Source of the DNA: Minisyncoccota bacterium
GTDB lineage: Bacteria; Patescibacteriota; Minisyncoccia; Phycocordibacterales; DASSSU01
Assembly: GCA_035708305.1 (NCBI GenBank)
Contig: DASSSU010000029.1
Span: 576 to 64,575, forward strand
Direction of reading: 5' to 3'
Length of the DNA: 64,000 nt
Shown: piece after piece, positions 1 through 64,000 of the stretch
Layout: every line of letters begins with the position of its first letter
How positions within the stretch are numbered: position 1 is the first letter of the stretch
Made by a program: the position numbers and the translations under genes
Notes under the pieces: generated by a model
Databases searched by the model: none
What the model saw: the letters and a program-made list of their open reading frames with translations, nothing else
Told to the model about the DNA's origin: nothing

Positions 1-75
1 GGCGTGTGTGGAAGTCCGTCTGATCTGCTGAGAGAGGCCTTTGGGTTCTTTGTCTCCACCGACTTGCCGTGCTCT

Positions 76-110
76 TGACTTTTACGCAGGAAAAAATACT
101 ATATTCCTGA
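76..110 (+). promoter_or_regulatory. Candidate sigma70-like promoter (TTGACT ~16 nt TACTAT) upstream of the rplJ leader
   Basis: Hexamers read directly from sequence; it sits about 250 nt upstream of rplJ, and the leader contains hairpins. Confidence 0.3.
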
Positions 111-304
111 AGCTGCGTAGAAAGCAGGTTCCAATTTTGCTCGCGAGCTTGCGAGTGAACTGCAAAATTGAGAATCCGCCTCAGGCGGATCAGGAGAATC
201 TATCGAGGTAGATCAGTAGATCAATTTTGAGAAATTGGAATAAACCCTGCCGAGTAGGTCGATCTTCTTTTTTGCCCGTTTCTTTTTTGGAAATGGCAAA
301 ATCG

Positions 305-335
305 TGGCTTTTACCAGAAGCCATTTTTTTATGGC
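305..335 (+). promoter_or_regulatory. rplJ leader hairpin(s) followed by a T7 run; candidate attenuator with two mutually exclusive stems (tggctt/aagcca versus gccat/atggc)
   Basis: Inverted repeats tggcttttaccagaagcca and gccatttttttatggc share the segment gcca, about 25 nt upstream of the rplJ ATG. Confidence 0.4.
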
Positions 336-354
336 TGAATTCTCTTAAAACAAT

Positions 355-846
355 ATGGCAATTACCAGAGAAAAAAAAGAAGCAATTTCCAAGAAGCTTT
401 CTTCAATTGCAAAAAATTCTGATTCGATTGTTTTTGCAAACTTTCACGGTCTGAGCGTGGGAGCAACAACGAACCTTCGCCAGAGTCTTCGCGAAAACGG
501 CGTTTCGTATTATGTCGCCAAAAAGTCGCTCATCAAAAAAGCGTTTGATGCAGAAAACTTCAAGGGCGAGATGCCAGAACTTGAAGGCGAGATTGCAGTT
601 GCTTGGAGTGAGAATGATGCACTGGCACCTTCCCGAGAGATTTTCAACTTCTCTAAGAAACACAAAAAAACTTTTGCACTCGTTGGCGGTGTGTACGAAG
701 GAGAGTACAAAAGCAAAGAGATCATGACCGAAATCGCCTCGATTCCATCAATTGAAGTATTACGCGGAATGTTCGTGAACGTGATCAATTCTCCGATTCA
801 ACGCATGGCGATCGCGCTCGGTCAGATTGCAGAAAAGAAAGCATAA
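355..846 (+). CDS. rplJ: 50S ribosomal protein L10
   Basis: 163-aa ORF with a typical L10 sequence, located immediately upstream of L7/L12. Confidence 0.85.
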   Translation: MAITREKKEAISKKLSSIAKNSDSIVFANFHGLSVGATTNLRQSLRENGVSYYVAKKSLIKKAFDAENFKGEMPELEGEIAVAWSENDALAPSREIFNFSKKHKKTFALVGGVYEGEYKSKEIMTEIASIPSIEVLRGMFVNVINSPIQRMAIALGQIAEKKA

Positions 847-897
847 ATTACTTTCTACTACTAACTACTAACTATTTACTACTAATTACTTACTAAC

Positions 898-1386
898 ATG
901 GCAGAAGAAACAAAAACAAATGAAGAAGTAGCCGCATCTGCTCCTGAAACGGCAACCGAAGAGGCGAAAGAAGAAGTGAAAGCAGAAGCAGCTTCCGAAA
1001 CAGAAGAAATAGAAGTTCCGGCAAAGTTCAAAGAGATTGTGGAAAAAATCGAAGGAATGTCCGTGCTTGAACTCAACGAACTCGTGAAAGTATTCGAGAA
1101 GAAATTCGGCGTTTCTGCAACGGCTGTTGCAGCAGGTCCTGCAGCGGGTGGAGCTGGAGAAGAAGCAGAGGAAAAATCTTCTTTTGACGTTGAACTTACC
1201 GCAGCAGGTGATCAGAAGATCCAGGTGATCAAGGCGGTAAAGACGGCGCTTGGACTCGGACTCAAAGAAGCAAAAGACCTGGTTGAAGCCGCACCAGCCG
1301 TTCTGAAGGAGGGCGTGGCAAAAGCCGAAGCAGAAGAACTCAAAGCAGCAATTGAGGCAGCAGGAGGAAAAGTTACTCTCAAATAG
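898..1386 (+). CDS. rplL: 50S ribosomal protein L7/L12
   Basis: The N-terminal dimerisation region, an Ala/Glu-rich hinge and the conserved C-terminal domain ([20 protein letters not shown]...) are all present. Confidence 0.9.
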
Positions 1387-1411
1387 TCTCTTTTTCTTGA
1401 AAGAACCTCAA

Positions 1412-1444
1412 GAAAAACCTCTTTTATCGGGGTTTTTCTTTTTG
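1412..1444 (+). terminator. AU-rich hairpin plus T-run downstream of rplL
   Basis: Stem gaaaaacc/ggtttttc followed by tttttctttttg. Confidence 0.3.
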
Positions 1445-1461
1445 AGGAGAGCTATGATAAA

Positions 1462-2085
1462 ATGGCGTTCATGGAAATACTAGGAAAATTGCTTGGAAGC
1501 GTCTCGCGAGTAAAGATCATGCGTCTTTTTTTGTTTCATCCGCAGAAAGTTTTTTCTTATGAGGATGTGAAAAAAAGAACCAGGGTTACGCCTGCCACAT
1601 TTCGGAAGGAAATCAATCTCCTTTTAAAGGTGGGATTTTTGGAACAAAAAGAAATCCCGGCGGACGTTTTGTTGTCGGACGGGAAGAAGGTGCTCGCACG
1701 AAAGCCGAAAGTTGGTCTGAAGCTCTCGCCTGATTTTCCTTTTGCGGATCCATTTCGAACCATCCTTATCAATGCCGAGACGCTCAAGAAAGAAACGATC
1801 GCCAAGAGTCTTGAAGGGGTGGGAAAGCTCAAGCTCGTGATCCTCTCCGGAATTTTTATTGGCCGCGATGACAGCCGTGTGGATCTTTTTGTGGTGGGAA
1901 GCAAGATCAACAAAAAAGCATTTGAAAATTACATGCGTATCTTGGAATCGGAAATCGGAAAAGAACTGGCGTACTCGGTTTTGGAGACGGATGAATTTGC
2001 ATACCGCTACCAAGTGCACGACAAACTGGTCCGAGACGTCCTTGACTATCCGCACGAGAAGCTGCTTGACCGGCTCAACGTTTAG
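1462..2085 (+). CDS. Hypothetical protein, possibly a winged-helix-like N-terminus plus a nucleotidyltransferase-like fold; no confident family assignment
   Basis: 207-aa ORF with clean coding periodicity, lying between rplL and the rRNA promoter. Confidence 0.5.
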   Translation: MAFMEILGKLLGSVSRVKIMRLFLFHPQKVFSYEDVKKRTRVTPATFRKEINLLLKVGFLEQKEIPADVLLSDGKKVLARKPKVGLKLSPDFPFADPFRTILINAETLKKETIAKSLEGVGKLKLVILSGIFIGRDDSRVDLFVVGSKINKKAFENYMRILESEIGKELAYSVLETDEFAYRYQVHDKLVRDVLDYPHEKLLDRLNV

Positions 2086-2132
2086 CCGCTTTTTCTTCCT
2101 TCGGGCTTTCAAAAATGGAGAAGCTCAAAAAC

Positions 2133-2160
2133 TTGACCGATTCTATTTTTCCTTTATACT
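2133..2160 (+). promoter_or_regulatory. Candidate rRNA operon promoter (TTGACC, 16-nt spacer, TATACT)
   Basis: Near-consensus hexamers about 170 nt upstream of the mature 16S 5' end. Confidence 0.45.
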
Positions 2161-2199
2161 GTAGCCACACCTTGAAAAAGGGTGTTTTCTTTCAAGGGA

Positions 2200-2217
2200 A
2201 GATCTTTGAAAATTGAA
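2200..2217 (+). promoter_or_regulatory. boxA-like antitermination motif in the 16S leader (agatctttgaaaattgaa)
   Basis: It resembles the Bacillus-type rrn boxA tgttctttgaaaact. A related gatctttg motif recurs at 4801-4815 in the spacer leader of 23S. Confidence 0.35.
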
Positions 2218-2329
2218 TAGGTGAATAGAAATAGAAGTGTAATAACAAGAGAAGGAGAGGCGTTCAGGTTTTTCTTTCTTTTGTTCCGTCGATGTTCGGG
2301 ATGTTTCATTGAAATGTTTCGAACAAAAA

Positions 2330-3897
<1,568 letters not shown>

Positions 3898-4711
3898 AAA
3901 TGGACACATTCTTCTTGCAAGGAAGAATTAAAACGATCGATCCATTCTGCATTTGTAGAGTGAGAGACATGGTTCAGTCTCAAAAAGAGCCGGGCATTCG
4001 GGAGAGACCGAAAACCAGACGGAACAAAAGAAAGAGAAACTTTGAAAGGCTATTCACATTCAATTTTCAAAATATGATTAACAAAAACCGCTTCGGCGGT
4101 TTTTGTTTTGGTGCAATTTCCTTTAAATGTTATAATGCCACCGGGTTTTCTTCAATGGATATTTTGAGAAGGATATTTGAAAGTGAACGGTGGTCATCTT
4201 GCTTATGGAGTTTCGATTTCGTTCGTGATTGGCACGATGCTCATGCTCATTCTTCTTGGTCGGTAGAAATCTTTTGGAGGGGAAAATGTTCCAGCGATTT
4301 TTTCGCTCTCAGTTTTTCCGTTCGTGTGTTCGGAATCCTGTTGAAATGATCACGTCAATTTTGCTGTGGTTGGCAGTGGTTTTTGTCGTTTATTTTTACC
4401 ACCATTGGTAAAAAATGGCCGCGAGATGTTTTCTCGCGGCCTTTCGTTTGACCTTTACTGGTGTTCTGGCCTTCTTTTGGAAGAATGTTTTCTCGATTTT
4501 TTTCCTCGAGGGTCTTGTGAGGGATTCCTTTTCTCTTTTTCTTTTTCCCGTTTATCACGATGTCTCTGAGACATGCATGGAGCTCCTAAAATGAAAAGTT
4601 CGCACTCTCTCACTGAGAGGCTCTTCTTTTGAGAGAACCCTGAGGAATTCTAATGAAAATCAGGTTAAAATACAAGTGAGAGCCCTCAGTGATGGCATTA
4701 TGAAGAAAAAC

Positions 4712-4739
4712 TTGACGGAATTTTTCTTTTCTATATAAT
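4712..4739 (+). promoter_or_regulatory. Near-consensus promoter inside the 16S-23S spacer (TTGACG, 16 nt, TATAAT)
   Basis: Read directly from sequence, about 240 nt upstream of the 23S 5' end; it is followed by a gatctttg boxA-like motif and a hairpin-T9 at 4814-4840. Confidence 0.45.
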
Positions 4740-4977
4740 GCTAAATGTTCTGAATATGAAAAAGAAAGAAAGCTTTCCAAGGTGATACAGTCCACGCAGG
4801 TGGATCTTTGTGTATCGCCTCAGGCGATTTTTTTTTAGAAAACTGCCCGAACGGATCGAACGTTGAAAACTGAATTCTGCCACGGCAAAAATTACCTTTC
4901 GGGGTCTTTTCATTTGCCGGAGGCAGGCAGGTAAAAAATATTGTAAGAAAATTTTGTGGTTTTTTGACTTCCTAATG

Positions 4978-7948
<2,971 letters not shown>

Positions 7949-8045
7949 ATTAGGACGTCAGGACGCCACAAATTTTCTTATTTTATTTCCTGCAAATTCA
8001 GTTTTCATACACAAAACAAGCAGCACGAACAAGTATTCAGTATTT

Positions 8046-8156
8046 TGTTCTGGTGGTTTGGCGAAGGGGTCACACCCGATCCCATTCCGAACTCGGAAGT
8101 TAAGCCCTTCAGCGCCGATGGTAGTCGTAAGGCAAGAGTAGGTCGCCGCCAGAACA
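8046..8156 (+). rRNA. rrf: 5S ribosomal RNA
   Basis: Helix 1 is formed by gttctggtgg and cgccgccagaac; conserved CCGAACTCGGAAGTTAAGC and GCCGATGGTAGT blocks are present. Confidence 0.8.
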
Positions 8157-8185
8157 AAATACTGAATCCAAGAACGTACTCCATC

Positions 8186-8212
8186 AAGCAAGCCTCACGG
8201 CTTGTTTTTTTG
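8186..8212 (+). terminator. Rho-independent terminator ending the rRNA operon
   Basis: Stem caagcc tcac ggcttg plus a T7 run. Confidence 0.6.
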
Positions 8213-8251
8213 TTTCCGTGAGTCTCTTTTTTGTGGTAGTATGCAAGGAAA

Positions 8252-10201
8252 ATGAACCAAAAATCTGAAAACATCCGAAATTTTTCTATTATCGCACACA
8301 TCGACCACGGGAAGTCCACGCTTGCGGATCGCATGCTGGAACTTACGAGTACCGTGGAGGATCGCAAAATGCAGGATCAGATGCTTGACACGATGGAGCT
8401 GGAGCGCGAGCGGGGGATTACCATCAAGATGCAGCCGGTACGCATGATTTACCGACCCTCGACATCTTCATCTGCGGCGTTGCGGGACCCCGCTGACTCA
8501 GGCACCGTATCAGTAAATACGTTTTCTTCGTCAGCTTCCCCGCGCCTTGCATCTGAAGCGCCGAAGGCCGATAAACAAGGAGAAGAGTATGTTTTGAATT
8601 TAATCGACACGCCGGGACACATCGACTTTTCGTATGAAGTTTCGCGGGCACTCAAAGCGGTGGAAGGTTCTATTCTTCTTGTGGATGCGACGAAGGGGGT
8701 GCAGGCGCAAACTCTCACCACCCTTGGAATGGCGCAAGAGCTCGGCAACACGATTATTCCGGTCGTTTCAAAGATTGACTCACCACTTGCGCGAACAGAA
8801 GAAGTGAAAAAAGAAATTGCAGAACTCCTGAAGTGTTCGGCTGCTGATGTTTTGGAGGTTTCCGGAAAAACCGGAGAAGGGGTGGAGCATTTGCTTGCCG
8901 AGATCGTGAAGCGGGTTGCGCCACCAAAGACGGAAGCTGAAGGGATGGAAAAAGCCGGACAGTCGAAAGCAAATACATCAGAAAAACTGAGGGCACTGGT
9001 TTTTGATTTTGAGTATTCCAATCATCGCGGCATTGTCCTTTATGTCCGTATTTTTGACGGCTCAGTCAAAAAGGGTGCGAATCTTTTTCTTTCGCAGGCA
9101 AAAGCACGCTTCATTTCCGGGGAAGTGGGGATTTTTCATCCCAACCAAGTGCCGACGGAAAAGCTCTCGGCCGGTGAAATTGGCTACATCGTGACGGGGG
9201 TGAAAAGTCCGGGAATTGCGAATGTCGGGGATACCGTGGTGGATTTTGGCAGCTCACTTCCGCCTCTTTTGGGGTACGAGGAGCCACGGCCGGTGGTGTG
9301 GGCGTCGGTGTACCCAGAAAGTCAGGACGACTTCAACGAGCTCAAACAGGCACTTTTGAAACTCAAGCTCTCCGACTCTTCGCTGACATTTGAAGAAGAA
9401 GCTTCGGGAACACTTGGACGTGGATATCGCTGCGGTTTTCTTGGAATGCTGCATTTGGAGATCGTGACGGAGCGCTTGCATCGGGAGTTTGGTCTGGAGC
9501 TGATCGTTGCCACGCCGTCGATCACGTATGAAGTAGAATACAAGGGAGGGCGAAAAGAAATGGTCTACTCGCCGACGCTTTTTCCTGATCATGGCACATA
9601 TGAACGCGTTTTGGAGCCGTGGGTCAAAGTGAAGATTTTTACGCCGATGGATACCCTTGGGCAGGTGCTTCAGCTTCTGTATCAGCATGAAGCGGAAACG
9701 GGAAAGACGGACGTTTTTGGAGAAGATACAGCAGAAGTGGAAGCCAGCATGCCACTTCGCGAACTCATGCGAAATTTTTTTGACGAGCTCAAAAGCGTGA
9801 CCAGTGGGTATGCATCGCTTTCGTACCGAGATGAAGGCTTCCGGGAGGCACATGTGGCGCGTTTGGATTTGCTGGTGGCGGAAGAACCGGTTCCGGCATT
9901 TTCGCGCGTGATCTCGGAGCGGCAGGTAGAAGAAGAAGCAGTGGACGCGGTGACAAAGCTTCATGAAATTCTTCCCAAACAGCTCTTTACGGTAAAAATC
10001 CAAGGGAAAGCAATGGGACGAATCATTTCATCCAAAACACTCCAAGCGATGCGGAAAGACGTGACCGCGAAGCTCTACGGTGGAGACGTCACGCGCAAAC
10101 GAAAGCTTCTGGAAAAACAGAAAAAGGGAAAGAAGCGAATGAAAAGCGGCGGGAAAGTGAATATTCCGTCTGCTGTCTTTCTCAAAATGATGAAGAAATA
10201 A
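8252..10201 (+). CDS. lepA: Elongation factor 4 (LepA), with a ~38-aa low-complexity insertion in the GTPase domain
   Basis: G1 motif AHIDHGKST, DTPGH, and the LepA-specific C-terminus GGDVTRKRKLLEKQKKGKKRMK. Confidence 0.9.
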   Translation: MNQKSENIRNFSIIAHIDHGKSTLADRMLELTSTVEDRKMQDQMLDTMELERERGITIKMQPVRMIYRPSTSSSAALRDPADSGTVSVNTFSSSASPRLASEAPKADKQGEEYVLNLIDTPGHIDFSYEVSRALKAVEGSILLVDATKGVQAQTLTTLGMAQELGNTIIPVVSKIDSPLARTEEVKKEIAELLKCSAADVLEVSGKTGEGVEHLLAEIVKRVAPPKTEAEGMEKAGQSKANTSEKLRALVFDFEYSNHRGIVLYVRIFDGSVKKGANLFLSQAKARFISGEVGIFHPNQVPTEKLSAGEIGYIVTGVKSPGIANVGDTVVDFGSSLPPLLGYEEPRPVVWASVYPESQDDFNELKQALLKLKLSDSSLTFEEEASGTLGRGYRCGFLGMLHLEIVTERLHREFGLELIVATPSITYEVEYKGGRKEMVYSPTLFPDHGTYERVLEPWVKVKIFTPMDTLGQVLQLLYQHEAETGKTDVFGEDTAEVEASMPLRELMRNFFDELKSVTSGYASLSYRDEGFREAHVARLDLLVAEEPVPAFSRVISERQVEEEAVDAVTKLHEILPKQLFTVKIQGKAMGRIISSKTLQAMRKDVTAKLYGGDVTRKRKLLEKQKKGKKRMKSGGKVNIPSAVFLKMMKK

Positions 10202-10335
10202 AATTCCCAAATTGAGCGATTTTCATTGTCAAAAGTTTTGGATTGTTTGTTGTTCCTGAGGGCTTTGAAAATAGATTGACGAAGGTATTTTTTTATACTA
10301 AACTATCGCCGGTTCGCAAAACGGAGGAATTCTCC

Positions 10336-10533
10336 ATGAACATCCTCTTTGAAGTACTTATAGCAATTGGAGTTTCGTTTTTCTTGGTAGCGGTGTTTGG
10401 TTTCCTTTTTAGGAAAGACGAACGCAAGTACATTTATTGTGCAGCAGGGTGCGGTGAGCTATGTCATCACAAAGACCTTCACGGAGGGTTCTGTAGGAAC
10501 TGTGCCTTAACGTTCTATAACTATAAGAAGTAG
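10336..10533 (+). CDS. Small membrane protein with a Cys-rich C-terminus (C-x3-C ... C-x2-C)
   Basis: 65-aa ORF with one TM helix; GGAGG lies 8 nt upstream and a strong terminator lies downstream. Confidence 0.4.
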   Translation: MNILFEVLIAIGVSFFLVAVFGFLFRKDERKYIYCAAGCGELCHHKDLHGGFCRNCALTFYNYKK

Positions 10534-10562
10534 AGTTTCTTCTTGTGAAGAGAAGAACAACC

Positions 10563-10596
10563 AAAGCCCCGCAATTTTGGCGGGGCTTTTATTTTA
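10563..10596 (+). terminator. Rho-independent terminator
   Basis: Stem gccccgc/gcggggc plus a T-run. Confidence 0.6.
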
Positions 10597-10620
10597 TTAA
10601 AAATAACCAGAATGTGTATC

Positions 10621-10693
10621 GGTGCGGCTAGGGAGAATCGAACTCCCATCTGTTGCTTGGGAAGCAACCATTCTACCACTAAACTATAGCCGC
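10621..10693 (-). tRNA. tRNA-Gly (anticodon CCC); the 3' CCA is not encoded
   Basis: Reverse complement reads GCGGCTATAGTTTAGTGGTAGAATGGTTGCTTCCCAAGCAAC...GGGAGTTCGATTCTCCCTAGCCGCA; a cloverleaf with a 7-bp acceptor stem can be drawn. Confidence 0.8.
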
Positions 10694-10703
10694 TTGAATT
10701 TGT

Positions 10704-11093
10704 CTATCGGAAAACGGAAAGAAAGCTTTTCCACCAGCTCTCTTTTTTGGGCGTCTCCTCGGGAGTGTTGGTGGCGGTCTTCTGGTCAACCAAGACTAGC
10801 ACATGCTCGCCGTCTTTGGCAACCATAAACTTTTTGCGAAGCTCGGCTTCTACGCCGCTTTTGGATTGCAAGTTGGTGATTTTTTGTTCAAGATCGTTCT
10901 GTTGTTGTGCGACACTGGCGAACTTTGCGGACGCGGCAAGCATTTTTTCTTTCGTATCCTGGTAATGCTCGTACATGTGCCAAACGACAGAAGTCATAAA
11001 AATGACAGCAAAAACCAGAAAAACGCCGGTGAATTTCGAAAAAAGCACTTTTTTCCACCCTGTTCGTTTTTGGCGATTTTGCAAACTTCGCAT
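10704..11093 (-). CDS. Septum formation initiator (FtsB/DivIC-like) protein
   Basis: N-terminal TM helix followed by a coiled-coil of about 129 aa. Confidence 0.5.
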   Translation of the reverse strand: MRSLQNRQKRTGWKKVLFSKFTGVFLVFAVIFMTSVVWHMYEHYQDTKEKMLAASAKFASVAQQQNDLEQKITNLQSKSGVEAELRKKFMVAKDGEHVLVLVDQKTATNTPEETPKKESWWKSFLSVFR

Positions 11094-11309
11094 ACTTGGT
11101 TATTATATCAGCATGTCGATGAATAAAAAAACCAAGGAAAAAATGTTCCGGATCTTTGCGGGAGTGATTGTCGTTCTTACGGTTTTGAGCATGCTGCTGC
11201 TCTATGCACCAGTATTTGGCAGGATGTAGAAGGTTCGGAAACGAGAAATATGCGAAATAAAAAACCAAGCCGCTGCATTGCAACGGCTTGGATAGGTTCT
11301 GGTCGTTTT

Positions 11310-11519
11310 TTAGCCCCTTCTTCTGGATCGGGAAACGGGGATGGAATGCATCCCACCGATCGCCAAAAAAAGAAACAGGGCAGTGCTGGCCAACGCCAGT
11401 GCAATCGCAAAGTACAAGGTAGCTTCTCGAGAGTTGTAAAGCCAGCTCTCTAAGCCTGAAAGGATGGAAATCAAAGACAAAATGGAGGAAAACATGGCGG
11501 CACAAAAAAGCTTATTCAT
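11310..11519 (-). CDS. Small two-TM membrane protein, hypothetical
   Basis: 69-aa hydrophobic ORF; AAGGAGAG lies 7 nt upstream of the ATG, with a TTGACA-containing promoter-like region. Confidence 0.35.
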   Translation of the reverse strand: MNKLFCAAMFSSILSLISILSGLESWLYNSREATLYFAIALALASTALFLFLAIGGMHSIPVSRSRRRG

Positions 11520-11631
11520 GAGTCTCTCCTTCTTGTTGATTACAGTGAAAAGTGTAACATATTTAAAATTTTTGTCAAGTTATTTCAAAAAATGCCTTTC
11601 TGAACATGCCGATTTGTGTTAAAATCTTAAA

Positions 11632-12039
11632 ATGTATTTGCTTGCGAAATGGCTTATTGCCGCTTTAGCACTTCTTCTCGCTTCCGCATTGGTGCCGGGA
11701 ATCACGATTTCTTCGCTCTATGTGGCGCTTGTCGTGGCGTTGGTGCTCGGTTTTTTGAACGCCATCGTTCGTCCGGTACTCATCCTTCTCACATTGCCGA
11801 TCAACATTCTCACGCTCGGGCTTTTTACGCTTGTTTTAAATGGACTGATCTTCTGGTTCGTTGCCAGCTTTGTGCAAGGTTTTGAAGTTCATGGATTTTT
11901 CACGGCGATTGTGGGTGCACTTTTCGTCTCGGTGGTAAGCTGGGCGGGGAATCAGCTGCTCAAGGGACACCACTCCGGTTCGCATCAAAAAAAAAGTGAG
12001 TCTTTCTATCATGTCGATAAAATTGTAAAGCCGGATTAA
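11632..12039 (+). CDS. Phage-holin-family (Phage_holin_4_2-like) 4-TM membrane protein
   Basis: Hydrophobic 135-aa protein with the typical MYLL..WLI.ALALL...PGI N-terminus of this family; a TGtTAAAAT extended -10 sits just upstream, so the transcript may be leaderless. Confidence 0.55.
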   Translation: MYLLAKWLIAALALLLASALVPGITISSLYVALVVALVLGFLNAIVRPVLILLTLPINILTLGLFTLVLNGLIFWFVASFVQGFEVHGFFTAIVGALFVSVVSWAGNQLLKGHHSGSHQKKSESFYHVDKIVKPD

Positions 12040-12111
12040 TAGCGTTTTTATTTTTATGGGCGCGGCGGAATTTTAAAAAAATCAAAATTAGCAGAAGTAA
12101 TAGAAAACAAC

Positions 12112-13002
12112 ATGGAAACATCAAGAAAAATGAGGGTGATTACGCACAGCGGGCCTTTTCATACGGACGATGTATTTGCTGTCGCCTCGCTTGACCTGTT
12201 GCTTCAGGGGGATTATGAGTTAGTCCGAACTCGTGATCCGGAAGTGATCAAAACTGGAGATTTTGTTTTGGATGTCGGCGGGGTGTACGATCCGGAAAAA
12301 AATCTTTTTGATCACCATCAGGAAGGCGGCGCCGGAGAGCGGGATGGGATCCCGTACTCTTCACTTGGTTTAGTGTGGAAAAAATACGGGGCGGAAATTT
12401 GCCGTTCTCCAGAGGTAGCAAGAGAAATAGAAGACAAGCTTGTGTTGGCAACTGATGCGACGGATTGCGGGGTGGACATCATTCCCAAAAACGACCTCGG
12501 GGTGCACGTTCCACATATGTACGATGTGATCAAATCTTTCCGCCCTTCATGGAAAGAAGAGAAAAGTTTCGATGAAGGTTTTCAGGAAGCGCTTGCTTTT
12601 GCTAAGGGGTATCTTACGCGGAGTATTTTCTTGGCTCATACACTTTTGGAATCAAAAGAGAAAGTTTTGAGAGCGTATGAACAAGCTTCGGATAAACGGA
12701 TCGTGGTTTTTGAAAAATTTTACCCAAGCTTGGATGCACTCGAGAATTTTCCAGAAGTACTATATGTGGTGTATCCGTATTCTGGGAACCAGCATTGGGT
12801 TGCCCGGGCGTTTCGTAGCGAACGAGACAGTTTCAGGAATCGCAAAGATTTTCCAAAAGCATGGGCAGGAAAGACGAACGAAGAGCTTGCAAAAATTTCC
12901 GGTGTTTCAGACGCGATGTTTTGCCACAATGGTGTTTGGATCTGCTCGGCACGATCGAAGGAGGGGGCAATAGCACTGGCTACCCTCGCCGCTGACGCGT
13001 AA
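12112..13002 (+). CDS. MYG1/UPF0160 family metal-dependent hydrolase
   Basis: Conserved THSGPFHTDDVFA and DHHQ motifs. Confidence 0.75.
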   Translation: METSRKMRVITHSGPFHTDDVFAVASLDLLLQGDYELVRTRDPEVIKTGDFVLDVGGVYDPEKNLFDHHQEGGAGERDGIPYSSLGLVWKKYGAEICRSPEVAREIEDKLVLATDATDCGVDIIPKNDLGVHVPHMYDVIKSFRPSWKEEKSFDEGFQEALAFAKGYLTRSIFLAHTLLESKEKVLRAYEQASDKRIVVFEKFYPSLDALENFPEVLYVVYPYSGNQHWVARAFRSERDSFRNRKDFPKAWAGKTNEELAKISGVSDAMFCHNGVWICSARSKEGAIALATLAADA

Positions 13003-13116
13003 AAACGTTCATTTCTGGCACATTTCATCTTTTATTTTTGAATTCATCTGCCTGAGGCAGACTCACTTCGCAATTCCAAAAATAAACGCGAACTGCACTC
13101 AGAAATGAACGTTTTT
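13001..13116 (+). repeat. Family-A nested palindromic element (17-bp perfect outer inverted repeat, with an inner tctgcctgaggcaga hairpin core) starting in the stop codon of the MYG1 gene
   Basis: Outer arms aaaaacgttcatttctg and cagaaatgaacgttttt. A homologous empty copy lies at 46272-46341 on the minus strand. The 24-nt core ttcatctgcctgaggcagactcac is repeated at 29869-29892. Confidence 0.7.
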
Positions 13117-13267
13117 ATTTTTCAATACACTGGATGGGTTTTTTGGGAAAAACGTATTTTTACAAAAGGCACTGTCCCAAGGATGCTCGTCTGGTCTTGT
13201 GTCTTTTGTGAAGAAGTTTCTGGGAGGATATGGCTCTTTTTTGTAAATTGAGATAAGATATTTTCAA

Positions 13268-14683
13268 ATGAATACTGAATACAAAGTAACTGTCGGGCTG
13301 GAAGTGCACGCGGAGCTGAAGACAAAAACAAAAATGTTTTGTCGCTCTTTCAACGACCCCGAAGAAAAAAGACCGAACGTGAACGTCTGTCCCGTCTGTA
13401 TGGGGCATCCGGGAACGCTTCCGGTAATCAACAAAGAAGCCGTAAAGCATGTTTTGAAAGTGGGCAAGGCGCTTGGCGGAACCCTCGCGGACTTCACGGA
13501 GTTTGACCGGAAAAATTATTTCTACCCCGACATTCCGAAAGGATACCAGATCAGCCAGTATCAGTACCCGCTTGTTTCGGGCGGAAGTTTGGAAGGGGTG
13601 GAGATCACCCGCGTGCATCTTGAGGAAGATACGGGGACATCACTCCATGACCAGGGGGATTTTTCGCTGGTGAACTACAACCGTGCCGGGGTGCCGCTCA
13701 TGGAGCTGGTGACGGAGCCGGTGGTCAAAGACGCGGAGCACGCCGTTCGTTTCGGGCGGGAATTGCAGCTTCTGCTTCGTACGCTCGGTGTCTCGGAAGC
13801 AAACATGGAAAAGGGGCAGATGCGCGTGGAGGCGAACATTTCCGTGAGCAAAACCGATGCTTTTGGGACGAAAGTGGAGGTGAAAAACTTGAACTCGTTT
13901 CGGGCGGTGGAGCGAGCGATTTTGTACGAAACACAGCGGCAGATTGGCGTGCTTGAAGAAGGCGGAGAAGTGGTGCAGGAAACGCGCGGGTGGAACGAAA
14001 ACAAGAACGAAACATTTTCTCAGAGAAGCAAGGAGAACGCGAATGACTACCGGTATTTTCCCGATCCGGATTTGCCGAAACTCAAAATCAGCGAAGTGTC
14101 GGAATTTCAAAATCTCGAACTCCCGGAACTTCCGTGGGAAAAGCGCGCGCGATACCGCGAGGATTTTGGCTTAAAAGATGAAGACGTGGAAGTGTATCTG
14201 CGCAATCCTTCGTATGCGGATTTTTTTGAGGAAACCATCTCAACTTTTTCGGGCGATGCGGAGAAAACAAAGCTTGCTTCCAACTATCTCACTTCGGACG
14301 TTGCGGGTTTGGCAAAGAACATGCCGGATATTTCACCGTTCCAAAATCTGCAAGCCGCATCTTTTGCGGAGTTGATCGAAATGGCAAAAACGGGCGACGT
14401 TTCTTCCCGCGGTGCAAAGGATATTTTGAAAATTATGTTTTTGGAAGGCGGTAACGCGGCAAAAATTGCGGAAGAAAAAAATCTGCTTCAGCAAAGTGAC
14501 GAGGGTGAACTTTTGAAAATCGTAGAGCAGGTCATTGCGGAAAACGCGAGCGTGGCGGAAGAATATCGCGGCGGAAAAGAAACGTCCCTGAAATACCTCG
14601 TCGGGCAGGGTATGAAAGCGACAACGGGCAGTGCGAACCCGCAAACACTCGAGAAACTTTTGAAGAAAGTATTAGATCGGTAA
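13268..14683 (+). CDS. gatB: Asp-tRNA(Asn)/Glu-tRNA(Gln) amidotransferase subunit B
   Basis: Full-length GatB with a conserved N-terminus, and a YqeY-like C-terminal domain. Confidence 0.9.
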   Translation: MNTEYKVTVGLEVHAELKTKTKMFCRSFNDPEEKRPNVNVCPVCMGHPGTLPVINKEAVKHVLKVGKALGGTLADFTEFDRKNYFYPDIPKGYQISQYQYPLVSGGSLEGVEITRVHLEEDTGTSLHDQGDFSLVNYNRAGVPLMELVTEPVVKDAEHAVRFGRELQLLLRTLGVSEANMEKGQMRVEANISVSKTDAFGTKVEVKNLNSFRAVERAILYETQRQIGVLEEGGEVVQETRGWNENKNETFSQRSKENANDYRYFPDPDLPKLKISEVSEFQNLELPELPWEKRARYREDFGLKDEDVEVYLRNPSYADFFEETISTFSGDAEKTKLASNYLTSDVAGLAKNMPDISPFQNLQAASFAELIEMAKTGDVSSRGAKDILKIMFLEGGNAAKIAEEKNLLQQSDEGELLKIVEQVIAENASVAEEYRGGKETSLKYLVGQGMKATTGSANPQTLEKLLKKVLDR

Positions 14684-14775
14684 TTTCTTTCTTTCAATTC
14701 AAACCATGGAGAAGAATTTCGGACTCTTCGTTTGAAAAAATTCAAGATTTTGCACCTCCTGTGGAGAAAAGTGTT

Positions 14776-14801
14776 TTGACAGCGCTCAAAGTTGGTATAA
14801 T
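14776..14801 (+). promoter_or_regulatory. Candidate promoter for gap (TTGACA, short 14-nt spacer, extended -10 TGgTATAAT)
   Basis: Read from sequence, about 85 nt upstream of the gap ATG. Confidence 0.35.
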
Positions 14802-14890
14802 GAATTTAAGAGCTTTGCGGGCACAGAAAGCAGCTGTCTTTGCTGTTGTTCGCGATCCATTTTTATAAATTTTTTAAAAGTTTTTAGAAT

Positions 14891-15922
14891 ATGAAAATTG
14901 CTATTAACGGTTTGGGGAGAATCGGGCGCGCTTTTCTTAAAAATGCCATCACGCGCGACGGAGTGGAAATTTCTGCAGTGAATGATTTGGGGGACTTGGA
15001 AAACCTTGCGTATCTTTTGAAGTATGATACAGCCTACGGCGTCAGTGACTTTGATGTGCACGTGGAGGACGAAGGAGAGGTCAAGCATTTGGTGGTTGGT
15101 GGGCGAAAAATCCGTTTTCTTTCTGTGCGTGACCCGGAGGAGCTTCCGTGGCGTGATTTTGGTATTGATGTAGTTCTTGAATCAACCGGCTTCTTTACGC
15201 ACTATGAAGACGCGCAGAAGCATCTGAGAGCTGGAGCAAAGAAAGTGGTGATTTCCGCACCAGCAAAAGGCACGCCGGTGGATGGTGTAGAAGCTGGAAC
15301 GGTACTCATGGGAATCAACGAAGGCAAGCTCTCGGAATATCAGATTTCTTCCAACGCTTCATGCACGACCAACTCATCCAGCCCGCTGATTCAAATTCTT
15401 CATGAGGCAATCGGCATTGAAAAGGCGCTGCTCACAACCATCCACGGCTACACCGCAACGCAGAAGATTGTTGACGCGCCGGACAAGAAGGATTATCGTC
15501 GGGGCCGTGCAGCGGCGATGAATATCATACCGACATCTACCGGTGCCGCTGTTGCAGTGACTCAGGTGGTGACCGACTTGCAGGATAAATTTGATGGAAT
15601 TGCTATGCGAGTACCGGTGGTGGTGGGTTCGATTTCCGACATCACCTTTATTGCCAAACGCAACACGAGTGCAGAAGAAGTGAATGAGATATTTAGAAAA
15701 GCGGCCGGTGAAGATCGCTGGAAAAAAACCTTTGCGGTAACAGATGAGCCACTAGTTTCTTCGGATATCATTGGCAACACCCACGCTTCTATCGCCGACC
15801 TTGGTTTGACTCGTGTGGTGGACGGGAATCTGGTGAAAGTCTGCGCATGGTATGACAACGAGTGGGGGTATACCAACTCGCTGGTGGAGCATGTACTGAT
15901 TGCCGGAAGCCATCTTTCATAG
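14891..15922 (+). CDS. gap: Type I glyceraldehyde-3-phosphate dehydrogenase
   Basis: NGLGRIGR Rossmann motif and the catalytic SCTTN block. Confidence 0.9.
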   Translation: MKIAINGLGRIGRAFLKNAITRDGVEISAVNDLGDLENLAYLLKYDTAYGVSDFDVHVEDEGEVKHLVVGGRKIRFLSVRDPEELPWRDFGIDVVLESTGFFTHYEDAQKHLRAGAKKVVISAPAKGTPVDGVEAGTVLMGINEGKLSEYQISSNASCTTNSSSPLIQILHEAIGIEKALLTTIHGYTATQKIVDAPDKKDYRRGRAAAMNIIPTSTGAAVAVTQVVTDLQDKFDGIAMRVPVVVGSISDITFIAKRNTSAEEVNEIFRKAAGEDRWKKTFAVTDEPLVSSDIIGNTHASIADLGLTRVVDGNLVKVCAWYDNEWGYTNSLVEHVLIAGSHLS

Positions 15923-15980
15923 TTCTCAGAAATTTGCTTTCGGAGAGAAACGGAAACTTTTACTGGGCAGCATATTCACC

Positions 15981-16442
15981 ATGAAAATTTTTATTGCCAC
16001 TGACCATGCTGGGTTCGAAATGAAGGAAGAACTCGTGTCTTTCTTGCGAGCTTCCGGGCATGAAACGGAAGATTGCGGTGCATACGAGTACCATGAGACG
16101 GATGATTATCCGGACTTCATTTCTCAAGCGGCAAAAAAAGTTTCTGAAAATTCGAGTGACAAAAACATCCGCGGAATTATTCTTGGCGGCTCGGGTGAGG
16201 GGGAAGCGATGGTAGCCAACCGCTTTCCGCATGTGCGGGCAACCGCGTACTACGGCGGAAGCTTGGAGATTGTCAAGCTTTCGCGCGAGCACAACGACGC
16301 CAACATTCTTTCTCTTGGCGCGCGCTTTCTTTCCGCCGATGAAGCGAAAGAAGCGGTGTCGCTCTGGCTGGAAACGGATTTTTCCGACGAAGAAAGGCAC
16401 GTGCGGAGGATAGAGAAGATAGATCAGCTGAGAGTCTCGTAG
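15981..16442 (+). CDS. rpiB: Ribose-5-phosphate isomerase B (RpiB/LacAB family)
   Basis: MKIFIATDHAGFE... GILGGSGEGEAMVANR motifs. Confidence 0.8.
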   Translation: MKIFIATDHAGFEMKEELVSFLRASGHETEDCGAYEYHETDDYPDFISQAAKKVSENSSDKNIRGIILGGSGEGEAMVANRFPHVRATAYYGGSLEIVKLSREHNDANILSLGARFLSADEAKEAVSLWLETDFSDEERHVRRIEKIDQLRVS

Positions 16443-16576
16443 TTTTCTTTTTCCGAGAATTTGGCAAGGAATTCTTTTCAAAGTTGCCGGCTTCACAAGA
16501 AAAGAAATTTCTTTGTGCAAAGATTCTCAAATTTAAAAGAACTTTGCTTCCAGATTTTAGAGAATTTATAAAAATA

Positions 16577-17296
16577 ATGGATATCATCCCAGCCATCATT
16601 CCTGAAAGTTTTGAGGACCTCGCCGGAAAATTGCGGCAGGTCAAAGGTCTCACGAAAACCGTGCAGATCGATATCACGGATGGAAAATTTGTTCCAGACG
16701 CATGTTGGCCTTTTACGGACGCATTGGCGTGGAGTGAATTTGAGCGGGTGGTGGCCGGAGAAGAAGGATTGCCGTTCTGGGAGGATTTTGATTTTGAAGC
16801 AGATCTCATGATCGAATTTCCCGAGCGAAATCCAGATGCTTGGATTGCGGCAGGATTTTCGCGCGTTGTACTTCACGTGGAATCTACAAAAAACCTCGCC
16901 GCTGCTTTGGAGGTGCTGTACGGACGCGTCGAAATCGGTCTGGCGCTCAACATCGCCACATCGGAAACAGCACTTGAACCCTTCATGGAAAAAGCGGATT
17001 TCATCCAGTGCATGGGAATCGAAACCATCGGCTTTCAGGGGCAACCCTTTGATGAAAGAGTTATCCCCAAAATCAAAGCTTTCCGCAAGCGTTACCCGGG
17101 TGTTACAATCAGTGTTGATGGCGGAGTCAGCCTTGCAAGCATTTCCAAGCTTGAAGACGCGGGTGCTTCACGCTTTATTTCCGGATCGGCAGTTTTTGGA
17201 ACAGGGAACCCAGCAAAAGCAATACGAGAGCTCATGGCGGCGGGAGAGCACACCGAATCAGGTGAGAGAGAAACAAAAAATTCATCTCATCAATAG
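16577..17296 (+). CDS. rpe: Ribulose-phosphate 3-epimerase-like TIM-barrel protein
   Basis: IDITDGKFVP and a C-terminal VDGGVS...GSAVFG block resemble Rpe. Confidence 0.65.
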   Translation: MDIIPAIIPESFEDLAGKLRQVKGLTKTVQIDITDGKFVPDACWPFTDALAWSEFERVVAGEEGLPFWEDFDFEADLMIEFPERNPDAWIAAGFSRVVLHVESTKNLAAALEVLYGRVEIGLALNIATSETALEPFMEKADFIQCMGIETIGFQGQPFDERVIPKIKAFRKRYPGVTISVDGGVSLASISKLEDAGASRFISGSAVFGTGNPAKAIRELMAAGEHTESGERETKNSSHQ

Positions 17297-17329
17297 TTTC
17301 AAACTTTCTCTTTAATATATTTTGATAGT

Positions 17330-18190
17330 ATGTCTTATCTTCACGACGAAAAACTCCTCGAACTTGAAGAAAAAGCGAATCTTCTTCGTCAGTCTGTGAT
17401 AGAAACCCTCCTTGAAGCCGGTTCGGGACACACGGCCGGGCCGCTTGGCATGGCGGATATTTTCACCGCTTTTTATTTCCATATTCTGAACCATGATCCG
17501 AAAAACCCCGACTGGGAAGACCGCGATCGTCTGATTCTCTCAAACGGACACATTGTTCCAATTCGCTATGTTGCTATGGCACACGCCGGGTATTTTCCCC
17601 TGGAAGAACTCAAAACATTGCGTAAATTTGGAAGTCGTTTGCAGGGTCATCCAGAACGTACACGACTTCCCGGACTTGAGACCACGTCCGGTCCACTTGG
17701 GTCGGGACTTTCGCAGGCGGCCGGGATTGCCTACGGCGCACGGATGGATGGGAAAAAGTTCCGTACGTATTGTCTTATGTCTGACGGCGAGTGCGACGCG
17801 GGAAATATTTGGGAAGGCGCTATGTTTGCGGCTGCCAACAATCTTTCCAACCTTACGGCCGTGATCGACCGCAACAACATTCAGATCAATGGAATGACTG
17901 AAGATGTTATGCCGCTTGATTCACTCCGGGAGAAGTATGAAGCATTTGGCTGGCATGTGATTGAGGTGGACGGACACAACATTGAGGTGTTTGTAGATGC
18001 GGTGGACGAAGCAAAGGCGATTTACGAAAAGCCGACGATGATTATTGCGCACACGATCCCCGGCAAAGGTATCAAAGAAATTGAGTTTGATTATGAGTGG
18101 CACGGAAAGCCACCGACGGAAGCAGAAGCGAAAAAATTTTTGGCAGAGCTGCGCACGCTCGGGGGGAAAATAATGAGTGAGCATGAGTAA
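17330..18190 (+). CDS. Transketolase, N-terminal (TPP-binding) subunit
   Basis: GHTAGPLGMAD and GDG...N TPP-binding motifs; the split tkt arrangement continues in the next ORF. Confidence 0.85.
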   Translation: MSYLHDEKLLELEEKANLLRQSVIETLLEAGSGHTAGPLGMADIFTAFYFHILNHDPKNPDWEDRDRLILSNGHIVPIRYVAMAHAGYFPLEELKTLRKFGSRLQGHPERTRLPGLETTSGPLGSGLSQAAGIAYGARMDGKKFRTYCLMSDGECDAGNIWEGAMFAAANNLSNLTAVIDRNNIQINGMTEDVMPLDSLREKYEAFGWHVIEVDGHNIEVFVDAVDEAKAIYEKPTMIIAHTIPGKGIKEIEFDYEWHGKPPTEAEAKKFLAELRTLGGKIMSEHE

Positions 18191-19187
18191 TATGATAAAA
18201 GAAGAGCAACATCTGGCGGAAAATATTTTTGATACGGATGCACTTCCGAAAGGTCCAACACGTGATGGTTTTGGAAAAGGGCTCGTTGAGGCAGCGGAAA
18301 AAGACGAGCGTGTGGTAGCCTTGTGTGCCGATCTGGCCGAGTCCACGCGTACGCTTTGGTTTAAAGAAAAGTTTCCCGAGCGGTATATTGAAATTGGTGT
18401 CGCAGAGCAGAACCTTGCTACCGTGGCTTCCGGTTTGGCGAATTACGGAAAAATCCCGTTCATCACTTCTTATGCGGCGTTCAGTCCGGGAAGAAACAAT
18501 GAGCAAATCCGCACAACGATTTCACTCAACAACGTTCCGGTGATTATTGCCGGAGCGCACGCGGGAGTGTCTGTTGGTCCCGACGGCGCGACCCATCAGC
18601 AGCTGGAAGACATTGCTCTCATGCGCGTACAGCCAAACATGACTGTGGTAGTCCCGGCGGACGTTGAAGAGGCACGCAAGGCAACTATCGCCGCCGCTTC
18701 CTATGGCAAACCGATTTATCTTCGTTTTGCGCGTTCCGGGACGCCTATTTTTACGACTCCCGAAACTCCATTTGAGATCGGAAAGGCAAATATCCTGTGG
18801 GATGATGACCGACCGGAAGCTGCTTTGGTTGCCGTGGGCCCCCTGGTTCACCATGCTCTTTTGGCAGCAAAGGAACTTGAAGCGGAGGGGATCCGGGTGA
18901 TGGTTGTGAACAACCACACCGTGAAACCAATGGACGAAAGGTGTATGATAGAAGCAGCCAAAAAGGCCGGCGCGGTGGTTCCAATTGAGGAACACCAAGT
19001 TTCTGGTGGCATGGGGTCCGCAGTTGCGGAAATTTTGTCCCAAAATTATCCCGTCCCAATGCAGTTTGTAGGTGTGCATGACGCATTTGGGCAGTCCGGC
19101 GAGCCGGATCAGCTTTTGGAATATTACGGAATGGGAGTAGGGTCAATTAAGGACGCCGTACGGCAGGTTATTGCCAGGAAAAAATAG
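18177..19187 (+). CDS. Transketolase, C-terminal (pyrimidine-binding) subunit
   Basis: Pyr and C-terminal domains, overlapping the N-terminal subunit gene by 14 nt. Confidence 0.85.
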   Translation: MSMSNMIKEEQHLAENIFDTDALPKGPTRDGFGKGLVEAAEKDERVVALCADLAESTRTLWFKEKFPERYIEIGVAEQNLATVASGLANYGKIPFITSYAAFSPGRNNEQIRTTISLNNVPVIIAGAHAGVSVGPDGATHQQLEDIALMRVQPNMTVVVPADVEEARKATIAAASYGKPIYLRFARSGTPIFTTPETPFEIGKANILWDDDRPEAALVAVGPLVHHALLAAKELEAEGIRVMVVNNHTVKPMDERCMIEAAKKAGAVVPIEEHQVSGGMGSAVAEILSQNYPVPMQFVGVHDAFGQSGEPDQLLEYYGMGVGSIKDAVRQVIARKK

Positions 19188-19204
19188 TTTTAATTTTCAC
19201 CGTC

Positions 19205-20011
19205 ATGATTTCTTTTTTCAAGGTTCATCGCAGGAAATCCCTTCTGTACCTCGGAGCGCTCGTACTTCTCGCCGCTTTTATATTTTCCATTTTCTTTCTC
19301 ACGGCTTCTTTAAACCGCGCTGATGCTGCTTCTACCGGAGCTGCCATTGTATCCGCTTCACCCTGTCATGCTTTCACTTCTTCCAATTTTCCTTTGAATC
19401 AGCCGGGATATGAAAATTTTGGTGTTCCATATGACGTAACCACATCGTCCAACTCTTTGCTCATTTCCATTTTGTGCTATAGCGATCAGTACTACATGAA
19501 TGTTGGGTTTGGTAACACCCAAAATTACATTTGGAAGCAGGCGTACATCACCACTCCTTCCGCTGGGTATGCCGCGTATCAAAGCGCCGTGAGTCACGGC
19601 AATGATGCCTGGTGTGCCTCTACCACTACTAAAAACAGCGATGGAACATATCTGCAAAAATGCACGAAAAATGGCGCATCCTTCACCCTCTCCTGTCCGT
19701 ATGAGATGAGTCCCAGTGAAAACTATGTCGGAGAAGGGGCGGTGGGATTTCAAGACAGCTGTGTGTACCAAGGCAGTAAGCTCGAGTGGAAGCCAGTGAC
19801 ACTTCAGGGTCCAAATTCCAACCAAGGATGGTTCATTGGCAACGCGTACGCGCAAATCACCAAAGACAGCAGTTACCCTGCCACTGATCCCACATATTTC
19901 TTGGCATATACTTGCAGCTGGACTGGACAGTGGAAGTGCGGGTGCCGAACTGCATCGACCTGTACTGCAGAGGGGCAATGGCAGCTTCAGGAAGTTCCTC
20001 CTGAAAAGTAA
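19205..20011 (+). CDS. Signal-anchored, Cys-rich (~15 Cys) secreted protein, hypothetical
   Basis: N-terminal TM helix, then a Ser/Thr/Cys/Trp-rich ectodomain; no family recognised. Confidence 0.5.
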   Translation: MISFFKVHRRKSLLYLGALVLLAAFIFSIFFLTASLNRADAASTGAAIVSASPCHAFTSSNFPLNQPGYENFGVPYDVTTSSNSLLISILCYSDQYYMNVGFGNTQNYIWKQAYITTPSAGYAAYQSAVSHGNDAWCASTTTKNSDGTYLQKCTKNGASFTLSCPYEMSPSENYVGEGAVGFQDSCVYQGSKLEWKPVTLQGPNSNQGWFIGNAYAQITKDSSYPATDPTYFLAYTCSWTGQWKCGCRTASTCTAEGQWQLQEVPPEK

Positions 20012-20022
20012 AGCATGATCCC

Positions 20023-20733
20023 ATGACCAATGAAATCCGCACTGTCCTTATAAAACTTTCAGGAGAAGCACTTGCTCGTGATGGAGAAAAATATTCCACT
20101 CAGGTTCTGGAGAGCATCGCTTCACAGATCTCCAAGCTTTTGGAAAAAAATTTAAAGATTGCTCTTGTGTGCGGTGGTGGAAATCTGTTTCGGGGAAGGG
20201 ATCTGGTAGATTCACATCTTGCTATCTCACGCGCAACAGCAGACTACATTGGCATGCTCGCTACGCTTCAGAACGCCCTCGTGCTTCGTGATGATTTTGA
20301 AAGTAAAGGAATCCCTACACGAGTTCTTTCGGCCATCAGCGTTCCTCAGCTTTGTGAGCCGTATATTCCAAACCGAGGGAAACGGCACATGGAAAAAGGG
20401 CGTGTGGTTATTTTTGCAGCAGGATTGGGCGTTCCTTTCTTTACTACTGATACTACAGCGGTAGAACGATCGCTTGAGATCGGCGCAGATCTTCTGGTTT
20501 TGGCCAAGCACGGCGTAAACGGACTCTACACGGCGGATCCCAAGCACGATCCCTCTGCAGAAAAGATTCACCAAACAAGCTGTACAGAAATTCTTGAGAA
20601 AAACTTCAAAGTGGCAGATGGTTCGGCTATTGCTCTGGCAAAGGACAACAACCTTCCCATGAAAATCGTTGCCGTGGAAGATATTGAAAACATTTTGGAT
20701 GAAAACACCGGATCGTATGTTGAACCGCACTAA
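20023..20733 (+). CDS. pyrH: UMP kinase
   Basis: LIKLSGEAL ... CGGGN motif. Confidence 0.9.
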   Translation: MTNEIRTVLIKLSGEALARDGEKYSTQVLESIASQISKLLEKNLKIALVCGGGNLFRGRDLVDSHLAISRATADYIGMLATLQNALVLRDDFESKGIPTRVLSAISVPQLCEPYIPNRGKRHMEKGRVVIFAAGLGVPFFTTDTTAVERSLEIGADLLVLAKHGVNGLYTADPKHDPSAEKIHQTSCTEILEKNFKVADGSAIALAKDNNLPMKIVAVEDIENILDENTGSYVEPH

Positions 20734-22798
20734 TCTTAAAACACTGACAGAAAACAATCTCTTTCCATCCAAAGCGCCCAAAATCCCTTCCTCGCTTCAG
20801 GTGCACGGAATAGATCTTCCAGATGATTACGCTTGGCTTCGGGACAGAGACAATCCGGAAGTGAAACGGTACCTGGAGGAGGAAAATTCCTACACGGAAA
20901 AAATGATGCAGAGCAAGGAGCATCTTCAGGAAATGCTCTTTCGGGAGATGAAAGCCCGGATCAAGGAAAACGACCAGTCTGTTCCGGTACAAATAGACAA
21001 TTATTTTTATTATTTTCGCACGGAAAAAGAAAAGCAATACGCTTTTTTCTGTCGCAAGAAAGATTCTCTTCAGTCGGAAGAAGAAATCATCCTTGACGAA
21101 AACCAGGAAGCGGAAGGGCATGAGTTTTTTGGCCTTGGGTTTTTTGAAGTGAGTCCCGATCACAAAAAGCTTGCATACTCTTTCAGTCTCGACGGTTCGG
21201 ACCAGTATACGGCGGTGGTGAAAAACCTCGAGTCAGGGGAACTCTATCCGGAAAAAATAGAAAACGTAAGCACTTCGCTTGAGTGGAACAACGATTCCAA
21301 ACAGTTTTTTTATACCACGCTGGACGAGACACTGCGCCCGAACCAAGTTTTCCGTCATGCACTTGGAGAATCACCCGATCAAGATGTGCTCATTTACCAA
21401 GAGCCGGATGAGAAATTTTCGGTTGGTGTATCCAAAACCCGCAGCAAAAAATATATTTTTATTGACATCGGAAGCAAAATGACCACGGAAGTGCGGTATT
21501 TTGATGCTTCAAGTGACGGTTCTGGTGCTGCGATTTTTCATCCACGCGAGTCCAGCCATGAGTACTTCATCGACCATCGCGGTGAAGACTTCTACATTTT
21601 GACCAACGATCAAGCCGAGAACTTTCGCCTGATGAAAACGCCGGTGTCTCAGACCGGCAAAGAACACTGGCAGGAAATCATCCCGCACCGCGAGGAAGTG
21701 AAGCTTTCGGGGATGGATCTTTTCTCTCGCCACATGGTGGTGTACGAACTCAGAGAAGGGGTGGAGAGTCTGAAGGTGCGGAATTTGGAAACCGACGAAA
21801 TACACGTGATTGATTTTCCTGAAGAAGTGTATTCCGCGGGAGGTTCCGCAAACCCCAACTTCGATACCAACATTTTCCGTTTTTCGTACACGTCTTTTAT
21901 CACGCCGGCTTCTGTTTTTTCCTACAACATGGATACGCGGGAAAGGGAGCTTCTGAAAGAGGATGAAGTTTTGGGAGGGTACGATGCGAACGAATACGCG
22001 TCGGAGAGAATCTACGCTGATGCATCGGACGGTACCCGGATCCCAATTTCTGTGGTGTACAGGAAAAGCCTGAAGGCAAACGGCACCAATCCGCTTTGGC
22101 TTACGGGTTACGGTGCCTATGGCATTATGATCCGGCCGGGGTTTAGTAAAACGAGACTCTCGCTCCTTGATCGTGGATATATTTTTGCGGTGGCACATGT
22201 GCGCGGCGGAGGAGAAGGAGGCGAGCCATGGCGCAACGGCGGCAAGTTTCTGAAAAAGAAAAACACGTTTACGGATTTCATTGCTTGTGCGGAAAAGATC
22301 CTTGAGAGCGGCTACACGACGCGCGAAAAACTGCTCATTTCCGGAGGGAGTGCTGGGGGCCTTTTGATCGGTGCCGTGCTCAACATGCGCCCGGATCTTT
22401 TCGGGGCGGCGATCGCGGACGTTCCGTTTGTTGACGCGCTTCGAACCATGCTCGACCCCACGCTCCCACTTACCGTGGGCGAGTACGAGGAGTGGGGAAA
22501 TCCCCAAGAGAAAGAATATTTTGATGCGATCCGTGAGTATGCGCCGTATGAAAATGTTCGGGTGCAGGATTACCCGGCGATACTCGTGCAGACCGGCTTG
22601 AATGACACGCGAGTTGGCTACTGGGAACCGGCGAAGTGGGTAGCGAAACTCCGCGAGATGAAGACAGATAAAAATCCGCTTCTTTTCAAAATACAAATGG
22701 GTGCAGGACATTCCGGCGCCTCAGGACGCTACGATGCTCTCAAAGAAATTGCTTTCGAGTACGCATTTGCACTCAGCATCTTTGGTGTTGAAAAATAG
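20717..22798 (+). CDS. S9A serine peptidase (oligopeptidase B / prolyl oligopeptidase family)
   Basis: The N-terminal beta-propeller region begins DDYAWLRDRDNPEV. The catalytic domain carries GGSAGGLL and a C-terminal His. The start is ambiguous (20669, 20699 or 20717) and overlaps the pyrH end. Confidence 0.8.
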   Translation: MLNRTNLKTLTENNLFPSKAPKIPSSLQVHGIDLPDDYAWLRDRDNPEVKRYLEEENSYTEKMMQSKEHLQEMLFREMKARIKENDQSVPVQIDNYFYYFRTEKEKQYAFFCRKKDSLQSEEEIILDENQEAEGHEFFGLGFFEVSPDHKKLAYSFSLDGSDQYTAVVKNLESGELYPEKIENVSTSLEWNNDSKQFFYTTLDETLRPNQVFRHALGESPDQDVLIYQEPDEKFSVGVSKTRSKKYIFIDIGSKMTTEVRYFDASSDGSGAAIFHPRESSHEYFIDHRGEDFYILTNDQAENFRLMKTPVSQTGKEHWQEIIPHREEVKLSGMDLFSRHMVVYELREGVESLKVRNLETDEIHVIDFPEEVYSAGGSANPNFDTNIFRFSYTSFITPASVFSYNMDTRERELLKEDEVLGGYDANEYASERIYADASDGTRIPISVVYRKSLKANGTNPLWLTGYGAYGIMIRPGFSKTRLSLLDRGYIFAVAHVRGGGEGGEPWRNGGKFLKKKNTFTDFIACAEKILESGYTTREKLLISGGSAGGLLIGAVLNMRPDLFGAAIADVPFVDALRTMLDPTLPLTVGEYEEWGNPQEKEYFDAIREYAPYENVRVQDYPAILVQTGLNDTRVGYWEPAKWVAKLREMKTDKNPLLFKIQMGAGHSGASGRYDALKEIAFEYAFALSIFGVEK

Positions 22799-22826
22799 AA
22801 TGAGAAGCTTTTCTTTTCATGTTTGA

Positions 22827-22896
22827 GAAAGCCTTCGGAGTCATTCTTTTCTCGTGAAGTCCACAAACTTCGAAAAGAATGACTCCGAAGGCTTTC
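22827..22896 (+). repeat. Family-B palindromic element copy 1 (25-bp perfect inverted repeat around the conserved loop cgtgaagtccacaaacttcg)
   Basis: Arms gaaagccttcggagtcattcttttc and gaaaagaatgactccgaaggctttc, lying between the peptidase stop and tsaC. Confidence 0.7.
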
Positions 22897-22925
22897 TTGG
22901 ATAAAACGCTGATAAAAATAAAAAC

Positions 22926-23495
22926 ATGGAACAGGATAATTTTCAGGAAATCTTAAAGAAAGGCGGTATTGGTGTGCTGCCGACCGATACGCTGTATGGT
23001 CTGGTGGGAAGTGCGTTTTTACCGGAAGCGGTGGAACGAATTTATGAAGCTAAAAGGCGAGACAAGTCAAAGCCTTTGATTGTGCTTCTTTCAAATACTC
23101 AAGACTTGGAGTGGTTTGGTGCGGATGTTTCTTCTTTTTGGAAAGAACACGAAAAGCGGCTTGCGGAAATTTGGCCGGGGAAAGTGAGCGTGCTTTTTCC
23201 GTGCAATGATGAAGTATTCTCGTATTTGCACCGAGAGACAAAAGAAATTGCATTCCGTCTGCCGGACGTGGAATTTCTTCGCGGGCTGCTCGCGGGAACC
23301 GGCCCACTTGTTGCCCCATCGGCCAACCCGGAAGGGCTTCCGCCGGCAAAAAACATCGCAGAAGCAAAAGAATATTTTGGCGACAGGGTAGATTTTTACG
23401 AAGATGGCGGAGAGATGGTGTCGGACCCCTCAACACTCATCCGTTTCGAAGGCGGGGAAGTGAAGGTGCTCCGTGAAGGCGCGGTAAAGTTCTGA
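22926..23495 (+). CDS. tsaC: L-threonylcarbamoyladenylate synthase (TsaC/YrdC family)
   Basis: GVLPTDTLYGL motif; single-domain YrdC of about 189 aa. Confidence 0.8.
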   Translation: MEQDNFQEILKKGGIGVLPTDTLYGLVGSAFLPEAVERIYEAKRRDKSKPLIVLLSNTQDLEWFGADVSSFWKEHEKRLAEIWPGKVSVLFPCNDEVFSYLHRETKEIAFRLPDVEFLRGLLAGTGPLVAPSANPEGLPPAKNIAEAKEYFGDRVDFYEDGGEMVSDPSTLIRFEGGEVKVLREGAVKF

Positions 23496-23502
23496 TTCAT
23501 CA

Positions 23503-23570
23503 AAAATCTCTCCGGTTGCCCTTTTTTCGTGAAGCCCACAAACTTCAAAAAGGACAACCAGAGAGATTTT
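23503..23570 (+). repeat. Family-B palindromic element copy 2 (imperfect ~24-bp inverted repeat around cgtgaagcccacaaacttca)
   Basis: Arms aaaatctctccggttgccctttttt and aaaaaggacaaccagagagatttt, with G-U-compatible mismatches; it starts 8 nt after the tsaC stop. Confidence 0.65.
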
Positions 23571-23811
23571 GTATTTCAAGCTACCTGTGGAAAAAAGCTT
23601 GCATTTTTTGAAAAAAGGGGTAGATTAAAAAGGTATGAAGAAACACGGAAACAGCGTCATTATTCTACCGAGAACGACTGCTTCAGCCGGTGTTTCCGCA
23701 TACAGGTAGAATTTCCGAGAAAATCAGAAAAGCTACCAAAAAGAGAACCCGGCACAGCGCCGGGATTTTTGTTCTTTCTTGTTCTTTGTAAAGAAAAAGG
23801 AAAGGTGATAT

Positions 23812-24039
23812 ATGGCTATTCTGGATTTTGATGCCATTGATCGACGCAAATCCCTCGCCAATAAACTGCACAACACTGCAATGACCATTACTGCTGCCTT
23901 TTACAAGGGGAGAAATATACCACCAAACCTTTTCCAAAAATTTTTTGATTTGGAAAGAAAGGTGGAAGGGAGAATATCGCCTAGGTTGCGTTTCATGTGT
24001 GCAGATGTAGTAAAAATTCACAACAATAAGCAGAAATAG
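23812..24039 (+). CDS. Small hypothetical protein (75 aa)
   Basis: ORF with an AAGGAAAGGTGA SD-like motif upstream, in a gene-poor 1.2 kb stretch. Confidence 0.3.
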   Translation: MAILDFDAIDRRKSLANKLHNTAMTITAAFYKGRNIPPNLFQKFFDLERKVEGRISPRLRFMCADVVKIHNNKQK

Positions 24040-24048
24040 GAGTATGTC

Positions 24049-24282
24049 ATGGTTCAGAAAACGTTTCTTACTCCGGAAGAAATAAAAGCACAAAGGCAAT
24101 CGGAATTTCGTACTCTCTGCTGTACGCAAATTATTCAGCAAGCACACCAAAGGCTGCCAATTTCTGGGACATTGTTTCAGCGGGCGCTTTATAAACCTGG
24201 GGCAGTAGACCCAGCACTCTTGGCAGAAGTTGAGCAAATACACCGGGAACGAAATCCGGTGAACAAAAATTCGTTTAGGTAA
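24049..24282 (+). CDS. Small hypothetical protein (77 aa)
   Basis: AGGAG lies 9 nt upstream of the ATG, with a strong terminator at 24304-24346 downstream. Confidence 0.3.
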   Translation: MVQKTFLTPEEIKAQRQSEFRTLCCTQIIQQAHQRLPISGTLFQRALYKPGAVDPALLAEVEQIHRERNPVNKNSFR

Positions 24283-24303
24283 AATTCACCTAAACTGATC
24301 ACA

Positions 24304-24346
24304 ACACGCCCCGTACGATGCGGGGCGTTTCTTTTTGAGTTTTTTC
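24304..24346 (+). terminator. Rho-independent terminator
   Basis: Stem acgccccg/cggggcgt plus a T-run. Confidence 0.6.
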
Positions 24347-24389
24347 AAATTTTTGTAATGCTTGCTTTTTAAAAGAAAGAAAGTAAGAT

Positions 24390-24535
24390 AGAGGCATGCA
24401 AGGAAGCACGAGAACCGCCTTTACGTGGTTTGCTTCAAAACTGGAGAAATTTTCCGGGGTTCCTTGCAGGTGAGTAAAAAAAGCAAAAACCAACCATCGA
24501 AGCCCGGGAAAATTCCCGGGTGTTTTTGTTTTTGG
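24390..24535 (+). ncRNA. Candidate structured small RNA bounded by two terminators (9-bp stem tgcaaggaa/ttccttgca enclosing ~55 nt, then a cccggg hairpin terminator)
   Basis: Intergenic region with no ORF; stems read directly from sequence; it ends at a terminator spanning 24500-24533. Confidence 0.25.
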
Positions 24536-24579
24536 GGCGAAAAACTCAGACAAGTAGATCAAAGAAAAGGAGAGAGAAA

Positions 24580-24795
24580 ATGCACGAGCTGGATCAGATA
24601 AAAATGCAAAAACAGTTTCAAAAAATTTTCAAAGAAAGCTGTTTTGAAATTTTTGATCGACATCGTGTCGGAAGAAAAATTCCGGAAGGCCTTTATTTGG
24701 AGATTGAACGTGTGTGGCCGTTGTTCAGCCCTGGTGTTCTTGACGAGTGGTATTATGAGCACGTCCAGCTTTACAAAAAAGGGGCATTTGATTAG
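24580..24795 (+). CDS. Small hypothetical protein (72 aa)
   Basis: AAAGGAGAGAG lies directly upstream of the ATG and a terminator lies downstream. Confidence 0.3.
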   Translation: MHELDQIKMQKQFQKIFKESCFEIFDRHRVGRKIPEGLYLEIERVWPLFSPGVLDEWYYEHVQLYKKGAFD

Positions 24796-24814
24796 TTCTT
24801 TTTGACAGACATTT

Positions 24815-24848
24815 GGGTCCCGCGAAAAATGCGGGGCCTTTTATTTTT
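24815..24848. terminator. Bidirectional rho-independent terminator shared by the small ORF on the plus strand and prmC on the minus strand
   Basis: Stem ggtcccgc/gcggggcc, with a T-run on one side and an A-run on the other. Confidence 0.55.
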
Positions 24849-25614
24849 GGAGAGAAAGTTGAACGGTGCGGAAAAGTCCAAATTGATCTTTTTCAAAATG
24901 ATAGGAAAAATGTGGAAGCTTTTGGAGAATTTTTTTGATTTGGTTTTTTTGCTCGGTATCAAACTCAATGAAGAGCTTTCCGCCGGGAGTGAGGAAGCTG
25001 GGCGCCGCGTCAATGAGTTTCCTGATGAAAAAGAGCCCGTCTTCGCCGCCTACGAGCGCTTCTGTTGGTTCGAAATCCCGCACGGAAATATCCAGACTTT
25101 CAAAATTTTTCTCTGGAATATACGGCGGGTTCGCAAAAATAAAGTCGTAGTGCTTTGGTGGAATGTCTTTAAATACGTCGGAGTGAAAAATTTCCGTGCG
25201 ATCTTTTGTAATTTTGTTTTTCTCAAGGTTGTTTTGGATTTGCTGTATCGCGTCTGTGCTGAAATCAGCAAAATCCACCTGAGCAAGAGGAAGGTGTTTT
25301 AAAAGCGCAATCCCGATACAGCCAGAGCCGGAAAAGATATCCAAAATATTGATCGATTGGTTTTGGGGTGTCTTTTCTTTGATCTTTGAGATCGCATTTT
25401 TGACCCAAAATTCCGTTTCTTCTCGCGGAATGAGCGGTCGATAGGAAAGGTCGATATTGCAGTCGAGAAATGGACGGCTGCCGATCACATAGTCCACCGG
25501 TTCGCCGTTTTCCAAACGCGAGACATCCACAAAAAATTTTTCGGTTTCCTGTCCGTGATATTTTTCACGAAGCAGCCAGGCTTTTGCTTTTTTGAAATAT
25601 TCGGTGTTGTTCAT
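24841..25614 (-). CDS. prmC: Release-factor glutamine N5-methyltransferase (PrmC/HemK)
   Basis: NPPYIP motif and an SAM-binding DIFSGSGCIG motif. Confidence 0.8.
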   Translation of the reverse strand: MNNTEYFKKAKAWLLREKYHGQETEKFFVDVSRLENGEPVDYVIGSRPFLDCNIDLSYRPLIPREETEFWVKNAISKIKEKTPQNQSINILDIFSGSGCIGIALLKHLPLAQVDFADFSTDAIQQIQNNLEKNKITKDRTEIFHSDVFKDIPPKHYDFIFANPPYIPEKNFESLDISVRDFEPTEALVGGEDGLFFIRKLIDAAPSFLTPGGKLFIEFDTEQKNQIKKILQKLPHFSYHFEKDQFGLFRTVQLSLQK

Positions 25615-26516
25615 GATGTGAGAAAATCTTTTACTGCCGCAAAAATTTGGGATCGATCGTCTGGATGAAACCAGCGGATGTTGTGGTCGCGCAAAAACCA
25701 GCGCATCTGTCGCTTGGCGTATTGTCGGTTTTGCCGGGCGATCTTCGGTGCTATCTCTTCGCGGGTGATTTTTCCCTGGAGGTATTCTGCCAGAGTTCGG
25801 TATTCCAATCCGAATTCTTCCATCCGGTCGAAAGAAAGTCCGTTTCGGTGAAGTTTCTCGGCTTCTTCTCTCATGCCGTGTTCCAGACGGAAAGACACCC
25901 TCTCGGCGATACGCGCTTCCAATTCTTCCATGGGGAGGGAAAGGCCGATGCGGAGTGCGTGAAATGACTGTTTATCTCTCTGTGTCTGTAACGGCGGTAC
26001 GGAGCCGAGTTTTTGCGCGATTTCCACCGCGCGGATGAGGCGGCGGCGGTTTTTGGGATCGATCTCCATTGCACGGTTCGGATCGATCTTTTGAAGGATG
26101 GAAAAAATTTCTTCGGCGGGTTTTGCTTCAAGTTCATTTCGCAAAGCTTCATCGGGCGGAACTTCCGGATATGAGACACCATCTAAAATTGCACTGATGT
26201 AAAAACCGGTTCCACCACAGAGTATTGGAAGTTTTCCCCGCGAAAAAATATTTTCGATCGTTTTTCCGGCTTCTTTTTGGTACTCCGCCGCGGTAAACAC
26301 GTATCTTGGATCAGCAATAGAAAGCAGGTGGTGGGGAACGCCTGCCATCTCTGCTTCAGTGATTTTTCCCGTTGCGATATCAAGCCCGCGGTAAATTTGG
26401 CGTGAGTCGGCCGAAACTACTTCGCCGTGAAAACGAAGCGCGAGCTCTACCGCGAGGGTGCTCTTGCCGGAAGAGGTCGGTCCGACGACGGCAATTAATT
26501 TTTGTAGAAGCTTCAT
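25611..26516 (-). CDS. miaA: tRNA dimethylallyltransferase
   Basis: GPTSSGKS P-loop and a conserved MiaA core. Confidence 0.9.
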   Translation of the reverse strand: MKLLQKLIAVVGPTSSGKSTLAVELALRFHGEVVSADSRQIYRGLDIATGKITEAEMAGVPHHLLSIADPRYVFTAAEYQKEAGKTIENIFSRGKLPILCGGTGFYISAILDGVSYPEVPPDEALRNELEAKPAEEIFSILQKIDPNRAMEIDPKNRRRLIRAVEIAQKLGSVPPLQTQRDKQSFHALRIGLSLPMEELEARIAERVSFRLEHGMREEAEKLHRNGLSFDRMEEFGLEYRTLAEYLQGKITREEIAPKIARQNRQYAKRQMRWFLRDHNIRWFHPDDRSQIFAAVKDFLTS

Positions 26517-26890
26517 GACGGATGGGTTTTGAGAAAGTTACAAAGAAGAAATCGAGTTATCCACAAGCCAACGGAAAAATGCTTATCCTTCGGGAGATTT
26601 TTTCTGTTTTGGATGGAGCGGGAAGATGCGGTAAAATGTCAGTACAAAGCTTCGAAATTTTTCTTAAACTTTGTACCAACATTATGCCACATGAAAGCAT
26701 TCCTTTTTGGAAGGTGTGCACTTTTTCTGTCGCTTGTTTTCGTTATCATGTCAGAGTGTTGGGGATTTTTTAAAAAAGTTTTGCATCAATTTTGTTTCTT
26801 GGAGCGGAAAGAAATTGATAGAGGAAGCTTACCCGAAAAAGAACCAAAATGCCACTTTGGCTCCAATTTAAGAGTTTAGCGTAAAGCACC

Positions 26891-29815
26891 ATGAACGAAA
26901 TTTCAAATATCAAAAAAAGAGACGGAAGTACGGTTCCTTTTGATCCTCAAAAAATTTTTTCCGCGGTGAAAAAAGCCTTTTCTGGGGAAAATGTCAGTAT
27001 TTCATCGGCGGATCTCCACAAGATTACTGATACCGCTGTAGAGGAACTGAAAAAGCGGACGGAGAAGAATGAACCGGTAAGTGTAGAAAACGTTCAAGAC
27101 GTGGTGGAACAAACGCTCATGGAAGGAGGATATTTCAAAGTGGCAAAAGCGTATATTCTGTATCGCTACGAGCACAAAAAGGAGCGGGAAAAAGAAGTGG
27201 CGGAAAAAATTGAAGAAGAAACCTTGACCGTGACGAAGAGAAACGGCAAAAGGGAAATTTTTTCCATTGACAAGCTCCGCAATACACTCTTTTTCCACGT
27301 GAAGGGGTATGAAAACGTTATCGATGTGGACCGCGTGGTCGGACAATGCCGCAGTGAGGTGTATGACGGAATTCAGACAAAAGATGTCACGCGAGCTATT
27401 GTCATGGCGCTTCGTTCGATGATTGAGATCGATCCGGCGTATTCAAAGATTGCAGCACGGGTGCTCTCCAGTATCATTTTGAAGGAAGTTGCTGGTACCG
27501 ATGTGTTTGATCGTGGCAACATTGATCGCGAATACCGGGAAGTTTTTGTAAAAAACATCCATCGCGGGGTGGAAATGGGACGTTTGGATCGTCGTTTGCT
27601 CGAGTTTGACCTTCGTGCGATCAGCCAGGAGTTGGTGATCGGACGGGATGATCTTTTCGAATATCTCGGACTCCAGACACTCTACGACCGCTACTTTGTG
27701 CGTGATGACGACACCCGGCAGGTGCTTGAAACGGCGCAGATGTTTTGGATGCGCGTTGCCATGGGAACCGCGCTTTTGGAGAAGCCGGAGGAGCGCTTGC
27801 GGTGGACAAAAGAGTTTTATGAGATCATGTCGCTTTTGCACTACACGCCGTCGACCCCAACACTCTTCCACGCGGGAACACAGCAGCCGCAGCTTTCATC
27901 TTGCTACCTGAACACCGTGCCGGACTCACTTGACGCGATTTTCAAATCCTATGCCGACAACGCACAGCTTTCGAAGTGGTCCGGCGGTTTGGGCACAGAC
28001 TGGACCCCGCTTCGCGCAACCGGGGCGTTCATCAAGGGAACCGGCGTGGAGAGTCAGGGAGTTATTCCGTTTTTGAAGATTGCGAACGACGTGACGGTGG
28101 CGATCAACCGAAGTGGAAGGCGGCGTGGCGCGGCAGCAGTGTACTTGGAGGTATGGCATTACGATATCTTTGACTTTATCGAACTTCGCAAGAATACCGG
28201 TGATGAACGGCGCCGGACGCACGACATGGATACGGCTACCTGGATTCCGGATTTGTTCATGAAGCGAGTACGCGAAAAGAAAGACTGGACACTTTTCTCG
28301 CCGGACGAAACGCCAGAACTGCACAACATCTACGGCCGGGCTTTTGAAGAAAAATATGCAGAGTACGAGCGAAAGGCCGATCGCGGAGAAATGAAAGTTT
28401 GGAAGCGCATTCCTGCGGAAGATCTTTGGAAGAAAATGCTTGCCATGCTCTTTGAAACCGGCCACCCGTGGATGACCTGGAAAGATCCTTCCAACGTACG
28501 CTCTCCTCAGGATCATGTCGGCGTCGTGCACAACTCAAATCTCTGCACCGAGATCACACTCAACACTTCCGAGAATGAAACCGCTGTCTGCAACCTCGGT
28601 TCGCTCAACTTTGCAAAGTTTGTGGTAAACGGGGTTTTTGACAAAAACCTGGTGGGAAGTGTGGTGATGACCGCGATGCGTATGCTCGACAATGTGATCG
28701 ATATCAATTTCTATCCGACCGAAGATGCCAAGCGTTCCAACATGCAGCATCGTCCAGTGGGGCTTGGGATTCGCGGTTTTCAGGATGCGCTCTATCTTTT
28801 GGGAATTAATTTTGATTCCGAGAAATGCATTCAGTTTGCGGACGAAAGTATGGAAGTGGTGTCGTATTACGCGATTTTGGCTTCTTCTGGACTTGCCCGC
28901 GAGCGCGGTGCGTACAAAACCTTCAAGGGTTCCAAGTGGGACCGAAATATTTTCCCGCAGGACACGCTTGATTTGCTGGAAAAAGAACGTGGAGAAGTTA
29001 TTCCGGTTCCGCGAACGGGACGGCTGGACTGGGCGCCGGTACGCGAACACGTGCGCATGTATGGCATGAGAAATTCCAACTGTCTTGCGGTAGCACCAAC
29101 CGCAACGACTGCCAATATTGTGGGCTGTGTTCCGACCATTGAGCCGATTTACAAAAACATTTATGTGAAGTCCAACCAGGCGGGAGATTTCGTGGTGGTC
29201 AACTCTTATTTAGTGGAAGAGCTGAAGATGCGCCGCTTGTGGAACGAAAACATGCTTGCCAAGCTCAAGTACCATGACGGAAGCATTCAGGAGATCGAAG
29301 AAATCCCGAAAGACATCAAGGAAAAATACAAGGAAATCTTTGAGATTGATCCAAGCTGGCTGATCCGCAGTGCCGCTTCCCGTGGAAAGTGGATTGACCA
29401 AAGCCAATCGCTGAACATTTATTTCCGCGGTACATCCGGCAAGGAGCTTTCTCAGGTGTATTTCCTTGCCTGGGAAATGGGACTCAAGACTACGTATTAT
29501 CTCCGTACCCTCGGTGCTTCACAAGTGGAAAAGTCCACGGTGGACACGGGAAAGTTTGGGTCAACCCACCAGCGCAAAACTTTTTCTTCAAACGCCATCC
29601 CGTCTTCCTCCACAGAAATGGTAGAGAGGGTGATGAACGTGGAGTCAGTGGAAGTCAAGCCTGAGCCGGTAAAAACCACAGAAGGGCATCCGAGTCCATT
29701 CCCAAAAGAAGCTGTTTCTGTGTCCTATCCGGTGTCGGTTGGTGCAGCAGCTCAGCCGAAGTATAATCTGATACGGATTGGGGATGATACAGACTGCGAG
29801 GCCTGCCAAGCATAG
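26891..29815 (+). CDS. nrdA: Class Ia ribonucleoside-diphosphate reductase alpha subunit, with two N-terminal ATP-cone domains and a ~100-aa C-terminal extension ending in CEAC
   Basis: ATP-cone signatures appear twice (KRDGSTVPF, KRNGKREIF); the catalytic block is NLCTEI; nrdB is adjacent. Confidence 0.9.
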   Translation: MNEISNIKKRDGSTVPFDPQKIFSAVKKAFSGENVSISSADLHKITDTAVEELKKRTEKNEPVSVENVQDVVEQTLMEGGYFKVAKAYILYRYEHKKEREKEVAEKIEEETLTVTKRNGKREIFSIDKLRNTLFFHVKGYENVIDVDRVVGQCRSEVYDGIQTKDVTRAIVMALRSMIEIDPAYSKIAARVLSSIILKEVAGTDVFDRGNIDREYREVFVKNIHRGVEMGRLDRRLLEFDLRAISQELVIGRDDLFEYLGLQTLYDRYFVRDDDTRQVLETAQMFWMRVAMGTALLEKPEERLRWTKEFYEIMSLLHYTPSTPTLFHAGTQQPQLSSCYLNTVPDSLDAIFKSYADNAQLSKWSGGLGTDWTPLRATGAFIKGTGVESQGVIPFLKIANDVTVAINRSGRRRGAAAVYLEVWHYDIFDFIELRKNTGDERRRTHDMDTATWIPDLFMKRVREKKDWTLFSPDETPELHNIYGRAFEEKYAEYERKADRGEMKVWKRIPAEDLWKKMLAMLFETGHPWMTWKDPSNVRSPQDHVGVVHNSNLCTEITLNTSENETAVCNLGSLNFAKFVVNGVFDKNLVGSVVMTAMRMLDNVIDINFYPTEDAKRSNMQHRPVGLGIRGFQDALYLLGINFDSEKCIQFADESMEVVSYYAILASSGLARERGAYKTFKGSKWDRNIFPQDTLDLLEKERGEVIPVPRTGRLDWAPVREHVRMYGMRNSNCLAVAPTATTANIVGCVPTIEPIYKNIYVKSNQAGDFVVVNSYLVEELKMRRLWNENMLAKLKYHDGSIQEIEEIPKDIKEKYKEIFEIDPSWLIRSAASRGKWIDQSQSLNIYFRGTSGKELSQVYFLAWEMGLKTTYYLRTLGASQVEKSTVDTGKFGSTHQRKTFSSNAIPSSSTEMVERVMNVESVEVKPEPVKTTEGHPSPFPKEAVSVSYPVSVGAAAQPKYNLIRIGDDTDCEACQA

Positions 29816-29823
29816 CCTTAAAA

Positions 29824-29934
29824 CTTCCAGCTTTGGCGAATTTCTTTGTCAGAACGTGAATTTTCCTGTTCATCTGCCTGAGGCAGACTCACAGCCAAAT
29901 TCACGTTCTTCCTCAAACTTCATCCAAATCTGAA
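29824..29934 (+). repeat. Family-C framed palindromic element downstream of nrdA (conserved frame, with a 12-bp inverted-repeat insert carrying the Family-A core)
   Basis: Frame cttccagctttggcgaatttctttgt ... cttcatccaaatctgaaa. The insert gaacgtgaattt ... ttcatctgcctgaggcagactcac ... aaattcacgttc shares its core with the element at 13043-13066. Confidence 0.7.
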
Positions 29935-30003
29935 AGTTTTATTTTGCAAGATTCTGAAAGTAGTTGCATACACAATAAAAATTATTCATTCACACTTACA
30001 TCC

Positions 30004-31038
30004 ATGCCTATTAAACAAACAAACGAGCAAGTAGATATTAACAAGCGAAAGATCATCAACGGGGAAGACGCCGATGTGATGCAGCTTCACCCGATCAAGC
30101 ATAAGTTTGCTTGGGAGGCGTACAATACCGGCAATGCGAACCACTGGCTTCCGACGGAGATCGGCATGCAAAAAGACGTAGAGCAGTGGAGATCGCGCGA
30201 CGTACTTTCCGACGACGAACGTCAAGCATTTGAAACGGTCCTCGGCTTTTTCACCACGGCGGACTCGATTGCGGCAAATAACGTGGTTTTGGCGCTCTAC
30301 AAGCACATCACTTCACCGGAGTGCCGCATGTTTCTTTTGCGGCAGGGCTACGAAGAGGCAAACCACACGCACTCGTACCAGTACATCGTGGAGTCGCTCG
30401 GCATGGATGAAGGAAAAATTTTCAACATGTACCGCGAGGTGGAGGCGATCTACAACAAAGACAACCTTGTCCTCTCACTCAATGAAGGAATCTTTGATCC
30501 GAACTTCAAAACGGGAACATTTGAAAATGACCAGAAATTCTTGGAAAACCTTTGTGTTTTCTCGCTTATTCTCGAAGGAATTTTCTTCTACAGTTCGTTT
30601 GCCGTGATGTTTGGTTTTCAGCGGCAAAACAAGCTGGTGGGCGCTGCGGAGCAGATTCAGTACATCATGCGCGATGAATCCCAGCACCTGAACTTTGGTA
30701 TCAACATGATCAACACAATCAAAGAAGAGCAGCCGGAACTTTGGACGCCGGAATTCCAGCAAAAAATCATCGACCTGATCCGCCGCGGTGTGGTACTTGA
30801 GTACACGTTTGCACAGGAAGTTTTCCCGAAAGGAATTTTTGGCATGAACGCGGAAGGGTTCAAGCAGTACATTGAGTACATTGCAGATCGCCGATTGGAG
30901 CGTGTGGGCTTGCCGAAGCAGTACAATGTGACCAATCCGTTCCCGTGGATGTCGGAGGCGATTGACTTGTCGAAGGAAAAGAACTTCTTTGAGACGAGAG
31001 TGACCGAATATAAAGTCGGCGGCGCGTTGGAGTGGTAA
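30004..31038 (+). CDS. nrdB: Class Ia ribonucleotide reductase beta subunit (diiron/tyrosyl radical)
   Basis: Ferritin-like EANHTHSY and RDESQHLNF iron ligand motifs. Confidence 0.85.
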   Translation: MPIKQTNEQVDINKRKIINGEDADVMQLHPIKHKFAWEAYNTGNANHWLPTEIGMQKDVEQWRSRDVLSDDERQAFETVLGFFTTADSIAANNVVLALYKHITSPECRMFLLRQGYEEANHTHSYQYIVESLGMDEGKIFNMYREVEAIYNKDNLVLSLNEGIFDPNFKTGTFENDQKFLENLCVFSLILEGIFFYSSFAVMFGFQRQNKLVGAAEQIQYIMRDESQHLNFGINMINTIKEEQPELWTPEFQQKIIDLIRRGVVLEYTFAQEVFPKGIFGMNAEGFKQYIEYIADRRLERVGLPKQYNVTNPFPWMSEAIDLSKEKNFFETRVTEYKVGGALEW

Positions 31039-31041
31039 AAG

Positions 31042-31156
31042 CTTCCAGATTTGGCGAATATCTTTGTTGCGAGGCAAAGTGCTTGCTCACCTTACTTATC
31101 CGTAAGGCTCGCGGCGACACTTTGCTTCGCGCCTCGATCTTCATCCAAATCTGAAA
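31042..31156 (+). repeat. Family-C framed palindromic element downstream of nrdB (same frame as the nrdA copy, with an unrelated nested-hairpin insert)
   Basis: Frame cttccagatttggcgaatatctttgt ... tcttcatccaaatctgaaa. The insert has gcgaggcaaagtg/cactttgcttcgc and ccttac/gtaagg stems. Confidence 0.7.
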
Positions 31157-31302
31157 CCTTTTACTTTTGCAAAAATCTGGTTATAAATAAAAAACTCTAG
31201 GATTAGAGTTTTTTATTTTAGCGGGGAATTCCGAAAAAACCCTTTATTTTCAAGCAAAAACAGGGAAGAGAAGTTATCCACAGGTTTTCTTGGGGAAAAT
31301 GT

Positions 31303-31330
31303 TTGACAAGAAAATTAGAAAGCGTATACT
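31303..31330 (+). promoter_or_regulatory. Candidate promoter (TTGACA, 16 nt, TATACT) for the polysaccharide gene cluster
   Basis: Consensus-like hexamers; the ~165-nt leader contains a C8T9 homopolymer tract. Confidence 0.45.
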
Positions 31331-31499
31331 AATGGCAGTTCCATTCACTTGGATATCCCGTTCTTTTTTCCACCCCCACCACCACTCTAACCCCCCCCTT
31401 TTTTTTCTTTCCCCTTCAACATCATTTTTACATGGTGTTTTTTTGTGCTTGATTTTTGGATTGAGAGAGACCAGGCTCTATTGCGTGTTTTGGTAGCTC

Positions 31500-32867
31500 A
31501 TGTATCATAAAGCCATGCTGAACATGGGGAGGAAAGAGGCGGGAATCTTGTTTTTGGGCGATATTCTCATATACTTCGCCTCGCTTTGGATTGCACTTGC
31601 TCTCCGGCACTTGGCTGTCCCGACAGCAAATGTCTACCTCCTTCACCTGAAGCCTTTCCTCATTCTCTTTCTTATCTGGACCGTTGTTTTTTACATTTCC
31701 GGACTCTACGAAAAACATACCCTTGTTTTTAAGAGCAAGCTCCCATCGCTCATTTTTACTGCACAGGTGATAAACAGCCTTCTCGGTGTTTTGTTTTTCT
31801 ACCTCATTCCGGTTTTTTCGATTACGCCAAAAACCGTACTTTTTATCGACCTCGCTTTCACATTTGTCCTCCTTGTTTTTTGGCGGCTGTACCTTTCGGA
31901 GCGGGTGACGGCCACCAAAAGGCAAAACGCACTCCTCATCGGTTCCGGAGATGAAATGCAGGAGCTTTGGGAAGAGGTGAATCAAAATCCTCGCTATCGC
32001 TTCCGTTTTCTTTCTGCACTTGACCTTGACGCGATCGGCTCGGTAGATTTCAAAGGGGAGATCTTGGATAGGATTTATAGTGAAAAGATCACTATGATCG
32101 TGATTGATCTGAAAAATGAGAAATCCTTTCCCATTTTGCCACATCTCTACAACTTGCTTTTTTCGCGCGTCCACTTTTTTGACCTACATCGCGTGTATGA
32201 AGATATTTTTGACCGCGTACCGCTTTCGCTTGTGGGGTACAACTGGTTTTTGGAGAACATTTCTTCCGCTTCTAAAATTTCGTACGATATTCTTAAGCGG
32301 GCTATGGACATTGCGGCGGCACTTCTGCTCGGAATTCCTTCGCTGGTGTTTTATCCTTTCGTCTATTTGGCGATCAAGCTTGATGATGGCGGATCGGTGT
32401 TTTTGCATCAGGAGCGCGTGGGGAAAAACAATTCTTCTGTCTGGCTTTTGAAGTTCCGAACCATGACATTTGATGACAAAGGCAAGTGGGGAAAGAGCGG
32501 ACAGACAAACAAAGTCACCCGTGTAGGAGAGTTCTTACGCAAAAGTCGTATTGACGAACTGCCACAGCTGTGGAATGTGCTGAAAGGTGATATTTCTCTG
32601 ATCGGTCCGCGGCCGGAATTCCCGGATCCAGTGAGAGAATACGAAAGTAAGGTTCCGTACTACGGTGTGCGGCATCTTATCAAACCGGGACTCTCCGGCT
32701 GGGCGCAGGTGCATCACATGGAACATCCACATCATCAGCTTGATATGGAAGAAACGCGGCGCAAACTTTCATATGATCTCTATTACATCAAAAATCGCTC
32801 TCTGGTGCTTGATATCAAAACCGCGCTCATGACGGTGAGAATTATGCTCGCTCGAAGTGGAAGGTAA
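31500..32867 (+). CDS. Polyprenyl glycosylphosphotransferase (bacterial sugar transferase, WbaP/CpsE-like)
   Basis: N-terminal TM region; the C-terminal domain has [27 protein letters not shown] and similar motifs. Confidence 0.8.
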   Translation: [455 protein letters not shown]

Positions 32868-32891
32868 AATGGAGGAAAGATAAAAAAAGAT

Positions 32892-34052
32892 ATGCCTCAA
32901 AATCAAAGCAAACGAAAAAAGCTGGTGTATCTCATTACCAAAGCAAACTGGGGCGGGGCACAGCGGTATGTGTACGACTTAGCGGCACACTTTTGCGAAG
33001 ATTTTGATGTGCTCGTGCTCTATGGCGAAAAAGGCCTGCTCGCCGAAAAATTGGAAGAAAAAAATATCCGTGTACGTGAAATCTCGGGACTGCGAAGAGA
33101 TGTTGGGCTTCTCTCGGAAATTCACGCGTTTTGGGAAATCTGGAAAATCCTTCGTGAAGAACAGCCTGATATTTTTCATGTGAACAGCTCGAAAGCGGGA
33201 ATCATGGGCACTTTGGCGGGGAGGCTCATCCGCGTGCCAAGGATTATTTTTACCGCGCATGGCTGGGCGTTTACGGAAGATCGAAGTATTTTTTCCCGCG
33301 CGATTATCTTTCTTCTCCACGTAAAAACCATTTTGCTCTCACATGTGACCATCGCGGTTTCTCAGACGACAAAAGAAGAAATCAGTTTTGTGCCGTTTCT
33401 GGGAAAGAAAATTGTGGTGATACGCAATGGCATTCCTGCGGAAGGTTTTCTTGGGCGTAGTACTGCGCAGGTGGATCTTCAGGAAAAGTTTCCGCAACTC
33501 CAAAAAATTTTTGAAAGCGGCACACTGATCTTTGGATCCGTGGCGGAACTTCATCCAAACAAAAACCTTGCGCTTGCGGTTCGTGCGGTGGTGGAGATCA
33601 TTCGAAACGGTGCAAAGACCGCTTTGGTGGTGATCGGCGAAGGGGAAGAGCGCGCGCGGCTTGAAGCATTGGCGGCAGAACTTAGGGTGCAAGACCACGT
33701 TTTTTTTCCGGGGAAAGTAGAGTTTGCACATCGGTATCTGAAAGCGTTTGATGTGTTTGTTTTGCCGTCCAAAAAAGAAGGCTTGCCGTACGTGCTCTTG
33801 GAGGCGGGTGTGGCGGGGCTGCCGATGGTTGCGAGTGGGGTGGGCGGTATTGGTGAAATTATTGTTGATCAAAGAACTGGCTTACTTTTTCCTTCAGATG
33901 ATGCAAAAAAACTGGAATCGTGCATGCTTTCTTTGTTGAAAAACCCAGCGCAACGTGAAAAGTATGCTGAAGCAGCCCAAAAAAATATATCCGAAAATTT
34001 TTCGCTGGAGAAAATGCTTACTGAGACGCGCCGGGTGTACGAAGATCAATAA
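32892..34052 (+). CDS. Glycosyltransferase family 4 (GT-B)
   Basis: EGLPYVLLEAGVAGLPMVAS...G E(x7)E-type motif. Confidence 0.8.
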   Translation: MPQNQSKRKKLVYLITKANWGGAQRYVYDLAAHFCEDFDVLVLYGEKGLLAEKLEEKNIRVREISGLRRDVGLLSEIHAFWEIWKILREEQPDIFHVNSSKAGIMGTLAGRLIRVPRIIFTAHGWAFTEDRSIFSRAIIFLLHVKTILLSHVTIAVSQTTKEEISFVPFLGKKIVVIRNGIPAEGFLGRSTAQVDLQEKFPQLQKIFESGTLIFGSVAELHPNKNLALAVRAVVEIIRNGAKTALVVIGEGEERARLEALAAELRVQDHVFFPGKVEFAHRYLKAFDVFVLPSKKEGLPYVLLEAGVAGLPMVASGVGGIGEIIVDQRTGLLFPSDDAKKLESCMLSLLKNPAQREKYAEAAQKNISENFSLEKMLTETRRVYEDQ

Positions 34053-34065
34053 TTTTCAAGTACAA

Positions 34066-34458
34066 ATGGAAAAAAAGGATTTTGAACAACTTGTCGTCGA
34101 GGCCTTTGATAATATTCCGGAGAAATTTCGGAAGGAGATCAAAAATGTTGCTCTCACGATCGAAGATGAACCAACGGCGGAAGATTTAGCGCAAAGAAAC
34201 TTGCAACCCAGCTCTCTGCTTCTCGGGCTGTATGTCGGGATTCCAGCGACGGAACGCGGAGCAAATTATGGCATTGGTGCGATTGGTCCGGATGTGATCA
34301 AAATTTTTCAGAAATCAATCGAAAAAGTGGCAGGTGATGATCTCGAACAAATTCGCGAGATAGTGAAAGAAACCGTCTGGCACGAATATGCGCACTACTT
34401 CGGAATGGATGAAGAGGAGGTAAGAAAGTGGGAAAACCAGAAGCGCGAGAAGAAGTGA
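34066..34458 (+). CDS. Zincin-like metallopeptidase family protein (DUF1025/Zincin_1)
   Basis: WHEYAHYFG HExxH motif and the family-typical N-terminal FEQLVVEAFDNIPEKFR. Confidence 0.55.
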   Translation: MEKKDFEQLVVEAFDNIPEKFRKEIKNVALTIEDEPTAEDLAQRNLQPSSLLLGLYVGIPATERGANYGIGAIGPDVIKIFQKSIEKVAGDDLEQIREIVKETVWHEYAHYFGMDEEEVRKWENQKREKK

Positions 34459-34501
34459 GGAACAAAGAAAAATGGCAGAAAATATTTTTTTAAAAAACAA
34501 A

Positions 34502-34530
34502 AACCCGACCAAATGTGATCGGGTTTTTAA
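34502..34530. terminator. Bidirectional terminator hairpin
   Basis: acccga ... tcgggt stem flanked by A- and T-runs. Confidence 0.45.
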
Positions 34531-34549
34531 ATTTGTAAGCTCATTCGGG

Positions 34550-34759
34550 CTATTTTCTGTTGAAACTTTTTTCTTGGAGCTTCTGGTTGATTATTTTTAG
34601 TTCGAAATAGAGTCCACAAAAGAGCAGGAAAGAACCAGTGAGCGTCGATGTGATGATCTCTTCTGTCGACGGATGAGAAAACAAGGCTTCAAAAACCATA
34701 TTTCCCAAACTTCCCATTGCGCTGAGGAAAAAACACCAAGAAAGAAATTCTTTCATCAC
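34550..34759 (-). CDS. Small membrane protein, hypothetical
   Basis: 69-aa ORF with two hydrophobic helices. Confidence 0.3.
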   Translation of the reverse strand: MMKEFLSWCFFLSAMGSLGNMVFEALFSHPSTEEIITSTLTGSFLLFCGLYFELKIINQKLQEKSFNRK

Positions 34760-34830
34760 TGTATCTCCGATCAGCTTGGGAGGGAAGAATACTTCTTTTT
34801 TCTGTAAAAGTCAAATATTCTGGGAAATCA

Positions 34831-34886
34831 GGAAAATAGCTCCATGTCCTTTTCGAAGTTTGTGGGCTTCACGAGAGCTATTTTCC
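34831..34886 (-). repeat. Family-B palindromic element copy 3 (reverse orientation; conserved core cgtgaagcccacaaacttcgaaaaggaca)
   Basis: On the plus strand it reads ggaaaatagctc...cgaagtttgtgggcttcacg...gagctattttcc; the 12-bp outer inverted repeat differs from those of copies 1 and 2. Confidence 0.65.
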
Positions 34887-34935
34887 GATGGGGTGAATAA
34901 AAATTTTTCCGCAATACCGGAAAACATCTACACCT

Positions 34936-37041
34936 TCAGGCTTTATTGCAGAGCTTGATGAGCTCGTTGGTATCAACTGGTTTGGTAAGATGATAATCAA
35001 AGCCAGATTTTTCTGAACTTCTCCTGTCCTCTTCCTGTCCGTAGCCAGTCAAGGCGATGAGTGTGCCGGTAAAGTGCAGTTCCTCACGAATGATTTTTGC
35101 CAAATCGTGACCGTTCATGTCAGGTAATCCAATATCGAGAAGAATAACATCGGGCCCAAATTGCGCCGCTTTTTCTTTTGCCTCTGCAGCAGTATACACA
35201 CTCATTGTTTCGAAACCTGCCTTCCGGTGGAGAAGTTTGGCAGTGGTATCGGCAGCAGCAGTGTTGTCATCGACAATGAGAATACTTTTTCCAATCTTTT
35301 GGTTTTCAACGTTTCCTTTCAGCTTTTTTTGGGAACTTTTTTCTTCTTTGGGAGCCGGCAAAGCAAGGCTTGATGTTCCCAGCGAAAAAAGCGGCAATGA
35401 AACAGTGAATTCCGTACCGGTTCCTCTGCCTTCGCTTTTGGCGGCAATGTTCCCGTCGTGCATTTCAACGAGATTTTTCGTGAGTGCCAAGCCGATGCCG
35501 AGTCCTTCGCGGTAGTGATTTTCTGAGGCGGTTTGCAAAAAAGGCTGAAAAATACGTTCCAGTTCTGGCTTTTCGATGCCAATTCCGTTATCACGTATGT
35601 TGATTCTTGCACTTCCGGATTCTTTTTCCGCACTCATGAAAACCTTTCCGCCCGGTTCAGTAAACTTTATAGCATTGTCGAGCAGGTTTTCAAAAATTTG
35701 TCCGATACGTATCGGATCGCCGATGGTTTGAAGCGGCTCTGAAGGAAGCGTGGTGATGATTTGAATATTTTTTTTCACCGCGCGGCTTGCCATAGATCTG
35801 ACGGAAAGGCTGATGATCTCGCGGATGTCAACGGACTCTTTTTGAAGCAGGAGCTTTTGTTTTGAAATGCGCCCGACATCCAGAAGATCGTCCAAGAGCC
35901 GACTGATGGTTTTTGCTCGAGACTGGATCAGTTCATATGCTTCATGCTCTTCCTTGCTTTTGGTTTTTTTCATTTGGAGAAGCTCCACCGAACTCATGAT
36001 CGGTGCAAGTGGGTTTCGCAGCTCGTGGGCGAGTACGGAAATAAAATTACTTTTTGCCTCGTCTTCCATGCGGATGCGTTTCAGTGCCTTTTCCAGCTGA
36101 TCGACCTGTTCTTTCAGGTGGCCGAGTGCGGTGCGTCGGTCTTGCCCGAGCGAGACGATAATGAAAAAGATGACCGAAAGAGAGATGACCAGGATCTCAA
36201 TTCCATAGAGCATGCCTCCCATGTCCGAAATGTTTTGGTGGACACCAAATATGGTCCCAAGAAGAGCAAGAACAGTGAGAGAGAGCATGCCAAACGCGGT
36301 GACACGCGAACCGAGCCGAAGCGCCATCCACATCATGAGAAACAGCCCCAGATAGCCCAAAAAAGTATCTAAATATCGAAATTCATCCGTCCACCAGAAA
36401 AAAACATTTCCGATAATAAAAATCGTAAGCACCGCCCAAATTTCGATTGGACGATCAAATTGCAGAACTTTTTTTGAACTGAAACGAATAATGGCAAGAG
36501 CGACGATAAGCAAGCTGATGAGAATTCCTACCCACCAGTGCATCCAGGAAAAAATTGGCAAGGGCGTTCCCAAAACAGCGTACTCAAGGTACCATGCGCC
36601 GTAACCCACAGTAGGAATGATGAATGAAATGAGAAGGGTGGTACCCAAGAACGCCATCATGTCGCGCACATGCCCGAGCGTGTAGCCGAAATTAAAGCGT
36701 CTCAAAAGGTATGCACCCAAAAGAGAGGTGAGAGTATACGCCAGTGGAAGAAGCAAAAGAGGAATAAAAGGAAATCCGTTTATGGTGAAGCTCAAGATTC
36801 CGGCAAGAAAAATGGCGGGCCAGAGAGAGATGTCTAAAATGACAAGTCCGGCAAAAGCGACACCGGCAGCGGGGGAGACGATAGCCGGGTTAATAAAAAG
36901 CGAAAAGCCAATTTGAAGTGCGGCGAGAAAAGCTAAAAAAAGTATCGCAAATTGAAGTGCATACTTGTTTTTTCGCATTTTTGGGGTTTCGTTTGGAGTG
37001 CTTTTCGTCCAAAAATCTTCCAGATGCGGAGTGAATTGCAT
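34936..37041 (-). CDS. Hybrid sensor histidine kinase / response regulator with a large N-terminal polytopic membrane sensor
   Basis: H-box VLAHELRNPL, the HATPase N/G boxes, and a C-terminal receiver domain (LIVDDN ... DIGLPDMNG); a TTG alternative start exists at 37080. Confidence 0.8.
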   Translation of the reverse strand: MQFTPHLEDFWTKSTPNETPKMRKNKYALQFAILFLAFLAALQIGFSLFINPAIVSPAAGVAFAGLVILDISLWPAIFLAGILSFTINGFPFIPLLLLPLAYTLTSLLGAYLLRRFNFGYTLGHVRDMMAFLGTTLLISFIIPTVGYGAWYLEYAVLGTPLPIFSWMHWWVGILISLLIVALAIIRFSSKKVLQFDRPIEIWAVLTIFIIGNVFFWWTDEFRYLDTFLGYLGLFLMMWMALRLGSRVTAFGMLSLTVLALLGTIFGVHQNISDMGGMLYGIEILVISLSVIFFIIVSLGQDRRTALGHLKEQVDQLEKALKRIRMEDEAKSNFISVLAHELRNPLAPIMSSVELLQMKKTKSKEEHEAYELIQSRAKTISRLLDDLLDVGRISKQKLLLQKESVDIREIISLSVRSMASRAVKKNIQIITTLPSEPLQTIGDPIRIGQIFENLLDNAIKFTEPGGKVFMSAEKESGSARINIRDNGIGIEKPELERIFQPFLQTASENHYREGLGIGLALTKNLVEMHDGNIAAKSEGRGTGTEFTVSLPLFSLGTSSLALPAPKEEKSSQKKLKGNVENQKIGKSILIVDDNTAAADTTAKLLHRKAGFETMSVYTAAEAKEKAAQFGPDVILLDIGLPDMNGHDLAKIIREELHFTGTLIALTGYGQEEDRRSSEKSGFDYHLTKPVDTNELIKLCNKA

Positions 37042-37194
37042 AGAATGTTTCCATTCTATAGAAGGAAAATAAAGAGTCAATGAAGGTGAGGGATGGAAAT
37101 TTTTTTGTGAATTTCATTTACTCGGACTTGAAGTCCCTCACGCGAGGCAAGAAGTTGCCTCGCTCTCCGGCACTGCGTTCACTTTGTTCACTTG

Positions 37195-37276
37195 TGCCGG
37201 AGGAGGGACTTGAACCCTCAAGCCTTGCGGCATGCGATTTTGAGTCGCACATGGTTACCAATTTCATCACTCCGGC
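37195..37276 (-). tRNA. tRNA-Leu (anticodon CAA) with a long variable arm; CCA not encoded
   Basis: Reverse complement reads GCCGGAGTGATGAAATTGGTAACC...CTCAAAA...GGGTTCAAGTCCCTCCTCCGGCA. Confidence 0.8.
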
Positions 37277-37380
37277 AGGAATGTCTTTGCAGAAACATTG
37301 TAGCCATTTTGTCTAAAAAAATCAATTTTTGCGGATTTTTCAACATTTTTTTCATCTTCAAAGTGTGTTAAAATGCCTGC

Positions 37381-38895
37381 ATGAAGAATTACCTGAATGA
37401 TTCTATTTTTTGGATTGAAGTTGAAAAAATTCAGCCCAACCCGTATCAGCCGCGACGGGATTTTAACGAAGATGCTCTGAATGATCTCGCAGACTCTATC
37501 CGACAGTATGGGATTTTACAGCCACTGGTGGTGACGCGAAAAGAAGAAGAAAAAGAAGATGGAGGCATTCGCGTGACGTATGAACTCATCGCAGGAGAAC
37601 GACGCCTGCGCGCTTCGAAGATCGCGGGAATTGCACAGGTTCCGGCAGTGATCCGTTCTGCGCCGGAAGATCCAAAAGCAAAACTTGAGCTTGCCATCAT
37701 CGAAAACCTTCAACGCGAAGACCTGAACCCGGTGGACCGCGCTCGAGCATTTGCGCGCTTGGTGGAGGAGTTTGGCTTCAAGCACAGCGAAGTAGCGAAG
37801 AAAGTGGGTCGCAGTCGTGAGTATGTTTCCAACACGCTTCGGCTTTTGGATCTTCCCGAAGAGGTTTTGGTGGCAGTTCGCCAAGGGAAAATCACGGAAG
37901 GACATGCGCGTACGGTGATGATGCTTGCCGATCGTCCGGATGAGCAAAAAGTTCTTTTTAAAGAAATTCTTTATAAGAAACTTTCGGTTCGGGAAGCAGA
38001 AGCGATCGCGCGGGAAATTGCTCATGACCGCGTACGGAAGAAAAAGTACGTTCCGGATCCGGAAATTTCCGCTCTGGAAGGGAGACTTTCCAATTCTTTA
38101 GGAACGCGCGTTCACATCGAGCGGCGCGAAAATGGTGGAAAATTGGTGATCGACTTTTTCACAAAGAATGATCTTGAAGATATTTTGGAACTGATCAAAT
38201 CCAATAAAATTAACGGGAAAGATGCATTCATGGAACGGTTCATTCAAAGCCAGGCGGGTGCGGGAAAATCTGAAGAGAAAACTGAAGGCATGAGTGAAGA
38301 AATGAAAACGGAAGAGAAAAGCACGCCGGCTTTTGAGGAAAGAAGATATTCGTACCCAAACTCAAGTGAAGTGGAGCCGGAATTAAAGCCTTGGATGCAT
38401 CCTGAAGTTTCAGCGGAAATGCCAGAGGAAAGTCTTCCGGCAGTGGAAAGTCCAAAGTCTTTGAGTGAACATCCGCAGGAACGCCATCTTGAAGATCTAG
38501 AAACGCTTCCGATGCAAATGGATGAGCCGATGCCGCAAGAACTTCAGGACATTTCAGACCAAAACCTGAATCAAAATATATATCCAAACCCAAGTTCAGG
38601 TTCAAATCCAAACGTAAATCTCTCTCCGCATAACTTTGATCGTTTTCAAACTCCTCCAAACTTCCAGGCTGAAGAATTCCGAAAAGACATGCCTTCTCAG
38701 AGTCAAGAGAAGGGAACTGGAATTTACGGAGAAAACATCGAAAGTCATGAGCAGAATGTTCCAGAGCCGGTGCGCTCGGAAAGACAAATACAGCAAGAGC
38801 AAAACTGGAATGAAGATCCGGAAATTGAAAAGCAGCAAAAACGAAACAACGGCGAAGATGATGACTTGTATTCTGTCAAAAATTTCACCATTTAG
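37381..38895 (+). CDS. ParB/Spo0J-family CTPase domain protein with a ~250-aa acidic P/Q/N/E-rich disordered C-terminal extension; no parA neighbour
   Basis: ParB box II GERRLRAS and an HTH region, then a low-complexity tail. Confidence 0.8.
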   Translation: MKNYLNDSIFWIEVEKIQPNPYQPRRDFNEDALNDLADSIRQYGILQPLVVTRKEEEKEDGGIRVTYELIAGERRLRASKIAGIAQVPAVIRSAPEDPKAKLELAIIENLQREDLNPVDRARAFARLVEEFGFKHSEVAKKVGRSREYVSNTLRLLDLPEEVLVAVRQGKITEGHARTVMMLADRPDEQKVLFKEILYKKLSVREAEAIAREIAHDRVRKKKYVPDPEISALEGRLSNSLGTRVHIERRENGGKLVIDFFTKNDLEDILELIKSNKINGKDAFMERFIQSQAGAGKSEEKTEGMSEEMKTEEKSTPAFEERRYSYPNSSEVEPELKPWMHPEVSAEMPEESLPAVESPKSLSEHPQERHLEDLETLPMQMDEPMPQELQDISDQNLNQNIYPNPSSGSNPNVNLSPHNFDRFQTPPNFQAEEFRKDMPSQSQEKGTGIYGENIESHEQNVPEPVRSERQIQQEQNWNEDPEIEKQQKRNNGEDDDLYSVKNFTI

Positions 38896-38916
38896 ACTGC
38901 TGAATTTTTAAAAAAA

Positions 38917-38946
38917 GAAAAATTCCATAATCAGATGGAATTTTTT
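38917..38946. terminator. Bidirectional AT-rich hairpin terminator between parB-like (plus strand) and relA (minus strand)
   Basis: Perfect gaaaaattccat / atggaatttttt stem. Confidence 0.5.
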
Positions 38947-38958
38947 TTATGAAAATTT

Positions 38959-40437
38959 TTAATGAGCTTTCTGATGCTGAAGTGCAGAGCGGATGTGTCG
39001 CTGAGCAAGCGCGGTCTTGGTGCTCTTCATCCATTTTTCTGTTGGCCGGGCGTTTCTTTTGGTAATGACTTCTACAATGTCGCCGTTTTTGAGCTTAGTA
39101 TCAATCGAAAGAAATTTTCCGTTGATCTTTGCACCGACGATATGATCGCCGATGTCGGAATGAATCGAGTAGGCGAGATCGATCGGACTGGAACCTTCTG
39201 GAAGGTCGATCACATCGTTCTTGGGGGTGAAGACAAAAATCCGATCTTCAAAAAAATCTGTTTTCAGATTTTCGAGAAAAACACCTGATTCTTCCACATT
39301 TTTCTGCCGTTCTACCAACTCTTCGATCCAGAGCAGGTTTTTCTTGAGCTGATCACCTTTTTTGCGCCCCAGACCTTCTTTGTAGAGGGTGTGCGAGGCG
39401 ATCCCGTATTCTGCTTCTTCGTGCATTTTTTGTGTGCGGATCTGTATTTCGATCACGCCACCATCGCCGATAAAAATATTGGTATGAATGCTCTGGTAGC
39501 CGTTTGGCTTTGGGGTGGCGATGTAGTCTTTGATCCTGCCAGGAAGCGGGCGCCACAGACCATGCACGATCCCGAGCACGCGGTAGCAATCTTCTACAGA
39601 ATTTACAATCACACGAATGGCGATCAGGTCATACACCTTGTCGATGTCCATGTCGTGGCGCAAAAGTTTTTTGTAGAGGCTGTACACGCCTTTAATGCGT
39701 TTGGAAGTTTGAGCATCTTTCAGGCCGTCTTCCGCCAGTTTTTGCTTGAGGGTGCGATAGACTTTTTGAAGCGGCTTTTCTCCCGCTTTGCTTTTTTGCT
39801 TCAGCAGTTTTTTTACTTCCTCGTATTCTTCCGGGTACGCGAAAGGGAAAGAATACTCTTCCAGCTCACCCTTGAGTTTTCCCATACCGAGACGGTTGGC
39901 AAGCGGAGCGTAAATTTCGAGTGTTTCCATGGCAATGCGTTTCTGTTTGTCTTTGCGGACGTATCTGAGAGTACTGACGTTGTGCAGACGGTCGGCAAAC
40001 TTGATGATCAGCACGCGGATGTCTTTGGAGGAAGCAATGAAAAGTTTGCGCAAACTCTCTGTGTGCCGTTTCACTCCCTGATATCGGTAGGTTCCAAGTT
40101 TCGTGACTCCTTCCACTAAAAAAAGAATTTTTTCGCCAAAAAGATCGCGCAGTTCTTCTTTGGTTGTTTCTGTGTCTTCAAGGGTATCGTGCAAAAACCC
40201 GGCGGCAATGGTTTCTGCATCTGCTCCAAAGCCGGCAAGGTTGAGCGCCGTGGCATAGACGTGGTTGAAATACGGTTCTCCCGAAAAGCGCTTCTGTCCG
40301 TCATGTGCTTTTTCCGCAAAAAAATACGCACGCTTGAGAAGCATTTGCTCTTCTTCGGACGGAGTACGCTTCATCTCGGAAAAGAGTTTCTGGAGCTCTG
40401 CCTGGCTGTTGCGAAGGTTGCGGTACAGGATTTTCAT
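38959..40437 (-). CDS. Bifunctional (p)ppGpp synthetase/hydrolase, short form (HD + synthetase + TGS, no ACT)
   Basis: HD motif HDTLEDT, a synthetase domain, and C-terminal TGS. Confidence 0.85.
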   Translation of the reverse strand: MKILYRNLRNSQAELQKLFSEMKRTPSEEEQMLLKRAYFFAEKAHDGQKRFSGEPYFNHVYATALNLAGFGADAETIAAGFLHDTLEDTETTKEELRDLFGEKILFLVEGVTKLGTYRYQGVKRHTESLRKLFIASSKDIRVLIIKFADRLHNVSTLRYVRKDKQKRIAMETLEIYAPLANRLGMGKLKGELEEYSFPFAYPEEYEEVKKLLKQKSKAGEKPLQKVYRTLKQKLAEDGLKDAQTSKRIKGVYSLYKKLLRHDMDIDKVYDLIAIRVIVNSVEDCYRVLGIVHGLWRPLPGRIKDYIATPKPNGYQSIHTNIFIGDGGVIEIQIRTQKMHEEAEYGIASHTLYKEGLGRKKGDQLKKNLLWIEELVERQKNVEESGVFLENLKTDFFEDRIFVFTPKNDVIDLPEGSSPIDLAYSIHSDIGDHIVGAKINGKFLSIDTKLKNGDIVEVITKRNARPTEKWMKSTKTALAQRHIRSALQHQKAH

Positions 40438-40732
40438 GTTGGTGGTCTTTACATTCTCGATTTTGATACTATACTACTTTTGGTCCCATTTCAAAAGGAG
40501 GTGTTATTTTGTGTAATGCTGGTTTACAACCGAAAATCAGAGGCTGGGCTCTTTGCCGTTGTCACCGCGAACCTGCGGTTTGGAATTCAAAATACGAACG
40601 ATGGCAGTGCGCCCGGAATACTGATCGAAAGTGTGTAAGAGTAAAATCAGAAAAGGAGCAAAATGGGGAAACATGTCGAAGATATCATCAGAGACAGAGA
40701 AAAAAATAAAGAATAAAAACAAGAATCAAGAA

Positions 40733-40771
40733 GAAAAGCCCCGACATGATCGGGGCTTTTGATTTTTTTTG
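40733..40771. terminator. Rho-independent terminator (bidirectional) downstream of topA
   Basis: Stem aaagccccga/tcggggcttt with T-runs. Confidence 0.6.
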
Positions 40772-40825
40772 AAGAAGGCTTACCAAAATGACCGCGCACG
40801 CAAAGCAGTTTACATGCTTCCAGTA

Positions 40826-43036
40826 CTATTTATTTAGCTTGTGCGGGTTGTGGTTCGGACATGTCTTATCGCTGCATCGTTCGGGAATCGTCTTCGTGCC
40901 TTCCATCATGAGGGCGCCGCACTTTTCGCCGTTTTCGCGGATGTAGTCACAGTATCTTCCCGTCGGCTTTGCCTTGATCGCGTACTTGCACTTTGGATAA
41001 TTGCTGCAGCCATAGAAAACACCAAAGCGCCCGCGCCGTTCTGCCATTTCGCCTTTCCCACAGACCGGGCAGAGAACACCGGTTTTTTTCTTCGCTTCCT
41101 CTTCTTCATCCTGCTTCACAAATTTGCATTTTGGATAATTTTCGCATGAGATGAAAAAACCAAAACGTCCCTCGCGTTTGACGAGTTCGCCGCCGCATTC
41201 CGGACATTTCTCACCGATCTTCTTCGGTCCCTCAAGCACGTCGCCTTCCGCGGTTCGTGCGCCAGTGCACTCGGGGAAGCGTGAACAACTCATAAACTTG
41301 CCGTTCCGTGCGAGTTTCCAGACCATTCCCGCGCCGCATTCCGGGCACTTGAACTCTTCCGGTGCGTCTCCCATGTTTGTGATTTTTTCCGCATCCTTTT
41401 TGGATTCCACCTGTTTATGAAACGGACCGTAAAAATTGGAGAGGATTTTGGTGTATTCTTTTTCTCCTGAAGCGATTTTGTCGAGATCCTCTTCCATTTC
41501 GGCGGTAAACTCGTCGCCAATGATGTTGTCAAAATGTTTTTCCAAAAATCCGGATACCACCTCTCCCGTGTCGGTCGGGCGAAGCGCTTTGCCTTCTTTC
41601 TCCACATACCCGCGGCTGATGATGGTGCTGATGATGGTGGCGTAAGTTGACGGGCGGCCAATTCCGCGCTTTTCGAGTTCTTTCACCAAGCCGGCTTCCG
41701 AGTAGCGGTGCGGCGGCTGGGTTTCTTTTTGCTCGGATTCAATAGAAATGAGATCAAGCGGATCTCCTGCGGCAACTTTCGGCAGCTCCACATCCTCGCC
41801 GCGCGAACCCGGATCTGCGAGAAACCACCCCGGGAAAAGTGTGCGCGAACCATTTGAGACAAAATCTGGAACTAAATCACTCTCAATGTTCGCGGTAATC
41901 TTGGTTTTCAGAAGTTTTGCGTCCGCCATTTGTGAAGCAACGGTTCGCTGCCAGATCAGCTGATAGAGCGCTTTTTGTTCGGCGTTCATGCCGAGATTTT
42001 GTTTGCCAGCGTTGGTGGGGCGGATAGCTTCATGTGCTTCCTGTGCGCCCTTGCTTTTTGTTTTAAATGTTCGCGGCGAGACGTATTCTTTGCCGTAGAC
42101 GTTTTCGATTTCATGCAAAATCTGTCCAACCGCTTGCTTGGAAAGAACCGTGCTGTCGGTGCGCATGTAGGTGATGTGTCCCGCTTCGTAGAGTCGCTGA
42201 GCGATGCGCATGGTGCGGGAAGGGGAAAACCCGAGCCGGGTACTCGCTGCCTGCTGAAGCGTGGAGGTGGTGAACGGCGCACGCGGGGAGCGCTTTGCAT
42301 CGCTTTCTTTTACATTTTTCACACTCCAGGATTCTTTTCTCCCGCGGGAGAGGATTGTTTCCATTTCTTTTTCATCGGTCGGCTCTTTGCTGCACACGAG
42401 CGGAAAGTCAAATCCGGCCTTGGTTTTGGTTTTTGCCGTGATGGTCCAGAAAATTTCCGGAATAAACGCGCGGATCTCGCGTTCACGCTCTACAATGATC
42501 CGAAGTGCAGGAGACTGCACGCGTCCGGCAGAGAGTCCGTAGCGAACCTTCTTCCAGATCAGTCCGGAGAGATCATACCCAACAAGACGGTCCAGCACGC
42601 GCCGCGCCTCCTGGGCGCTTTTGAGATCCATGTCGATCTTTCGCGGATGTGCAGCCGCGTCTTGTACTGCATCTTTGGTGATTTCGTGAAAAACGATCCG
42701 CTTCGGGTCCTTCAGCTTGAGCACCTCGGCAATGTGCCAGGCGATGGCCTCACCTTCGCGGTCGGGGTCAGTCGCGAGAATCACTTCACTTGCTCCGGAG
42801 GAGAGTTTTTGAAGTTCGTGAATCACCTTCGCTTTTTTCTCAAGCGTTTCATAGTGCGGCAAAAAACCGCCCGGGATGTCAATGGCTTTTTTGTTGGACT
42901 TCGGAAGATCGCGCACGTGCCCTACCGAAGAGCGCACGATATAATCGCTCCCGAGGTATTTTTCGATCGTTTTCGCCTTTGCGGGAGACTCAACGATCAC
43001 GAGTTTTTTCTTTTTGGTGAACTGGGTCATGAGCAC
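40826..43036 (-). CDS. topA: DNA topoisomerase I with C-terminal zinc ribbons
   Basis: Toprim motif VIVESPAKAKTI, catalytic Tyr region, and multiple C-x2-C ... C-x2-C ribbons. Confidence 0.9.
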   Translation of the reverse strand: MLMTQFTKKKKLVIVESPAKAKTIEKYLGSDYIVRSSVGHVRDLPKSNKKAIDIPGGFLPHYETLEKKAKVIHELQKLSSGASEVILATDPDREGEAIAWHIAEVLKLKDPKRIVFHEITKDAVQDAAAHPRKIDMDLKSAQEARRVLDRLVGYDLSGLIWKKVRYGLSAGRVQSPALRIIVEREREIRAFIPEIFWTITAKTKTKAGFDFPLVCSKEPTDEKEMETILSRGRKESWSVKNVKESDAKRSPRAPFTTSTLQQAASTRLGFSPSRTMRIAQRLYEAGHITYMRTDSTVLSKQAVGQILHEIENVYGKEYVSPRTFKTKSKGAQEAHEAIRPTNAGKQNLGMNAEQKALYQLIWQRTVASQMADAKLLKTKITANIESDLVPDFVSNGSRTLFPGWFLADPGSRGEDVELPKVAAGDPLDLISIESEQKETQPPHRYSEAGLVKELEKRGIGRPSTYATIISTIISRGYVEKEGKALRPTDTGEVVSGFLEKHFDNIIGDEFTAEMEEDLDKIASGEKEYTKILSNFYGPFHKQVESKKDAEKITNMGDAPEEFKCPECGAGMVWKLARNGKFMSCSRFPECTGARTAEGDVLEGPKKIGEKCPECGGELVKREGRFGFFISCENYPKCKFVKQDEEEEAKKKTGVLCPVCGKGEMAERRGRFGVFYGCSNYPKCKYAIKAKPTGRYCDYIRENGEKCGALMMEGTKTIPERCSDKTCPNHNPHKLNK

Positions 43037-43171
43037 ACTATATTATGATTTTTTCAATCAGCATATATCAATACTACAAAATCAAGAATTTTGCAAAATT
43101 TTTTTCAAAATCGCTTTTGCTTTCTTCATTTTGTTTATAAATTTTTTTCTTGGAAAAGCGAAGAGCGTGGT

Positions 43172-45904
43172 ATGATGTTTTCTGACATGTGGCACGAACT
43201 TTCGATCGAAAAAACAGAAGAGAAATTAAAGACCAGCCGTAAAACTGGTCTCACTGCCGGGGAAGCCAAAGCACGACGCGAAAAGTTCGGCGGGAATGTT
43301 CTCGCTAAGCAGGAAAAGAAACCATGGTGGGTTTTTCTGCTGCATCAGTTCAAGAGTCCGCTGGTGTACATCCTTCTTGTGGCAGCGGTTTTGACGGCAT
43401 GGCTCGCCCTTTTTCCACACGCGGATGAACCGGGGATTACCAAATGGGTGGATACGATCGTGATCTTGCTCGCGGTTGCCATGAACGTCTTAGTTGGGTT
43501 TTTTCAGGAATTTCGCTCAAACAGCATCTTGGAAAAACTGAGCGCGGTCATCAAAACAGAAGCGCTTGTCTTGCGTGGCGGAGAAGTGCACGAAATTTCT
43601 GCGGAAGAGCTCGTACCGGGAGATGTTATTTTTCTCAAGGCGGGAAGCAAAGTGCCGGCTGATGCTCGGGTGATCGCGTCAAAGGACTTGCGTGCAGAGG
43701 AAGCGGCGCTCACGGGAGAGTCTGTGGCAGTGAAGAAGGGCACACGGCCGCTCTCGGGCAAGCTTCTGGTGGGTGACCGGACCAACATGGTGCACATGGG
43801 AACGCTCATTGCGGCGGGTGAAGGAAGGGGAATTGTGGTGGAAACAGGGAGCAAAACTGAGATCGGAAAAATCGCCGCACTTACCGGAGAGGCGGAAGAA
43901 GTACTGACGCCGCTTCAAATCCGAATGAAAGAGCTCGGGAAGATCATCTCTATTTTGGTGGGAATTGCGGCAGTTTTGGTGTTTGTGATCGGTTTTCTTT
44001 CGGATCATTCGTTTGAAGAAATGTTTACCACGGCGATTGCGGTGGCAGTGGCGGCAATCCCGGAAGGCTTGCCGGCGGCGGTTTCGATTGCGCTAGCGAT
44101 TTCGGCGCAAAGGATCTTGCAGAAAAAAGGAGTAGTGAAGCAGCTCATGGCGGCGGAAACGCTTGGTTCGGCGACGGTGATCTGTACGGATAAAACTGGA
44201 ACACTGACGGAAGGAGTCATGCAGGTAAAGGAACTTCGAAGCGGTGACCGTCCGCGTGCGCTCAAGGCTCTGGCACTCTCCAATGAAGCGCTCCTGGAAA
44301 ACAAAGATGGAAAGGTGGAGATCCGCGGAGAGGCGACGGACCAGGCGAAAATGCGCGCTTTTCTTGAAAGTGGCGGGGATTTGAAAACACTCCTTGAGGA
44401 CGCCCCACGCGCGGCTTTCTTGCCGTTTGACTCCGAGCGGAACTACATTGCTTCTTTGCATGAGCTTCCGCAAAAAGATGTTTTTGAACTCCATCTTTCC
44501 GGTGCCCCGGAACGAATCCTGAAGCTTTGCCGGACTTTCGCGGATGGGAACACAAAGCACCTGATCGATGAAGTGAAGAGAAAGGAACTTCAGAAAGAAT
44601 ACGAGAATTTTGCCCGGCAGGGATTTCGAGTGATTGCTCTGGCATCCAAGCGCTTTGTGTACGATGCACCGTTTTCCAAGCTTGACTTGGAAGATACGGA
44701 GGCAAGAGACGCGGTGGTTTCGGATTTGGATTTTCTCGGACTGGCGGTTATTCACGATCCGCTGCGGAAGGAAGTGCGGCAATCTATCCGGGAAGCACGG
44801 CGTGCTGGTATTCGCACGATCATGCTGACGGGGGACCACATTCTTACTGCCAAAACCATCGGAGCAGATCTGGGTTTTGACACGCGGGAAGGAGCGATCA
44901 TCTCGGGTACAGAGCTCGATGCCATGAATGACGAGGAGCTTGAAAAGCGCGTGGACGGTATCAGTATTTATGCGCGGGTGAGTCCGGAACACAAAATGCG
45001 GATTGTGGGGGTGCTGCAGGAACGCGGTGAAGTGGTTGCCATGACCGGCGACGGGGTGAACGACGCCCCGGCACTTAAGGCTGCTGATATCGGCGTTTCG
45101 ATGAATGACGGAACGGACATCGCAAAGGAAGCTTCGGATTTGATTCTTTTGAACAACAGTTTCTCGGTCATCGTCGCGGCTATTCATCGCGGCAGGATTG
45201 CATTTGACAACATCCGCAAAGTGACGGTCTTCCTGCTGTCCGGATCATTCACAGAGCTCATTTTGGTGCTCGCTTCGCTGATTTTCCGCCTGCCGCTGCC
45301 GATTACCGCCGTGCAGATTCTCTGGACCAACTTGATTGAGGATTCACTTCCAAACGTGGCACTCGCATTTGAACCGGGAGAAAAGAATGTCATGCGCCGC
45401 CCACCAACGCCTAAAAATGAACCGGTGATTGACCGCGAGGCAAAGTATATTATCTTTATCGTGGGAATTTTTACCGATCTGCTTATTTTGGCACTCTTCC
45501 TTTTCTTAAATTTCTACACGGATCTTTCTTTGCCGTACATTCAAACGTTTATTTTTGCGACGCTCGGCCTGGACACGTTCTTCTACATTTACTCCATCAA
45601 ATCCCTCCGCAACCCGATCTGGTCGTACAACCCTTTTAACAATATTTATCTGGTGGGGGCGACACTGCTCGGAGTGGGTGCCATGGTTTTGGCGATTTAT
45701 CTGCCGCTTTTGAACACGCTTTTGGGGACAGTCCCGCTTGCCGGGTGGAGCTGGCTGGTGGTCGCCGCAAAAGGCTTGATCAACATCACGGGAATTGAAA
45801 TTACCAAGTGGTTTTTCCTGCGGCGGAAGAAAAGAAAGCCGAAACAGGCAAAAACACTGGACAGCGAGCAAAATTTTGCTATAGTTAAAGGCAATGAAAA
45901 TTAA
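43172..45904 (+). CDS. P2-type cation-transporting P-type ATPase (Ca2+-ATPase-like)
   Basis: DKTGTLT phosphorylation site, PEGLPA in TM4, and the [16 protein letters not shown] hinge. Confidence 0.85.
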
Positions 45905-46016
45905 ATCATCCATCAAAAAAGCGGATCTGAAGCCTGGAGATCAGTTGGTGAGCCGAAGAGGGCACTTGTACCGCATCAACAAAAAAGATCCAAAGCGAAA
46001 ACTTCGTCAGGGATAG
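45894..46016 (+). CDS. rpmJ: 50S ribosomal protein L36, Cys-less (zinc-independent, YkgO-like type B)
   Basis: 40-aa [43 protein letters not shown], absent from the ORF track; it overlaps the last 11 nt of the ATPase gene; the Zn-ligand Cys are replaced. Confidence 0.55.
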
Positions 46017-46049
46017 TTTCCTGGTATCTCAAGTTCTTTCGTATATCAA

Positions 46050-46087
46050 CCACAAGAAAAACCCGTTGAAGCGGGTTTTTCTTGTGG
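46050..46087. terminator. Perfect 16-bp palindromic hairpin (ccacaagaaaaacccg / cgggtttttcttgtgg), a bidirectional terminator
   Basis: Read directly from sequence. Confidence 0.55.
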
Positions 46088-46271
46088 AATTTTAACGAGA
46101 CTACCATCCGGACCAGTCCATATTCTTCCCAAATCTTGAAAGGAATTTTGTTTACGAAAAATCCTGTTTTCTTTCAATCTAGCGCTCCAAGGCCGCTCGG
46201 CCGGTCTTACTGTCTTGAAGGAAAACAGGATTTCCCGCTTACGAACAAACTACTTCCAGTCTCTTGCAAAG

Positions 46272-46341
46272 AAAAAACACCCATTTCTGAGTGCAGTTTT
46301 CGCCTAAGAACGACGAAATGTGCCAGAAATGGGCGTTTTTT
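46272..46341 (-). repeat. Family-A element, the short 'empty' form, starting in the stop codon of rpmB
   Basis: Minus-strand sequence aaaaaacgcccatttctggcacatttcgtc...gcgaaaactgcactcagaaatgggtgtttttt; it aligns with both arms of the 13001-13116 copy, with compensatory stem changes. Confidence 0.7.
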
Positions 46342-46579
46342 AGATGAGGTTGGCTTTTTTGAGCGTTTTGTACGCTCCGTTCTTTTCCAAGGTCTTGAGA
46401 CCACTGGTGGAAAGAGACACCCGCACGCTCTTTTGAAGCTCAGGAACATACACCTTCTTCGTGATCATGTTTGGGCTTCGGCGGACTTTGCCAACCGGGT
46501 TGAACTTTGTGGCACGGGTGCGGTTGGAATACGCGCCTCCGACCTGAGTTCTTTTCTGGGTGATAGGACATTTTTTCAT
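46340..46579 (-). CDS. rpmB: 50S ribosomal protein L28
   Basis: MKKCPITQKRTQVG...NRTRATKFNPV signature. Confidence 0.8.
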   Translation of the reverse strand: MKKCPITQKRTQVGGAYSNRTRATKFNPVGKVRRSPNMITKKVYVPELQKSVRVSLSTSGLKTLEKNGAYKTLKKANLI

Positions 46580-46625
46580 AATTTCAAATTATACACATTC
46601 TTGCGGAGATTTCAACATACGGTGT

Positions 46626-47066
46626 ATGATATTGGGCATTATGGCAATTATGCATTCTTTAGAGTCTCAACCAAAGGAAAGAATATTTCAGGTAAAGCGG
46701 TCCCGTGCTGGGCTCGGGCTTTTTGCTTCCAAGGCAATCGCCAAAGGAACGTTCATCGTGGAATATGTCGGTGAAATTATTTCTAGCCAAGAAGCCGATC
46801 GACGCGGCGGAAAATATTTATTTCAGCTGAACTCACGAAAGACAGTCGATGGGAAAAACCGTTCCAACGTTGCCCGTTACATCAATCATTCTTGTCGTCC
46901 AAATGCGGAAGTGGAAATCAAACGCGGGCACATCCTTATCTTTGCAAAAAAGAAGATTCGAGAAGGTGAAGAAATTGCATATGACTACGGAAAAGAATAT
47001 TTTCAGGAATATATTGAACCGTATGGATGCCGATGTGAGTTTTGTCTAAAGAAAAGAGATTCTTAG
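46626..47066 (+). CDS. SET-domain protein (putative protein lysine methyltransferase)
   Basis: NHSCRPN motif, an ELxYDY-like EIAYDYG, and a C-terminal Cys cluster (post-SET-like). Confidence 0.65.
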   Translation: MILGIMAIMHSLESQPKERIFQVKRSRAGLGLFASKAIAKGTFIVEYVGEIISSQEADRRGGKYLFQLNSRKTVDGKNRSNVARYINHSCRPNAEVEIKRGHILIFAKKKIREGEEIAYDYGKEYFQEYIEPYGCRCEFCLKKRDS

Positions 47067-47436
47067 AGACTTATTTCAGATTTTTCTCTTCACAAGAATC
47101 TAAGAACCCTTGGAGTATCGTATATTTGAATTAGCAGGTGGGGAGGGAGGTGAGAAGATGAGAAGATCAGGGATTAAAGAGAAAAAAAGAAGATTTTTTT
47201 TTTCGTTTGTGGTGGTCTCTCCACAAATTATATTTTATGCTGTGTCAATATTTACTAATTTTTAATAAAATGGTAGAAACATACGCACCTTAGTCCCGAG
47301 AAGACAACAAGGGAGGATTCTCTCTATCTTTGAAGATGAGTCACATCTTCGCGCGACAGGGAGGTTGAAACGGCTGAGTGAGACAGTAAAAGCCGGAAAA
47401 ACATGAGGTTTTATGTCGGTTATATTTTGAACCCCA

Positions 47437-49593
47437 ATGGTTTTTTTCGATGAACACAAAAATAGGCTTTGGTACGTGCGTATTATATTCCTTTTGGTCG
47501 GAGGGATTGTTTTTTTCTCGCTGTGGCAATTTGCGCACAGCAACCGCGACCTTACGGGAGTGTGCACGACATGCACCTATTCGGCGTATCTCACCCAGAG
47601 CATTCCTCCCAAGGAGATCGCGATTACGATCGACGACGGACCCGATCAGAACACGATGCAGATCTTGAACACTCTTGATGAGACGCATACGCCGGCAACA
47701 TTTTTTCTTATTGGGCAGTATGTCGCGCGCTATCCAAACCTGGTAAAGGAAATTTCCAAGCGCGGCTACACGATTGGTAATCATACATTTACCCACGCAC
47801 CGGATGTCCAATCTTCCGACAAGCGGATTGCATGGGAGCTCGACAGTACCAACAAACTCATTGAGGCATTGACCGGTCACGCGGCGAGGCTGTACCGTCC
47901 GCCATTTCTTTTGGACATGGACACCACGAACACGGTTCGTCCGATTTTGAGCAACGAGCCGGCATGGCAGTGGGTGCGCGAACATGGGTATATCACTGTT
48001 GGACGAGACATTGAAACGCTGGACTGGCAGGCAACGACACCGGAGCAGGTGGTGCAGGATGTCAACGCAGCGCTGGATCGCAAAGAACAGGATCCACGGG
48101 GATCTACCTATCATGTCATGCTGCTTCACTCCAAGCCTGAAACGGCTGCTGCCATGCCGCAGATTCTCGCCACCCTGAAAGCACGCGGGTATACCGTGGT
48201 GCCCCTTGAGCAGGTGCTCGGCATTTCTCGGGAAGATGCCATGCCTCCTTCGGAACAGTCGGCGAGTCAAAGTGCTTTTATTGCGCACTTTCTTTTTATG
48301 TTCTCCTCACTTTGGGAAATTTTCCTCTTCAGTGTGATCGTCATTGTTCTTTTCACCCTGGTGCGGCCAATCCTATTTTTGGGAATAAAGCGTTTTGTTC
48401 CGGACAAAAAAGAAGAGATTGTTCGCCGAGCGATTGAAGAGCAGGGAGGTTTGCCGAACCTTTCGATTTCAGTGCTCGTCCCCGCATATAATGAAGCGGA
48501 AAATATTCAGGGAACTATCCTTTCTATTTTGAGCAACACGCATCGTCCGGATGAGATCATTGTTCTGGATGACGGCTCAAAAGATAGCACCAACGACCGA
48601 GCGCAAGAGATCGCGGACTTTTATCCGGATATTGTCCGGGTGATCTCGCTTCAAAACGGAGGAAAAGCGAAGGCAATGAATGCTGGAATTGAATACGCTC
48701 GCGGAGACATTATCATCTGTATTGATGGTGATACGGTTCTTGATGAGACCTGCATTGAAAAGATTCTCCCAAGGTTTGCAGACCCGAGAATCGGTGCAGT
48801 GGCAGGAAAAGTCATTCCGGCGCTTCAAAAAAACACTTTTCAAAAAATTCAGTACTTGGAGTATACCGTGATGCAGAACATCGACAAGGAGGCGCTGGCA
48901 CGTCTTGGGGCAGTGAATGTCGTGGCAGGAGCGATCGGAGCGTGGCGGCGGGATGTGCTCGCGGAAGTGGGCGGGTATAGCCAGGATACTTTGGTGGAAG
49001 ATCAGGACATCACCTTGGCTGTTTTGGCGCTTGGCTATAAGGTGGACTATGAGCCGGAAGCTCTGGCGTATACAGAAGTACCGACTACGGTCAAAGATTT
49101 TTTCCTTCAGCGGCTCAGATGGATGTACGGTACGTTTCAGTGCGTATGGAAATATCGCGCATACCTGTTTTCTTTCCGCCGTCCGGTTCTTGGATTTGTG
49201 GTTATGCCGTTTTCATTTTGTACGAACGTTCTCTTTCCATTAATGATTGCCGGCATTAACCTCATGCTGATCGTGAGTGCTATTCTCTATTTGTCGACTC
49301 CTGCTCTCATTTATATTTTCCTCTTCACGCTTTTTGATATGAGTTACGCTTTTCTTGCTTTCGGACAGGAAAAAAATCCAAAGCTGAGATATATTTGGTA
49401 TATTCCGTTTCAACGGATCCTTTTTATTCTTATTTATTCAGTGCTGACGGCTTTGGTGGTAATGAAAATTCTCGACGGTTCGCCGACCAAATGGAACAAG
49501 CTGCTCCGAAGCGGTACCGCGGGACAGTTTTTCTTCGATCGGATCAATCAGTCGGGTGGGGCATCGGCTGTGCCGCTTAATAGCTGGTGGTAA
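47437..49593 (+). CDS. Fusion protein: polysaccharide deacetylase (NodB/CE4 domain) N-terminal half, and family-2 glycosyltransferase (PgaC/IcaA/NodC-like, multi-TM) C-terminal half
   Basis: TIDDGPD and GNHTFTHA CE4 motifs; then DDGSKD, the DGD motif at ICIDGDT, and QRLRW GT2 motifs with flanking TM helices. Confidence 0.8.
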   Translation: MVFFDEHKNRLWYVRIIFLLVGGIVFFSLWQFAHSNRDLTGVCTTCTYSAYLTQSIPPKEIAITIDDGPDQNTMQILNTLDETHTPATFFLIGQYVARYPNLVKEISKRGYTIGNHTFTHAPDVQSSDKRIAWELDSTNKLIEALTGHAARLYRPPFLLDMDTTNTVRPILSNEPAWQWVREHGYITVGRDIETLDWQATTPEQVVQDVNAALDRKEQDPRGSTYHVMLLHSKPETAAAMPQILATLKARGYTVVPLEQVLGISREDAMPPSEQSASQSAFIAHFLFMFSSLWEIFLFSVIVIVLFTLVRPILFLGIKRFVPDKKEEIVRRAIEEQGGLPNLSISVLVPAYNEAENIQGTILSILSNTHRPDEIIVLDDGSKDSTNDRAQEIADFYPDIVRVISLQNGGKAKAMNAGIEYARGDIIICIDGDTVLDETCIEKILPRFADPRIGAVAGKVIPALQKNTFQKIQYLEYTVMQNIDKEALARLGAVNVVAGAIGAWRRDVLAEVGGYSQDTLVEDQDITLAVLALGYKVDYEPEALAYTEVPTTVKDFFLQRLRWMYGTFQCVWKYRAYLFSFRRPVLGFVVMPFSFCTNVLFPLMIAGINLMLIVSAILYLSTPALIYIFLFTLFDMSYAFLAFGQEKNPKLRYIWYIPFQRILFILIYSVLTALVVMKILDGSPTKWNKLLRSGTAGQFFFDRINQSGGASAVPLNSWW

Positions 49594-50299
49594 CGATCAT
49601 ACGCCAAGCGCCAGGGGGAACATCATTGGCATCCACGAATCGCCAGTATGTTTGTGCAGAACCGTCTTGAATATGAAGACAATCTCGCACAGCCGGAGAA
49701 ACATCCAAGCCTGCTTTCAGGTCAATCTGGTTTTTGGGAGTTGGATTATTTCCAAAAACATATCCGAAGTCATTTTCTTCGTATGGTCCAACGTCTTCTA
49801 TTTGTGCATAGCAGGTATACTGCCCTTGGCGAATTTCAATCCAGTGGTTTTTCATCAGTGAATGGTCTTTTGGAAAATCTGGAGAATACCATGGAATGAG
49901 TTTGGCATTTGGTCTCTGATCGCCATTGTCGTCCCAATCGTCATAAGGAAGCGCGGCATAGAATGGATTTTCCTTAGGAACGAATCCGCAGGGGAAAGAA
50001 CCACAGCGGTTGTTTGGACTGTCTACGCCGCCGTAATGTTCTGCCCAATGCTCATCCCAAGCGCTCTCGGTGTTGCTGATGTAGTCGTTGTCGGAAGTTG
50101 CACCTTCACCCACCCAGAAGACTGTCGTGGTGGCTTTTTTGTATGGAGCGGGAAAGAGTACACCAAAGGGGCCCGCGGTGGTGTACGGTTCTGAAATCGT
50201 ATGAAGCCAAAATGCTCCAAATCCGACAATAATGATCAAAATAATTGCTCCGAGCACCCACCAGAGTTTTTTCCTGTTCGAGAATTTTTTGAAAAGCAT
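49577..50299 (-). CDS. Signal-anchored secreted protein with a probable double-psi beta-barrel (RlpA/expansin-like) domain
   Basis: N-terminal TM helix; DVGPY...IDLKAGLDVSPAV resembles DPBB motifs; the family assignment is tentative. Confidence 0.4.
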   Translation of the reverse strand: MLFKKFSNRKKLWWVLGAIILIIIVGFGAFWLHTISEPYTTAGPFGVLFPAPYKKATTTVFWVGEGATSDNDYISNTESAWDEHWAEHYGGVDSPNNRCGSFPCGFVPKENPFYAALPYDDWDDNGDQRPNAKLIPWYSPDFPKDHSLMKNHWIEIRQGQYTCYAQIEDVGPYEENDFGYVFGNNPTPKNQIDLKAGLDVSPAVRDCLHIQDGSAQTYWRFVDANDVPPGAWRMIVTTSY

Positions 50300-50387
50300 A
50301 TTTTAGTTTTTTTCAGTATATGCTGATACTGGTAAAAATCAATGAATTTTATGCTTCTCAGAAGAGTATTGACAAAAAAGAAATTTT

Positions 50388-51191
50388 ATGGAAAATGCAA
50401 AGAAATTACTTTTTTCACTTACTTTTATGGAACGGCGCAAGATTCTCACCTACATTTACAATATTTCTTTATTGATCGGCTTGGTTGAGCTGTGTTTTCT
50501 CTATGTCTGGATCGCTACGCCGAACAGTTCCGCTTCCGAGGACACTTTGATTTCTTCTGGCGATGCCACTAGTACCACGGCAACATCTTCGGACCTTTCT
50601 GAACAATTTTCGGCACTTCAAGATTCTCTCGCAAGGCTTCACGGATCTGATGAAGCTTCCTCTTCACTCCTGGTCGCTTCTGCAGGAGATGCTGTGGCGG
50701 AAAACCAAACCGAAGTGAAAAACGCTTCCTATCAGGTTCCGGCTGTCACACCCGTGGAAACTCCCGAGACTTCTCCAAAACCGTCTCTTCAGCAGACTAG
50801 TGTCTCCGAATCTTCGGATGACCCTCTCTATGATGCAGCAAGCAAAACAGCAATTTGGCCGAACGGTCCGCCTCCTGCGCCAGTGAACGGCATGCCGGTT
50901 TTGTATCCTCAGCTGAAGCCTATTTGTTCGTGCGAAAGTTCCTACAGTGGCACTTGGCACGATACGCCACGACAATATGAAAATGGCGTTGTACTCCGAA
51001 ACTACAGCGGAAACGATGATGTGGGCATGTGTCAGATCAACCTCACGCAGTTTGGCGACACGGCGCAAAAGCTTGGCTACGATCTCATGACGCCGGCAGG
51101 AAATATTAACTTTGCGAACTGGCTTTTCCAGCGCGAGGGAAGTGCGCCTTGGTACAAAAGCGAGCATTGCTGGAAGCATGCTTTCGAATAA
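50388..51191 (+). CDS. Membrane-anchored transglycosylase-like (Rpf-type) domain protein, paralog 1
   Basis: TM anchor and Ser/Thr-rich linker; the C-terminal C-x-CES...W...VGMCQIN...APW..SEHCW block matches the Rpf/transglycosylase-like catalytic Glu and conserved Cys pair. Confidence 0.55.
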   Translation: MENAKKLLFSLTFMERRKILTYIYNISLLIGLVELCFLYVWIATPNSSASEDTLISSGDATSTTATSSDLSEQFSALQDSLARLHGSDEASSSLLVASAGDAVAENQTEVKNASYQVPAVTPVETPETSPKPSLQQTSVSESSDDPLYDAASKTAIWPNGPPPAPVNGMPVLYPQLKPICSCESSYSGTWHDTPRQYENGVVLRNYSGNDDVGMCQINLTQFGDTAQKLGYDLMTPAGNINFANWLFQREGSAPWYKSEHCWKHAFE

Positions 51192-51217
51192 TTTTAGATT
51201 AAAGAGAAACTAAAAAC

Positions 51218-51246
51218 AAAAGCACCTCCTTGGGTGCTTTTGTTTC
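51218..51246 (+). terminator. Rho-independent terminator
   Basis: Stem aaagcacc/ggtgcttt plus a T-run. Confidence 0.5.
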
Positions 51247-51333
51247 ACCGATTATTCACGCGGGTGAACGGTATAATGTCGTAAGTCGGAATATTGAGCA
51301 AGCGTGCGACATTAATATTATTTTTTAAAAAAT

Positions 51334-51777
51334 ATGCCAAACGCTATTACCATGCTGAGCGACGACCATCGAGAGATAGAAGAGCTGTTTGCGCAGTATG
51401 AAACTTCGAAGAATTTTGAAGAAAAGCAGAAAATTGCCGAGACGGTTTTTTTGAAGCTTGAAATCCATGCGAAGTTGGAAGAAGAAATTTTTTATCCAAC
51501 TGTAAAAAATGCCACGGAGCACATGGAAACGGAAGTGCTGGTAGATCAGAGTAAAGATGAGCACGCGGAGGTAAAGAATCTCATTACAAATTTGCGTTCA
51601 CGGACCGTGGAGGAGGAAAGGTATTATATAAAGTTCCAGACTCTCGTTGATGAAGTGATGCATCACGTGGAAGAGGAAGAAGAAAAACTTTTTCCAAAAG
51701 TGCAGGAGGAAATGTCTGATAAGTTAGAAGAAATGGGAGATGCCATGGAAGAACGAAAAAAGACGTTCAGCAGATAG
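51334..51777 (+). CDS. Hemerythrin-like (HHE cation-binding) domain protein
   Basis: DHREIEELF and spaced H/E ligands in a 4-helix pattern. Confidence 0.7.
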   Translation: MPNAITMLSDDHREIEELFAQYETSKNFEEKQKIAETVFLKLEIHAKLEEEIFYPTVKNATEHMETEVLVDQSKDEHAEVKNLITNLRSRTVEEERYYIKFQTLVDEVMHHVEEEEEKLFPKVQEEMSDKLEEMGDAMEERKKTFSR

Positions 51778-51802
51778 TATTGTTAATCTAAAAATATTTT
51801 TT

Positions 51803-52063
51803 ATGAGTATCATTCTTTGGATCATTTTTGGAGGGCTTGCGGGCTGGATCGCGTCGCTTATCGTAGGTTCGGATGCGCAGCTTGGGATCATAGGAAACAT
51901 TGTGGTGGGAATCATCGGAGCATTTATCGGCGGCTGGATCGCAGACAAAACCGGTATCAAAGCCGGAGCCGAAGGAGCGGATCGGCCGACAGGAATTTGG
52001 AGTTTTATTTGGGCGGTGATTGGGGCGATCATCCTGTTGCTCATCTTGAACTGGATCTTCTAG
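51803..52063 (+). CDS. GlsB/YeaQ/YmgE family (transglycosylase-associated) membrane protein
   Basis: 86-aa protein with Gly-zipper TM helices GGLAGWIASLIVG. Confidence 0.7.
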   Translation: MSIILWIIFGGLAGWIASLIVGSDAQLGIIGNIVVGIIGAFIGGWIADKTGIKAGAEGADRPTGIWSFIWAVIGAIILLLILNWIF

Positions 52064-52065
52064 AT

Positions 52066-52092
52066 TTAAAAAACCGCTCACCGGCGGTTTTT
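52066..52092. terminator. Bidirectional terminator hairpin
   Basis: aaaaaccgc / gcggttttt. Confidence 0.55.
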
Positions 52093-52109
52093 GTCATGAA
52101 AAATTTATT

Positions 52110-53021
52110 TTAATCAAAAATATCTGGAAGGTAGGAGTCAATGGTTCTCTGATCCATGTCGTAAAAATACTCGTGATTTTGGTGGAGTGTAGTTGCGAGC
52201 TTCACACCCACAAACCGCCAGTGCCACGGTTCAAACTCGTAATATTCATTTCCTTTCGGGTAAGACAAGATAAACCCATAGCGGTACGCGTTGTCCAAAA
52301 GCCATTGATACGCGGGAGACTGGTCAAATCCTTCCAAAGATGCTCCCACCTTGGGTGTGGTGAAATCAACGGTGGTGCCAAGTTGGTGTTCGGAAAATCC
52401 CTGGTCAGCCGAGAATTGATCCGCGGCATTTTTTCCAAAGACCTGAACATAGTGATCTTTCAAACTTGTCTGCTCGCCGAAGGATCGGTACGCGGAGACG
52501 ATTTTCAAAGTAAGGCCGTTGTCCGAGGCGTCGGCAAGAAGGTGCTCGAGATATGGCCATACTTGAGGAAGGATAAATTCCGGACGGCTGCTCTGGAAAG
52601 TGGAAGAGGCATTGATCTGTACGAGTTCTGCGGGGCGGTAATTTTCATTCAGAAAGTACACTCGGGAATATTTTTTCAAAAGTTCCGGGTCAAGTTGGCT
52701 CAGTTTCTTTAGCTGATCCACGGTATTCGTGACGCCGCTCAAAGAAGAAAGAGCGTGCTCAACCTGGTTTTGAAGATTTGAAGTTTCCTGTGATTTTTGG
52801 GCGAGTTCTGCGGAAAGGGAGGCGTTTTTCTTCTGCACTATGGAGAGCGTGTTTTGAGTTTCCGAGAGGGAGGTATTTGTGTCAGCCAGACGCTCTCGGA
52901 GAAGAACGTAACGATTTCCAAAATACGTGAGAAAACCGAAAAGAAAAATTGAAAAAAGAAGAAGAAATGAGAGCAAAAAGTTTTTTGGTGAGAAAAGCGG
53001 CAGATGAGATTTGTGGTCCAT
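52110..53021 (-). CDS. M15B-family D-Ala-D-Ala carboxypeptidase (VanY-like) with an N-terminal TM helix and coiled coil
   Basis: SAYRSFGEQ, SEHQLGTTVD and EPWHWRFVG zinc-ligand motifs. Confidence 0.7.
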   Translation of the reverse strand: MDHKSHLPLFSPKNFLLSFLLLFSIFLFGFLTYFGNRYVLLRERLADTNTSLSETQNTLSIVQKKNASLSAELAQKSQETSNLQNQVEHALSSLSGVTNTVDQLKKLSQLDPELLKKYSRVYFLNENYRPAELVQINASSTFQSSRPEFILPQVWPYLEHLLADASDNGLTLKIVSAYRSFGEQTSLKDHYVQVFGKNAADQFSADQGFSEHQLGTTVDFTTPKVGASLEGFDQSPAYQWLLDNAYRYGFILSYPKGNEYYEFEPWHWRFVGVKLATTLHQNHEYFYDMDQRTIDSYLPDIFD

Positions 53022-53058
53022 GGATTTACTCTACCATGGAGAAAACTTTTGTACCAAA

Positions 53059-53838
53059 TCATTGCGTATTTTTACGGCGCTGGATGCCGGGGAAGTGCTC
53101 AAGTGCAAATGTGTTGATCGAAGGAGAAACAGCCAAAAGCTCTGGATGGTTGCCTTTTACGAGCGCATACGGAATTGGCAATCGGCGGATTTCGCGGACC
53201 AGATCGTGAATGGTTTCTCGGGAAGCTTCGTAAAAGCACATTTCTCTTTCTCCGCTGATCCAATCTTGCATTTCCGGCTCCAGGCGGTTTTGGTTCCCAT
53301 TTGCAGCATGGAGAACTTTACGGATGATCTCGGTGTTCGCCTGGAGTGTGGCAGCGGCACACACTTCATTTTGTTTCCGGTAAAAATTTTTTTCCGCAAC
53401 AAAATGCATTTTCTTTTTCTTCCGCAAGCGTCCGAAGTCAATGCCTGGGATCCAGCCGATGATAAGTCCGATCACCTGCAGCTTTGGAAGAGGAAGTGGC
53501 TTTTCTTCGATCCATCCGCGAAGAAGCTTGGTTGCCAGTTCTGCTTCTTTGGGGTGTGCGAGAAAAAAATAATAAAAGTTTTGTGCTCTCTTCTGTGCAT
53601 CAGAAAAATCATTGGGAATGAAAAAACGCTCTCCGGAAGAAAAAGGAGAGCTGTGGTAAATGTCATTTGATTCCGGAAAAGTATGGACCAAGGTTTTCAG
53701 CCAAGATCCAAAATCCGGATTTTTCACGGAAAAAGCAATGAGTGAGCGGACTATTGTTTCTGGATCCGAAAAGCGAACTTCTGAGGAGAGGAGGGGATAT
53801 TTTTTTTCTTCAGATACGTTATAAATATTTAAATACAT
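53059..53838 (-). CDS. Hypothetical protein, co-oriented with the M15 peptidase
   Basis: 259-aa ORF with clean codon structure; no family recognised. Confidence 0.45.
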   Translation of the reverse strand: MYLNIYNVSEEKKYPLLSSEVRFSDPETIVRSLIAFSVKNPDFGSWLKTLVHTFPESNDIYHSSPFSSGERFFIPNDFSDAQKRAQNFYYFFLAHPKEAELATKLLRGWIEEKPLPLPKLQVIGLIIGWIPGIDFGRLRKKKKMHFVAEKNFYRKQNEVCAAATLQANTEIIRKVLHAANGNQNRLEPEMQDWISGEREMCFYEASRETIHDLVREIRRLPIPYALVKGNHPELLAVSPSINTFALEHFPGIQRRKNTQ

Positions 53839-53951
53839 AAAAATGATCTTGAAAAGACATTATACCATGACGCATTTTCAACGTTTTTTCCCTCCTTCGG
53901 CGTTCAAAAGTCTCTAAAAAACTACGATATGGAAGAAATATTTTATCAAGA

Positions 53952-54776
53952 TTGTTTTTCTTTTTTGGAAATGGTATTACAGAATTTTCCGGACAAGAAA
54001 TTTTCATGAATACCACGAATTCTTCCTCGACTCCCGTTTATCTGCAGCCGGCCTCGCTGGGGCTAGCGGTCATTCTTTTATATTTTGCGCACACTTATGA
54101 CGAGTCTTACATTCTTTCAAAAAATTCTCCACATCTTGCCTACGCAGCACAGCAGGTAGAGACGCAGGCACAGGGAGATATTGGGACATCATCTGATTTT
54201 TCACAGGCTCCTGGTGGAGCGAGTATTCTTCCGGGTTCGGATGCGGAGAAGTCGAATATTCAGCTCGCACAAGCATGGTCAGGTTTAGCACCGCGAGTAG
54301 AATCCAGCTCTTCTACAATCAATGCCGCAGGGAATGACATGGAGGCAGTGGAAATAAAAAAACAAGAAGCAAAAGCACTGAACAGTTCACCAATCTCTCC
54401 CTCCACCTCTTCCGAATCTTCGTCTGCCGCACCTTCCAGTAATTTTTCTCATTCTTCTGTTTCACAATCTGAAACGGAAGCCTTGGCGGCACTCAACCCA
54501 AAGCTTCGCCCGGTCTGTGCGTGTGAAAGTGCAGGAAGGTGGACGGGAACACCGCGGCAGTTTGACGCAAATGGCGATCCGCTCATGAATTTTGGCGGAA
54601 CGGGTGATGTAGGCATGTGTCAGATCAATGTTCGGTATCACGAAGAGGATGCCAAAGCACTTGGGTACGACCTCTACACATCCATGGGAAATGTGCTTTT
54701 CGCAAATTACCTTTTTTCCCTTCAAGGGTATCAGCCGTGGCTTGCGAGTGAAGCATGCTGGAGAAACGCACTGTAA
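53952..54776 (+). CDS. Membrane-anchored transglycosylase-like (Rpf-type) domain protein, paralog 2
   Basis: Same C-terminal CACES...W...VGMCQIN...PW..SEACW domain as 50388-51191; the start may be the second ATG at 54006. Confidence 0.55.
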   Translation: MFFFFGNGITEFSGQEIFMNTTNSSSTPVYLQPASLGLAVILLYFAHTYDESYILSKNSPHLAYAAQQVETQAQGDIGTSSDFSQAPGGASILPGSDAEKSNIQLAQAWSGLAPRVESSSSTINAAGNDMEAVEIKKQEAKALNSSPISPSTSSESSSAAPSSNFSHSSVSQSETEALAALNPKLRPVCACESAGRWTGTPRQFDANGDPLMNFGGTGDVGMCQINVRYHEEDAKALGYDLYTSMGNVLFANYLFSLQGYQPWLASEACWRNAL

Positions 54777-54834
54777 TTTTTTTTATTTTCTTCCTTTCAT
54801 TTCTTTGGCAAATGGCATAGAATGACAAGACTTT

Positions 54835-55806
54835 ATGCTGATCGATGAAGCAAAAATTCATATCACTGCCGGCCATGGGGGGAAGGGTGGCATGTATTTC
54901 AACCGGACAAGAATGTCACTCGGACCGACGGGTGGTAATGGCGGTCGTGGCGGAAGCATTGTATTTCGTGCGGTCTCCGATCTGGGGGCGCTTCAATTTT
55001 ATCGCCACAAGAAAAAATTCCAGGCGGAAAATGGACAGGACGGACGGGCACAGTTTGTGGACGGATCGGATGGGCAGGACCTCTTTCTTCCGGTTCCGGT
55101 GGGGACAGTAGTGGAAAATCTCTCTGAAGGAACTTCACGGGAATTGCTGAAAATTGGGGAAGAGTTTCTCGCAGCAAAGGGCGGCGCGGGCGGAAAGGGA
55201 AACTTCAAATTCCGTTCTTCTACGAATACGACTCCGAAAGAATTCCAACCCGGGTTACCGGGGGAGGATTTTGACACGCAGCTTCGTTTAAAGCTTATCG
55301 CGGATGTTGGTTTTGTTGGACTTCCGAATGTGGGCAAGTCCACGCTTTTGAATGCGCTTACGAATGCCAAAAGCAAAGTGGCAGACTATGCCTTTACGAC
55401 ACTGGAACCGCACTTGGGAGTGTATTATGGGATTATTCTCGCGGACATTCCCGGACTCATTGAAGGCGCATCGGAAGGGAAGGGCCTGGGGCATAAATTT
55501 CTCCGTCACATCGAACGCACCGGCGTCCTCTTTCATTTTCTTGCGGCGGATTCGGAAGATATTTTGAATGATTACGAAACGATTCGAAAAGAACTTGCGG
55601 CATTCAGCCCGAGCCTTTCGGAGAAAAAAGAATATCTGATTATCAGCAAAAGCGATCAGGTCTCAGAAAAAGAACTTACCGAACTTCTTCAGAAGGCAAA
55701 AAAAATCAATCCGGAAGCAATCGCCATCACCATGTACGATGATGCAACACTTGAGCCGGTGAAAAAAATTCTGCAAACACTTCTGGAAGAGAAAAAGGTT
55801 TCATAA
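54835..55806 (+). CDS. obg: GTPase Obg
   Basis: Gly-rich Obg fold N-terminus, and G-domain GLPNVGKST. Confidence 0.9.
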   Translation: MLIDEAKIHITAGHGGKGGMYFNRTRMSLGPTGGNGGRGGSIVFRAVSDLGALQFYRHKKKFQAENGQDGRAQFVDGSDGQDLFLPVPVGTVVENLSEGTSRELLKIGEEFLAAKGGAGGKGNFKFRSSTNTTPKEFQPGLPGEDFDTQLRLKLIADVGFVGLPNVGKSTLLNALTNAKSKVADYAFTTLEPHLGVYYGIILADIPGLIEGASEGKGLGHKFLRHIERTGVLFHFLAADSEDILNDYETIRKELAAFSPSLSEKKEYLIISKSDQVSEKELTELLQKAKKINPEAIAITMYDDATLEPVKKILQTLLEEKKVS

Positions 55807-55888
55807 TTTTGATATTTTGCGTTTGGGTTGACAGTCTGCAAAAAGAAAGTACAGTAGCATTGGAATCCGACAAAAAGAGGGTACGTTC

Positions 55889-56455
55889 GTGAACCATCAA
55901 CCTTCATCTACCATTCCTTGTTTGGAAAAATTCCGGCAAGTGTTGATGCCCAGGAGGATACGTCCGTTCTTTGACATGCTGCAGTTCGCTGATTCAAACC
56001 GGATCTACATTTCTCCCAATTTTGAAAATCACATTTTTGTTGAAGCGGTTGTTGAGCAGCTCAATGAATTCCTGATTAGACAGCATCTGCCATCGACCTT
56101 TCTTCGCTTGACCCGTCAAGCGAAGAGTGAACACATTTGGGATCATCTTCCCCCTGGATCGATTTTTGAGAGTCCCAAAGTGTTTTGCATTCTCTTCTCC
56201 ATCATCATAGAGATGACAAAAGTACCAGCTGATTTTGATGTCATCTCTTATGTGCGGGGGAAAAAGCCCAACGATGGTGTGAGGAAACCAAAAGAAAAGC
56301 CGTTTGTGGTAAGGGCTCGCTATCGTCCGCGCAATACTTTGCACTGGCTTTTCGATGCTTTTTTGCCTGAAGGAAGCCGAGTGTGGGAAAAAGATGTTTT
56401 CTTTCTTTCTAACGTCGGAAAAAGAAAATCCGCTCTTGATGTGGAAGAAAAATAG
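55889..56455 (+). CDS. Hypothetical protein (GTG start in track; an in-frame ATG lies at 55946)
   Basis: 188-aa ORF followed by a strong terminator. Confidence 0.4.
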   Translation: MNHQPSSTIPCLEKFRQVLMPRRIRPFFDMLQFADSNRIYISPNFENHIFVEAVVEQLNEFLIRQHLPSTFLRLTRQAKSEHIWDHLPPGSIFESPKVFCILFSIIIEMTKVPADFDVISYVRGKKPNDGVRKPKEKPFVVRARYRPRNTLHWLFDAFLPEGSRVWEKDVFFLSNVGKRKSALDVEEK

Positions 56456-56482
56456 TTGACCATGGGTGCGTGTAAGCGCTTT

Positions 56483-56520
56483 GACCCTCCGAAGTCTTTC
56501 CGGAGGGTTTTTGTTTTTGC
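56483..56520. terminator. Bidirectional rho-independent terminator
   Basis: accctccg / cggagggt plus a T-run. Confidence 0.55.
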
Positions 56521-56528
56521 AAATTTTT

Positions 56529-57440
56529 CTATGAACCCGAACTGATTTTTTGGAAAGTGGTCACCGTGTATCCCGCCTGCTTGATAGCATCGAGCAGCTG
56601 AAGGTAGGATTGGTATTCTGTCTGGTTTAAGTTCCCTTGAGCATCGGCATAGTTCTGTGGGTGAATCATGATCACACAGAAATTTTTTGTCTGGAAAGTT
56701 GTTTCGCATTCATTGATGACGTCTTGCGCGTCAGAGAAAGTGTTGGTGGTGTAGTTCCAGCTGGAAGCATCGTAATCGTATTTGCCGGTTCCTTGAGCGG
56801 AAATAACATCAAAGCCTGCTTGAGTCACTGCTTCTCTGGCAGGATCAGAAATGACGTTGTTCGGAGGGATAAACGTGGTGAGATTTTGCTTGGTGAGGAA
56901 CGGAAGGTTTTTAAACAGAATCGCTTCCCCGAGCTGGATTTTTTGTGCTGCCTCGCTCTGTGTGAGATCTCCAAACTCTGGGCCGGAAACGCTGACACCA
57001 TTTTGGATCACATGGTGTGTATAGCCGTGCATGGCTACTTCAATGTTGCAGTGATTATTGTCAAGAAACTGAAGTAGTGTGGCGTTTTCAGAAAGGTTGA
57101 TCGGTATGACTGCCGCAACCACAGGGAAGCCTTTGGCGAAAGCATCTTTCATCATCTCCATGCTGATGTTGGTCCATCCGTATGCCTGGACGTCGTCAAT
57201 TCGTAAAATCACTTGTTTGTTTGAAGACGGCTGAGGTGGCAGTGGAACACACCCGTATGTGTCGGCACCGGACGCCATGCTGACAATCGGTGTCATTCCC
57301 ATTCCTGAAAAGTACAGAAAAACAATAAGAATAGACAAAAGTACCGCGAGAAAAACAAGGAAGCGGTTGAACGGAGAAGATTTCCGCCGCGGCGGATCCG
57401 GGAGGGGAAAATATGGTTGTGGTTGAAGTTCTGGTGGCAT
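56529..57440 (-). CDS. Membrane-anchored polysaccharide-deacetylase-like (DUF2334/CE4-like) protein
   Basis: RIDDV..., HGYTH and MIHPQ blocks after an N-terminal TM helix; the family call is tentative. Confidence 0.45.
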   Translation of the reverse strand: MPPELQPQPYFPLPDPPRRKSSPFNRFLVFLAVLLSILIVFLYFSGMGMTPIVSMASGADTYGCVPLPPQPSSNKQVILRIDDVQAYGWTNISMEMMKDAFAKGFPVVAAVIPINLSENATLLQFLDNNHCNIEVAMHGYTHHVIQNGVSVSGPEFGDLTQSEAAQKIQLGEAILFKNLPFLTKQNLTTFIPPNNVISDPAREAVTQAGFDVISAQGTGKYDYDASSWNYTTNTFSDAQDVINECETTFQTKNFCVIMIHPQNYADAQGNLNQTEYQSYLQLLDAIKQAGYTVTTFQKISSGS

Positions 57441-57547
57441 ATGAAAATTCTCTTTTATATATACAAATATTTTACGCGGGGTTTTAACGAAACTTATGAA
57501 GAGAATTTATGCCAGTCTGTCGCGTTTGTCAATGAAGAAGGGATGGG

Positions 57548-57574
57548 TTGACAAGAAAGACTTCGTGTTATATT
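57548..57574 (+). promoter_or_regulatory. Candidate promoter (TTGACA, 15 nt, TATATT) for the small gene at 57612
   Basis: Hexamers read from sequence. Confidence 0.35.
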
Positions 57575-57611
57575 TTTTAGAGTGGAATTACCAAATCGCA
57601 GAGGTGTGAAG

Positions 57612-57884
57612 ATGGATAAAAAAACGGACGAAGAAGACGGTGAAGTACTCCGGGAAGTGATTCGTACGGGATATCTTGCGTATTGTGAGATGAATCCCAA
57701 TAACCACCTACTCAGTCATAAAGAAAAATTTGCGGGTGGTGCACAAATCCTTCTGAATCTCTTCAGGTGTCTCGGAGGAGCACCAGGAATCATAGATCTC
57801 CTCAGTGGAAGAACAAAAATAGTGTCGATCAAGTCGGAAGATGTTAAGTCCGGCGACAAGACGAATAGTATCAATTATTTTTAA
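57612..57884 (+). CDS. Small hypothetical protein (~90 aa)
   Basis: GAGGTG lies 5 nt upstream; it has its own promoter-like motif and a strong terminator. Confidence 0.35.
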   Translation: MDKKTDEEDGEVLREVIRTGYLAYCEMNPNNHLLSHKEKFAGGAQILLNLFRCLGGAPGIIDLLSGRTKIVSIKSEDVKSGDKTNSINYF

Positions 57885-57897
57885 AATTGAGTATTCT

Positions 57898-57934
57898 AGC
57901 CCCGAACACCCGCTTCGGGGCTTTTATTTTTTTG
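57898..57934 (+). terminator. Rho-independent terminator
   Basis: agccccgaa / ttcggggct plus a T-run. Confidence 0.6.
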
Positions 57935-57970
57935 AATTTCAATTTCAAAAATTTTTTAATTTTTTAGAGA

Positions 57971-58957
57971 TTATTTCTCTGGCGAGTCGGATGCGTATTC
58001 AATGTCCTCTCCCGCCAAAGAGTGATCTTGCAGCATGGTTTTTGACCCCGCAAGGATGACCAGTCCGGTGATGAGGATGACTCCACAAAGCGCCTCAAAG
58101 AAGAGCGTGATCTTTGTGTGCCGCAGCACATCGCCAAAGAGAACGATTCCCAGGATCACTGCACCCAAAGAAGCGGCGGTCATCATGGCAGGCTGTGAAG
58201 CGGAGAGCGGCCCCGAGCTGTAGGCGTTTTGCACCAGAAGTACCGACGAAACGCCCACGAGAAGAAGTGCGTATACTTGCCATCCGGTGAGAAAAGCCGG
58301 AATGCCCTCCGAAAGGCGTATGACTGCGAGTTTGGTAAATGCTCCAGTGAGTGCAAACCCGCTTCCGGCTACGAACCCCAAAAGCGCCGCACGGGAGATT
58401 TTTCCCAGGTGCCGCGCGGTGAAGACAGAAACAAGAACTATCAGGGCGATCAAGCTACCGCTCACGATCCAGGCTCCCGGATGAAACATTTCTGTTCCAC
58501 CACCTGGGTTCGCTGCCAGCAAGAAACCACTTAACCCCAAAATAATTGCGACCGCGCCGCTCCACTCTCTTGTGCCGAGCGGCACATGATATTCAAAATA
58601 CAAAATCGCGAGCAGGAAAAGCAGGTCTACGGTCATGATCGGCTCTACAAGCGAAAGCTGCCCTTTGCTGAGCGCGGCCGCTTCAAAAACAAACGCGACT
58701 ACTTGACAGAGAATCCCGGCAATCCAAATCGGGTGAGTGAGAAGGTAGGAAAGGAGTTTGGCAGTGAAGAGTGAATCGGGCGGCGCTTCCTTTCCGGCGC
58801 GCCGCTGAAGCACGGAAGCAAGAGCGTTAAAAAAAGCTGCCGCGAGTGCAAAGATGATGGCAAGTGAAATCATTTTTTCATTATAGATGATTTTTGAAAA
58901 AAGATTGATGAGGAATGCACAGAGAGAACAAGAGAAGAAAAGAAAAAGTTTTTTCAA
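57971..58957 (-). CDS. Polytopic membrane protein, DMT/EamA-like transporter superfamily (~10 TM)
   Basis: Hydrophobicity pattern; the true start may be the internal Met MISLAII. Confidence 0.5.
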   Translation of the reverse strand: MKKLFLFFSCSLCAFLINLFSKIIYNEKMISLAIIFALAAAFFNALASVLQRRAGKEAPPDSLFTAKLLSYLLTHPIWIAGILCQVVAFVFEAAALSKGQLSLVEPIMTVDLLFLLAILYFEYHVPLGTREWSGAVAIILGLSGFLLAANPGGGTEMFHPGAWIVSGSLIALIVLVSVFTARHLGKISRAALLGFVAGSGFALTGAFTKLAVIRLSEGIPAFLTGWQVYALLLVGVSSVLLVQNAYSSGPLSASQPAMMTAASLGAVILGIVLFGDVLRHTKITLFFEALCGVILITGLVILAGSKTMLQDHSLAGEDIEYASDSPEK

Positions 58958-59070
58958 AAAAATTTATAAATGTAAAAAATTTCAAAATGTTAATATTTCC
59001 TTCAGGTTTTTTTTCTATAATAATGAAAGTTTATTCGCAACCGCGAACACTCGCGGAAAAATAAAAATAT

Positions 59071-59289
59071 ATGCCAAAAGCAAAATCAAAAAAGCAGCAA
59101 ATGGCAGCCGGAGCGGCACTCAGTGCCAAGAGAGGGAAACGCAAGAAGTCTTCTCTGAAAGGCGCATCAAAGTCTATGAGCAAATCTATGTCGGAACGTC
59201 AGCTGGAGAACATGGCGCGGACAAAGCGAAAGGATAAGCCAGTGCGAAAAAGTCCAAAGAGGAAGAAAACCGTGCAGAAGAAAAAATAA
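59071..59289 (+). CDS. Small lysine-rich basic protein (DUF3008-like)
   Basis: MPKAKSKKQQMAAGAALSAKRGKRKKSSLKGASKSMSKSMSERQLENMA resembles DUF3008 family proteins. Confidence 0.45.
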   Translation: MPKAKSKKQQMAAGAALSAKRGKRKKSSLKGASKSMSKSMSERQLENMARTKRKDKPVRKSPKRKKTVQKKK

Positions 59290-59292
59290 ATT

Positions 59293-59646
59293 TTAGTCTT
59301 TGCGCAGGGATTCCAGGAATTTGAGCAGTGTAGGAATATGTGAATGTTCCAAATCTTTCACAGCGGTGAGCAGAGTCACGTTCTTTTTCCACCTGTGAAC
59401 TTCTTCGGAAAGATCTTTTTTGTTGCTTTGCAATTCTTCCCGATACGCTTTTTCAAATCCGCTCCAGTTTCTTCCTTTATTTTCGTGAAACCACGAGCGA
59501 AGTTCGTTTGAAGGGGTGGCTTCTTTGAACCAAAAGTCCACCTGAGCTTTGTCTTTGGAAATCCCGCGTGGCCACAGCCGGTCTACCAATACGCGAAACC
59601 CGTCACTTTTTTTCGGGTCATCGTAAATTCTTTTAATTTTTATCAT
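59293..59646 (-). CDS. DUF488 family protein
   Basis: MIKIKRIYDDP..DGFRVLVDRLWPRGISK signature. Confidence 0.7.
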   Translation of the reverse strand: MIKIKRIYDDPKKSDGFRVLVDRLWPRGISKDKAQVDFWFKEATPSNELRSWFHENKGRNWSGFEKAYREELQSNKKDLSEEVHRWKKNVTLLTAVKDLEHSHIPTLLKFLESLRKD

Positions 59647-59732
59647 ACGTGCATTATATCACCCCTGATTTTCAAGGGTGTGAACTTTGGGCGGATAAAA
59701 AACCAGCGAAACAGGCGTCGCACAAAAAAGTG

Positions 59733-59778
59733 AGACAAAAAAACAACCCCGGAAAATACGAGGGTTGTTTTTTTATTT
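59733..59778. terminator. Bidirectional terminator hairpin downstream of the glycoside hydrolase gene
   Basis: aacaaccc ... gggttgtt, with a 12-nt loop and flanking A/T runs. Confidence 0.45.
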
Positions 59779-59793
59779 TGTTTAATTTTCCTT

Positions 59794-61128
59794 TTACTGT
59801 ACGGACTCCGATCCGATCTCCTGCTGGGGGTCAAAGCTTTCCAGGAGTGGCATTTCCGCTGCAAGGGTCGCTGCTGACCATGCCTGGAGACGACAGGCCC
59901 CTTGTCCGGTGGCGGAGCGATATTCCTGGTACCCTTCGTCGTACACAAAAAGTTCAAGCGGTGTGTCGAAGTGAAGCAAGGCTTTGGCGAGTGCTTCCCG
60001 AACTTGTTCCGCTTCTTTCTCATACCCGAAACGATCCAGTCCTTCAGCGATCATACCGGTGTCATGCGGCCAGATGGATCCGTTGTGGTAGCTGTTTGCC
60101 TCAAATTGTGAAGAATCTTTTGAAAGGGTGCGAATGCCCGCTTCCGGTTCAAAAAGATCGTTTTGCATGAGACGCTTTACTAAGAACGGAATATATTTCT
60201 CGTCCAAAATCGTATCCGGCTGCTCGCTCCCGTCAAACTTCCACGATGCCCAGAGCACGTGTCCCTGGCTGGAGCGCGCCGCTTCAAGTGGTTTGCCGAC
60301 TCCGTCAATGCCGTTTGCAATGGAGAAGTTTTCGCTCTCTAAAACAAATTTTTCATTGAATGCTTTTTTTAAAGTGGCAGCTCTTTCGCTCAGTTCTTTT
60401 GCAAAATCACTTTCTTTTTTTTCATGGGCAAAGAAATCCGACCACATGCGAAGCGCCATGTATGCGTACGCCTGAACTTCTACGGGTGCGATCGGGTAAG
60501 GGGTTTCGCTGCCGTCTTCGTGAAAGAGTGATTCGTCGCTGTCCATCCAGCTTTGTACGTGAAGTCCACCGTGAACGCGTTCTGGGCTGAACTGGTAGTC
60601 AATAAACTGGTCGCCATTGCTGTCGCCGTAATCCAAAACCCATCGGAGTGCTGCGCGGACGTGTGGAAGCGCGTTTTCGAGAAATTCTTGATCACCGGAC
60701 GCCTTCCAATATCGGTAGGTCGCCATGAGCAGAAGCGGCGTGCCGTCCACCGTGTCATAAATTCGCATTTTTCCATCTGGGTAGACGTACCATGGCGGGT
60801 TGTGCCACTTGGTCAAATGCTCGTGATTTTCCGGGCGATACTCATGAATACACTTTCCTGGTTCTTCGCCGCTTTCAATATTGACTTCTTTCCCCTGAAG
60901 GAGAAAAAGATTTTCGAGTGATTTTTTCACAACCGAGAGAAGATGAGCATCGCCATTGTATTGATAGGCGCGGATCAGCTTCATGTCGGTAATGAGTGAA
61001 TCCCGGCCAAAAATGCATCCAAAAATTTCCTCTCGTCCGGAAGCAAGAATGCCGGTGTCCGTCTCAAGCTCCTTTACGGCGGCGAGTCCTATGGAGGACA
61101 AGTGCCGAGTCATTTCGTTCGTCATCAT
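59794..61128 (-). CDS. Amylo-alpha-1,6-glucosidase / glycogen-debranching-enzyme-like (alpha/alpha)6-barrel glycoside hydrolase
   Basis: GDE_C-like blocks such as YHNGSIWPHDT, and conserved acidic residues. Confidence 0.55.
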   Translation of the reverse strand: MMTNEMTRHLSSIGLAAVKELETDTGILASGREEIFGCIFGRDSLITDMKLIRAYQYNGDAHLLSVVKKSLENLFLLQGKEVNIESGEEPGKCIHEYRPENHEHLTKWHNPPWYVYPDGKMRIYDTVDGTPLLLMATYRYWKASGDQEFLENALPHVRAALRWVLDYGDSNGDQFIDYQFSPERVHGGLHVQSWMDSDESLFHEDGSETPYPIAPVEVQAYAYMALRMWSDFFAHEKKESDFAKELSERAATLKKAFNEKFVLESENFSIANGIDGVGKPLEAARSSQGHVLWASWKFDGSEQPDTILDEKYIPFLVKRLMQNDLFEPEAGIRTLSKDSSQFEANSYHNGSIWPHDTGMIAEGLDRFGYEKEAEQVREALAKALLHFDTPLELFVYDEGYQEYRSATGQGACRLQAWSAATLAAEMPLLESFDPQQEIGSESVQ

Positions 61129-61503
61129 GTGAGTGCTGTTTTAACATTGAATAATCTGAGAATCTTGTCCTCGTGTTGTTCTGGAAGACGCGTGGAAAGC
61201 AGGATTCTTACCCGAATATCAATATTTTATCGGATTTTTCTGAAGTTTTCCTGAAATTTTGTAAGAATTCCGTGTTTTTTCCGTCTCATGCGGTAGCGCA
61301 AAAGGGCGATCTTAATGCAGGAAAAACAGTCTGCCGTAAGATTACTCATATTTTGCCGGAGGTTTTTCAAAAAATCTCCCGAGTTCTTTCACAGTTTTTA
61401 GTTTCTAATCTTGTTCAGCAGCGAGAGGAATCTCTAAATGGCTTACCCATTTACTCGCGATATCAATGTTCTTGATCGCGGCTCAAATTCTTTGCGCATT
61501 GCC

Positions 61504-62622
61504 ATGGTCGCTCCTTTGGTAGAGAGCGTGCCGCCGAAGTATTATGGCGGAACGGAGCGAGTCATGGATTGGCTCATAAAAGCGCTTCTTCAAATGGGGC
61601 ATCGTATCACGCTTTTTGCGAGCGGTGATTCTGTTACTGGCGCAGAGCTTCATGCTTGTGTACCGAAAAATCTTCGCGAGATGTGGAAAGAAATTCCGGA
61701 TGATCAGAAACCGGAAGATTACGTCGCGTGGCAAAAGCGCTACACCAAGAAAATGCTTGACGATGTGTACCTCCTCGCCATGAATGGCGAGTTTGATGTT
61801 GTTCATTTAAATGTGGACGACCCATATGCGTTTGAGCTTTTCTCAGACACAAATCTTCCGTGCGCGGTTGTTATGACCATGCATGGTCGGCAGGATTATA
61901 AGTGGCTCCACGCTGCATACAGGAAGCATCCGCTTCCATTGGTATCAATTTCCAATAATCAGCGTGAGTTAATGGTTCCAAACGCCAACTGGGCAGGAAC
62001 CGTATACCATGGTTTGCCGGAGGATTTGTATCAAGTAGAAAATGCGGAGCAAGGTGAGTACTTGCTTTTCATTGGACGCACCAGTCCCGAAAAAGGACTG
62101 AAACAGGCGATAGAGATTGCCGTAAAGGCAAACATGGAGTTGAAGATTGTTGCGAAGATTGATCCAAGTGAGGAAGATTACTTTTGGAAGGAAATCCAAC
62201 CGCTAATTTTCGAAAACCATTCCCTGGTTAAATTCTGTGGTGAGAAGGGAGATGCTGAAAAGCAGGAACTTCTCTCTGGCGCACGGGCGCTTCTTTTCCC
62301 GATTTGTTGGCCCGAACCGTTTGGCCTTGTGATGATCGAAGCCATGGCTACCGGCCGGCCGGTGATTGCTTACCGGCATGGTTCTGTGCCGGAGGTTCTC
62401 CAACATGGAGAAACCGGATTTATCATCAAGGATGACGCGGAAGCTGCGGCTTTGTCGGTTGAGATGGCAAAGCACCTCAAACCCCAAAACATCCGTCGGA
62501 TTTTTAAAGATCGATTTTCCAATGTTCGTATGGCGGAAGGGTACGTGGAGATTTACAAAAAATTAATCTCCGAGAACCAAGTCGCAAGAAAGCCAAAAGC
62601 TTTCACCAAACTGGCAGGATAG
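61504..62622 (+). CDS. Glycosyltransferase family 4, tandem paralog 1
   Basis: MVAPLVESVPP..YGGTERV N-terminus and EPFGLVMIEAMATGRPV C-terminal GT-B motif; an in-frame upstream ATG at 61438 is less likely. Confidence 0.75.
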   Translation: MVAPLVESVPPKYYGGTERVMDWLIKALLQMGHRITLFASGDSVTGAELHACVPKNLREMWKEIPDDQKPEDYVAWQKRYTKKMLDDVYLLAMNGEFDVVHLNVDDPYAFELFSDTNLPCAVVMTMHGRQDYKWLHAAYRKHPLPLVSISNNQRELMVPNANWAGTVYHGLPEDLYQVENAEQGEYLLFIGRTSPEKGLKQAIEIAVKANMELKIVAKIDPSEEDYFWKEIQPLIFENHSLVKFCGEKGDAEKQELLSGARALLFPICWPEPFGLVMIEAMATGRPVIAYRHGSVPEVLQHGETGFIIKDDAEAAALSVEMAKHLKPQNIRRIFKDRFSNVRMAEGYVEIYKKLISENQVARKPKAFTKLAG

Positions 62623-62659
62623 CTGAACTGTAAAAACAAAACTGAAATAAATGTAATCA

Positions 62660-62696
62660 AAAGGACCTCTTTCGCGGGGTCCTTTCTTTATTTTTT
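62660..62696 (+). terminator. Weak hairpin plus a T-run between the GT4 paralogs
   Basis: aggacc ... ggtcct plus ttctttatttttt. Confidence 0.35.
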
Positions 62697-62707
62697 AAAT
62701 AAAAGCT

Positions 62708-62735
62708 TTTCCAATTTACTTTGATATGGTATAAT
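62708..62735 (+). promoter_or_regulatory. Candidate promoter with an extended -10 (TGgTATAAT) for GT4 paralog 2
   Basis: The tataat at 62730-62735 is preceded by tgg; the track ORF ATG at 62721 lies inside this promoter, so the real start is 62784. Confidence 0.35.
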
Positions 62736-62783
62736 CCACCTATCAATTTGTTCAATCACAAAAATATCAAGCTCCGTATCGCC

Positions 62784-63920
62784 ATGGTTGCTCCTTTGGT
62801 AGAGAGCGTACCGCCGCAGCTTTATGGCGGAACTGAGCGGTTTGTGGCCTGGCTGGTAAATGCTCTTGTTGCCATGGGGCACGATGTGACTCTCTTTGCG
62901 AGCGGAGATTCACAAACTTCCGCCCGTCTTCACAAGTGTTCGCCGAAAAACCTTCGTCGTATGTACGAAGATCTCAAGGAAAAGCCTGCTGACTATATCG
63001 CATGGCAGAAACAAGCGACTCATGCGATGCTTCAGGAAGTCTTTAAGCACGTCATGAACGGCGAGTTTGATATTGTTCACTTAAATGTGGATGATCCCGA
63101 GGCTTTCAGACTCTTTTCTTCAAAAGAACTTCCATGTCCGGTGGTGATGACCATGCACGGACGCTTGGATCTTGAAGGATTGCGGGCAGCGTATCAGGAA
63201 CATCCGCTTCCGTTGGTTTCCATTTCGAACGATCAGCGGACGCATTTTAAAATGTCCAACGCCAACTGGGCGGGCACGGTATACCACGGCCTACCGGAAG
63301 ATCTCTATCAGCTGGAAAACGAAACACTGGGGGACTACTTGCTTTTCATCGGAAGAGTGAGCAGGGAAAAAGGATTGGAGAGTGCGATTCGGATTGCTGG
63401 TGAAGCGCACATTCCTCTGAAAATCATTGCCAAGATCGACCCGACGGATCGGGAGTATTATCGGGAGAAAATACATCCTCTCATTTTCGGCAATTCGAAT
63501 ATCGAGTTTGTTGGTGAGAAAAACGACCAAGAAAAACAGAAGTACTTGAACAGAGCACGTGCACTTATCTTTCCGATCAACTGGCCGGAACCGTTTGGCC
63601 TGGTGATGATCGAAGCCATGGCTACCGGCCGGCCGGTAGTCGCCTTTGGGTGTGGTTCTGTTCCAGAAGTATTGAAGCACGGTGAGACTGGCTTTGTGGT
63701 AGAAAAAGAAAATTACGAAGACAAAATCCGTGAGGCGATTCACTTTGTAAATGCCTGCAAAAATCTTTCTCCTCAAAAGATCCGCAAAATTTTTCTCAGA
63801 GATTTCACGGCAAAAAAAATGGCGGAAGGATACGTGGAGATTTATCAAAAACTTTGGCAAGAACGCAGAGCAGGACAAAAAACGCAGAACTTGTGGATGA
63901 AAAAAGGAAAAATTGTATAA
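62784..63920 (+). CDS. Glycosyltransferase family 4, tandem paralog 2
   Basis: It has the same architecture as paralog 1, and stretches of near-identical nucleotide sequence (for example ccgtttggcctggtgatgatcgaagccatggctaccggccggccgg). Confidence 0.75.
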   Translation: MVAPLVESVPPQLYGGTERFVAWLVNALVAMGHDVTLFASGDSQTSARLHKCSPKNLRRMYEDLKEKPADYIAWQKQATHAMLQEVFKHVMNGEFDIVHLNVDDPEAFRLFSSKELPCPVVMTMHGRLDLEGLRAAYQEHPLPLVSISNDQRTHFKMSNANWAGTVYHGLPEDLYQLENETLGDYLLFIGRVSREKGLESAIRIAGEAHIPLKIIAKIDPTDREYYREKIHPLIFGNSNIEFVGEKNDQEKQKYLNRARALIFPINWPEPFGLVMIEAMATGRPVVAFGCGSVPEVLKHGETGFVVEKENYEDKIREAIHFVNACKNLSPQKIRKIFLRDFTAKKMAEGYVEIYQKLWQERRAGQKTQNLWMKKGKIV

Positions 63921-64000
63921 CAAAATTGTAAACCCCGAGCAAAAGCTTCTGGGACCGCAAGAGATAATTCAAAGATGTTCAAAAATAAAACCACCCCGCG

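Follow-up and report, generated by a model that had tools for sequence, protein, structure and literature searches.

The leader of the Bacillus subtilis rplJL operon is said to be linked to the work of Iben and Draper (2008), and a wider family of L10(L12)4-binding leaders is reportedly the subject of Fu et al. (2013). In B. subtilis, this leader attenuates transcription in dependence on L10(L12)4 (Yakhnin et al. 2015, PMC4538822); in Escherichia coli, the regulation is post-transcriptional, and there is no terminator directly before rplJ (PMC3616713). The L10(L12)n leader is one of three ribosomal protein leaders reported to be widespread across bacterial phyla, and a kink-turn that mimics helix H42 of 23S rRNA is always found in the L10(L12)4 leader family, with the bulged C missing from the L10 leaders of some lineages (PMC3616713). 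Additionally, two unpaired adenosines (UAA) take part in L10(L12)4 binding (PMC4538822; PMC3616713). A limited full-text search found no paper naming L10 leaders together with the Candidate Phyla Radiation (CPR). The stretch of DNA analysed here, which is 64 kb long and is called the window below, comes from an uncultured Candidatus Paceibacterota (Paceibacteria, CPR) bacterium, and carries a probable leader of this kind.

The rplJ gene (355-846, + strand) encodes ribosomal protein L10 of 163 aa (PF00466) and is followed on the same strand by rplL (898-1386), which encodes ribosomal protein L7/L12 of 162 aa (PF16320, PF00542). The gene upstream of the leader, a small ORF, is unrelated, so that rplJL is served by a promoter of its own; a promoter-like site with TTGACT, a 16-nt spacer, and TACTAT is present at 75-102 (+ strand), and the transcript is predicted to start near position 109. 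In relatives, a TATAGT-type -10 box lies a few nucleotides 5' of their L10 motif. The leader is thus located directly 5' of rplJ and rplL, as L10(L12)4-binding leaders are. Two independent Logan assemblies contain the leader sequence with 100% identity, and so it is not an assembly artefact. We consider it probable that positions 109-354, the 5' leader of the rplJ-rplL operon, represent a divergent L10(L12)n autoregulatory leader, and that a 17-nt hairpin within it, shared with 23S rRNA, lies in a lineage-specific insertion and is not the recognition element.

The part of the leader resembling the L10 site is bipartite: AGAAAG-CAGG (119-128) pairs with CCTG-CCGAG (246-254), and UAAA is unpaired at 241-244. 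The 5' strand of a kink-turn-like internal loop, GU-AGAAAG (117-124, + strand), matches AAGACAG of L10 leaders and AGACAG of 23S H42. It continues into the 5' strand of helix P1, GCAGG (124-128, + strand), which in folding pairs with CCUGC (246-250); this 3' strand of P1 and the kink-turn-like 3' strand CGAG-UA, assigned by its sequence signature, together span 246-256 (+ strand). With the defining features of the kink-turn loop taken from PMC3616713, the sequence signature of this putative kink-turn consists of G120-A121 on the 5' side and G252-A253 on the 3' side of helix 124-128/246-250. In the local fold, UAAAC (241-245, + strand) is unpaired, with U241-A242-A243-A244 lying between the helices P1b and P1, and corresponds to the UAA, or two-adenosine, element of L10(L12)4 sites; relatives have AUAAG or UAA at the equivalent site. 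Both critical adenosines and both GA dinucleotides are kept in the window leader. The position of the bulged C is occupied by A122 (AGAAAG versus the consensus AGACAG), a variant found also in the otherwise canonical leaders of relatives L046 and L119, and a second deviation from the consensus is CCGAGU versus CCGAGG. The composite motif has a single occurrence in both strands of the 64 kb, in the rplJ leader, against a shuffled expectation of 0.21. Its specificity lies only in the paired composite motif, as the single half-sites were unremarkable when searched for with position-weight matrices (the 5' half ranked about 50th, and the 3' half was in the top five on the + strand). The 23S H42 of the same organism has UUUAG where the leader has CCGAG, which makes the mimicry imperfect in this organism. 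Judging by these sequence features, the AGAAAG-CAGG...UAAA-CCTG-CCGAG element, and not the 17-mer, is likely the rRNA mimic of the L10 site.

The same core was found in relatives of the window organism. GACAG-N4...N4'-CCGAGG is present in about 120 of 160 Patescibacteria rplJ leaders, 75-200 nt 5' of the start codon, and in 32 relatives the P1 helix is 100% paired, with double changes at three of the five pairs and a score that none of 500 shuffles reached. In relatives L011 and L078, the CGA of rRNA H42 is changed to CUA/UCA, and their leaders carry UUAG in place of CGAG; leaders and their own H42 changing together in some lineages provide direct comparative evidence for mimicry. The Rfam L10_leader model matches relative L060 across its full length with 38.1 bits (threshold 44), and the consensus of that match, ACCGAAGACAG-cAGG...CCUg-CCGAGG, is followed by a terminator. 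The same comparison, recommended by an earlier note on this DNA, yielded nothing for the window leader: an Rfam search of positions 1-420 at E ≤ 10 returned no RF00557, and its only two matches (Fwd6 3'UTR and suhB) were at chance level. A covariance model, R1, made with 32 class-A relatives, also missed the window leader, both with default filters and with filters off on positions 1-8200; its best window match (46196-46238, minus strand, 6.7 bits) was dismissed as noise. R1 splits the clearly homologous leaders of L144 and L064, with their 133-nt insertion, into two weak half-matches, and since it breaks these leaders at the insertion, it is expected to miss the window leader as well; the insertion is most likely the reason why covariance models do not find it. 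Altogether, Patescibacteria have at least three architectural classes of L10 leader, whose apical domains are between 11 and about 145 nt long, and the majority of these leaders are invisible to, or under the threshold of, the current Rfam model. No relative nearer than 64% L10 identity was found in genome contigs, in metagenome contigs among the matches listed, or among 5.8 billion proteins, and the contigs encoding the exact L10 protein were identical copies only.

The two halves of the L10-site-like element (119-128 and 241-254) flank an apical expansion (129-240, + strand; -37.4 kcal/mol by folding) that is specific to the lineage and carries the 17-mer. Its stem, P1b (129-137/232-240), holds a hairpin at 139-156 and a further stem (163-171/221-229), inside which lie the 17-mer hairpin and, at about 199-220, a third hairpin. 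The apical region is thus about 112-117 nt long, versus 11-46 nt in most relatives. In this RNA family, the bulge above the kink-turn can carry an additional hairpin whose length varies, the extension in the window being 117 nt, and independent apical insertions of 118-145 nt are present in L007, L024, L064/L144/L145, and L105. The basal stem of the expansion is common to L064/L144/L145, with covariation, and the base of the L144/L064 insertion resembles that in the window (CCGAU/AUCGG versus CCAAU/AUUGG, then GGAAUAAACCCU). A recent mobile-element insertion at 129-240 was rejected, as there is no other copy in the window and the basal stem covaries with that of distant relatives. Hence, the 17-mer hairpin is accompanied by two others in the lineage-specific expansion, which affects the apical part of P1, where length variability is already known for this class of RNA.

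Between the H42-like element and rplJ, the leader can form several overlapping hairpins. Hairpin X (270-301, + strand; UUUUGCC...GGCAAAA, -11.7 kcal/mol by folding) is followed by an intrinsic-terminator-like hairpin (304-324; nine pairs, -9.3 kcal/mol) and its U-run (325-330), both on the + strand, as in leaders of the RF00557 family (Rfam model; Firmicutes, Cyanobacteria, Fusobacteria). The terminator-like element (304-330) ends 25 nt 5' of the rplJ start codon, with no space for a promoter in between. The 3' strand of hairpin X overlaps a third pairing, of GAAAUGGC (290-297) with GCCAUUUU (320-327), which spans 290-327 on the + strand, has a free energy of -10.5 kcal/mol, and is mutually exclusive with both hairpin X and the terminator. 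Thermodynamics, and not covariation, suggests that this pairing may act as an antiterminator. Relatives L011 and L078 have the same three-part layout, with a hairpin at a position analogous to X. A search for an antiterminator overlapping the L10-binding hairpin, as in B. subtilis, gave nothing convincing, only 4-5-bp complementarities seen by eye, and no Shine-Dalgarno sequence available for sequestration is visible in the rplJ leader. The earlier note had described two overlapping hairpins followed by a run of seven T (324-330). This held for the hairpin at 304-324, with its U-run and its overlap with 319-336; the alternative hairpin at 319-336 (+ strand; AGCCAU-U6-AUGGCU, -7.0 kcal/mol), which shares 319-324 with the terminator, is not followed by the T-run but has it as its loop.

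The leader could also be a long structured 5' UTR that does not respond to L10, with a leaky or constitutive terminator and a vestigial likeness to the L10 site. Such a reading would fit with the absence of covariance model matches, the loss of the bulged C, the change of GAGG to GAGU, and the divergence of the organism's own H42 from the leader motif. It would fit also with the minimum-free-energy fold of the whole leader, in which P1 does not form without bound protein, and the terminator forms anyway. However, the window has no second copy of the composite motif, which stands at the expected place and has preserved its adenosines and GA dinucleotides, and whose GAAAG variant occurs in L046 and L119, which are otherwise canonical. 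Moreover, the architecture is common to relatives, and regulated read-through is implied where a terminator stands 25 nt 5' of an operon that is essential and highly expressed. An unresponsive leader is, in our judgement, unlikely, and rplJ is most likely autoregulated via a leader that mimics rRNA and contains an attenuator.

The 17-mer ATCCGCCTCAGGCGGAT is present, as the earlier note had reported, exactly at 174-190 in the leader and at 6250-6266 in the 23S rRNA gene (4975-7952), both on the + strand, with no match in 100 shuffles. Each copy, ATCCGCC-TCA-GGCGGAT, folds into a perfect stem of 7 bp closed by a UCA triloop (-10.0 kcal/mol). The second copy is the apex of 23S helix H45 (stem at about 6245-6271), a hairpin that corresponds to Rfam LSU model positions 1207-1226 and was mapped to about 1166-1185 of E. 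coli, in domain II. It had been placed near the GTPase-associated centre, and mapping was expected to show whether it lies in the L10/L11 binding region. As it begins 44 nt past the end of H42-H44 (6112-6206, + strand; 5' AGACAG-UGAGG, 3' CUCA-UUUAG), which is the actual L10/L11 binding domain, it is near that centre in primary sequence only, and its place is the tip of H45 rather than H42-H44. Thus, the proposed autoregulation of rplJ by rRNA mimicry finds support in the H42-like element and the attenuator of the leader but not in the 17-mer, which is the copy of a variable H45 tip and is unlikely to be an L10 or L11 mimic. Among relatives, this tip has UUCG and other loops, and one relative has a 58-nt version; the window H45 is of a length usual for the clade (27 nt versus 26-28 nt), and only the sequence of its tip is unusual. 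The duplication did not recur in relatives: in 25 of them with both a leader and their own 23S, the leader shared no such word with 23S or H45 (the longest shared words, of 9-12 nt, were at background level), and the 17-mer is absent from the leaders of all available relatives, the nearest of which has an L10 64% identical to that of the window. A literature search on proteins contacting 23S H45 returned only papers on h45 of 16S rRNA. The 17-mer was also considered as a minus-strand terminator, and this was rejected, as there is no minus-strand gene to its right. Only seven perfect triloop hairpins of at least 7 bp are present in the window, two of them identical, and the chance of such identity was estimated as about 21 pairs × 4^-10, or roughly 2e-5. 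In 650 control comparisons of a leader with the 23S of another organism, the longest shared word was 14 nt. An exact identity of 17 nt is far beyond chance, and some specific cause exists for it.

Related hairpins were found elsewhere in the window, in line with the recurrence claimed by the earlier note. A near-identical hairpin, ATCGCC-TCA-GGCGAT, one base pair shorter and followed by a T-run, lies in the 16S-23S spacer (4814-4836, + strand). Two members with the sequence TCTGCC-TGA-GGCAGA, to which no strand is assigned, lie in intergenic regions directly after + strand ORFs (13047-13061 and 29873-29887) and are the cores of the two copies of a 43-nt repeat (D12, the Family-A of the note). 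GCCTCAGGC occurs five times in the window versus 0.37 times expected, at 178, 4817, 6254, 13050 (-), and 29876 (-). All five copies of the GCCTSAGGC core have TC(N)...(N')GA flanks, and the core is ten times commoner in the window, which is one contig, than in 1.7 Mb of relatives. The family ATC(Y)GCC-TSA-GGC(R)GAT, represented five times in the 64 kb, thus appeared to be genome-specific. A hairpin of 15-17 nt that is found in an mRNA leader, an rRNA spacer, the tip of a mature rRNA helix, and intergenic elements is a small curiosity.

Two stable GC-rich triloop hairpins might have evolved independently, with no common origin or function, and be identical by coincidence. A perfect hairpin of this size has only about ten free positions. 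The GCC-TSA-GGC core is favoured by this genome, and for two hairpins that have it, agreement is needed in the ATCC/GGAT extension only, by estimate in about 1 of 256 per pair; furthermore, the flanks beyond the 17 nt differ. Set against this are the small number of such hairpins in 64 kb (seven, with two identical), the control comparisons, which never gave a word above 14 nt, and the TC...GA extension common to all five core copies, which itself needs an explanation. We consider coincidence improbable. Even less probable is that the 17-mer functionally mimics the tip of 23S H45, so that a ribosomal protein or an assembly or processing factor recognizing the H45 hairpin on the ribosome or its precursor would also bind the rplJ leader and perhaps the spacer hairpin, making rplJL expression or rRNA processing dependent on the availability of 23S. 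An identity so far beyond chance would agree with that, as would the fact that it covers the perfect stem and nothing beyond it, as if the hairpin itself were the selected unit. If the third, shorter copy in the spacer is counted, ribosome-related transcripts hold three of the five family members, each presenting a UCA loop on the transcribed strand. However, H45 is not the L10/L11 site, and its tip is not conserved, one relative having the same H45 base and a different tip; this variability argues against a conserved protein contact. Moreover, none of the 25 relatives compared shares a sequence between its leader and H45, in the leaders of the most rRNA-like relatives (L011 and L078) the apical region measures about 20 nt and holds no such hairpin, and the two remaining family members are found in ordinary intergenic DNA, where the strand that is probably transcribed carries a UGA loop. 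Equally hard to credit is a dedicated recognition site, AUCCGCC-UCA-GGCGGAU, common to the rplJ leader, the 16S-23S spacer, and the exposed tip of 23S H45, and read by a lineage-specific RNA-binding protein or nuclease. If it existed, it would connect the synthesis of L10/L12 with rRNA processing and with finished 50S subunits, and would add a second, independent layer of rRNA mimicry on top of the classical L10 leader. The identity of the 17-mer with the H45 tip most likely arises from the genome-specific family of stable hairpins, which would have been fixed at structurally permissive places, such as the tips of variable helices and intergenic terminator-like elements, and may have spread by copying or conversion.

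With regard to regulation, the kink-turn-like loop (117-124, with CGAG at 251-254) around P1, together with UAAA at 241-244, would imitate 23S helix H42 and is the likely protein-binding element. Every rplJ transcript would have to cross the platform of overlapping hairpins, namely X, the possible antiterminator, and the terminator. By analogy with B. subtilis, an excess of the L10-L12 complex would bind the H42 mimic and shift the folding towards the terminator, lowering rplJL transcription. We thus regard the leader as a known type of autoregulatory attenuator in a divergent and expanded form, which would extend the L10(L12)n autoregulatory leader into the CPR. For annotation, the locus indicates that an exact identity between rRNA and a leader is not by itself evidence of a regulatory mimic, since here it points to the wrong helix.

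Among known repeats, the hairpin family is comparable with REP/BIME-like elements, which likewise are lineage-specific, comprise several near-identical short GC-rich imperfect palindromes per genome, are mostly noncoding, and in some cases lie at the 3' ends of genes or beside T-runs. In contrast to them, the window family has five copies in 64 kb and a much shorter unit (15-17 nt), and one of its copies is inside a mature rRNA helix and another inside a regulatory leader. It also brings to mind the variable regions and expansion segments of rRNA, as both copies of the 17-mer are at the tips of freely varying helices; the eukaryotic expansion ES15L is located at H45. The leader itself shares most with RF00557 and the B. 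subtilis leader: it is directly 5' of rplJ-rplL, it has an AGAxAG-helix...helix-CCGAG core resembling 23S H42, the hairpin above which has an unpaired UAA, or two adenosines, on its 3' side, and an intrinsic terminator with a U-run precedes rplJ and overlaps alternative hairpins. Unlike these leaders, it falls under the gathering score of the model, with no match at E ≤ 10 on 1-420, and it has A for the bulged C. A three-hairpin expansion of 117 nt replaces the short apical hairpin, hairpin X, which overlaps the candidate antiterminator, is separate from the predicted protein-binding hairpin, no leader peptide is evident, and the host is a CPR bacterium. With the E. coli rplJ leader, it would have in common the L10(L12)4 complex, the operon, and the principle of H42 kink-turn mimicry; whereas in E. 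coli L10(L12)4 exerts translational feedback, the window leader has a terminator instead.

The 17-nt sequence ATCCGCCTCAGGCGGAT was found exactly at 174-190, in the rplJ leader, and at 6250-6266, in the 23S rRNA gene, as the earlier note had claimed, and nowhere else in the window. Both copies form stems of 7 bp without mismatch, closed by a UCA triloop (-10.0 kcal/mol each), and of only seven perfect triloop hairpins with stems of at least 7 bp in the window two are identical. None of 100 shuffles gave such a match, and in 650 controls, each comparing a Patescibacteria rplJ leader with the 23S rRNA of another organism, the longest shared word was 14 nt. Clearly, the identity is not trivial. 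Two independent Logan assemblies contain the leader with 100% identity, which excludes an artefact of assembly.

The source of the window is an uncultured bacterium of Candidatus Paceibacterota (Patescibacteria/CPR). The leader, preceded by a small unrelated ORF, is followed by rplJ (355-846), rplL (898-1386), an ORF (1462-2085), and the 16S (2331-3899), 23S (4975-7952) and 5S (8049-8154) rRNA genes. In many relatives (L013, L016, L028, L035, L007 and others) the 23S gene begins 2-3.5 kb 3' of rplJL without an intervening 16S gene, and many of the contigs stop there; the window differs in that its 16S gene lies between rplJL and 23S. Linkage of rplJL to rRNA genes seems to be conserved in this group. 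The 16S-23S spacer (3900-4974; 1,076 nt) contains no tRNA among its Rfam matches and no convincing ORF, but has perfect hairpins at 4080-4107 (12-bp stem), 4393-4414 and 4417-4441. At 4814-4836 a T-run accompanies a terminator-like hairpin, and 16S and 23S may each have a transcript of their own. The 3' end of 16S rRNA (3886-3899) reads GGAUUUAUUCCAAA, while the usual bacterial end is GGAUCACCUCCUUA; the canonical CCUCC anti-Shine-Dalgarno is missing from it, and no Shine-Dalgarno sequence is visible 5' of rplJ or rplL. Near the window end (61495-63695), two direct repeats that have diverged (72% over 197 nt, 77% over 141 nt) lie about 1.28 kb apart and suggest tandem paralogous genes.

To place the 23S copy, we used an alignment of 6100-6420 with the bacterial LSU model of Rfam, in which the copy is the apex of a hairpin at model positions 1207-1226. 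At the landmark GGCUUAGAAGCAGCC (A1067) the model numbering runs 41 positions ahead of that of E. coli, and the hairpin is therefore H45 of domain II, at about E. coli 1166-1185. The L10/L11 domain, H42-H44, occupies 6112-6206, and 44 nt separate its end from the copy. Thus, the proposed proximity to the GTPase-associated centre holds in primary sequence only; the copy is the tip of a different helix, outside the L10/L11 binding region. This tip is not conserved: among relatives the stems are unrelated in sequence and bear UUCG or other loops, one relative (L153) has a 58-nt version, and another (L049) has the base in common with the window (GGAUGUGAU...AUUGCGU) and a different tip. H45 is also the site of the eukaryotic expansion segment ES15L, which fits a solvent-exposed, permissive tip.

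We took 160 Patescibacteria rplJ loci (L001-L160) as a comparison set. About 120 of the 160 leaders contain, 75-200 nt 5' of the start codon, a common signature, in which AAGACAG or AUGACAG leads into a helix of 4-5 bp; an apical region, the complementary strand and CCGAGG follow. Judged by sequence, it is the signature of the known L10(L12)4 leader. The consensus of the Rfam L10_leader model (RF00557) reads ACCGAAGACAG-cAGG...CCUg-CCGAGG, followed by a terminator and U-run, and aligns to L060 over its full length with 38.1 bits (gathering score 44); this sub-threshold match was the only RF00557 hit in an Rfam scan (E<=1) of 13 relatives' loci. In 32 relatives the signature helix was 100% paired, with double changes at 3 of 5 pairs, and the observed score was reached by none of 500 shuffles. 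At least three architectural classes of leader occur (e.g. L002:9832-9911, L013:9867-9914, L043:2807-2862): class A has a short apical loop, the frame GUACGGACC...UCCGUAC and, separating CCGAGG from GGUCGA, an inserted hairpin; in class B the apical unit, 43 nt with two hairpins, is conserved and stands in the frame CAGGCUC...GAGCC-hairpin-GGCCUG-UUUUAU; and in a compact class CCGAGGUCGA is fused.

L10(L12)4 sites are determined by a kink-turn, whose non-canonical stem has a bulged C in over 90% of examples, and by two unpaired adenosines (UAA) in the top hairpin, which a further hairpin of varying length may extend; in Firmicutes, Cyanobacteria and Fusobacteria an intrinsic terminator lies downstream (PMC3616713; PMC4538822). 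The window leader has AGAAAG-CAGG at 119-128 and CCTG-CCGAG at 246-254, which pair as helix P1 (124-128/246-250), unpaired UAAA at 241-244, and a 9-bp extension stem, P1b (129-137/232-240). Searched on both strands of the 64 kb, the combined motif (AGA[C/A]AG and 4 nt, then, after up to 150 nt, the complement of the 4 nt and CCGAG) has a single occurrence, at this leader; 0.21 are expected from shuffling. The bulged C is replaced by A122, and the same GAAAG variant is present in the otherwise canonical relatives L046 and L119. The motif resembles the window's own H42 (AGACAG-UGAGG...CUCA-UUUAG). The 3' strand of H42 (6187-6200) carries UCGAG in 47 relatives, UUUAG in the window, and UCUAG, CUCAG and UUCAG in L011, L078 and L097, respectively. 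Alongside their changed H42, L011 and L078 have leaders in which CCGAG is replaced by CUUAG and UUUAG, respectively. In some lineages rRNA and mRNA mimic appear to co-evolve, a detail favouring mimicry in the group, with the window as an exception, as its leader keeps CCGAG.

The 17-mer lies between the two strands of P1, in the apical region, which is 11-31 nt long in class A relatives, the conserved 43-nt unit in class B, and 117 nt in the window. Comparably large insertions in L007 (118 nt), L024 (130 nt), L064/L144/L145 (133 nt) and L105 (145 nt) are independent and mutually unrelated in sequence; L011 and L078, whose H42 is most like that of the window, have only about 20 nt. The window expansion (129-240) is predicted to fold at -37.4 kcal/mol into three parts: P1b, a hairpin at 139-156, and a stem (163-171/221-229) that surrounds the 17-mer hairpin together with a third one. 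At its base the expansion resembles, with covariation, that of L064/L144/L145 (GUAGGUCCCGAUUUUGC...AUCGGAAUAAACCCUACCGAG there, GCAGGUUCCAAUUUUGC...AUUGGAAUAAACCCUGCCGAG in the window), and at the 17-mer position these relatives have an unrelated longer hairpin. Among 25 relatives with both a leader and their own 23S, the longest word common to leader and H45 or 23S was 9-12 nt, which is background. Because of this, and of its position in a variable region, we infer that the 17-mer is a lineage-specific feature and not the recognition element.

The expansion also bears on model searches. RF00557 did not match 1-420 even at E<=10, and R1, a covariance model built from 32 class-A relatives that detects unseen class-A leaders at 44-67 bits, missed the window leader. 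R1 also broke the plainly homologous L064/L144/L145 leaders into two half-hits (14.2 and 10.2 bits), and therefore an apical insertion of more than 100 nt is enough to defeat it. By model score the window leader falls outside the L10(L12)4 leaders, whereas most of their defining features are present.

The core of the shared hairpin, GCCTCAGGC, occurs five times in the window (0.37 expected); among the sites are 4817, within the 16S-23S spacer, and both cores of the 43-nt Family-A repeat pair (13034-13076 and 29860-29902), which bears out the recurrence noticed earlier. Around GCCTSAGGC the same palindrome is found at each of the five sites: ATC-C-GCCTCAGGC-G-GAT in the leader (174-190) and H45 (6250-6266), ATC-GCCTCAGGC-GAT in the spacer (4814-4828), running into nine T's (4828-4836, including the stem's last T), and ATC-T-GCCTGAGGC-A-GA in the two repeat cores. 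Related genomes (1.7 Mb) contain the core at 0.008 per kb, almost never as a hairpin; the window, with 0.078 per kb, is ten times richer in it. A dedicated protein-binding role is improbable. The sites are two variable helix tips, a terminator-like spacer site and two intergenic elements just 3' of + strand ORFs. Most simply, they are read as permissive places at which a genome-specific family of short, stable hairpins became fixed; these could have spread by copying, conversion or convergence. The 43-nt copies are 81% identical. In the regions 12990-13125 and 29850-29905, immediately 3' of + strand ORFs, longer inverted repeats enclose them (AAAAACGTTCATTTCTG...CAGAAATGAACGTTTTT with a T-rich run behind it, and GAACGTGAATTT...AAATTCACGTTC), and they look like long terminator-like or mobile hairpin elements.

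Downstream of the putative binding motif, the overlapping hairpins and T-run described earlier were recovered. A promoter-like site (TTGACT, 16 nt, TACTAT; 75-102) predicts a transcript start near 109, just 5' of the motif, as in relatives. A terminator-like hairpin of nine pairs (304-324, -9.3 kcal/mol) with a U-run (325-330) has AGCCAU in common with an alternative hairpin (319-336, -7.0 kcal/mol), in which the U-run is the loop; a third pairing joins 290-297 with 320-327 (-10.5 kcal/mol). The U-run ends 25 nt 5' of the rplJ start codon, leaving no room for another promoter, and every rplJL transcript must therefore read through. If the leader acts as in B. subtilis (PMC4538822), L10-L12 exceeding the free 23S would bind the H42 mimic and favour terminator formation, and with no L10-L12 bound an alternative pairing would permit read-through. 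The candidate is 290-297/320-327, which would compete with both hairpin X (270-301) and the terminator; no antiterminator overlapping the binding hairpin itself was found in the leader. In the minimum-free-energy fold of the naked leader the terminator is formed and P1 is not. GAAG (109-112) and CUUC (264-267), with U268-273 behind it, may contribute through a weak basal pairing; in several relatives UUUUAU directly follows the helix at the base of the binding domain. A T-rich stretch of 18 nt, TTTCTTTTTTGGAAATGG, is shared exactly by 279-296 in hairpin X and 53957-53974, in the 5' region of another gene, and is probably a low-complexity coincidence.

The earlier proposal of r-protein autoregulation by rRNA mimicry is thus retained as regards autoregulation and the attenuator, but the mimic would be the H42-like element (119-128/246-254) and not the 17-mer, a copy of the H45 tip. 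In one full-text search of a paper library, no publication connecting L10 leaders with the CPR came up, which is absence of evidence only. The closest known counterparts of the locus are RF00557 and the B. subtilis rplJL leader. In contrast to these, the window leader scores below the model threshold, lacks the bulged C, carries a 117-nt three-hairpin apical expansion, and has the hairpin competing with the antiterminator separate from the binding hairpin. The locus most probably works like the L10(L12)4 autoregulatory leader, with attenuation of transcription, and is homologous to it.

Follow-up and report, generated by a model that had tools for sequence, protein, structure and literature searches.

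In a 64-kb piece of the genome of a Minisyncoccota bacterium, two unrelated genes, MYG1 and the ribosomal protein gene rpmB (L28), end in stop codons inside which the same palindromic sequence begins. The locus raises the question of what this sequence is, whether it has been kept as RNA structure or as DNA sequence, and how it came to stand behind both genes. The window in what follows is the whole stretch of DNA that was analysed, 64,000 nucleotides. An earlier note made from the letters of the window had taken the two copies, here called family A, for a nested structured element under selection at the RNA level, distinct from a generic terminator and perhaps belonging to a MITE-like family. 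The window carries an rRNA operon, the 16S gene of which is of CPR type in that it has a mismatch at a primer site and a hairpin insertion of 124 nt. Family A is flanked by ordinary housekeeping genes, namely MYG1, gatB, rpmB, rpmJ and one with a SET domain.

Two copies of family A

The two copies described in the earlier note, one starting in the stop codon of MYG1 and the other in that of L28, were both present. Their parts are as follows.

13001-13116, plus strand: family A copy 1, 3' of MYG1; hairpin of -35.6 kcal/mol, z = -6.1
13001-13009, plus strand: A-tract and outer stem of copy 1
13010-13026, plus strand (copy 1), and 46331-46315, minus strand (copy 2): left arm CATTTCTGGCACATTTC
13030-13086, plus strand: nested palindromic insert in the loop of copy 1, 57 nt, with stems TTTATTTTTGAATT / AATTCCAAAAATAAA
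13043-13066, plus strand: core-1 hairpin TTCATCTGCCTGAGGCAGACTCAC in copy 1, 24 nt
13091-13107, plus strand (copy 1), and 46298-46282, minus strand (copy 2): right arm AACTGCACTCAGAAATG
13108-13116, plus strand: outer stem and T-tract of copy 1, T-rich on to ~13124
46272-46341, minus strand: family A copy 2, the minimal 70-nt form, 3' of rpmB (L28); hairpin of -34.9 kcal/mol, z = -8.4

The A-tract of copy 1 opens with the final AA of the MYG1 stop codon (TAA, 13000-13002). Copy 2 was placed between the convergent genes rpmB and rpmJ and overlaps rpmB (46340-46579, minus strand) by 2 nt, the stop codon of the latter being TTA at 46340-46342 on the plus strand. Both 17-nt arms were exactly identical in the two copies, and when the left arm was searched for with up to 2 mismatches, exactly 2 matches were obtained in the window against 0.02 expected (100 shuffles). 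The loop of copy 1 contained the extra insert that had been reported for it, and copy 2 was without it. Core-1, within the insert, had an exact second match at 29869-29892, also as reported, where 0 were expected by chance; the match to this region widened to 43 nt at 81% identity. Since both copies were reproduced base for base in two independent Logan contigs of the same organism (L001 and L169), family A is no assembly artefact.

Search for further copies

One genome per GTDB species (185,579 representatives) was scanned for the exact arms. The 96 loci returned comprised a single real CPR-type copy (L056) and about 21 members of a palindrome family of Microbacteriaceae, the rest being chance matches. 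The L056 copy was a 120-nt element directly 3' of the rpmB stop codon, with arms 17/17 and 16/17 identical to those of the window, the same bulge and internal loop, and an unrelated loop and outer stem. Its loop held a canonical GC-rich terminator (AAAAAGCCCGC...GCGGGCTTTTT). The L28 proteins of L056 and of the window were identical in roughly half of their residues (alignment judged by eye). The label Saccharibacteria attached to L056 is doubtful; because the relatives of its L28 are labelled Paceibacterota or Kaiserbacteria, L056 is probably also a member of the Paceibacteria.

Apart from L056, the search for copies that had been proposed in the earlier note was negative. Viral contigs (IMG/VR) gave 57 and 13 loci with the exact left and right arms, none of them a copy, and the 43 loci found with the exact right arm among JGI metagenome contigs were all chance matches in coding DNA. 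Covariance model R1, run with filters off on the window and on the fetched loci of relatives, recovered plain terminators and no further copies. In the genome, viral and metagenome scans there was no locus with two arms at the spacing of an insertion sequence, and the window and the fetched loci showed neither a transposase nor a parent element whose ends match. Scanning of the whole window at Rfam gathering thresholds returned rRNA and tRNA genes only, and Rfam E-value scans of both family A loci and of one Microbacterium copy returned weak generic hairpin matches only. Mimicry of rRNA by the arms, conceived as a means of L28 autoregulation, was considered and rejected (one 9-mer match against ~0.5 expected). 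Nothing relevant to palindromic repeats or MITEs in CPR bacteria was found in the searchable literature. Family A is very low-copy and rare: exact matching gave 2 copies in the 64 kb and a single one in the L056 MAG.

Structure and covariation of the hairpin

Both copies were folded, as the earlier note had suggested, and gave the long hairpins listed above; the z-scores compare folding with shuffled sequence. Paired cells amounted to 98.6% in the three-copy alignment, from which the layers of the element could be read. Outermost is a locus-specific stem of at most 10 bp, in which, in the window, the 5' A-tract pairs with the 3' T-tract. Next inward, (T/C)(T/C)CATTTCTG is paired with CAGAAATG(A/G)(A/G), giving a 10-bp terminal inverted repeat that is extended by imperfect subterminal arms. 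Further inward, GCA is paired with TGC (TGT in L056) beside a 3-nt ACT bulge, and after a CA/AC internal loop the innermost stem is made by TTTC and GAA(A). The bulge and the internal loop are formed by the differences of the right arm from the left. The loop that closes the structure measured 13 nt in copy 2, ~65 nt in copy 1 and ~72 nt in L056.

The left arm was invariant in 3/3 known copies. The termini (TT/AA in two copies, CC/GG in one) were less conserved than the subterminal arms, which is the reverse of typical transposon ends and counts against insertion of a module. The flanking dinucleotides (CG/CG, CG/TG and AT/AT in the three copies) are palindromic and could come from a 2-bp target duplication or simply from an extension of the stem, three known copies being too few to fix the junction rules of family A.

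The earlier note had pointed to a common frame with compensatory differences in the outer stem, and these were confirmed (CGTT...AACG in copy 1 and CGCC...GGTG in copy 2). Its deduction that such changes betray selection on RNA structure was not supported as argued. All of the covarying (two-sided) pairs, 8/8, lay in the outermost 10 bp of the three-copy alignment; across two genomes no variation in sequence was seen in the 13 inner pairs, in the ACU bulge, which is unpaired, or in the CA/AC internal loop, TGT for TGC in L056 aside. The covariation test that the note had recommended made no case for RNA over DNA, the covarying pairs being confined to the flanks. This pattern suggests an invariant module set in locus-specific palindromic flanks, which fits the invariance of the arms better than RNA-level covariation does. 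Because arms and bulge are invariant and only the flanking stem and the content of the loop vary, insertion of a module is the preferred reading.

Terminator layout

Both copies have the layout of an intrinsic terminator, with a start in the stop codon, a stable stem-loop and a U-tract directly after it (CGTTTTTATTTTT in copy 1 and TGTTTTTTCTTT in copy 2). Their stems are much longer and more interrupted than those of canonical terminators, and a simple terminator scan gives no score to stems of this kind. The plain bidirectional terminators of this genome, which R1 also picks up, have the same order of A-tract, stem and T-tract. Because the layout of family A matches theirs, termination is its most likely activity, a prediction from the sequence. 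The claim that the element is not a generic terminator is therefore to be divided: its repeated, modular hairpin-within-hairpin build does set it apart, and its A-tract, stem and T-tract do not.

Other modules of like build

Four further modules belonging to two other families, B and C, were delimited in the window.

29815-29945, plus strand: family B copy 1, after nrdA; frame at 29824-29849 and 29918-29935
31036-31165, plus strand: family B copy 2, after nrdB; frame at 31042-31067 and 31139-31156
13117-13267, plus strand: family C module, first copy; core CCAAGGATGCTCGTCTGGTCTT at 13177-13198
46100-46271, plus strand: family C module, second copy; core at 46187-46208 within a hairpin at 46156-46236

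The family B copies are 1.2 kb apart in a single operon (nrdA, nrdB) and share one frame, different from that of family A, which in copy 1 encloses an inner palindrome and core-1 (29869-29892) and in copy 2 an unrelated nested interior; their outermost pairs differ compensatorily. Family C (~150 nt; core CCAAGG..GCTCG..GGTCTT) adjoins the T-tract end of both family A copies, and its first copy takes up the remainder of the MYG1-gatB spacer. The CCAAGG module was considered as SRP RNA or another known ncRNA and was rejected, as it had no Rfam support. A further core, core-2 (TCGTGAAGYCCACAAACTTCRAAAAG), tops three otherwise unique palindromes (22826-22897, 23503-23570 and 34830-34890), the first of which has a perfect stem of 26/26 bp.

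Similar constructions were met in L168, the rpmB-rpmJ spacer of which contains two palindromes (-60 and -81 kcal/mol) with the common core GAGCGGTA-N8-TACCGTGA, as well as a 21-nt match to a family B arm at a non-orthologous site. In these other module families, here and in L168, a shared module either surrounds an interior particular to the locus or lies within an outer stem that is. Viral contigs searched with core-1, core-2 and the family C motifs gave 0, 0 and 5 matches, the 5 by chance. No transposase was found by Pfam scan among 10 ORFs flanking the modules.

Empty sites in relatives

In locus L217, where MYG1 is 61% identical with the same C-terminus and the order holin-MYG1-gatB is kept, the stop codon of MYG1 is separated from the start of gatB by 9 nt (GCTTAAAATGTTTTTATG), as against 265 nt in the window. 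When the flanks of the window element were joined with one CG kept, the result was TAAAAACGTTTTTAT, close to the TAAAATGTTTTTAT of L217. L227 was also without the element.

For the L056 site, five loci (L213, L215 and L223-225) have the order S12-M50-L28/Lactamase_B as in L056, with L28 84-89% identical to that of L056, and in them L28 runs 8 nt into the convergent Lactamase_B gene. Just a small plain terminator stands behind L28 in L214 and L226. The closest relative of the window organism, L168 (L28 78% identical, same SET-L28 order), is without family A and has plain terminators behind rpmB, and L228 likewise has a plain terminator behind rpmB and no family A. Since relatives of both genomes have empty sites, family A appears to have been gained in both lineages rather than inherited from a common ancestor. 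Nested insertion of a MITE-like family, as the earlier note had put it, is supported in so far as empty sites exist at both loci and more module families were found; a large MITE family this is not, the copy number being very low.

Origin and function of family A

The explanation that we propose, with about even confidence, takes family A for a small palindromic DNA module of low copy number that measures ~70 nt at its minimum, is gained 3' of stop codons, forms a putative bidirectional terminator and bears nested modules in its loop. To judge from the relatives, the module would be gained, probably by insertion, immediately 3' of stop codons, entering in the middle of short palindromes made of A-tract and T-tract or of stop-codon sequence, or in the loops of hairpins. 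Palindromic repeats are known insertion targets (PMC1525189). Together with its complementary flanks the module would form a long hairpin between A-tract and T-tract, which from its anatomy could serve as a bidirectional intrinsic terminator and could stabilise the 3' end of the gene upstream. Further small palindromes would then be taken in by the module's loop, such as the core-1 module in copy 1 and the GC-rich terminator hairpin in L056. Some enzyme would move the modules, and the compensatory changes would then be largely derived from the flanks or from template switching. Two of the three copies stand behind one gene, rpmB, which random insertion does not predict and which counts against insertion.

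The family A copies could instead be ordinary lineage-specific intrinsic terminators with no dedicated mobility, their sequence shared through duplication of 3' regions or through homogenisation between quasi-palindromes by recombination or template switching. Template-switch repair of quasi-palindromes makes paired, seemingly compensatory changes in one step. The order of A-tract, stem and T-tract seen in the plain terminators of this genome agrees with such an origin, as does the spacing of the family B copies within the nrdA-nrdB operon, which is what local duplication gives. It is harder to reconcile with family A copies 33 kb apart behind unrelated genes, with a near-identical copy in a different lineage (L056) whose closer relatives have empty sites, and with the family B arm at a non-orthologous site in L168. 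We regard it as unlikely.

If the element were a conserved structured RNA of the 3' UTR, such as a signal for protein binding or processing linked to rpmB expression, its arms would be kept by RNA function and the MYG1 copy would be a secondary duplicate. The two copies directly behind rpmB in two lineages speak for this, and all three copies have the same orientation relative to the upstream gene. An unpaired bulge and internal loop are conserved, and both single-base differences give G.U pairs in the sense strand. However, no element was found behind rpmB in the closer relatives examined (L168, L228, L213-215 and L223-226), and with a canonical terminator between the arms of L056 most sense transcripts would stop short of the right arm. 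The arms show no mimicry of 23S, 16S or 5S rRNA and belong to no Rfam family. The strand preference of folding is mixed, copy 2 folding better in sense and copy 1, against expectation for such an RNA, in antisense. Taken together, we consider a functional 3' UTR RNA quite improbable.

A DNA recognition site (operator, uptake signal or recombination site) common to Microbacteriaceae via the same or a related binding protein would be in keeping with arms conserved as sequence beyond structure, and with the 19-mer TTCATTTCTGGCACATTTC forming the arm of a 52-nt perfect palindrome present several times per genome in Microbacterium and Frigoribacterium, but it is very improbable. An uptake signal would be much more frequent than the 2 exact matches in the 64 kb of the window and the single one in the L056 MAG, every copy stands at the 3' end of a gene and none in a promoter, and no candidate binding protein was found.

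Significance

The genomes of CPR bacteria (Patescibacteria) are small and compact and are considered to contain little mobile DNA, and their non-coding regions have received almost no study. If small modules are gained and nested at the centres of hairpins in these genomes, terminators could be acquired ready-made and be able to split an operon. The MYG1-gatB junction would be an example, the two genes being 9 nt apart in L217 and separated in the window by a 265-nt insert with a strong hairpin. In practice such modules would also cause breaks when CPR metagenomes are assembled, and the arm shared with Microbacteriaceae might serve to trace DNA that passes between CPR bacteria and their potential hosts. 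Should the modules be lineage-specific terminators and no more, there is nothing unusual in the finding.

A broader account can be imagined, in which miniature mobile elements seek out hairpin apexes, terminators in compact CPR genomes are built by nested insertion, modules are exchanged horizontally among CPR lineages and possibly with Microbacteriaceae, and the 3' end of rpmB is a preferred site. We think this account quite improbable as a whole. Were exchange with Microbacteriaceae part of it, the shared arm would be a molecular trace of a host-epibiont relationship.

Comparison with known systems

A counterpart in sequence was the Microbacteriaceae palindrome recovered in the genome scan. 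It is a perfect palindrome of 52 nt, CTT CATTTCTGGCACATTTC N18 GAAATGTGCCAGAAATG AAG, found several times per genome right after stop codons, with its ~21 loci in Microbacterium and Frigoribacterium genomes of 69% GC. Its 19-nt left arm is identical to that of family A, its conserved block ends inward at the same point, and it too is palindromic and stands after stop codons. It differs in having no bulge or internal loop, in its fixed 18-nt spacer, in its several copies per genome and in its high-GC actinobacterial hosts. The CPR right arm corresponds to the perfect arm of Microbacteriaceae with a TG-to-AC change and an ACT insertion. Homology of the two, which we incline somewhat to accept on these likenesses, is only plausible because the 17-mer was itself the search query, so that what counts independently comes down to 2 nt of identity, the palindromic setting and the location. 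The Microbacterium element gave nothing similar in BLAST searches of phage and plasmid collections.

Terminal inverted repeats and a length of 70-130 nt are features that bacterial MITEs such as the Correia elements of Neisseria have in common with family A, along with intergenic position, possible action as terminators and long RNA hairpins. Correia elements have a TA target duplication, and in family A a 2-bp palindromic duplication is possible. As in MITEs, terminal inverted repeats and empty sites in relatives were found for family A; no parent element was. Unlike MITEs, family A has an interior that is unrelated between copies and termini that are less conserved than the subterminal arms; its flanks are inverted complements over at most 10 bp, its copy number is very low and a parent insertion sequence was not found.

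Paired DNA-uptake sequences of Neisseria and Pasteurellaceae form terminators in which the arms are conserved in sequence and the loops vary, at ~1 per kb genome-wide. They resemble family A in that conservation of the arms is explained without RNA selection, but family A is far too rare. The small dispersed repeats (SDR) of Nostoc, which Elhai et al. reportedly described in 2008, are said to be very small palindromes of 21-27 nt, abundant, nested in one another and lying within larger hairpin contexts. Family A differs from them in phylum and in its unrelated sequence, and the modules found here, 24-70 nt long, are few in number and keep to the 3' ends of genes, next to A/T tracts. Integron attC sites were rejected, as the ends AAAAACG / CGTTTTT do not fit RYYYAAC / GTTRRRY.

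REP and BIME sequences of Proteobacteria are repetitive extragenic palindromes mobilised by RAYT transposases; they are thought to terminate transcription or stabilise mRNA, join into mosaic hairpins and act as insertion targets (PMC3733652, PMC1525189, PMC3116915). An unpaired GTAG or CGTC tag is found at one end of the REP palindrome (PMC3733652). Like family A, REP/BIME are imperfect palindromes of small size that lie 3' of genes, whether the neighbouring ORFs are convergent or co-directional. Membership of family A in REP was rejected, its ends being AAAAACG(TT/CC)CATTTCTG or TAGGAATTTCATTTCTG, with no GTAG/CGTC at either. REP sequences are present in hundreds per genome, whereas family A has 2 copies in the 64 kb of the window, where no RAYT gene was seen and the 10 ORFs scanned beside the modules included no transposase; the conserved block of family A, unlike that of REP, is a 17-19-nt arm with a fixed bulge, around a variable interior of up to 77 nt. 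In its apparent way of working family A resembles REP/BIME, bacterial MITEs and the nested SDR of Nostoc. We count it as a rare and new family within a known kind, the MITE/REP-like small palindromes of intergenic DNA that would form terminators, in a phylum for which the searchable literature describes no such elements; it is not a new kind of system.

Further palindromic modules

Beside family A, the palindromic terminator-like element that follows MYG1 and rpmB, the window carries further modules, as listed here.

Palindromic modules of the window
29815-29945 and 31036-31165, family B, two copies that share a second hairpin frame
13117-13267 and 46100-46271, family C, a repeated intergenic module of ~150 nt
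22826-22897, 23503-23570 and 34830-34890, long palindromes with core-2 (TCGTGAAGYCCACAAACTTCRAAAAG) at the apex

Each family B copy starts within a stop codon, one in that of nrdA and the other in that of nrdB, and both are framed by the arms TTCCAGNTTTGGCGAATNTCTTTGT and CTTCATCCAAATCTGAAA. Compensatory differences were found between the copies in the outermost pairs, and their nested interiors are unrelated to each other. The palindromes built on core-2 are otherwise unique, one of them having a perfect 26-bp stem. The 460-nt non-coding stretch 3' of nrdB also holds long C- and T-homopolymer-rich tracts at 31290-31500 (ccacccccaccaccactctaaccccccccttttttttctttcccc).

Family C has the core CCAAGGnnGCTCGnnnGGTCTT, within which lies a mini-hairpin, GG(CC/AT)-GCTC-(GG/GT)C(C/T), and comparison of the two copies shows covariation in its pairs. 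Both family A copies adjoin family C at their T-tract end, in opposite relative orientation. Family C had no match in Rfam; may it serve as a promoter, a leader or a small RNA?

Modules in the closest relative

In L168, to which the window organism is most closely related, the rpmB-rpmJ spacer contains two very long nested palindromes.

Palindromes of the L168 rpmB-rpmJ spacer
6380-6480 and 6550-6680, −60 and −81 kcal/mol

Both carry the apical core GAGCGGTA-N8-TACCGTGA, which is their own. The architecture is therefore lineage-wide while the modules differ. A 21-nt match to a family B arm was located at L168 6456-6476, a non-orthologous site.

L169, a Logan contig of the window organism, stops 150 nt past rpmB, within the family C hairpin, and L216, from a relative, stops 180 nt past MYG1. 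The Logan short-read assemblies of both organisms break within repeat-rich spacers, which fits with more module copies elsewhere in the genomes.

Ribosomal RNA operon and tandem genes

Other features of the window
3418-3541, hairpin insertion of 124 nt (−53 kcal/mol) inside the 16S rRNA gene (2331-3899)
3900-4974, 16S-23S spacer of about 1.07 kb
61438-62622 and 62721-63920, tandem paralogous genes of 394 and 399 aa

The insertion lengthens a helix of the 16S close to the GGAGGAAGG region and has no sequence in common with the other modules. The 515F site of this 16S reads GTGCCAGCAGCAGCGGTAA, and at the 3' end GGATTTATTCC stands where GGATCACCTCCTT is usual. The spacer lacks a tRNA gene; a 149-aa ORF within it (3900-4349) had no Pfam match. 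DNA identity between the tandem paralogues is 72–77% across repeated stretches.

Matches to family A arms outside the lineage

A phage contig (L157, about 10815-10837, − strand) has the 23-mer GCGAAAACTGCACTCAGAAATGG, which equals the right arm of the family A copy after rpmB; a divergent gene has its ribosome-binding site ~15 nt away. The JGI entry L174 is the same contig. No left arm was found beside the 23-mer, which may be a chance match or a stray module.

A multicopy family of AT-rich, 52-nt perfect palindromes was found in the high-GC Microbacteriaceae (Microbacterium, Frigoribacterium).

Microbacteriaceae palindrome copies
L005, 3454-3505
L069, 5844-5895 and 7867-7918
also in L010, L028, L062 and others

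This palindrome was absent from Rfam and from the phage and plasmid collections. Its copies lie directly 3' of stop codons, and it has a 19-nt arm in common with family A.

Follow-up and report, generated by a model that had tools for sequence, protein, structure and literature searches.

Elhai et al. 2008 (Genome Res 18:1484) reportedly described the small dispersed repeats SDR4-6 of the Nostocaceae, whose units are said to occur nested in other repeats as well. A statement in PMC5861425, citing Elhai 2008, has an SDR repeat of the Nostocaceae using the HIP1 palindrome as its insertion site. The REP and REPIN repeats are short, non-autonomous extragenic hairpins mobilised by RAYT transposases of the Y1 HUH type (PMC3116915, PMC3333891, PMC3733652), and REP palindromes in turn receive insertions of IS1397 and ISKpn1, both of the IS3 family, and of IS110-family elements (PMC1525189, PMC3184786). 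Hairpin repeats of organelles, such as the RHEs of sponge mtDNA (PMC2800124) and those of Volvox (PMC2670323), have been described as invading or selfish.

Patescibacteria (CPR) have tiny, tightly packed genomes whose repeats have been little described. We analysed a 64,000-nt stretch of DNA, the window, from a 64,802-bp contig in a metagenome-assembled genome of an uncultivated organism annotated as 'Candidatus Paceibacterota bacterium'. The window carries an rRNA operon and housekeeping genes, and 12.2% of it is intergenic. It holds three copies of a repeat that we call Family B (B1, B2 and B3), each borne at the tip of a hairpin with its own arms. The most likely reading of Family B is a mobile DNA repeat of very small size, not a loop dedicated to recognition by RNA or protein.

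A search of the window with the 25-nt core pattern CGTGAAGYCCACAAACTTCRAAAAG gave matches at 22853-22877 and 23528-23552 on the plus strand and at 34849-34873 on the minus strand, against 0 expected. No additional match appeared even at 3 mismatches, 100 shuffles gave 0, and a looser 16-mer with 3 mismatches added window matches at chance level only. Similarity between pairs of copies spans 28-32 nt, with 1-2 differences per 30 positions in the cores; B2 and B3 match over 30 nt at 96.7% identity, including a common 3' GGACA. All three copies are intergenic, which has a probability of about 0.002 given the intergenic share of the window. A sequence-only reading of this DNA had proposed a near-identical core in three copies, with the plus-strand copies on both sides of tsaC, and both claims were borne out: tsaC (22926-23495; Pfam Sua5_yciO_yrdC) lies between B1 and B2.

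The arms around these cores are specific to each locus. The whole B1 hairpin (22826-22897, plus strand) has perfect 26-nt arms at 22826-22851 and 22872-22897 (26/26, 100% complementary) around a 20-nt centre, and folds at -53.3 kcal/mol (z = -11.3). The B2 hairpin (23503-23570, plus strand) has 24-nt arms at 23503-23526 and 23547-23570, of which 22/24 positions pair (92%). In B3 (34831-34886, minus strand) the arms are 12 nt long and perfect (34831-34842 and 34875-34886; 12/12, 100%), the centre is 32 nt and the energy -22.5 kcal/mol (z = -3.9). None of the arms resembles those of another copy or any other sequence in the window, so that the inverted repeats of unlike sequence that still pair, as first described, are real. 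In an alignment of the three copies, 10 stem pairs are altered on both sides yet still paired, a number reached by 0/500 shuffles, and sliding the partners by 1-3 columns leaves at most one doubly changed pair. In outward form the conserved tip and the doubly changed pairs resemble covarying stems, but this pairing is not evolutionary covariation, because the arms are unrelated sequences and not diverged homologues. Since the cores are near-identical while the arms are unrelated, the arms were never part of a common transposed sequence and derive from each locus.

The outer parts of the arms begin A-rich and end T-rich, as do the canonical terminators of this genome. Terminator scans of the regions with the three copies, with a loop limit of 3-8 nt, did not list them. 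We found no direct target-site duplication: the flanks of Family B are inverted and not direct, whatever boundary is chosen for the unit. B1 and B2 have no left-over loop bases between arms and unit.

The consensus of the unit is (CTTTTY)-TCGT-GAAG-YCCACAAA-CTTC-RAAAAG(RA..). From 5' to 3' it consists of a lower-stem strand (CTTTTY), a 4-nt bulge (TCGT), an upper-stem strand (GAAG), an 8-nt loop (YCCACAAA) and a return strand, CTTC-RAAAAG, which on folding forms one continuous helix strand opposite CTTTTY...GAAG. Only 12 nt of the folded unit, the bulge and the loop, are unpaired. The first reading had placed the whole core in a loop; this stands for YCCACAAA, with TCGT bulged, whereas GAAG/CTTC and CTTTTY/RAAAAG are conserved stems. 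In B1, all on the plus strand, the bulge lies at 22852-22855, GAAG at 22856-22859, the loop TCCACAAA at 22860-22867 and CTTC at 22868-22871, and the tail GAAAAG at 22872-22877 pairs with CTTTTC at 22846-22851. The B2 unit, CTTTTT-TCGT-GAAG-CCCACAAA-CTTC-AAAAAG-GACA, occupies 23521-23556 on the plus strand. The lower stem is closed by a C-G pair in B1 and by T-A in B2.

The 6-bp inverted ends CTTTTY/RAAAAG are present in B1 and B2, and the 5' half is missing from B3. Because of this missing CTTTTY, the 3' tail of B3, GAAAAGGACATG, stays unpaired as an internal loop, with the 12-bp arms starting on its far side. The GGACA common to B2 and B3 is paired in the former and unpaired in the latter. 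The two mismatches of B2, C23513/A23560 and C23519/A23554, had been taken as G-U-compatible, which is correct for the opposite strand only; on the core strand both are C-A. The opposite strand folds better (-40.5 kcal/mol on the minus strand, -29.9 on the plus strand), and the Y in the tip shows the same strand behaviour as these mismatches.

An independent assembly indicates that the unit is repeated beyond the window. Logan contigs are built from a k=31 de Bruijn graph, and those of run SRR25158513, which are 100% identical to the window, stop inside every one of the three copies. One contig (L054, 19491-22879) ends in B1, at the last base of the 30-mer TCTCGTGAAGTCCACAAACTTCGAAAAGAA (22850-22879, plus strand), and another (L055, 23523-27041) starts in B2. 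At B3 one contig ends (L046, 31071-34873) and the next starts (L056, 34844-45067), with an overlap of exactly 30 nt, or k-1, which is the B3 unit CGTGAAGCCCACAAACTTCGAAAAGGACAT (34844-34873, minus strand); such an overlap is the signature of a branch node common to another locus. No 30-mer of any copy, that of B1 included, is repeated within the window, so the breaks imply at least one more copy of each of the three B subtypes in the SRR25158513 sample. From this behaviour of the graph we infer further copies of all three subtypes elsewhere in the sample. Three full copies are readable, and the others are indicated by the assembly breaks.

The break points also carry information on the extent of the unit. 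The B3-type repeat is delimited at exactly 30 nt by the contig ends. The putative B1-type sibling diverges at 22849, within CTTTTC, which fits a 5' complement specific to each locus. The putative B2-type sibling has at least 4 T's in common 5' of TCGT, and the lower stem of this subtype seems to move as part of the unit. By the same logic, three other segments are marked as repeated elsewhere: the core of a second family, Family A, at whose locus a contig (L061) starts at 29863; a 38-nt module at 31063-31100; and an unrelated 58-nt segment within a gene (19463-19520).

We considered and rejected two other causes of the breaks. Flip/flop inversion of the loop would break contigs at the boundary of arm and loop and not 8 nt into the 3' arm. 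An MDA or fold-back chimera does not account for unique sequence on both sides or for two independent assemblies that are identical base for base. On the practical side, short-k assemblies break at B units, and do so predictably; the units are potential strain markers and flag sites of gene gain.

Searches for Family B in other genomes returned little. We scanned GTDB representatives (185,579 species, one genome each), JGI/ENA metagenome contigs and IMG/VR with an 18-19-nt core and obtained only single matches within coding sequences, in about the number expected by chance and with no hairpin context. One of these, the start of a Phycisphaerales gene with 23 nt in common (CTCGTGAAGTCCACAAACTTCGA, encoding VKSTNFEF..), was judged a chance match, about 0.1 such cases being expected among the matches. 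BLAST against phage and plasmid collections gave nothing relevant to the core. Among Rfam 15 families at gathering thresholds, only rRNA and tRNA genes passed in the window, and permissive E-values around the B copies brought up only sub-threshold, generic long-hairpin (miRNA precursor) models. By eye, the unit contains no hammerhead core, k-turn or box C/D pattern, and its complementarity to rRNA, tRNA and other window sequence amounts to chance 9-12-mers only. We also considered a parS site, there being a ParB gene 2.5 kb from B3 and a CGTGAA within the core, yet the fit to parS is poor and parS-like sites occur in the window at chance level.

The organism itself has no close relative on record. 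For 10 window proteins we checked the clusters at 90% identity, and all ten contain this organism's sequences only; the nearest tsaC is 67% identical. We found no empty site for the unit, the locus of that nearest relative being spacer-less. Family B has so far been seen only in this uncultivated Paceibacterota bacterium and is in this sense restricted to its lineage.

Family B is one of several families in the window whose conserved modules sit inside other hairpins. Perfect inverted repeats of at least 12 bp number 13, against 0.2 expected, and 8 of the 13 have loops of at least 12 nt. The 24-nt Family A core occurs at 13043-13066 and 29869-29892, in each case at the apex of a different perfect inverted repeat. 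The first lies in a compound hairpin after a MYG1-family gene (12999-13117, plus strand), in which a base stem encloses a reverse-complemented shell E, then an inner inverted repeat and then the core. The second lies in a compound hairpin after nrdA (29819-29941, plus strand), where shell C encloses a 13-bp perfect inverted repeat and the core. Shell C also follows nrdB (31039-31165, plus strand), with a different inner module that includes the repeated segment 31063-31100, and shell E recurs with a short centre in a terminator-like hairpin after rpmB, a minus-strand gene (46272-46341, listed on the plus strand). Modules of the window thus act as guest or as host, as would be expected if insertion into hairpin tips had happened again and again. 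In 20-kb samples from each of two related genomes there were ordinary terminators and no comparable nested hairpins.

Near-identical cores, unrelated arms, multi-copy status and nesting together favour spread at the DNA level. Between the two readings first offered for this locus, that of a mobile palindromic element with a target-derived stem fits better, given the several copies, locus-unique arms and nested modules, and that of a recognition loop found little support. We give roughly even chances to the general reading that Family B is a lineage-restricted hairpin repeat of ~26-32 nt that spreads at the DNA level with locally derived arms.

Such a repeat might spread as follows. The unit, which alone folds to a short bulged hairpin, would have reached several intergenic sites. 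In a first step it would land in the tip of a terminator-like hairpin, and B3, with its 12-bp arms and unpaired 3' tail, may be in that state. In a second step, template switching in the hairpin (quasi-palindrome correction) would copy the 3' tail of the unit into the 5' arm, after which pairing would run right up to the unit, a state that B1 and B2 may represent; the B2 arm, which is complementary to the tail GGACA that stays unpaired in B3, could be a product of this copying. Quasi-palindrome templated mutagenesis is reportedly known from Ripley 1982 and from the Lovett laboratory's thyA hotspot in E. coli. The zipping-up step is invoked because B1 and B2 lack loop remnants, and plain insertion into loops would need spacer-less perfect palindromes as targets. 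The long hairpins that result may serve secondarily as terminators or as stabilisers of mRNA 3' ends. This two-step route of tip insertion and quasi-palindrome correction is a tentative one, to which we give about one chance in three; as for its elements, we infer that the unit is mobile, where it inserts, that zipping up takes place and whatever function the unit may have.

The closest competitor to tip insertion requires no hairpin to be there beforehand. The unit would insert beside any sequence, its own hairpin would act as a fold-back primer, and a polymerase would copy one flank in inverted form, so that the arms would be made de novo. Several features of B1 and B2 agree with such self-priming: both pair up to the unit with no leftover loop bases, the 26/26 perfect arms of B1 mirror even an internal TTCG/CGAA motif, the 5' arm of B2 is complementary to the unit's own tail GGACA, and the B arms are longer and less GC-rich than canonical terminators here. 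B3 cannot have been primed in this way, however, with its tail unpaired and its arms starting 12 nt off, and the TCGT bulge has no mirror copy, although fold-back from GAAG/CTTC would have made one. Shells C and E, moreover, recur with different inner modules, which needs insertion at the apex. We regard self-priming as unlikely. If true, a ~30-nt seed with no adjacent enzyme gene would template an inverted copy of its flank at each landing site, by fold-back or template-switch synthesis, and so make long perfect palindromes, in effect new terminator-like hairpins, in a minimal CPR genome; the nesting in families A, C and E would then reflect the process repeating itself round after round.

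A less probable reading, which we consider quite unlikely, is that the hairpin is under selection for recognition, its loop and bulge being bound by a protein or paired with an RNA, for instance as a motif associated with 3'-UTRs or terminators, while the stems vary but pair. A conserved loop and bulge atop variable stems would suit this, as would the switch of the lower-stem closing pair from C-G to T-A, but that switch is inherited within subtypes and is no independent compensatory event, and the mismatches of the sense strand are C-A, not G-U. The core is missing from Rfam and from all other genomes scanned, and the unrelated arms would still require a mechanism of spreading at the DNA level.

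The positions of the copies relative to genes bear on recognition in both directions. B1 lies 27 nt past the stop codon of an S9 peptidase gene (22798) and 28 nt ahead of the tsaC start (22926), with only CTTTCTT at its 3' side; B2 begins 7 nt past the tsaC stop codon and is directly followed by ATTTTGTATTT. These two are the sole terminator-like structures after their genes. The gene upstream of B3, a hybrid histidine kinase on the minus strand, has a canonical terminator of its own (34924-34905, minus strand) that precedes B3, and a promoter-like site (34814-34786, minus strand) comes after B3, ahead of a small membrane ORF. From its position behind the one and before the other, B3 need not be transcribed at all, which counts against a selected RNA hairpin, as does the unrelated function of the flanking genes (S9 peptidase, tsaC, hybrid histidine kinase). 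All three copies are oriented as their upstream genes, the sense in which a transcription-linked function would fit. B3 is inverted in a window whose GC skew stays positive throughout, so orientation tracks transcription and not replication, and a replication-linked orientation was ruled out. With three copies, this agreement with transcription is weak evidence.

Placement after genes, in their orientation, would also be expected of an attC-like recombination site, at which a recombinase would recognise one DNA strand in folded form, with TCGT extrahelical, and genes would come to be inserted alongside. Bulged bases and a strand that folds better than its complement are reminiscent of attC. 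The only syntenic relative, that with the 67%-identical tsaC, has pyrH, tsaC and prmC adjacent and spacer-less, and relative to it two insertions in the window, the S9 peptidase gene and a 1.3-kb run of three small ORFs, coincide exactly with B1 and B2; this comparison draws on a single relative at 67% identity, and tsaC is a housekeeping gene that keeps the same place in it. The attC boxes R''(RYYYAAC) and R'(GTTRRRY) were not found at the outer ends of the B copies, which are unrelated to one another, conservation being central and not terminal. The window has no integrase and no cassette array, and its copies are dispersed, one of them inverted. More widely, a Pfam scan of ~60 window ORFs found no transposase, integrase, HUH nuclease or reverse transcriptase, and the small ORFs beside B2 and B3 matched neither Pfam nor PHROG. 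We consider an attC-like site very unlikely. Least probable of all, to the point that we give it hardly any weight, is a double-stranded operator, with GAAG-N8-CTTC as the putative site of a dimeric transcription factor ahead of tsaC, of the block of small ORFs and of the small membrane ORF: the centre does hold a 4-8-4 inverted repeat and promoter-like hexamers lie 3' of each copy (by scan for B3, by reading the sequence for the other two), but the putative -35 boxes lie at unequal distances (about 21, 47 and 35 nt), conservation is asymmetric over 30 nt with bulge and tail included, placement at the tip of long palindromes is left unexplained, the core is not parS-like and the window has no parS.

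A 30-nt unit that multiplied and came to rest exactly at the dyads of unrelated palindromes would be among the smallest mobile repeats known, and would raise the questions of how it moves with no obvious enzyme and whether template switching gives rise to long terminator-like hairpins or extends them. Should it prove to be just a REP-like passenger, Family B would be an ordinary feature of one rare lineage.

By their defining features, Family B is not a member of the REP, MITE or attC classes. Like REP and REPIN, it consists of short extragenic hairpins, often just after genes, where REPs have secondary roles in termination and mRNA stability. In REPs, however, the stem and the GTAG/CGTC head are conserved and the loop varies, whereas Family B conserves the tip and has stems peculiar to each locus; the B1, B2 and B3 arms lack the conserved stem sequence of a REP, the tetranucleotide head (PMC3733652) was found at the ends of neither unit nor arms, the bulge reading TCGT, and no RAYT (Y1 transposase) gene was present among the ~60 window ORFs scanned against Pfam. 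MITEs have a direct target-site duplication where Family B has inverted flanks, and the window holds no related autonomous IS. The likeness to attC lies in imperfect palindromes after genes, attC sites being recognised as folded single strands whose extrahelical bases set the strand, but attC conserves the outer R''/R' boxes while its centre varies, and Family B does the opposite.

Other systems offer partial likenesses. The insertion sequences that target REPs set a precedent as mobile DNA aimed at extragenic hairpins and left flanked by the halves of a palindrome, but they are ~1.4 kb long, carry their own transposase genes and target one REP family, whereas the guest in Family B is ~30 nt and its hosts differ. 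The organelle repeats, too, are families of small hairpins between the genes of compact genomes, and no enzyme is known for them; they differ in being organellar and GC-rich with conserved stems, and no relation of descent to Family B is implied. Quasi-palindrome mutagenesis copies one arm onto the other and turns imperfect hairpins into perfect ones, as would be needed to pass from B3 to B1 and B2, although known events fix a few bases and Family B would need 9-10 nt to be templated.

Family B appears to work most like the very small dispersed repeats of the Nostocaceae, with some resemblance to REP and REPIN as well. Both it and the SDRs are dispersed, non-coding and mostly intergenic units well under 50 nt (21-27 nt in the SDRs), and SDR5 too is reported at a palindromic site, an arrangement that would give it inverted flanks. 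The two belong to different phyla and have no sequence similarity, and where the target of SDR5 is one fixed 8-bp palindrome, Family B would occupy locus-specific palindromes of 12-26 bp.

Two further hairpin modules, which we call shells C and E, are nested in the same manner as the B copies. Shell C consists of hairpins of about 125 nt lying directly 3' of nrdA (29819-29941) and nrdB (31039-31165), with imperfect outer arms that are the same in both hairpins (92% identity over 26 nt and 100% over 18 nt) and inner modules that are wholly unlike each other. Within the nrdB hairpin, a 38-nt segment (31063-31100) occurs once in the window and is repeat-like in the independent Logan assembly graph, one contig (L061) ending at 31092 and another (L046) starting at 31071. 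Shell E (CATTTCTGAGTGCAGTT...GAAATGTGCCAGAAATG) occurs once 3' of rpmB, around a short centre (46282-46331), and once 3' of a MYG1-family gene with Family A nested within it (13010-13107, reverse complement). The 3 bp that separate this shell from its A/T tracts differ between the copies at all three positions (GTT/AAC versus ACC/GGC), the latter set containing one mismatch.

The 24-nt Family A core, TTCATCTGCCTGAGGCAGACTCAC, is identical in its two copies (13043-13066 and 29869-29892), which are carried at the apices of two different perfect inverted repeats. The start of Logan contig L061 at 29863 implies that a third copy exists outside the window, sharing TTCCTG and the core.

We compared gene content around B1 and B2, the two Family B copies near tsaC, with that of L053, the sole syntenic relative (tsaC 67% identical). 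An S9 prolyl-oligopeptidase gene (20669-22798) lies between pyrH and tsaC in the window, whereas in the relative pyrH directly overlaps tsaC; this difference is a lineage-specific gain or loss of a gene and ends at B1. Also missing from the relative is a 1.3-kb block (23571-24840) in which three small ORFs (23812-24039, 24049-24282 and 24580-24795) encode 71-77 aa and each have their own ribosome-binding site and canonical terminator. None of the three was matched in Pfam or PHROG, and by eye they look weakly alike. The same block holds a possible 24-codon ORF (23636-23710) downstream of a promoter-like TTGCAT-N16-TAGATT.

In five Phycisphaerales contigs (L001, L006, L020, L030 and L031), a gene start, GGAGGAACTCGTGAAGTCCACAAACTTCGAGTTCCTCC, has 23 nt in common with B1 and is flanked by a 10-bp inverted repeat. 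This gene start encodes a peptide beginning VKSTNFEFLRAKW, and we judged its resemblance to B1 to be coincidence.

A 58-nt segment (19463-19520) likewise splits the Logan contigs, with L062 ending at 19492 and L054 starting at 19491, suggesting that the sample contains either a paralogue or a strain variant; the ORF in which the segment lies (19205-20011) has no Pfam match. The only exact repeat of at least 30 nt in the window is a 35-nt stretch shared by the direct repeats D1 and D2 (72-77% identity) of two tandem paralogous family-4 glycosyltransferase genes (61438-62622 and 62721-63920). On the minus strand, a small ORF with a GTG start (34550-34759; 69 aa by start coordinate) probably encodes a two-helix membrane protein; both a promoter-like site and a terminator of its own accompany it. 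Going by the protein accession numbers, which run on from 113 to 114 across it, this ORF is unannotated in the NCBI record.

One more inverted repeat, of 19 bp and 95% complementary, surrounds a structured 37-nt centre, GGCCGCTCGGCC, and occurs once in the window (46159-46233). The surrounding 1.5 kb are gene-poor; rpmB lies there too, as does, by eye only, a possible SET-domain ORF. The canonical terminators of this genome (4080-4107, 31185-31218, 34499-34528, 46050-46087, 51214-51245 and 59737-59774) are symmetrical and look bidirectional. Each runs from an A-tract through a short GC stem to a T-tract, and this layout yields perfect inverted repeats whose arms measure 12-16 bp and whose loops measure 4-12 nt.

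Follow-up and report, generated by a model that had tools for sequence, protein, structure and literature searches.

Hairpin-forming elements downstream of nrdA and nrdB in a Minisyncoccota bacterium: probable copies of a dispersed CPR repeat

Downstream of nrdA (ATP-cone, RNR large subunit; 26891..29815, plus strand) and of nrdB (RNR small subunit, PF00268; 30004..31038, plus strand) in a Minisyncoccota bacterium, the same two short sequences recur and frame an intervening stretch. A preliminary description took this frame for a candidate riboregulatory or terminator-associated 3' UTR socket specific to the nrd operon, which accepts unrelated hairpin inserts, or for a target site of small palindromic insertions. 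The question raised by the locus is whether frame and inserts are peculiar to the nrd genes or are parts of something more widespread. We analysed the locus within a DNA stretch of 64 kb, referred to below as the window.

Frames and repeat copies in the window

Both halves of the frame were located downstream of both genes, as had been described. The left halves (29824-29849 and 31042-31067) are identical at 24 of 26 positions, where 100 shuffles gave an expectation of 0 matches, and the right halves (29918-29935 and 31139-31156) are identical at all 18 positions; no third copy of the exact frame was found within the 64-kb window. Two details had to be corrected: the variable base of the left half, given as R, is C or A (M), and the stretch between the halves, given as 65 nt, is 68 nt long after nrdA and 71 nt long after nrdB. 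The reported complementarity of ccagatttgg and ccaaatctg is real but understates the stem, the true outer stem comprising 18-20 bp. In the two copies, named R1 and R2, this stem spans from an A-tract containing or abutting the stop codon to a T-tract. An assembly artefact is excluded for the R1-R2 region because an independently assembled contig (Logan contig L001, 1230 bp, SRR25158513) agrees perfectly, with 0 mismatches over window positions 29863-31092; this contig breaks inside the R1 core and the R2 interior.

R1 is a full repeat copy that occupies 29819..29941 on the plus strand in the nrdA-nrdB spacer. Its outer stem, P1, pairs 29819-29836 with 29924-29941, and its distal arm (29850-29917) carries a hairpin, P3, formed by TCTGCC and GGCAGA at 29873-29878 and 29882-29887. 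The covariance-model (CM) scores of R1 were 105.6 bits with model R1 and 70 bits with the independent model R2, and its fold has a predicted energy of -44.4 kcal/mol (z = -7.7). R2, also a full copy, lies directly 3' of nrdB at 31035..31164 on the plus strand; P1 pairs 31035-31054 with 31145-31164, and the nrdB TAA stop codon (31036-31038) falls within it. The distal arm of R2 (31068-31138) has CCTTAC and GTAAGG as P3 at 31090-31095 and 31102-31107. R2 scored 109.3 bits with CM R1 and folds with -52.1 kcal/mol (z = -7.7).

Two further copies were found in the window. The third (13000..13117, plus strand; 101.4 bits with CM R1 and 44.4 bits with the independent model) lies 3' of a MYG1-like gene (12112-13002), whose TAA stop codon lies in its P1, and has the frame variant GGCACATTTC...CGAACTGCACTC. 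The 24-nt Family-A core that had been noticed in the nrdA copy recurs at 13043-13066, the apical core of the third copy being the same as that of R1 over these 24 nt. The fourth copy (46272..46341, minus strand; 62.9 bits with CM R1 and 40.1 bits with the independent model), 3' of its upstream gene rpmB (46343-46579, minus strand), is a 70-nt short form without the distal arm, in which P1, the junctions and the inner helix P2a are closed by an 8-nt loop. A 3' tail, TTT(G/T)CAA.A..CTGG, is common to all four copies: by alignment it is TTTTGCAAGATTCTG in R1 (29942..29956, plus strand) and, from sequence and alignment, TTTTGCAAAAATCTGG in R2 (31165..31180, plus strand), where AAATCTGG of the tail could pair alternatively with CCAGATTT of the P1 5' arm. 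We concluded that the frame is the basal module of a hairpin-forming repeat of about 125 bases that is present in several CPR genomes.

Family membership, structure and constraint

With the models R1 and R2, the family came to 15 copies in total, four in the window and at least 11 in six other CPR genomes, every locus having been retrieved via NrdB. The four copies in the 64-kb window compare with three in 21 kb of L085 (which, with L103, belongs to genome GCA_900206355.1) and two each in L107 (genome GCA_023264615.1), L083 and L015. The copies are 118-149 nt long, apart from the short form of 70 nt, and have 36-53% GC. On 784 kb of control DNA (non-CPR and viral loci) the models gave 0 matches. 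Rfam 15 at gathering thresholds detected rRNA and tRNA only over the window, and at E values up to 10 only chance matches to miRNA and snoRNA over 29700-31400; R2 had no blastn match among phages and plasmids. No description of interspersed structured repeats in CPR was found in Rfam 15 or in the literature searched.

Several other candidates were rejected. A search of JGI metagenomes for the exact frame gave one match (L082), which lies inside a glycosyltransferase coding sequence, lacks the right half and the outer stem and was judged to be due to chance; a motif scan of IMG/VR gave 13 matches, all within coding sequence and without a hairpin, on which model R1 was negative. By eye, the consensus features of hammerhead, twister, k-turn, boxA and T-loop do not fit the element, and the NrdR-box and attC core motifs are absent. 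A small peptide was also considered, as R2 contains the start of an antisense ORF (30860-31144), but indels between the copies leave its reading frame unconserved.

In the imperfect hairpin of the element, P1 is followed by a helix in which a C·A mismatch is conserved, then by a UUUC/C loop and the short helix P2a (UUCG/CGAA), beyond which a fast-evolving distal arm ends in the conserved hairpin P3 of 5-6 bp flanked by UCAY and CUC. P1 is complementary in every copy over 15-20 bp, its sequence being kept only within subfamilies. The most conserved part of the element is its internal junctions and the least conserved its termini (P1), and the terminal sequences differ (TAAAAC..., GTAAAAG..., TTAGGAC..., GAGATGC...). 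The view that this is a structured, conserved element was upheld, as it recurs in related genomes and its stems covary: 87-92% of cells pair and 23-27 pairs are changed on both sides, which 0 of 500 shuffles reached, while slid alignment controls fell to 24-47% paired. P3 covaries at 6 of 6 pairs though it was unused in member selection. Between these genomes nrdB has reached saturation at its fourfold-degenerate sites, with 24-41% identity, and the elements retain 58-71%.

The two inserts had been regarded as unrelated. This did not hold, for a model built without R1 aligns the full length of R1, including its apical hairpin and flanks, at the 70 bits given above. Nor is there a boundary between frame and insert: conservation crosses the junction uninterrupted, with matches at 24 of 26 positions between R1 (GGCGAATTTCTTTGTCAGAACGTG) and L107 (GGCGCATTTCTTTGTCAAAACGTG). 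Closer relatives of each distal arm occur in other genomes. The inserts are the distal arm of one element, represented by two old subfamilies and absent from the short form. R1 and R2 are 84% and 79% identical in the frame and 53% identical in the apical region, whereas the apical region of R1 is 96% identical to that of the 13000 copy; R1 is therefore a mosaic, with a frame as in R2 and an apical core as in the 13000 copy. Of the idea of a socket accepting different hairpins, the shuffling of modules and the existence of an insert-less form (46272-46341) stand, but the inserts are homologous.

Placement, mobility and competing explanations

Fourteen of the 15 copies are in the sense orientation relative to the upstream gene (p = 0.001), the single antisense copy being inside an atp operon, and nine of the 15 start no more than 7 nt from the upstream stop codon. 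Copies thus persist almost solely in sense, directly past stop codons. The GC skew is positive over the whole window, yet the minus strand carries the 46272 copy, so that orientation tracks transcription and not replication. The same positional logic is obeyed by another hairpin family of the window, unrelated to this one.

The copies also multiply within genomes and swap modules. The two copies of L107, L107a and L107b, are 97% identical, and in four of five copies of the L085/L107 lineage the TAGGAC...GTCCTA termini have a 5-bp direct repeat on either side (p ~1e-6 to 3e-5), two of them matching at 5/5 and two at 4/5. No target-site duplication was found at the four window copies, nor at those of L084, L015, L010 and L083. 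The site of L085b is empty in syntenic L107, which is a different species, so that loss is possible, and the site of L107b in L085 holds a different element. No transposase domain was detected among 39 window ORFs scanned against Pfam (64 kb of host genome) or in the precomputed Pfam calls of L083-L086 and L100-L108; L010 and L015 are without annotated genes.

Taken as a whole, R1 and R2 are probably copies of a dispersed hairpin-forming repeat of CPR/Patescibacteria, similar in kind to MITE, BOX, ERIC and SPRITE elements and co-transcribed with its neighbours. The copies would reside in mRNA as 3' UTR or intercistronic hairpins, where they may serve as 3'-end protection or partial termination; such effects on stability or termination, like the co-transcription, are inferred. 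In reverse orientation the duplex would be nearly perfect and more stable, and might be counter-selected. A trans-acting protein, be it a transposase or one that binds RNA, could recognise the element through its conserved internal motifs. From classical MITEs the element departs in that its termini vary most and its internal junctions least.

This last feature, the opposite of an inverted repeat recognised by a transposase, suits an alternative that we consider unlikely, namely that the element is a host-owned, non-mobile, cis-acting RNA module marking mRNA 3' ends. Its junctions and apical hairpin would serve as the recognition site of an RNase or RNA-binding protein of the host, and its P1, with the stop codon buried in it, would be melted by a terminating ribosome, which would couple upstream translation to read-through or stability. 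The sense bias and stop-codon proximity are in keeping with it, as are the alignment of orientation with transcription, the retention of motifs despite saturated synonymous sites, the compensatory stem changes and the positional logic shared with the second hairpin family. Strict sense orientation and deep conservation are no better explained by a selfish element than by an RNA element under host selection. However, even close relatives differ in whether they carry the element, so that its distribution is patchy: no copy lies at nrd in L083, L100-L102 and L104-L106, and the closest NrdB relatives, L100-L102, L104-L106 and L108, have no copies. The nearly identical L107 copies, the direct repeats together with an empty orthologous site in that lineage, and the antisense copy within the atp operon also argue against it, as does the finding that in 10 of 12 copies the better fold is that of the antisense strand. 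More speculative still is a host-maintained class of CPR structured RNA in which P1 buries the stop codon and is opened by the terminating ribosome, while a dedicated protein reads the C·A junction and the apical hairpin; read-through, processing or stability would then be tied to upstream translation and the output of nrdA and nrdB balanced, with mobility as the route of spread to new genes.

The nrd-specific socket, taking unrelated hairpin inserts, has become very improbable. It drew on the nearly identical frames after both nrd genes, and the short form without distal arm agrees with it. Six of the seven genomes have a copy next to nrdA or nrdB, and 7 of the 15 copies are placed there against ~2.5 expected (p ~0.004), an enrichment that is possibly biased, as the loci were all fetched via NrdB. 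The other eight copies stand beside unrelated genes (the MYG1-like gene, rpmB, atpE, a signal-peptidase gene and small ORFs), and because of these non-nrd copies the socket is largely refuted, and with it the claim of specificity for the nrd operon. The homology of the inserts to each other and to copies elsewhere also speaks against it. As to the orthologous nrdAB loci, the frame is present in several related genomes, but many relatives do not have it, and in many the nrdA-nrdB spacer is 4-14 nt, too short for the element.

We likewise give little credence to a site for single-stranded-DNA recombination or transposition (attC-like or of the IS200/IS605/REP type) with a folded bottom strand as the active form. 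The element does recall attC sites, imperfect hairpins in which the base is conserved, some nucleotides are extrahelical or mismatched and the terminal structure varies, and which lie directly after ORFs in a fixed orientation; conserved ends around a variable centre, the overlap with stop codons and the conserved mismatch and bulge all fit. The more stable antisense fold fits as well, although a choice of strand by G·U versus A·C counts favours the antisense only modestly (46 G·U pairs vs 28, at positions that are non-independent). However, the R'' RYYYAAC and R' GTTRRRY boxes are not conserved across copies, neither an integrase nor a Y1 transposase is among the ORFs scanned, and the copies are flanked by core housekeeping genes rather than by cassettes. 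Moreover, orientation is independent of the replication strand, and Y1/HUH transposition is not expected to give 5-bp duplications.

That the copies are plain intrinsic terminators with a chance resemblance is scarcely credible: an A-tract and a T-tract do bracket P1 in the window copies and L084, giving a U-tract after P1, but the copies of L085, L107, L015 and L010 have none, a simple terminator scan did not call the element copies, and the motifs are conserved across 125 nt. A role as terminator of the nrd operon does not suit the locus either. R1 is intra-operonic, the promoter scan having found no nrdB promoter within or downstream of it, and an ordinary A-tract/hairpin/T-tract terminator (31185..31218, plus strand) follows 20 nt downstream of R2. 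This terminator is probably the real end of the operon; a strong promoter-like site (31303-31330) lies beyond it.

Relation to known repeats and significance

The dispersed repeat that we favour shares features with several described families. Like REP/BIME elements, which stabilise upstream mRNA, it consists of extragenic palindromes at gene 3' ends. REPs are GC-rich sequences of 20-40 nt with a conserved GTAG-type 5' tetranucleotide and an accompanying RAYT gene, whereas the full element is longer and of the GC content given above, with neither such a tetranucleotide nor a RAYT gene seen and no Y1 transposase in the scanned ORFs. The long and short forms of ERIC and Correia (CREE) elements differ by internal insertions or deletions. 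ERIC/IRU and CREE are also imperfect palindromes, of ~104-157 bp; they share transcripts with the genes beside them and alter mRNA processing or stability, and TA is found at the ends of some ERIC-type copies (PMC3184786). Those families occur in both orientations and conserve their terminal repeats, whereas the present element conserves its junctions and varies at its termini, with no IHF site or promoter evident.

The BOX elements of Streptococcus pneumoniae (boxA-boxB(n)-boxC) similarly have paired conserved ends around an absent or variable internal module; they are interspersed, shorter than 200 bp, form a hairpin when transcribed, insert close to genes and are often clustered or nested with repeats of other kinds (PMC3049150). 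There is no sequence similarity between the two, and in place of tandem boxB units the interior here consists of one variable hairpin arm; BOX, at ~61%, is far less biased in orientation, and the host here is CPR instead of Firmicutes. SPRITE elements resemble the window copies in their AAAA/TTTT terminal inverted repeats, in a duplex of ~18 bp followed by a U-rich tract, in lying near the 3' ends of coding sequences and in having no demonstrable target-site duplication (PMC3049150). In contrast to SPRITE, the A/T tracts are not family-wide here (absent from L085, L107, L015 and L010), the fold is tighter and the conserved motifs lie in the interior.

We concluded that the element belongs to an ordinary class of repeats, of which it is a member not described before, and is not an nrd-specific regulator. 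The genomes of CPR/Patescibacteria are small and streamlined. Even if it is merely a MITE-like parasite, the element is of use as a marker in CPR metagenome-assembled genomes, whose assemblies it causes to break; it also illustrates how repeat copies exchange modules and cautions against taking such hairpins for gene-specific regulators. If it is true that a host protein reads the junctions, the element would offer a handle on mRNA 3'-end formation or protection in uncultured bacteria.

The nrdAB frame and its relatives

The window derives from a CPR/Patescibacteria genome; the closest relatives of its NrdB in GTDB genomes (72-83% identical) belong to Kaiserbacteria, Paceibacterota, Ryanbacteria and 'Parcubacteria group' MAGs, and the best matches in a 5.8-billion-protein collection show 85-89% identity. 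Both nrdA (26891-29815) and nrdB (30004-31038) lie on the plus strand and are followed by one copy each of a repeat, R1 (29819-29941) after nrdA and R2 (31035-31164) after nrdB. The preliminary description had placed a two-part frame at these sites, and its positions were borne out: the left half-frames (29824-29849 and 31042-31067) agree at 24 of 26 bases and the right ones (29918-29935 and 31139-31156) at 18 of 18, and the left half-frame had zero matches in any shuffled sequence. The variable base of the left frame, given there as R, is C or A, the intervening stretch is 68 and 71 nt rather than 65 nt, and the complementary outer stem is present but longer than was described, 18-20 bp. This stem runs from an A-tract to a T-tract; the A-tract of R2 contains the nrdB TAA, and that of R1 lies 3 nt past the nrdA TAG. 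A tail of 15-20 nt, TTT(G/T)CAA.A..CTGG, stands 3' of the stem in all four copies of the window. An independent Logan contig matches positions 29863-31092 with no mismatch; its ends fall within the shared core of R1 and within the interior of R2, about 25 nt beyond the left frame.

Relatives were searched with the single-stranded portion of the left frame, GGCRAATNTCTTYGT. Matches were found directly 3' of nrdA in a Kaiserbacteria MAG (locus L015), directly 3' of nrdB in locus L084 and after unrelated genes in locus L085, and each sits within a hairpin of ~125 nt whose outer stem is different. The nrd neighbourhood of most close relatives lacks the repeat family. In the window, a hairpin at 13000-13117, after a MYG1-like gene, and one of 70 nt after rpmB, on the minus strand at 46272-46341, carry the frame variant GGCACATTTC...CGAACTGCACTC. 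A covariance model built from eight copies (model R1) recovered all eight source copies and additional ones. The census comprises 15 non-redundant copies in seven CPR genomes, including that of the window: four in the window, three in L085, two each in L107, L083 and L015, and one each in L084 and L010. The same model gave zero matches over 784 kb made up of viral contigs and nrdB loci from outside the CPR, phage and plasmid collections contained no match to the element, and Rfam 15 yielded no relevant match, whether gathering thresholds were applied or E values of up to 10 were allowed.

Hairpin structure, module exchange and mobility

The stretches enclosed by the frame had been taken for inserts unrelated to each other and foreign to it, which several comparisons contradict. 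In a MAFFT alignment of the R1 and R2 interiors, CTGCC/GGCAG lies opposite CTTAC/GTAAG, with the flanks TTCAT/CTCAC and ACTCA/GCTCG. A second covariance model (model R2), built without R1 and the copies at 13000 and 46272, detected these three with 70, 44 and 40 bits, respectively (E from 2e-14 to 3e-7), and aligned R1 end to end, through the apical hairpin P3, with high posterior probability. Against L107, the left frame of R1 runs unbroken into the supposed insert (GGCGAATTTCTTTGTCAGAACGTG versus GGCGCATTTCTTTGTCAAAACGTG), and CACGTTCTTCCTCAAACTTCATCC faces CTCGTTTTTCCTCGAACTGCATCC on the 3' side; the R2 interior (GTTGC...CGCGCCTCGA) matches L084 and L085. R1 and R2 thus belong to two old subfamilies of one element. 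They have the outer stem P1 and the junctions in common (24/26 and 18/18), with only about 53% identity in the apical region. There, R1 is 96% identical to the 13000 copy, including 24 identical bases, yet the frames of these two differ, and the 13000 and 46272 copies have the same frame. Such an unusual mosaic of shared and unshared modules requires recombination or gene conversion between copies, and it is the kernel of truth in the idea of a 'socket' taking different inserts.

The consensus starts with P1 (15-19 bp, variable in sequence) and a bulge, followed by a junction helix of 3-4 bp in which a C·A opposition is nearly invariant (present in 10 of 12 copies), a UUUC/C internal loop, the inner stem P2a (UUCG/CGAA), a variable inner stem P2b, an internal loop (..UCAY / ..CUCG) and P3 (5-6 bp). 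A natural short form occurs at 46272, with an 8-nt loop closing P2a. Pair counts support the hairpin structure: pairing is seen in 87-92% of cells and changes on both sides in 23-27 pairs, values reached by none of 500 shuffles, and slid registers drop to 24-47%. P1 complementarity was used in part for choosing members; P3 and the junction helix played no role in the choice, yet all six pairs of P3 covary, and in the junction helix pair 24-133 is CG in six, AU in four and UA in one.

When the window is compared with the six other genomes, the fourfold-degenerate sites of nrdB are 24-41% identical, that is, saturated. The elements are 58-71% identical overall, the 5' and 3' junction sequences J5 and J3 and P3 are far more so, and P1 and P2b differ between genomes yet remain paired. 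As J5, P3 and J3 were kept while synonymous sites became saturated, the junction and apical motifs would seem to be read by something. The main rival reading, which we consider rather improbable, takes the family for an RNA module of the host's own, with a host protein recognising it.

One lineage of the repeat family, that of L085 and L107, has the hallmarks of transposition. Its termini are TAGGAC...GTCCTA, and 5-bp direct repeats flank four of its five copies (TTAGA and AAATA at 5/5, two at 4/5), with a probability of 6e-7 to 3e-5 under two null models. The two L107 copies, one behind an 84-aa ORF and the other between nrdA and nrdB, share 97% identity, which extends to P1, and a signal-peptidase site occupied in L085 is empty in the syntenic L107. 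Two results speak against mobility: no duplications flank the window copies, and no transposase was found among the 39 window ORFs scanned. Unlike textbook MITEs, the family has variable termini with a conserved interior, is near-exclusively sense-oriented and overlaps stop codons.

Genes served, orientation and termination

No common theme links the genes served (nrdA, nrdB, the MYG1-like exonuclease gene, rpmB, atpE, a signal-peptidase gene and small ORFs), and a 'socket' specific to nrd 3' UTRs, as proposed in the preliminary description, is unlikely in view of the copies at these other genes. Seven copies are next to nrdA or nrdB, where about 2.5 would be expected (p about 0.004); because every locus was fetched with NrdB, a possible bias, this enrichment is a lead only.

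Fourteen of 15 copies have the same orientation as the immediately upstream gene (p = 0.001), the sole antisense copy being in the atpB-atpE spacer of L083; five overlap the stop codon of the upstream gene and nine begin within 7 nt of it. GC skew is positive across the entire window, and the rpmB copy, on the minus strand, is opposite to the other three window copies in replication polarity but has the same polarity relative to its own gene; the orientation bias thus tracks transcription. An attC-like site, acting as single-stranded DNA, is an unlikely account of these sense-oriented palindromes. Downstream of the rpmB copy lie a hairpin with a 19-bp stem and a 37-nt loop (46159-46233) and then a canonical bidirectional terminator (46050-46087), so that three hairpins are stacked behind one small gene; a gene for a SET-domain (lysine methyltransferase-like) protein (46560-47063; Pfam E = 7e-27) adjoins rpmB.

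A U-rich tract follows the stem in the window copies and L084 but is absent in L085, L107, L015 and L010. R1 is intra-operonic, and no promoter-like site precedes nrdB; 20 nt past R2 there is a conventional terminator (31185-31218), and after it a strong promoter-like site at 31303. Given the position of R1, the separate terminator behind R2 and a U-tract that is not family-wide, the elements are probably carried within transcripts and would be at most partial terminators; a plain terminator is unlikely.

In 10 of 12 copies the more stable fold is that of the reverse complement (for R1, -60.3 versus -44.4 kcal/mol), and its z-scores are also stronger; where the sense strand has conserved C·A and A·C oppositions, the antisense strand has G·U pairs (46 G·U versus 28). 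The sense transcript would bear a deliberately imperfect hairpin, and the opposite orientation would put a near-perfect duplex of ~55 bp in the mRNA, which might serve better as a terminator or as an RNase III substrate and hence be counter-selected.

The nrd locus, other features and possible role

The nrdA-nrdB spacer is only 4-14 nt in several relatives and contains different palindromes in some others; the spacer appears to be a landing site that is permissive or preferred. In L085 (9524-10000; also L086 and L103) it holds a 135-aa PF05635 ORF inside a long inverted repeat. PF05635 is the 23S rRNA intervening-sequence protein (Avd-like), and the arrangement resembles an rRNA intervening sequence but is located in an mRNA spacer; the syntenic L107 has the repeat element at this place. 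The spacer of L084 (6508-6612) has a different palindrome with the apex AGAAATTCG-TTTTA-CGAATTTCT, the latter 9-mer being present also in the R1 left frame, which may be a remnant or a coincidence. Perfect DnaA boxes (TTATCCACA) occur just twice in the window, at 26557-26565 and 31274-31282, bracketing the nrdAB operon (chance expectation 0.27), and ATCCACA is found also upstream of nrdA in L085 and L107; E. coli nrdAB is regulated by DnaA via promoter DnaA boxes (PMC8203912). The 370-nt region upstream of nrdA includes an imperfect inverted repeat with 27-nt arms (26626-26692) that has no Rfam match.

A second, unrelated hairpin family occurs at 22826-22897 (+), 23503-23570 (+) and 34832-34886 (-), with a nearly invariant 20-nt loop, TCGTGAAGYCCACAAACTTC, in wholly different stems (26 bp perfect, 24 bp and 12 bp). 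Each copy is sense, 28-50 nt past the upstream stop (prolyl oligopeptidase, Sua5 and histidine kinase), the third bears an apparent piece of another copy's stem (GAAAAGGAC), and no compared locus contained a match. The 16S-23S spacer (3900-4974, about 1.07 kb) is without a tRNA gene and includes a terminator-like hairpin at 4078-4106 (AAAAACCGCTTCGGCGGTTTTT) and a longer inverted repeat at 4053-4181. At 61438-63920, adjacent paralogous genes (61438-62622 and 62784-63920, about 390 aa each, DNA 72-77% identical over aligned blocks) appear to be a tandem duplication.

The copies after nrdA and nrdB belong to a structured repeat family that is dispersed and sense-oriented and whose members exchange modules. 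Interspersed palindromic repeats are of a well-known kind, and the present family appears undescribed; Rfam has no model for it, and literature searches on repeats or structured RNAs of the CPR found nothing relevant. Control of termination or of mRNA stability/turnover has been proposed as a role for stem-loops at the 3' ends of genes (PMC1590033), and likewise for ERIC elements (PMC3184786) and for SPRITE and BOX elements (PMC3049150). The copies described here would be co-transcribed with their neighbouring genes, and the hairpin, in a 3' UTR or between cistrons, may protect the 3' end of the upstream cistron or attenuate read-through.
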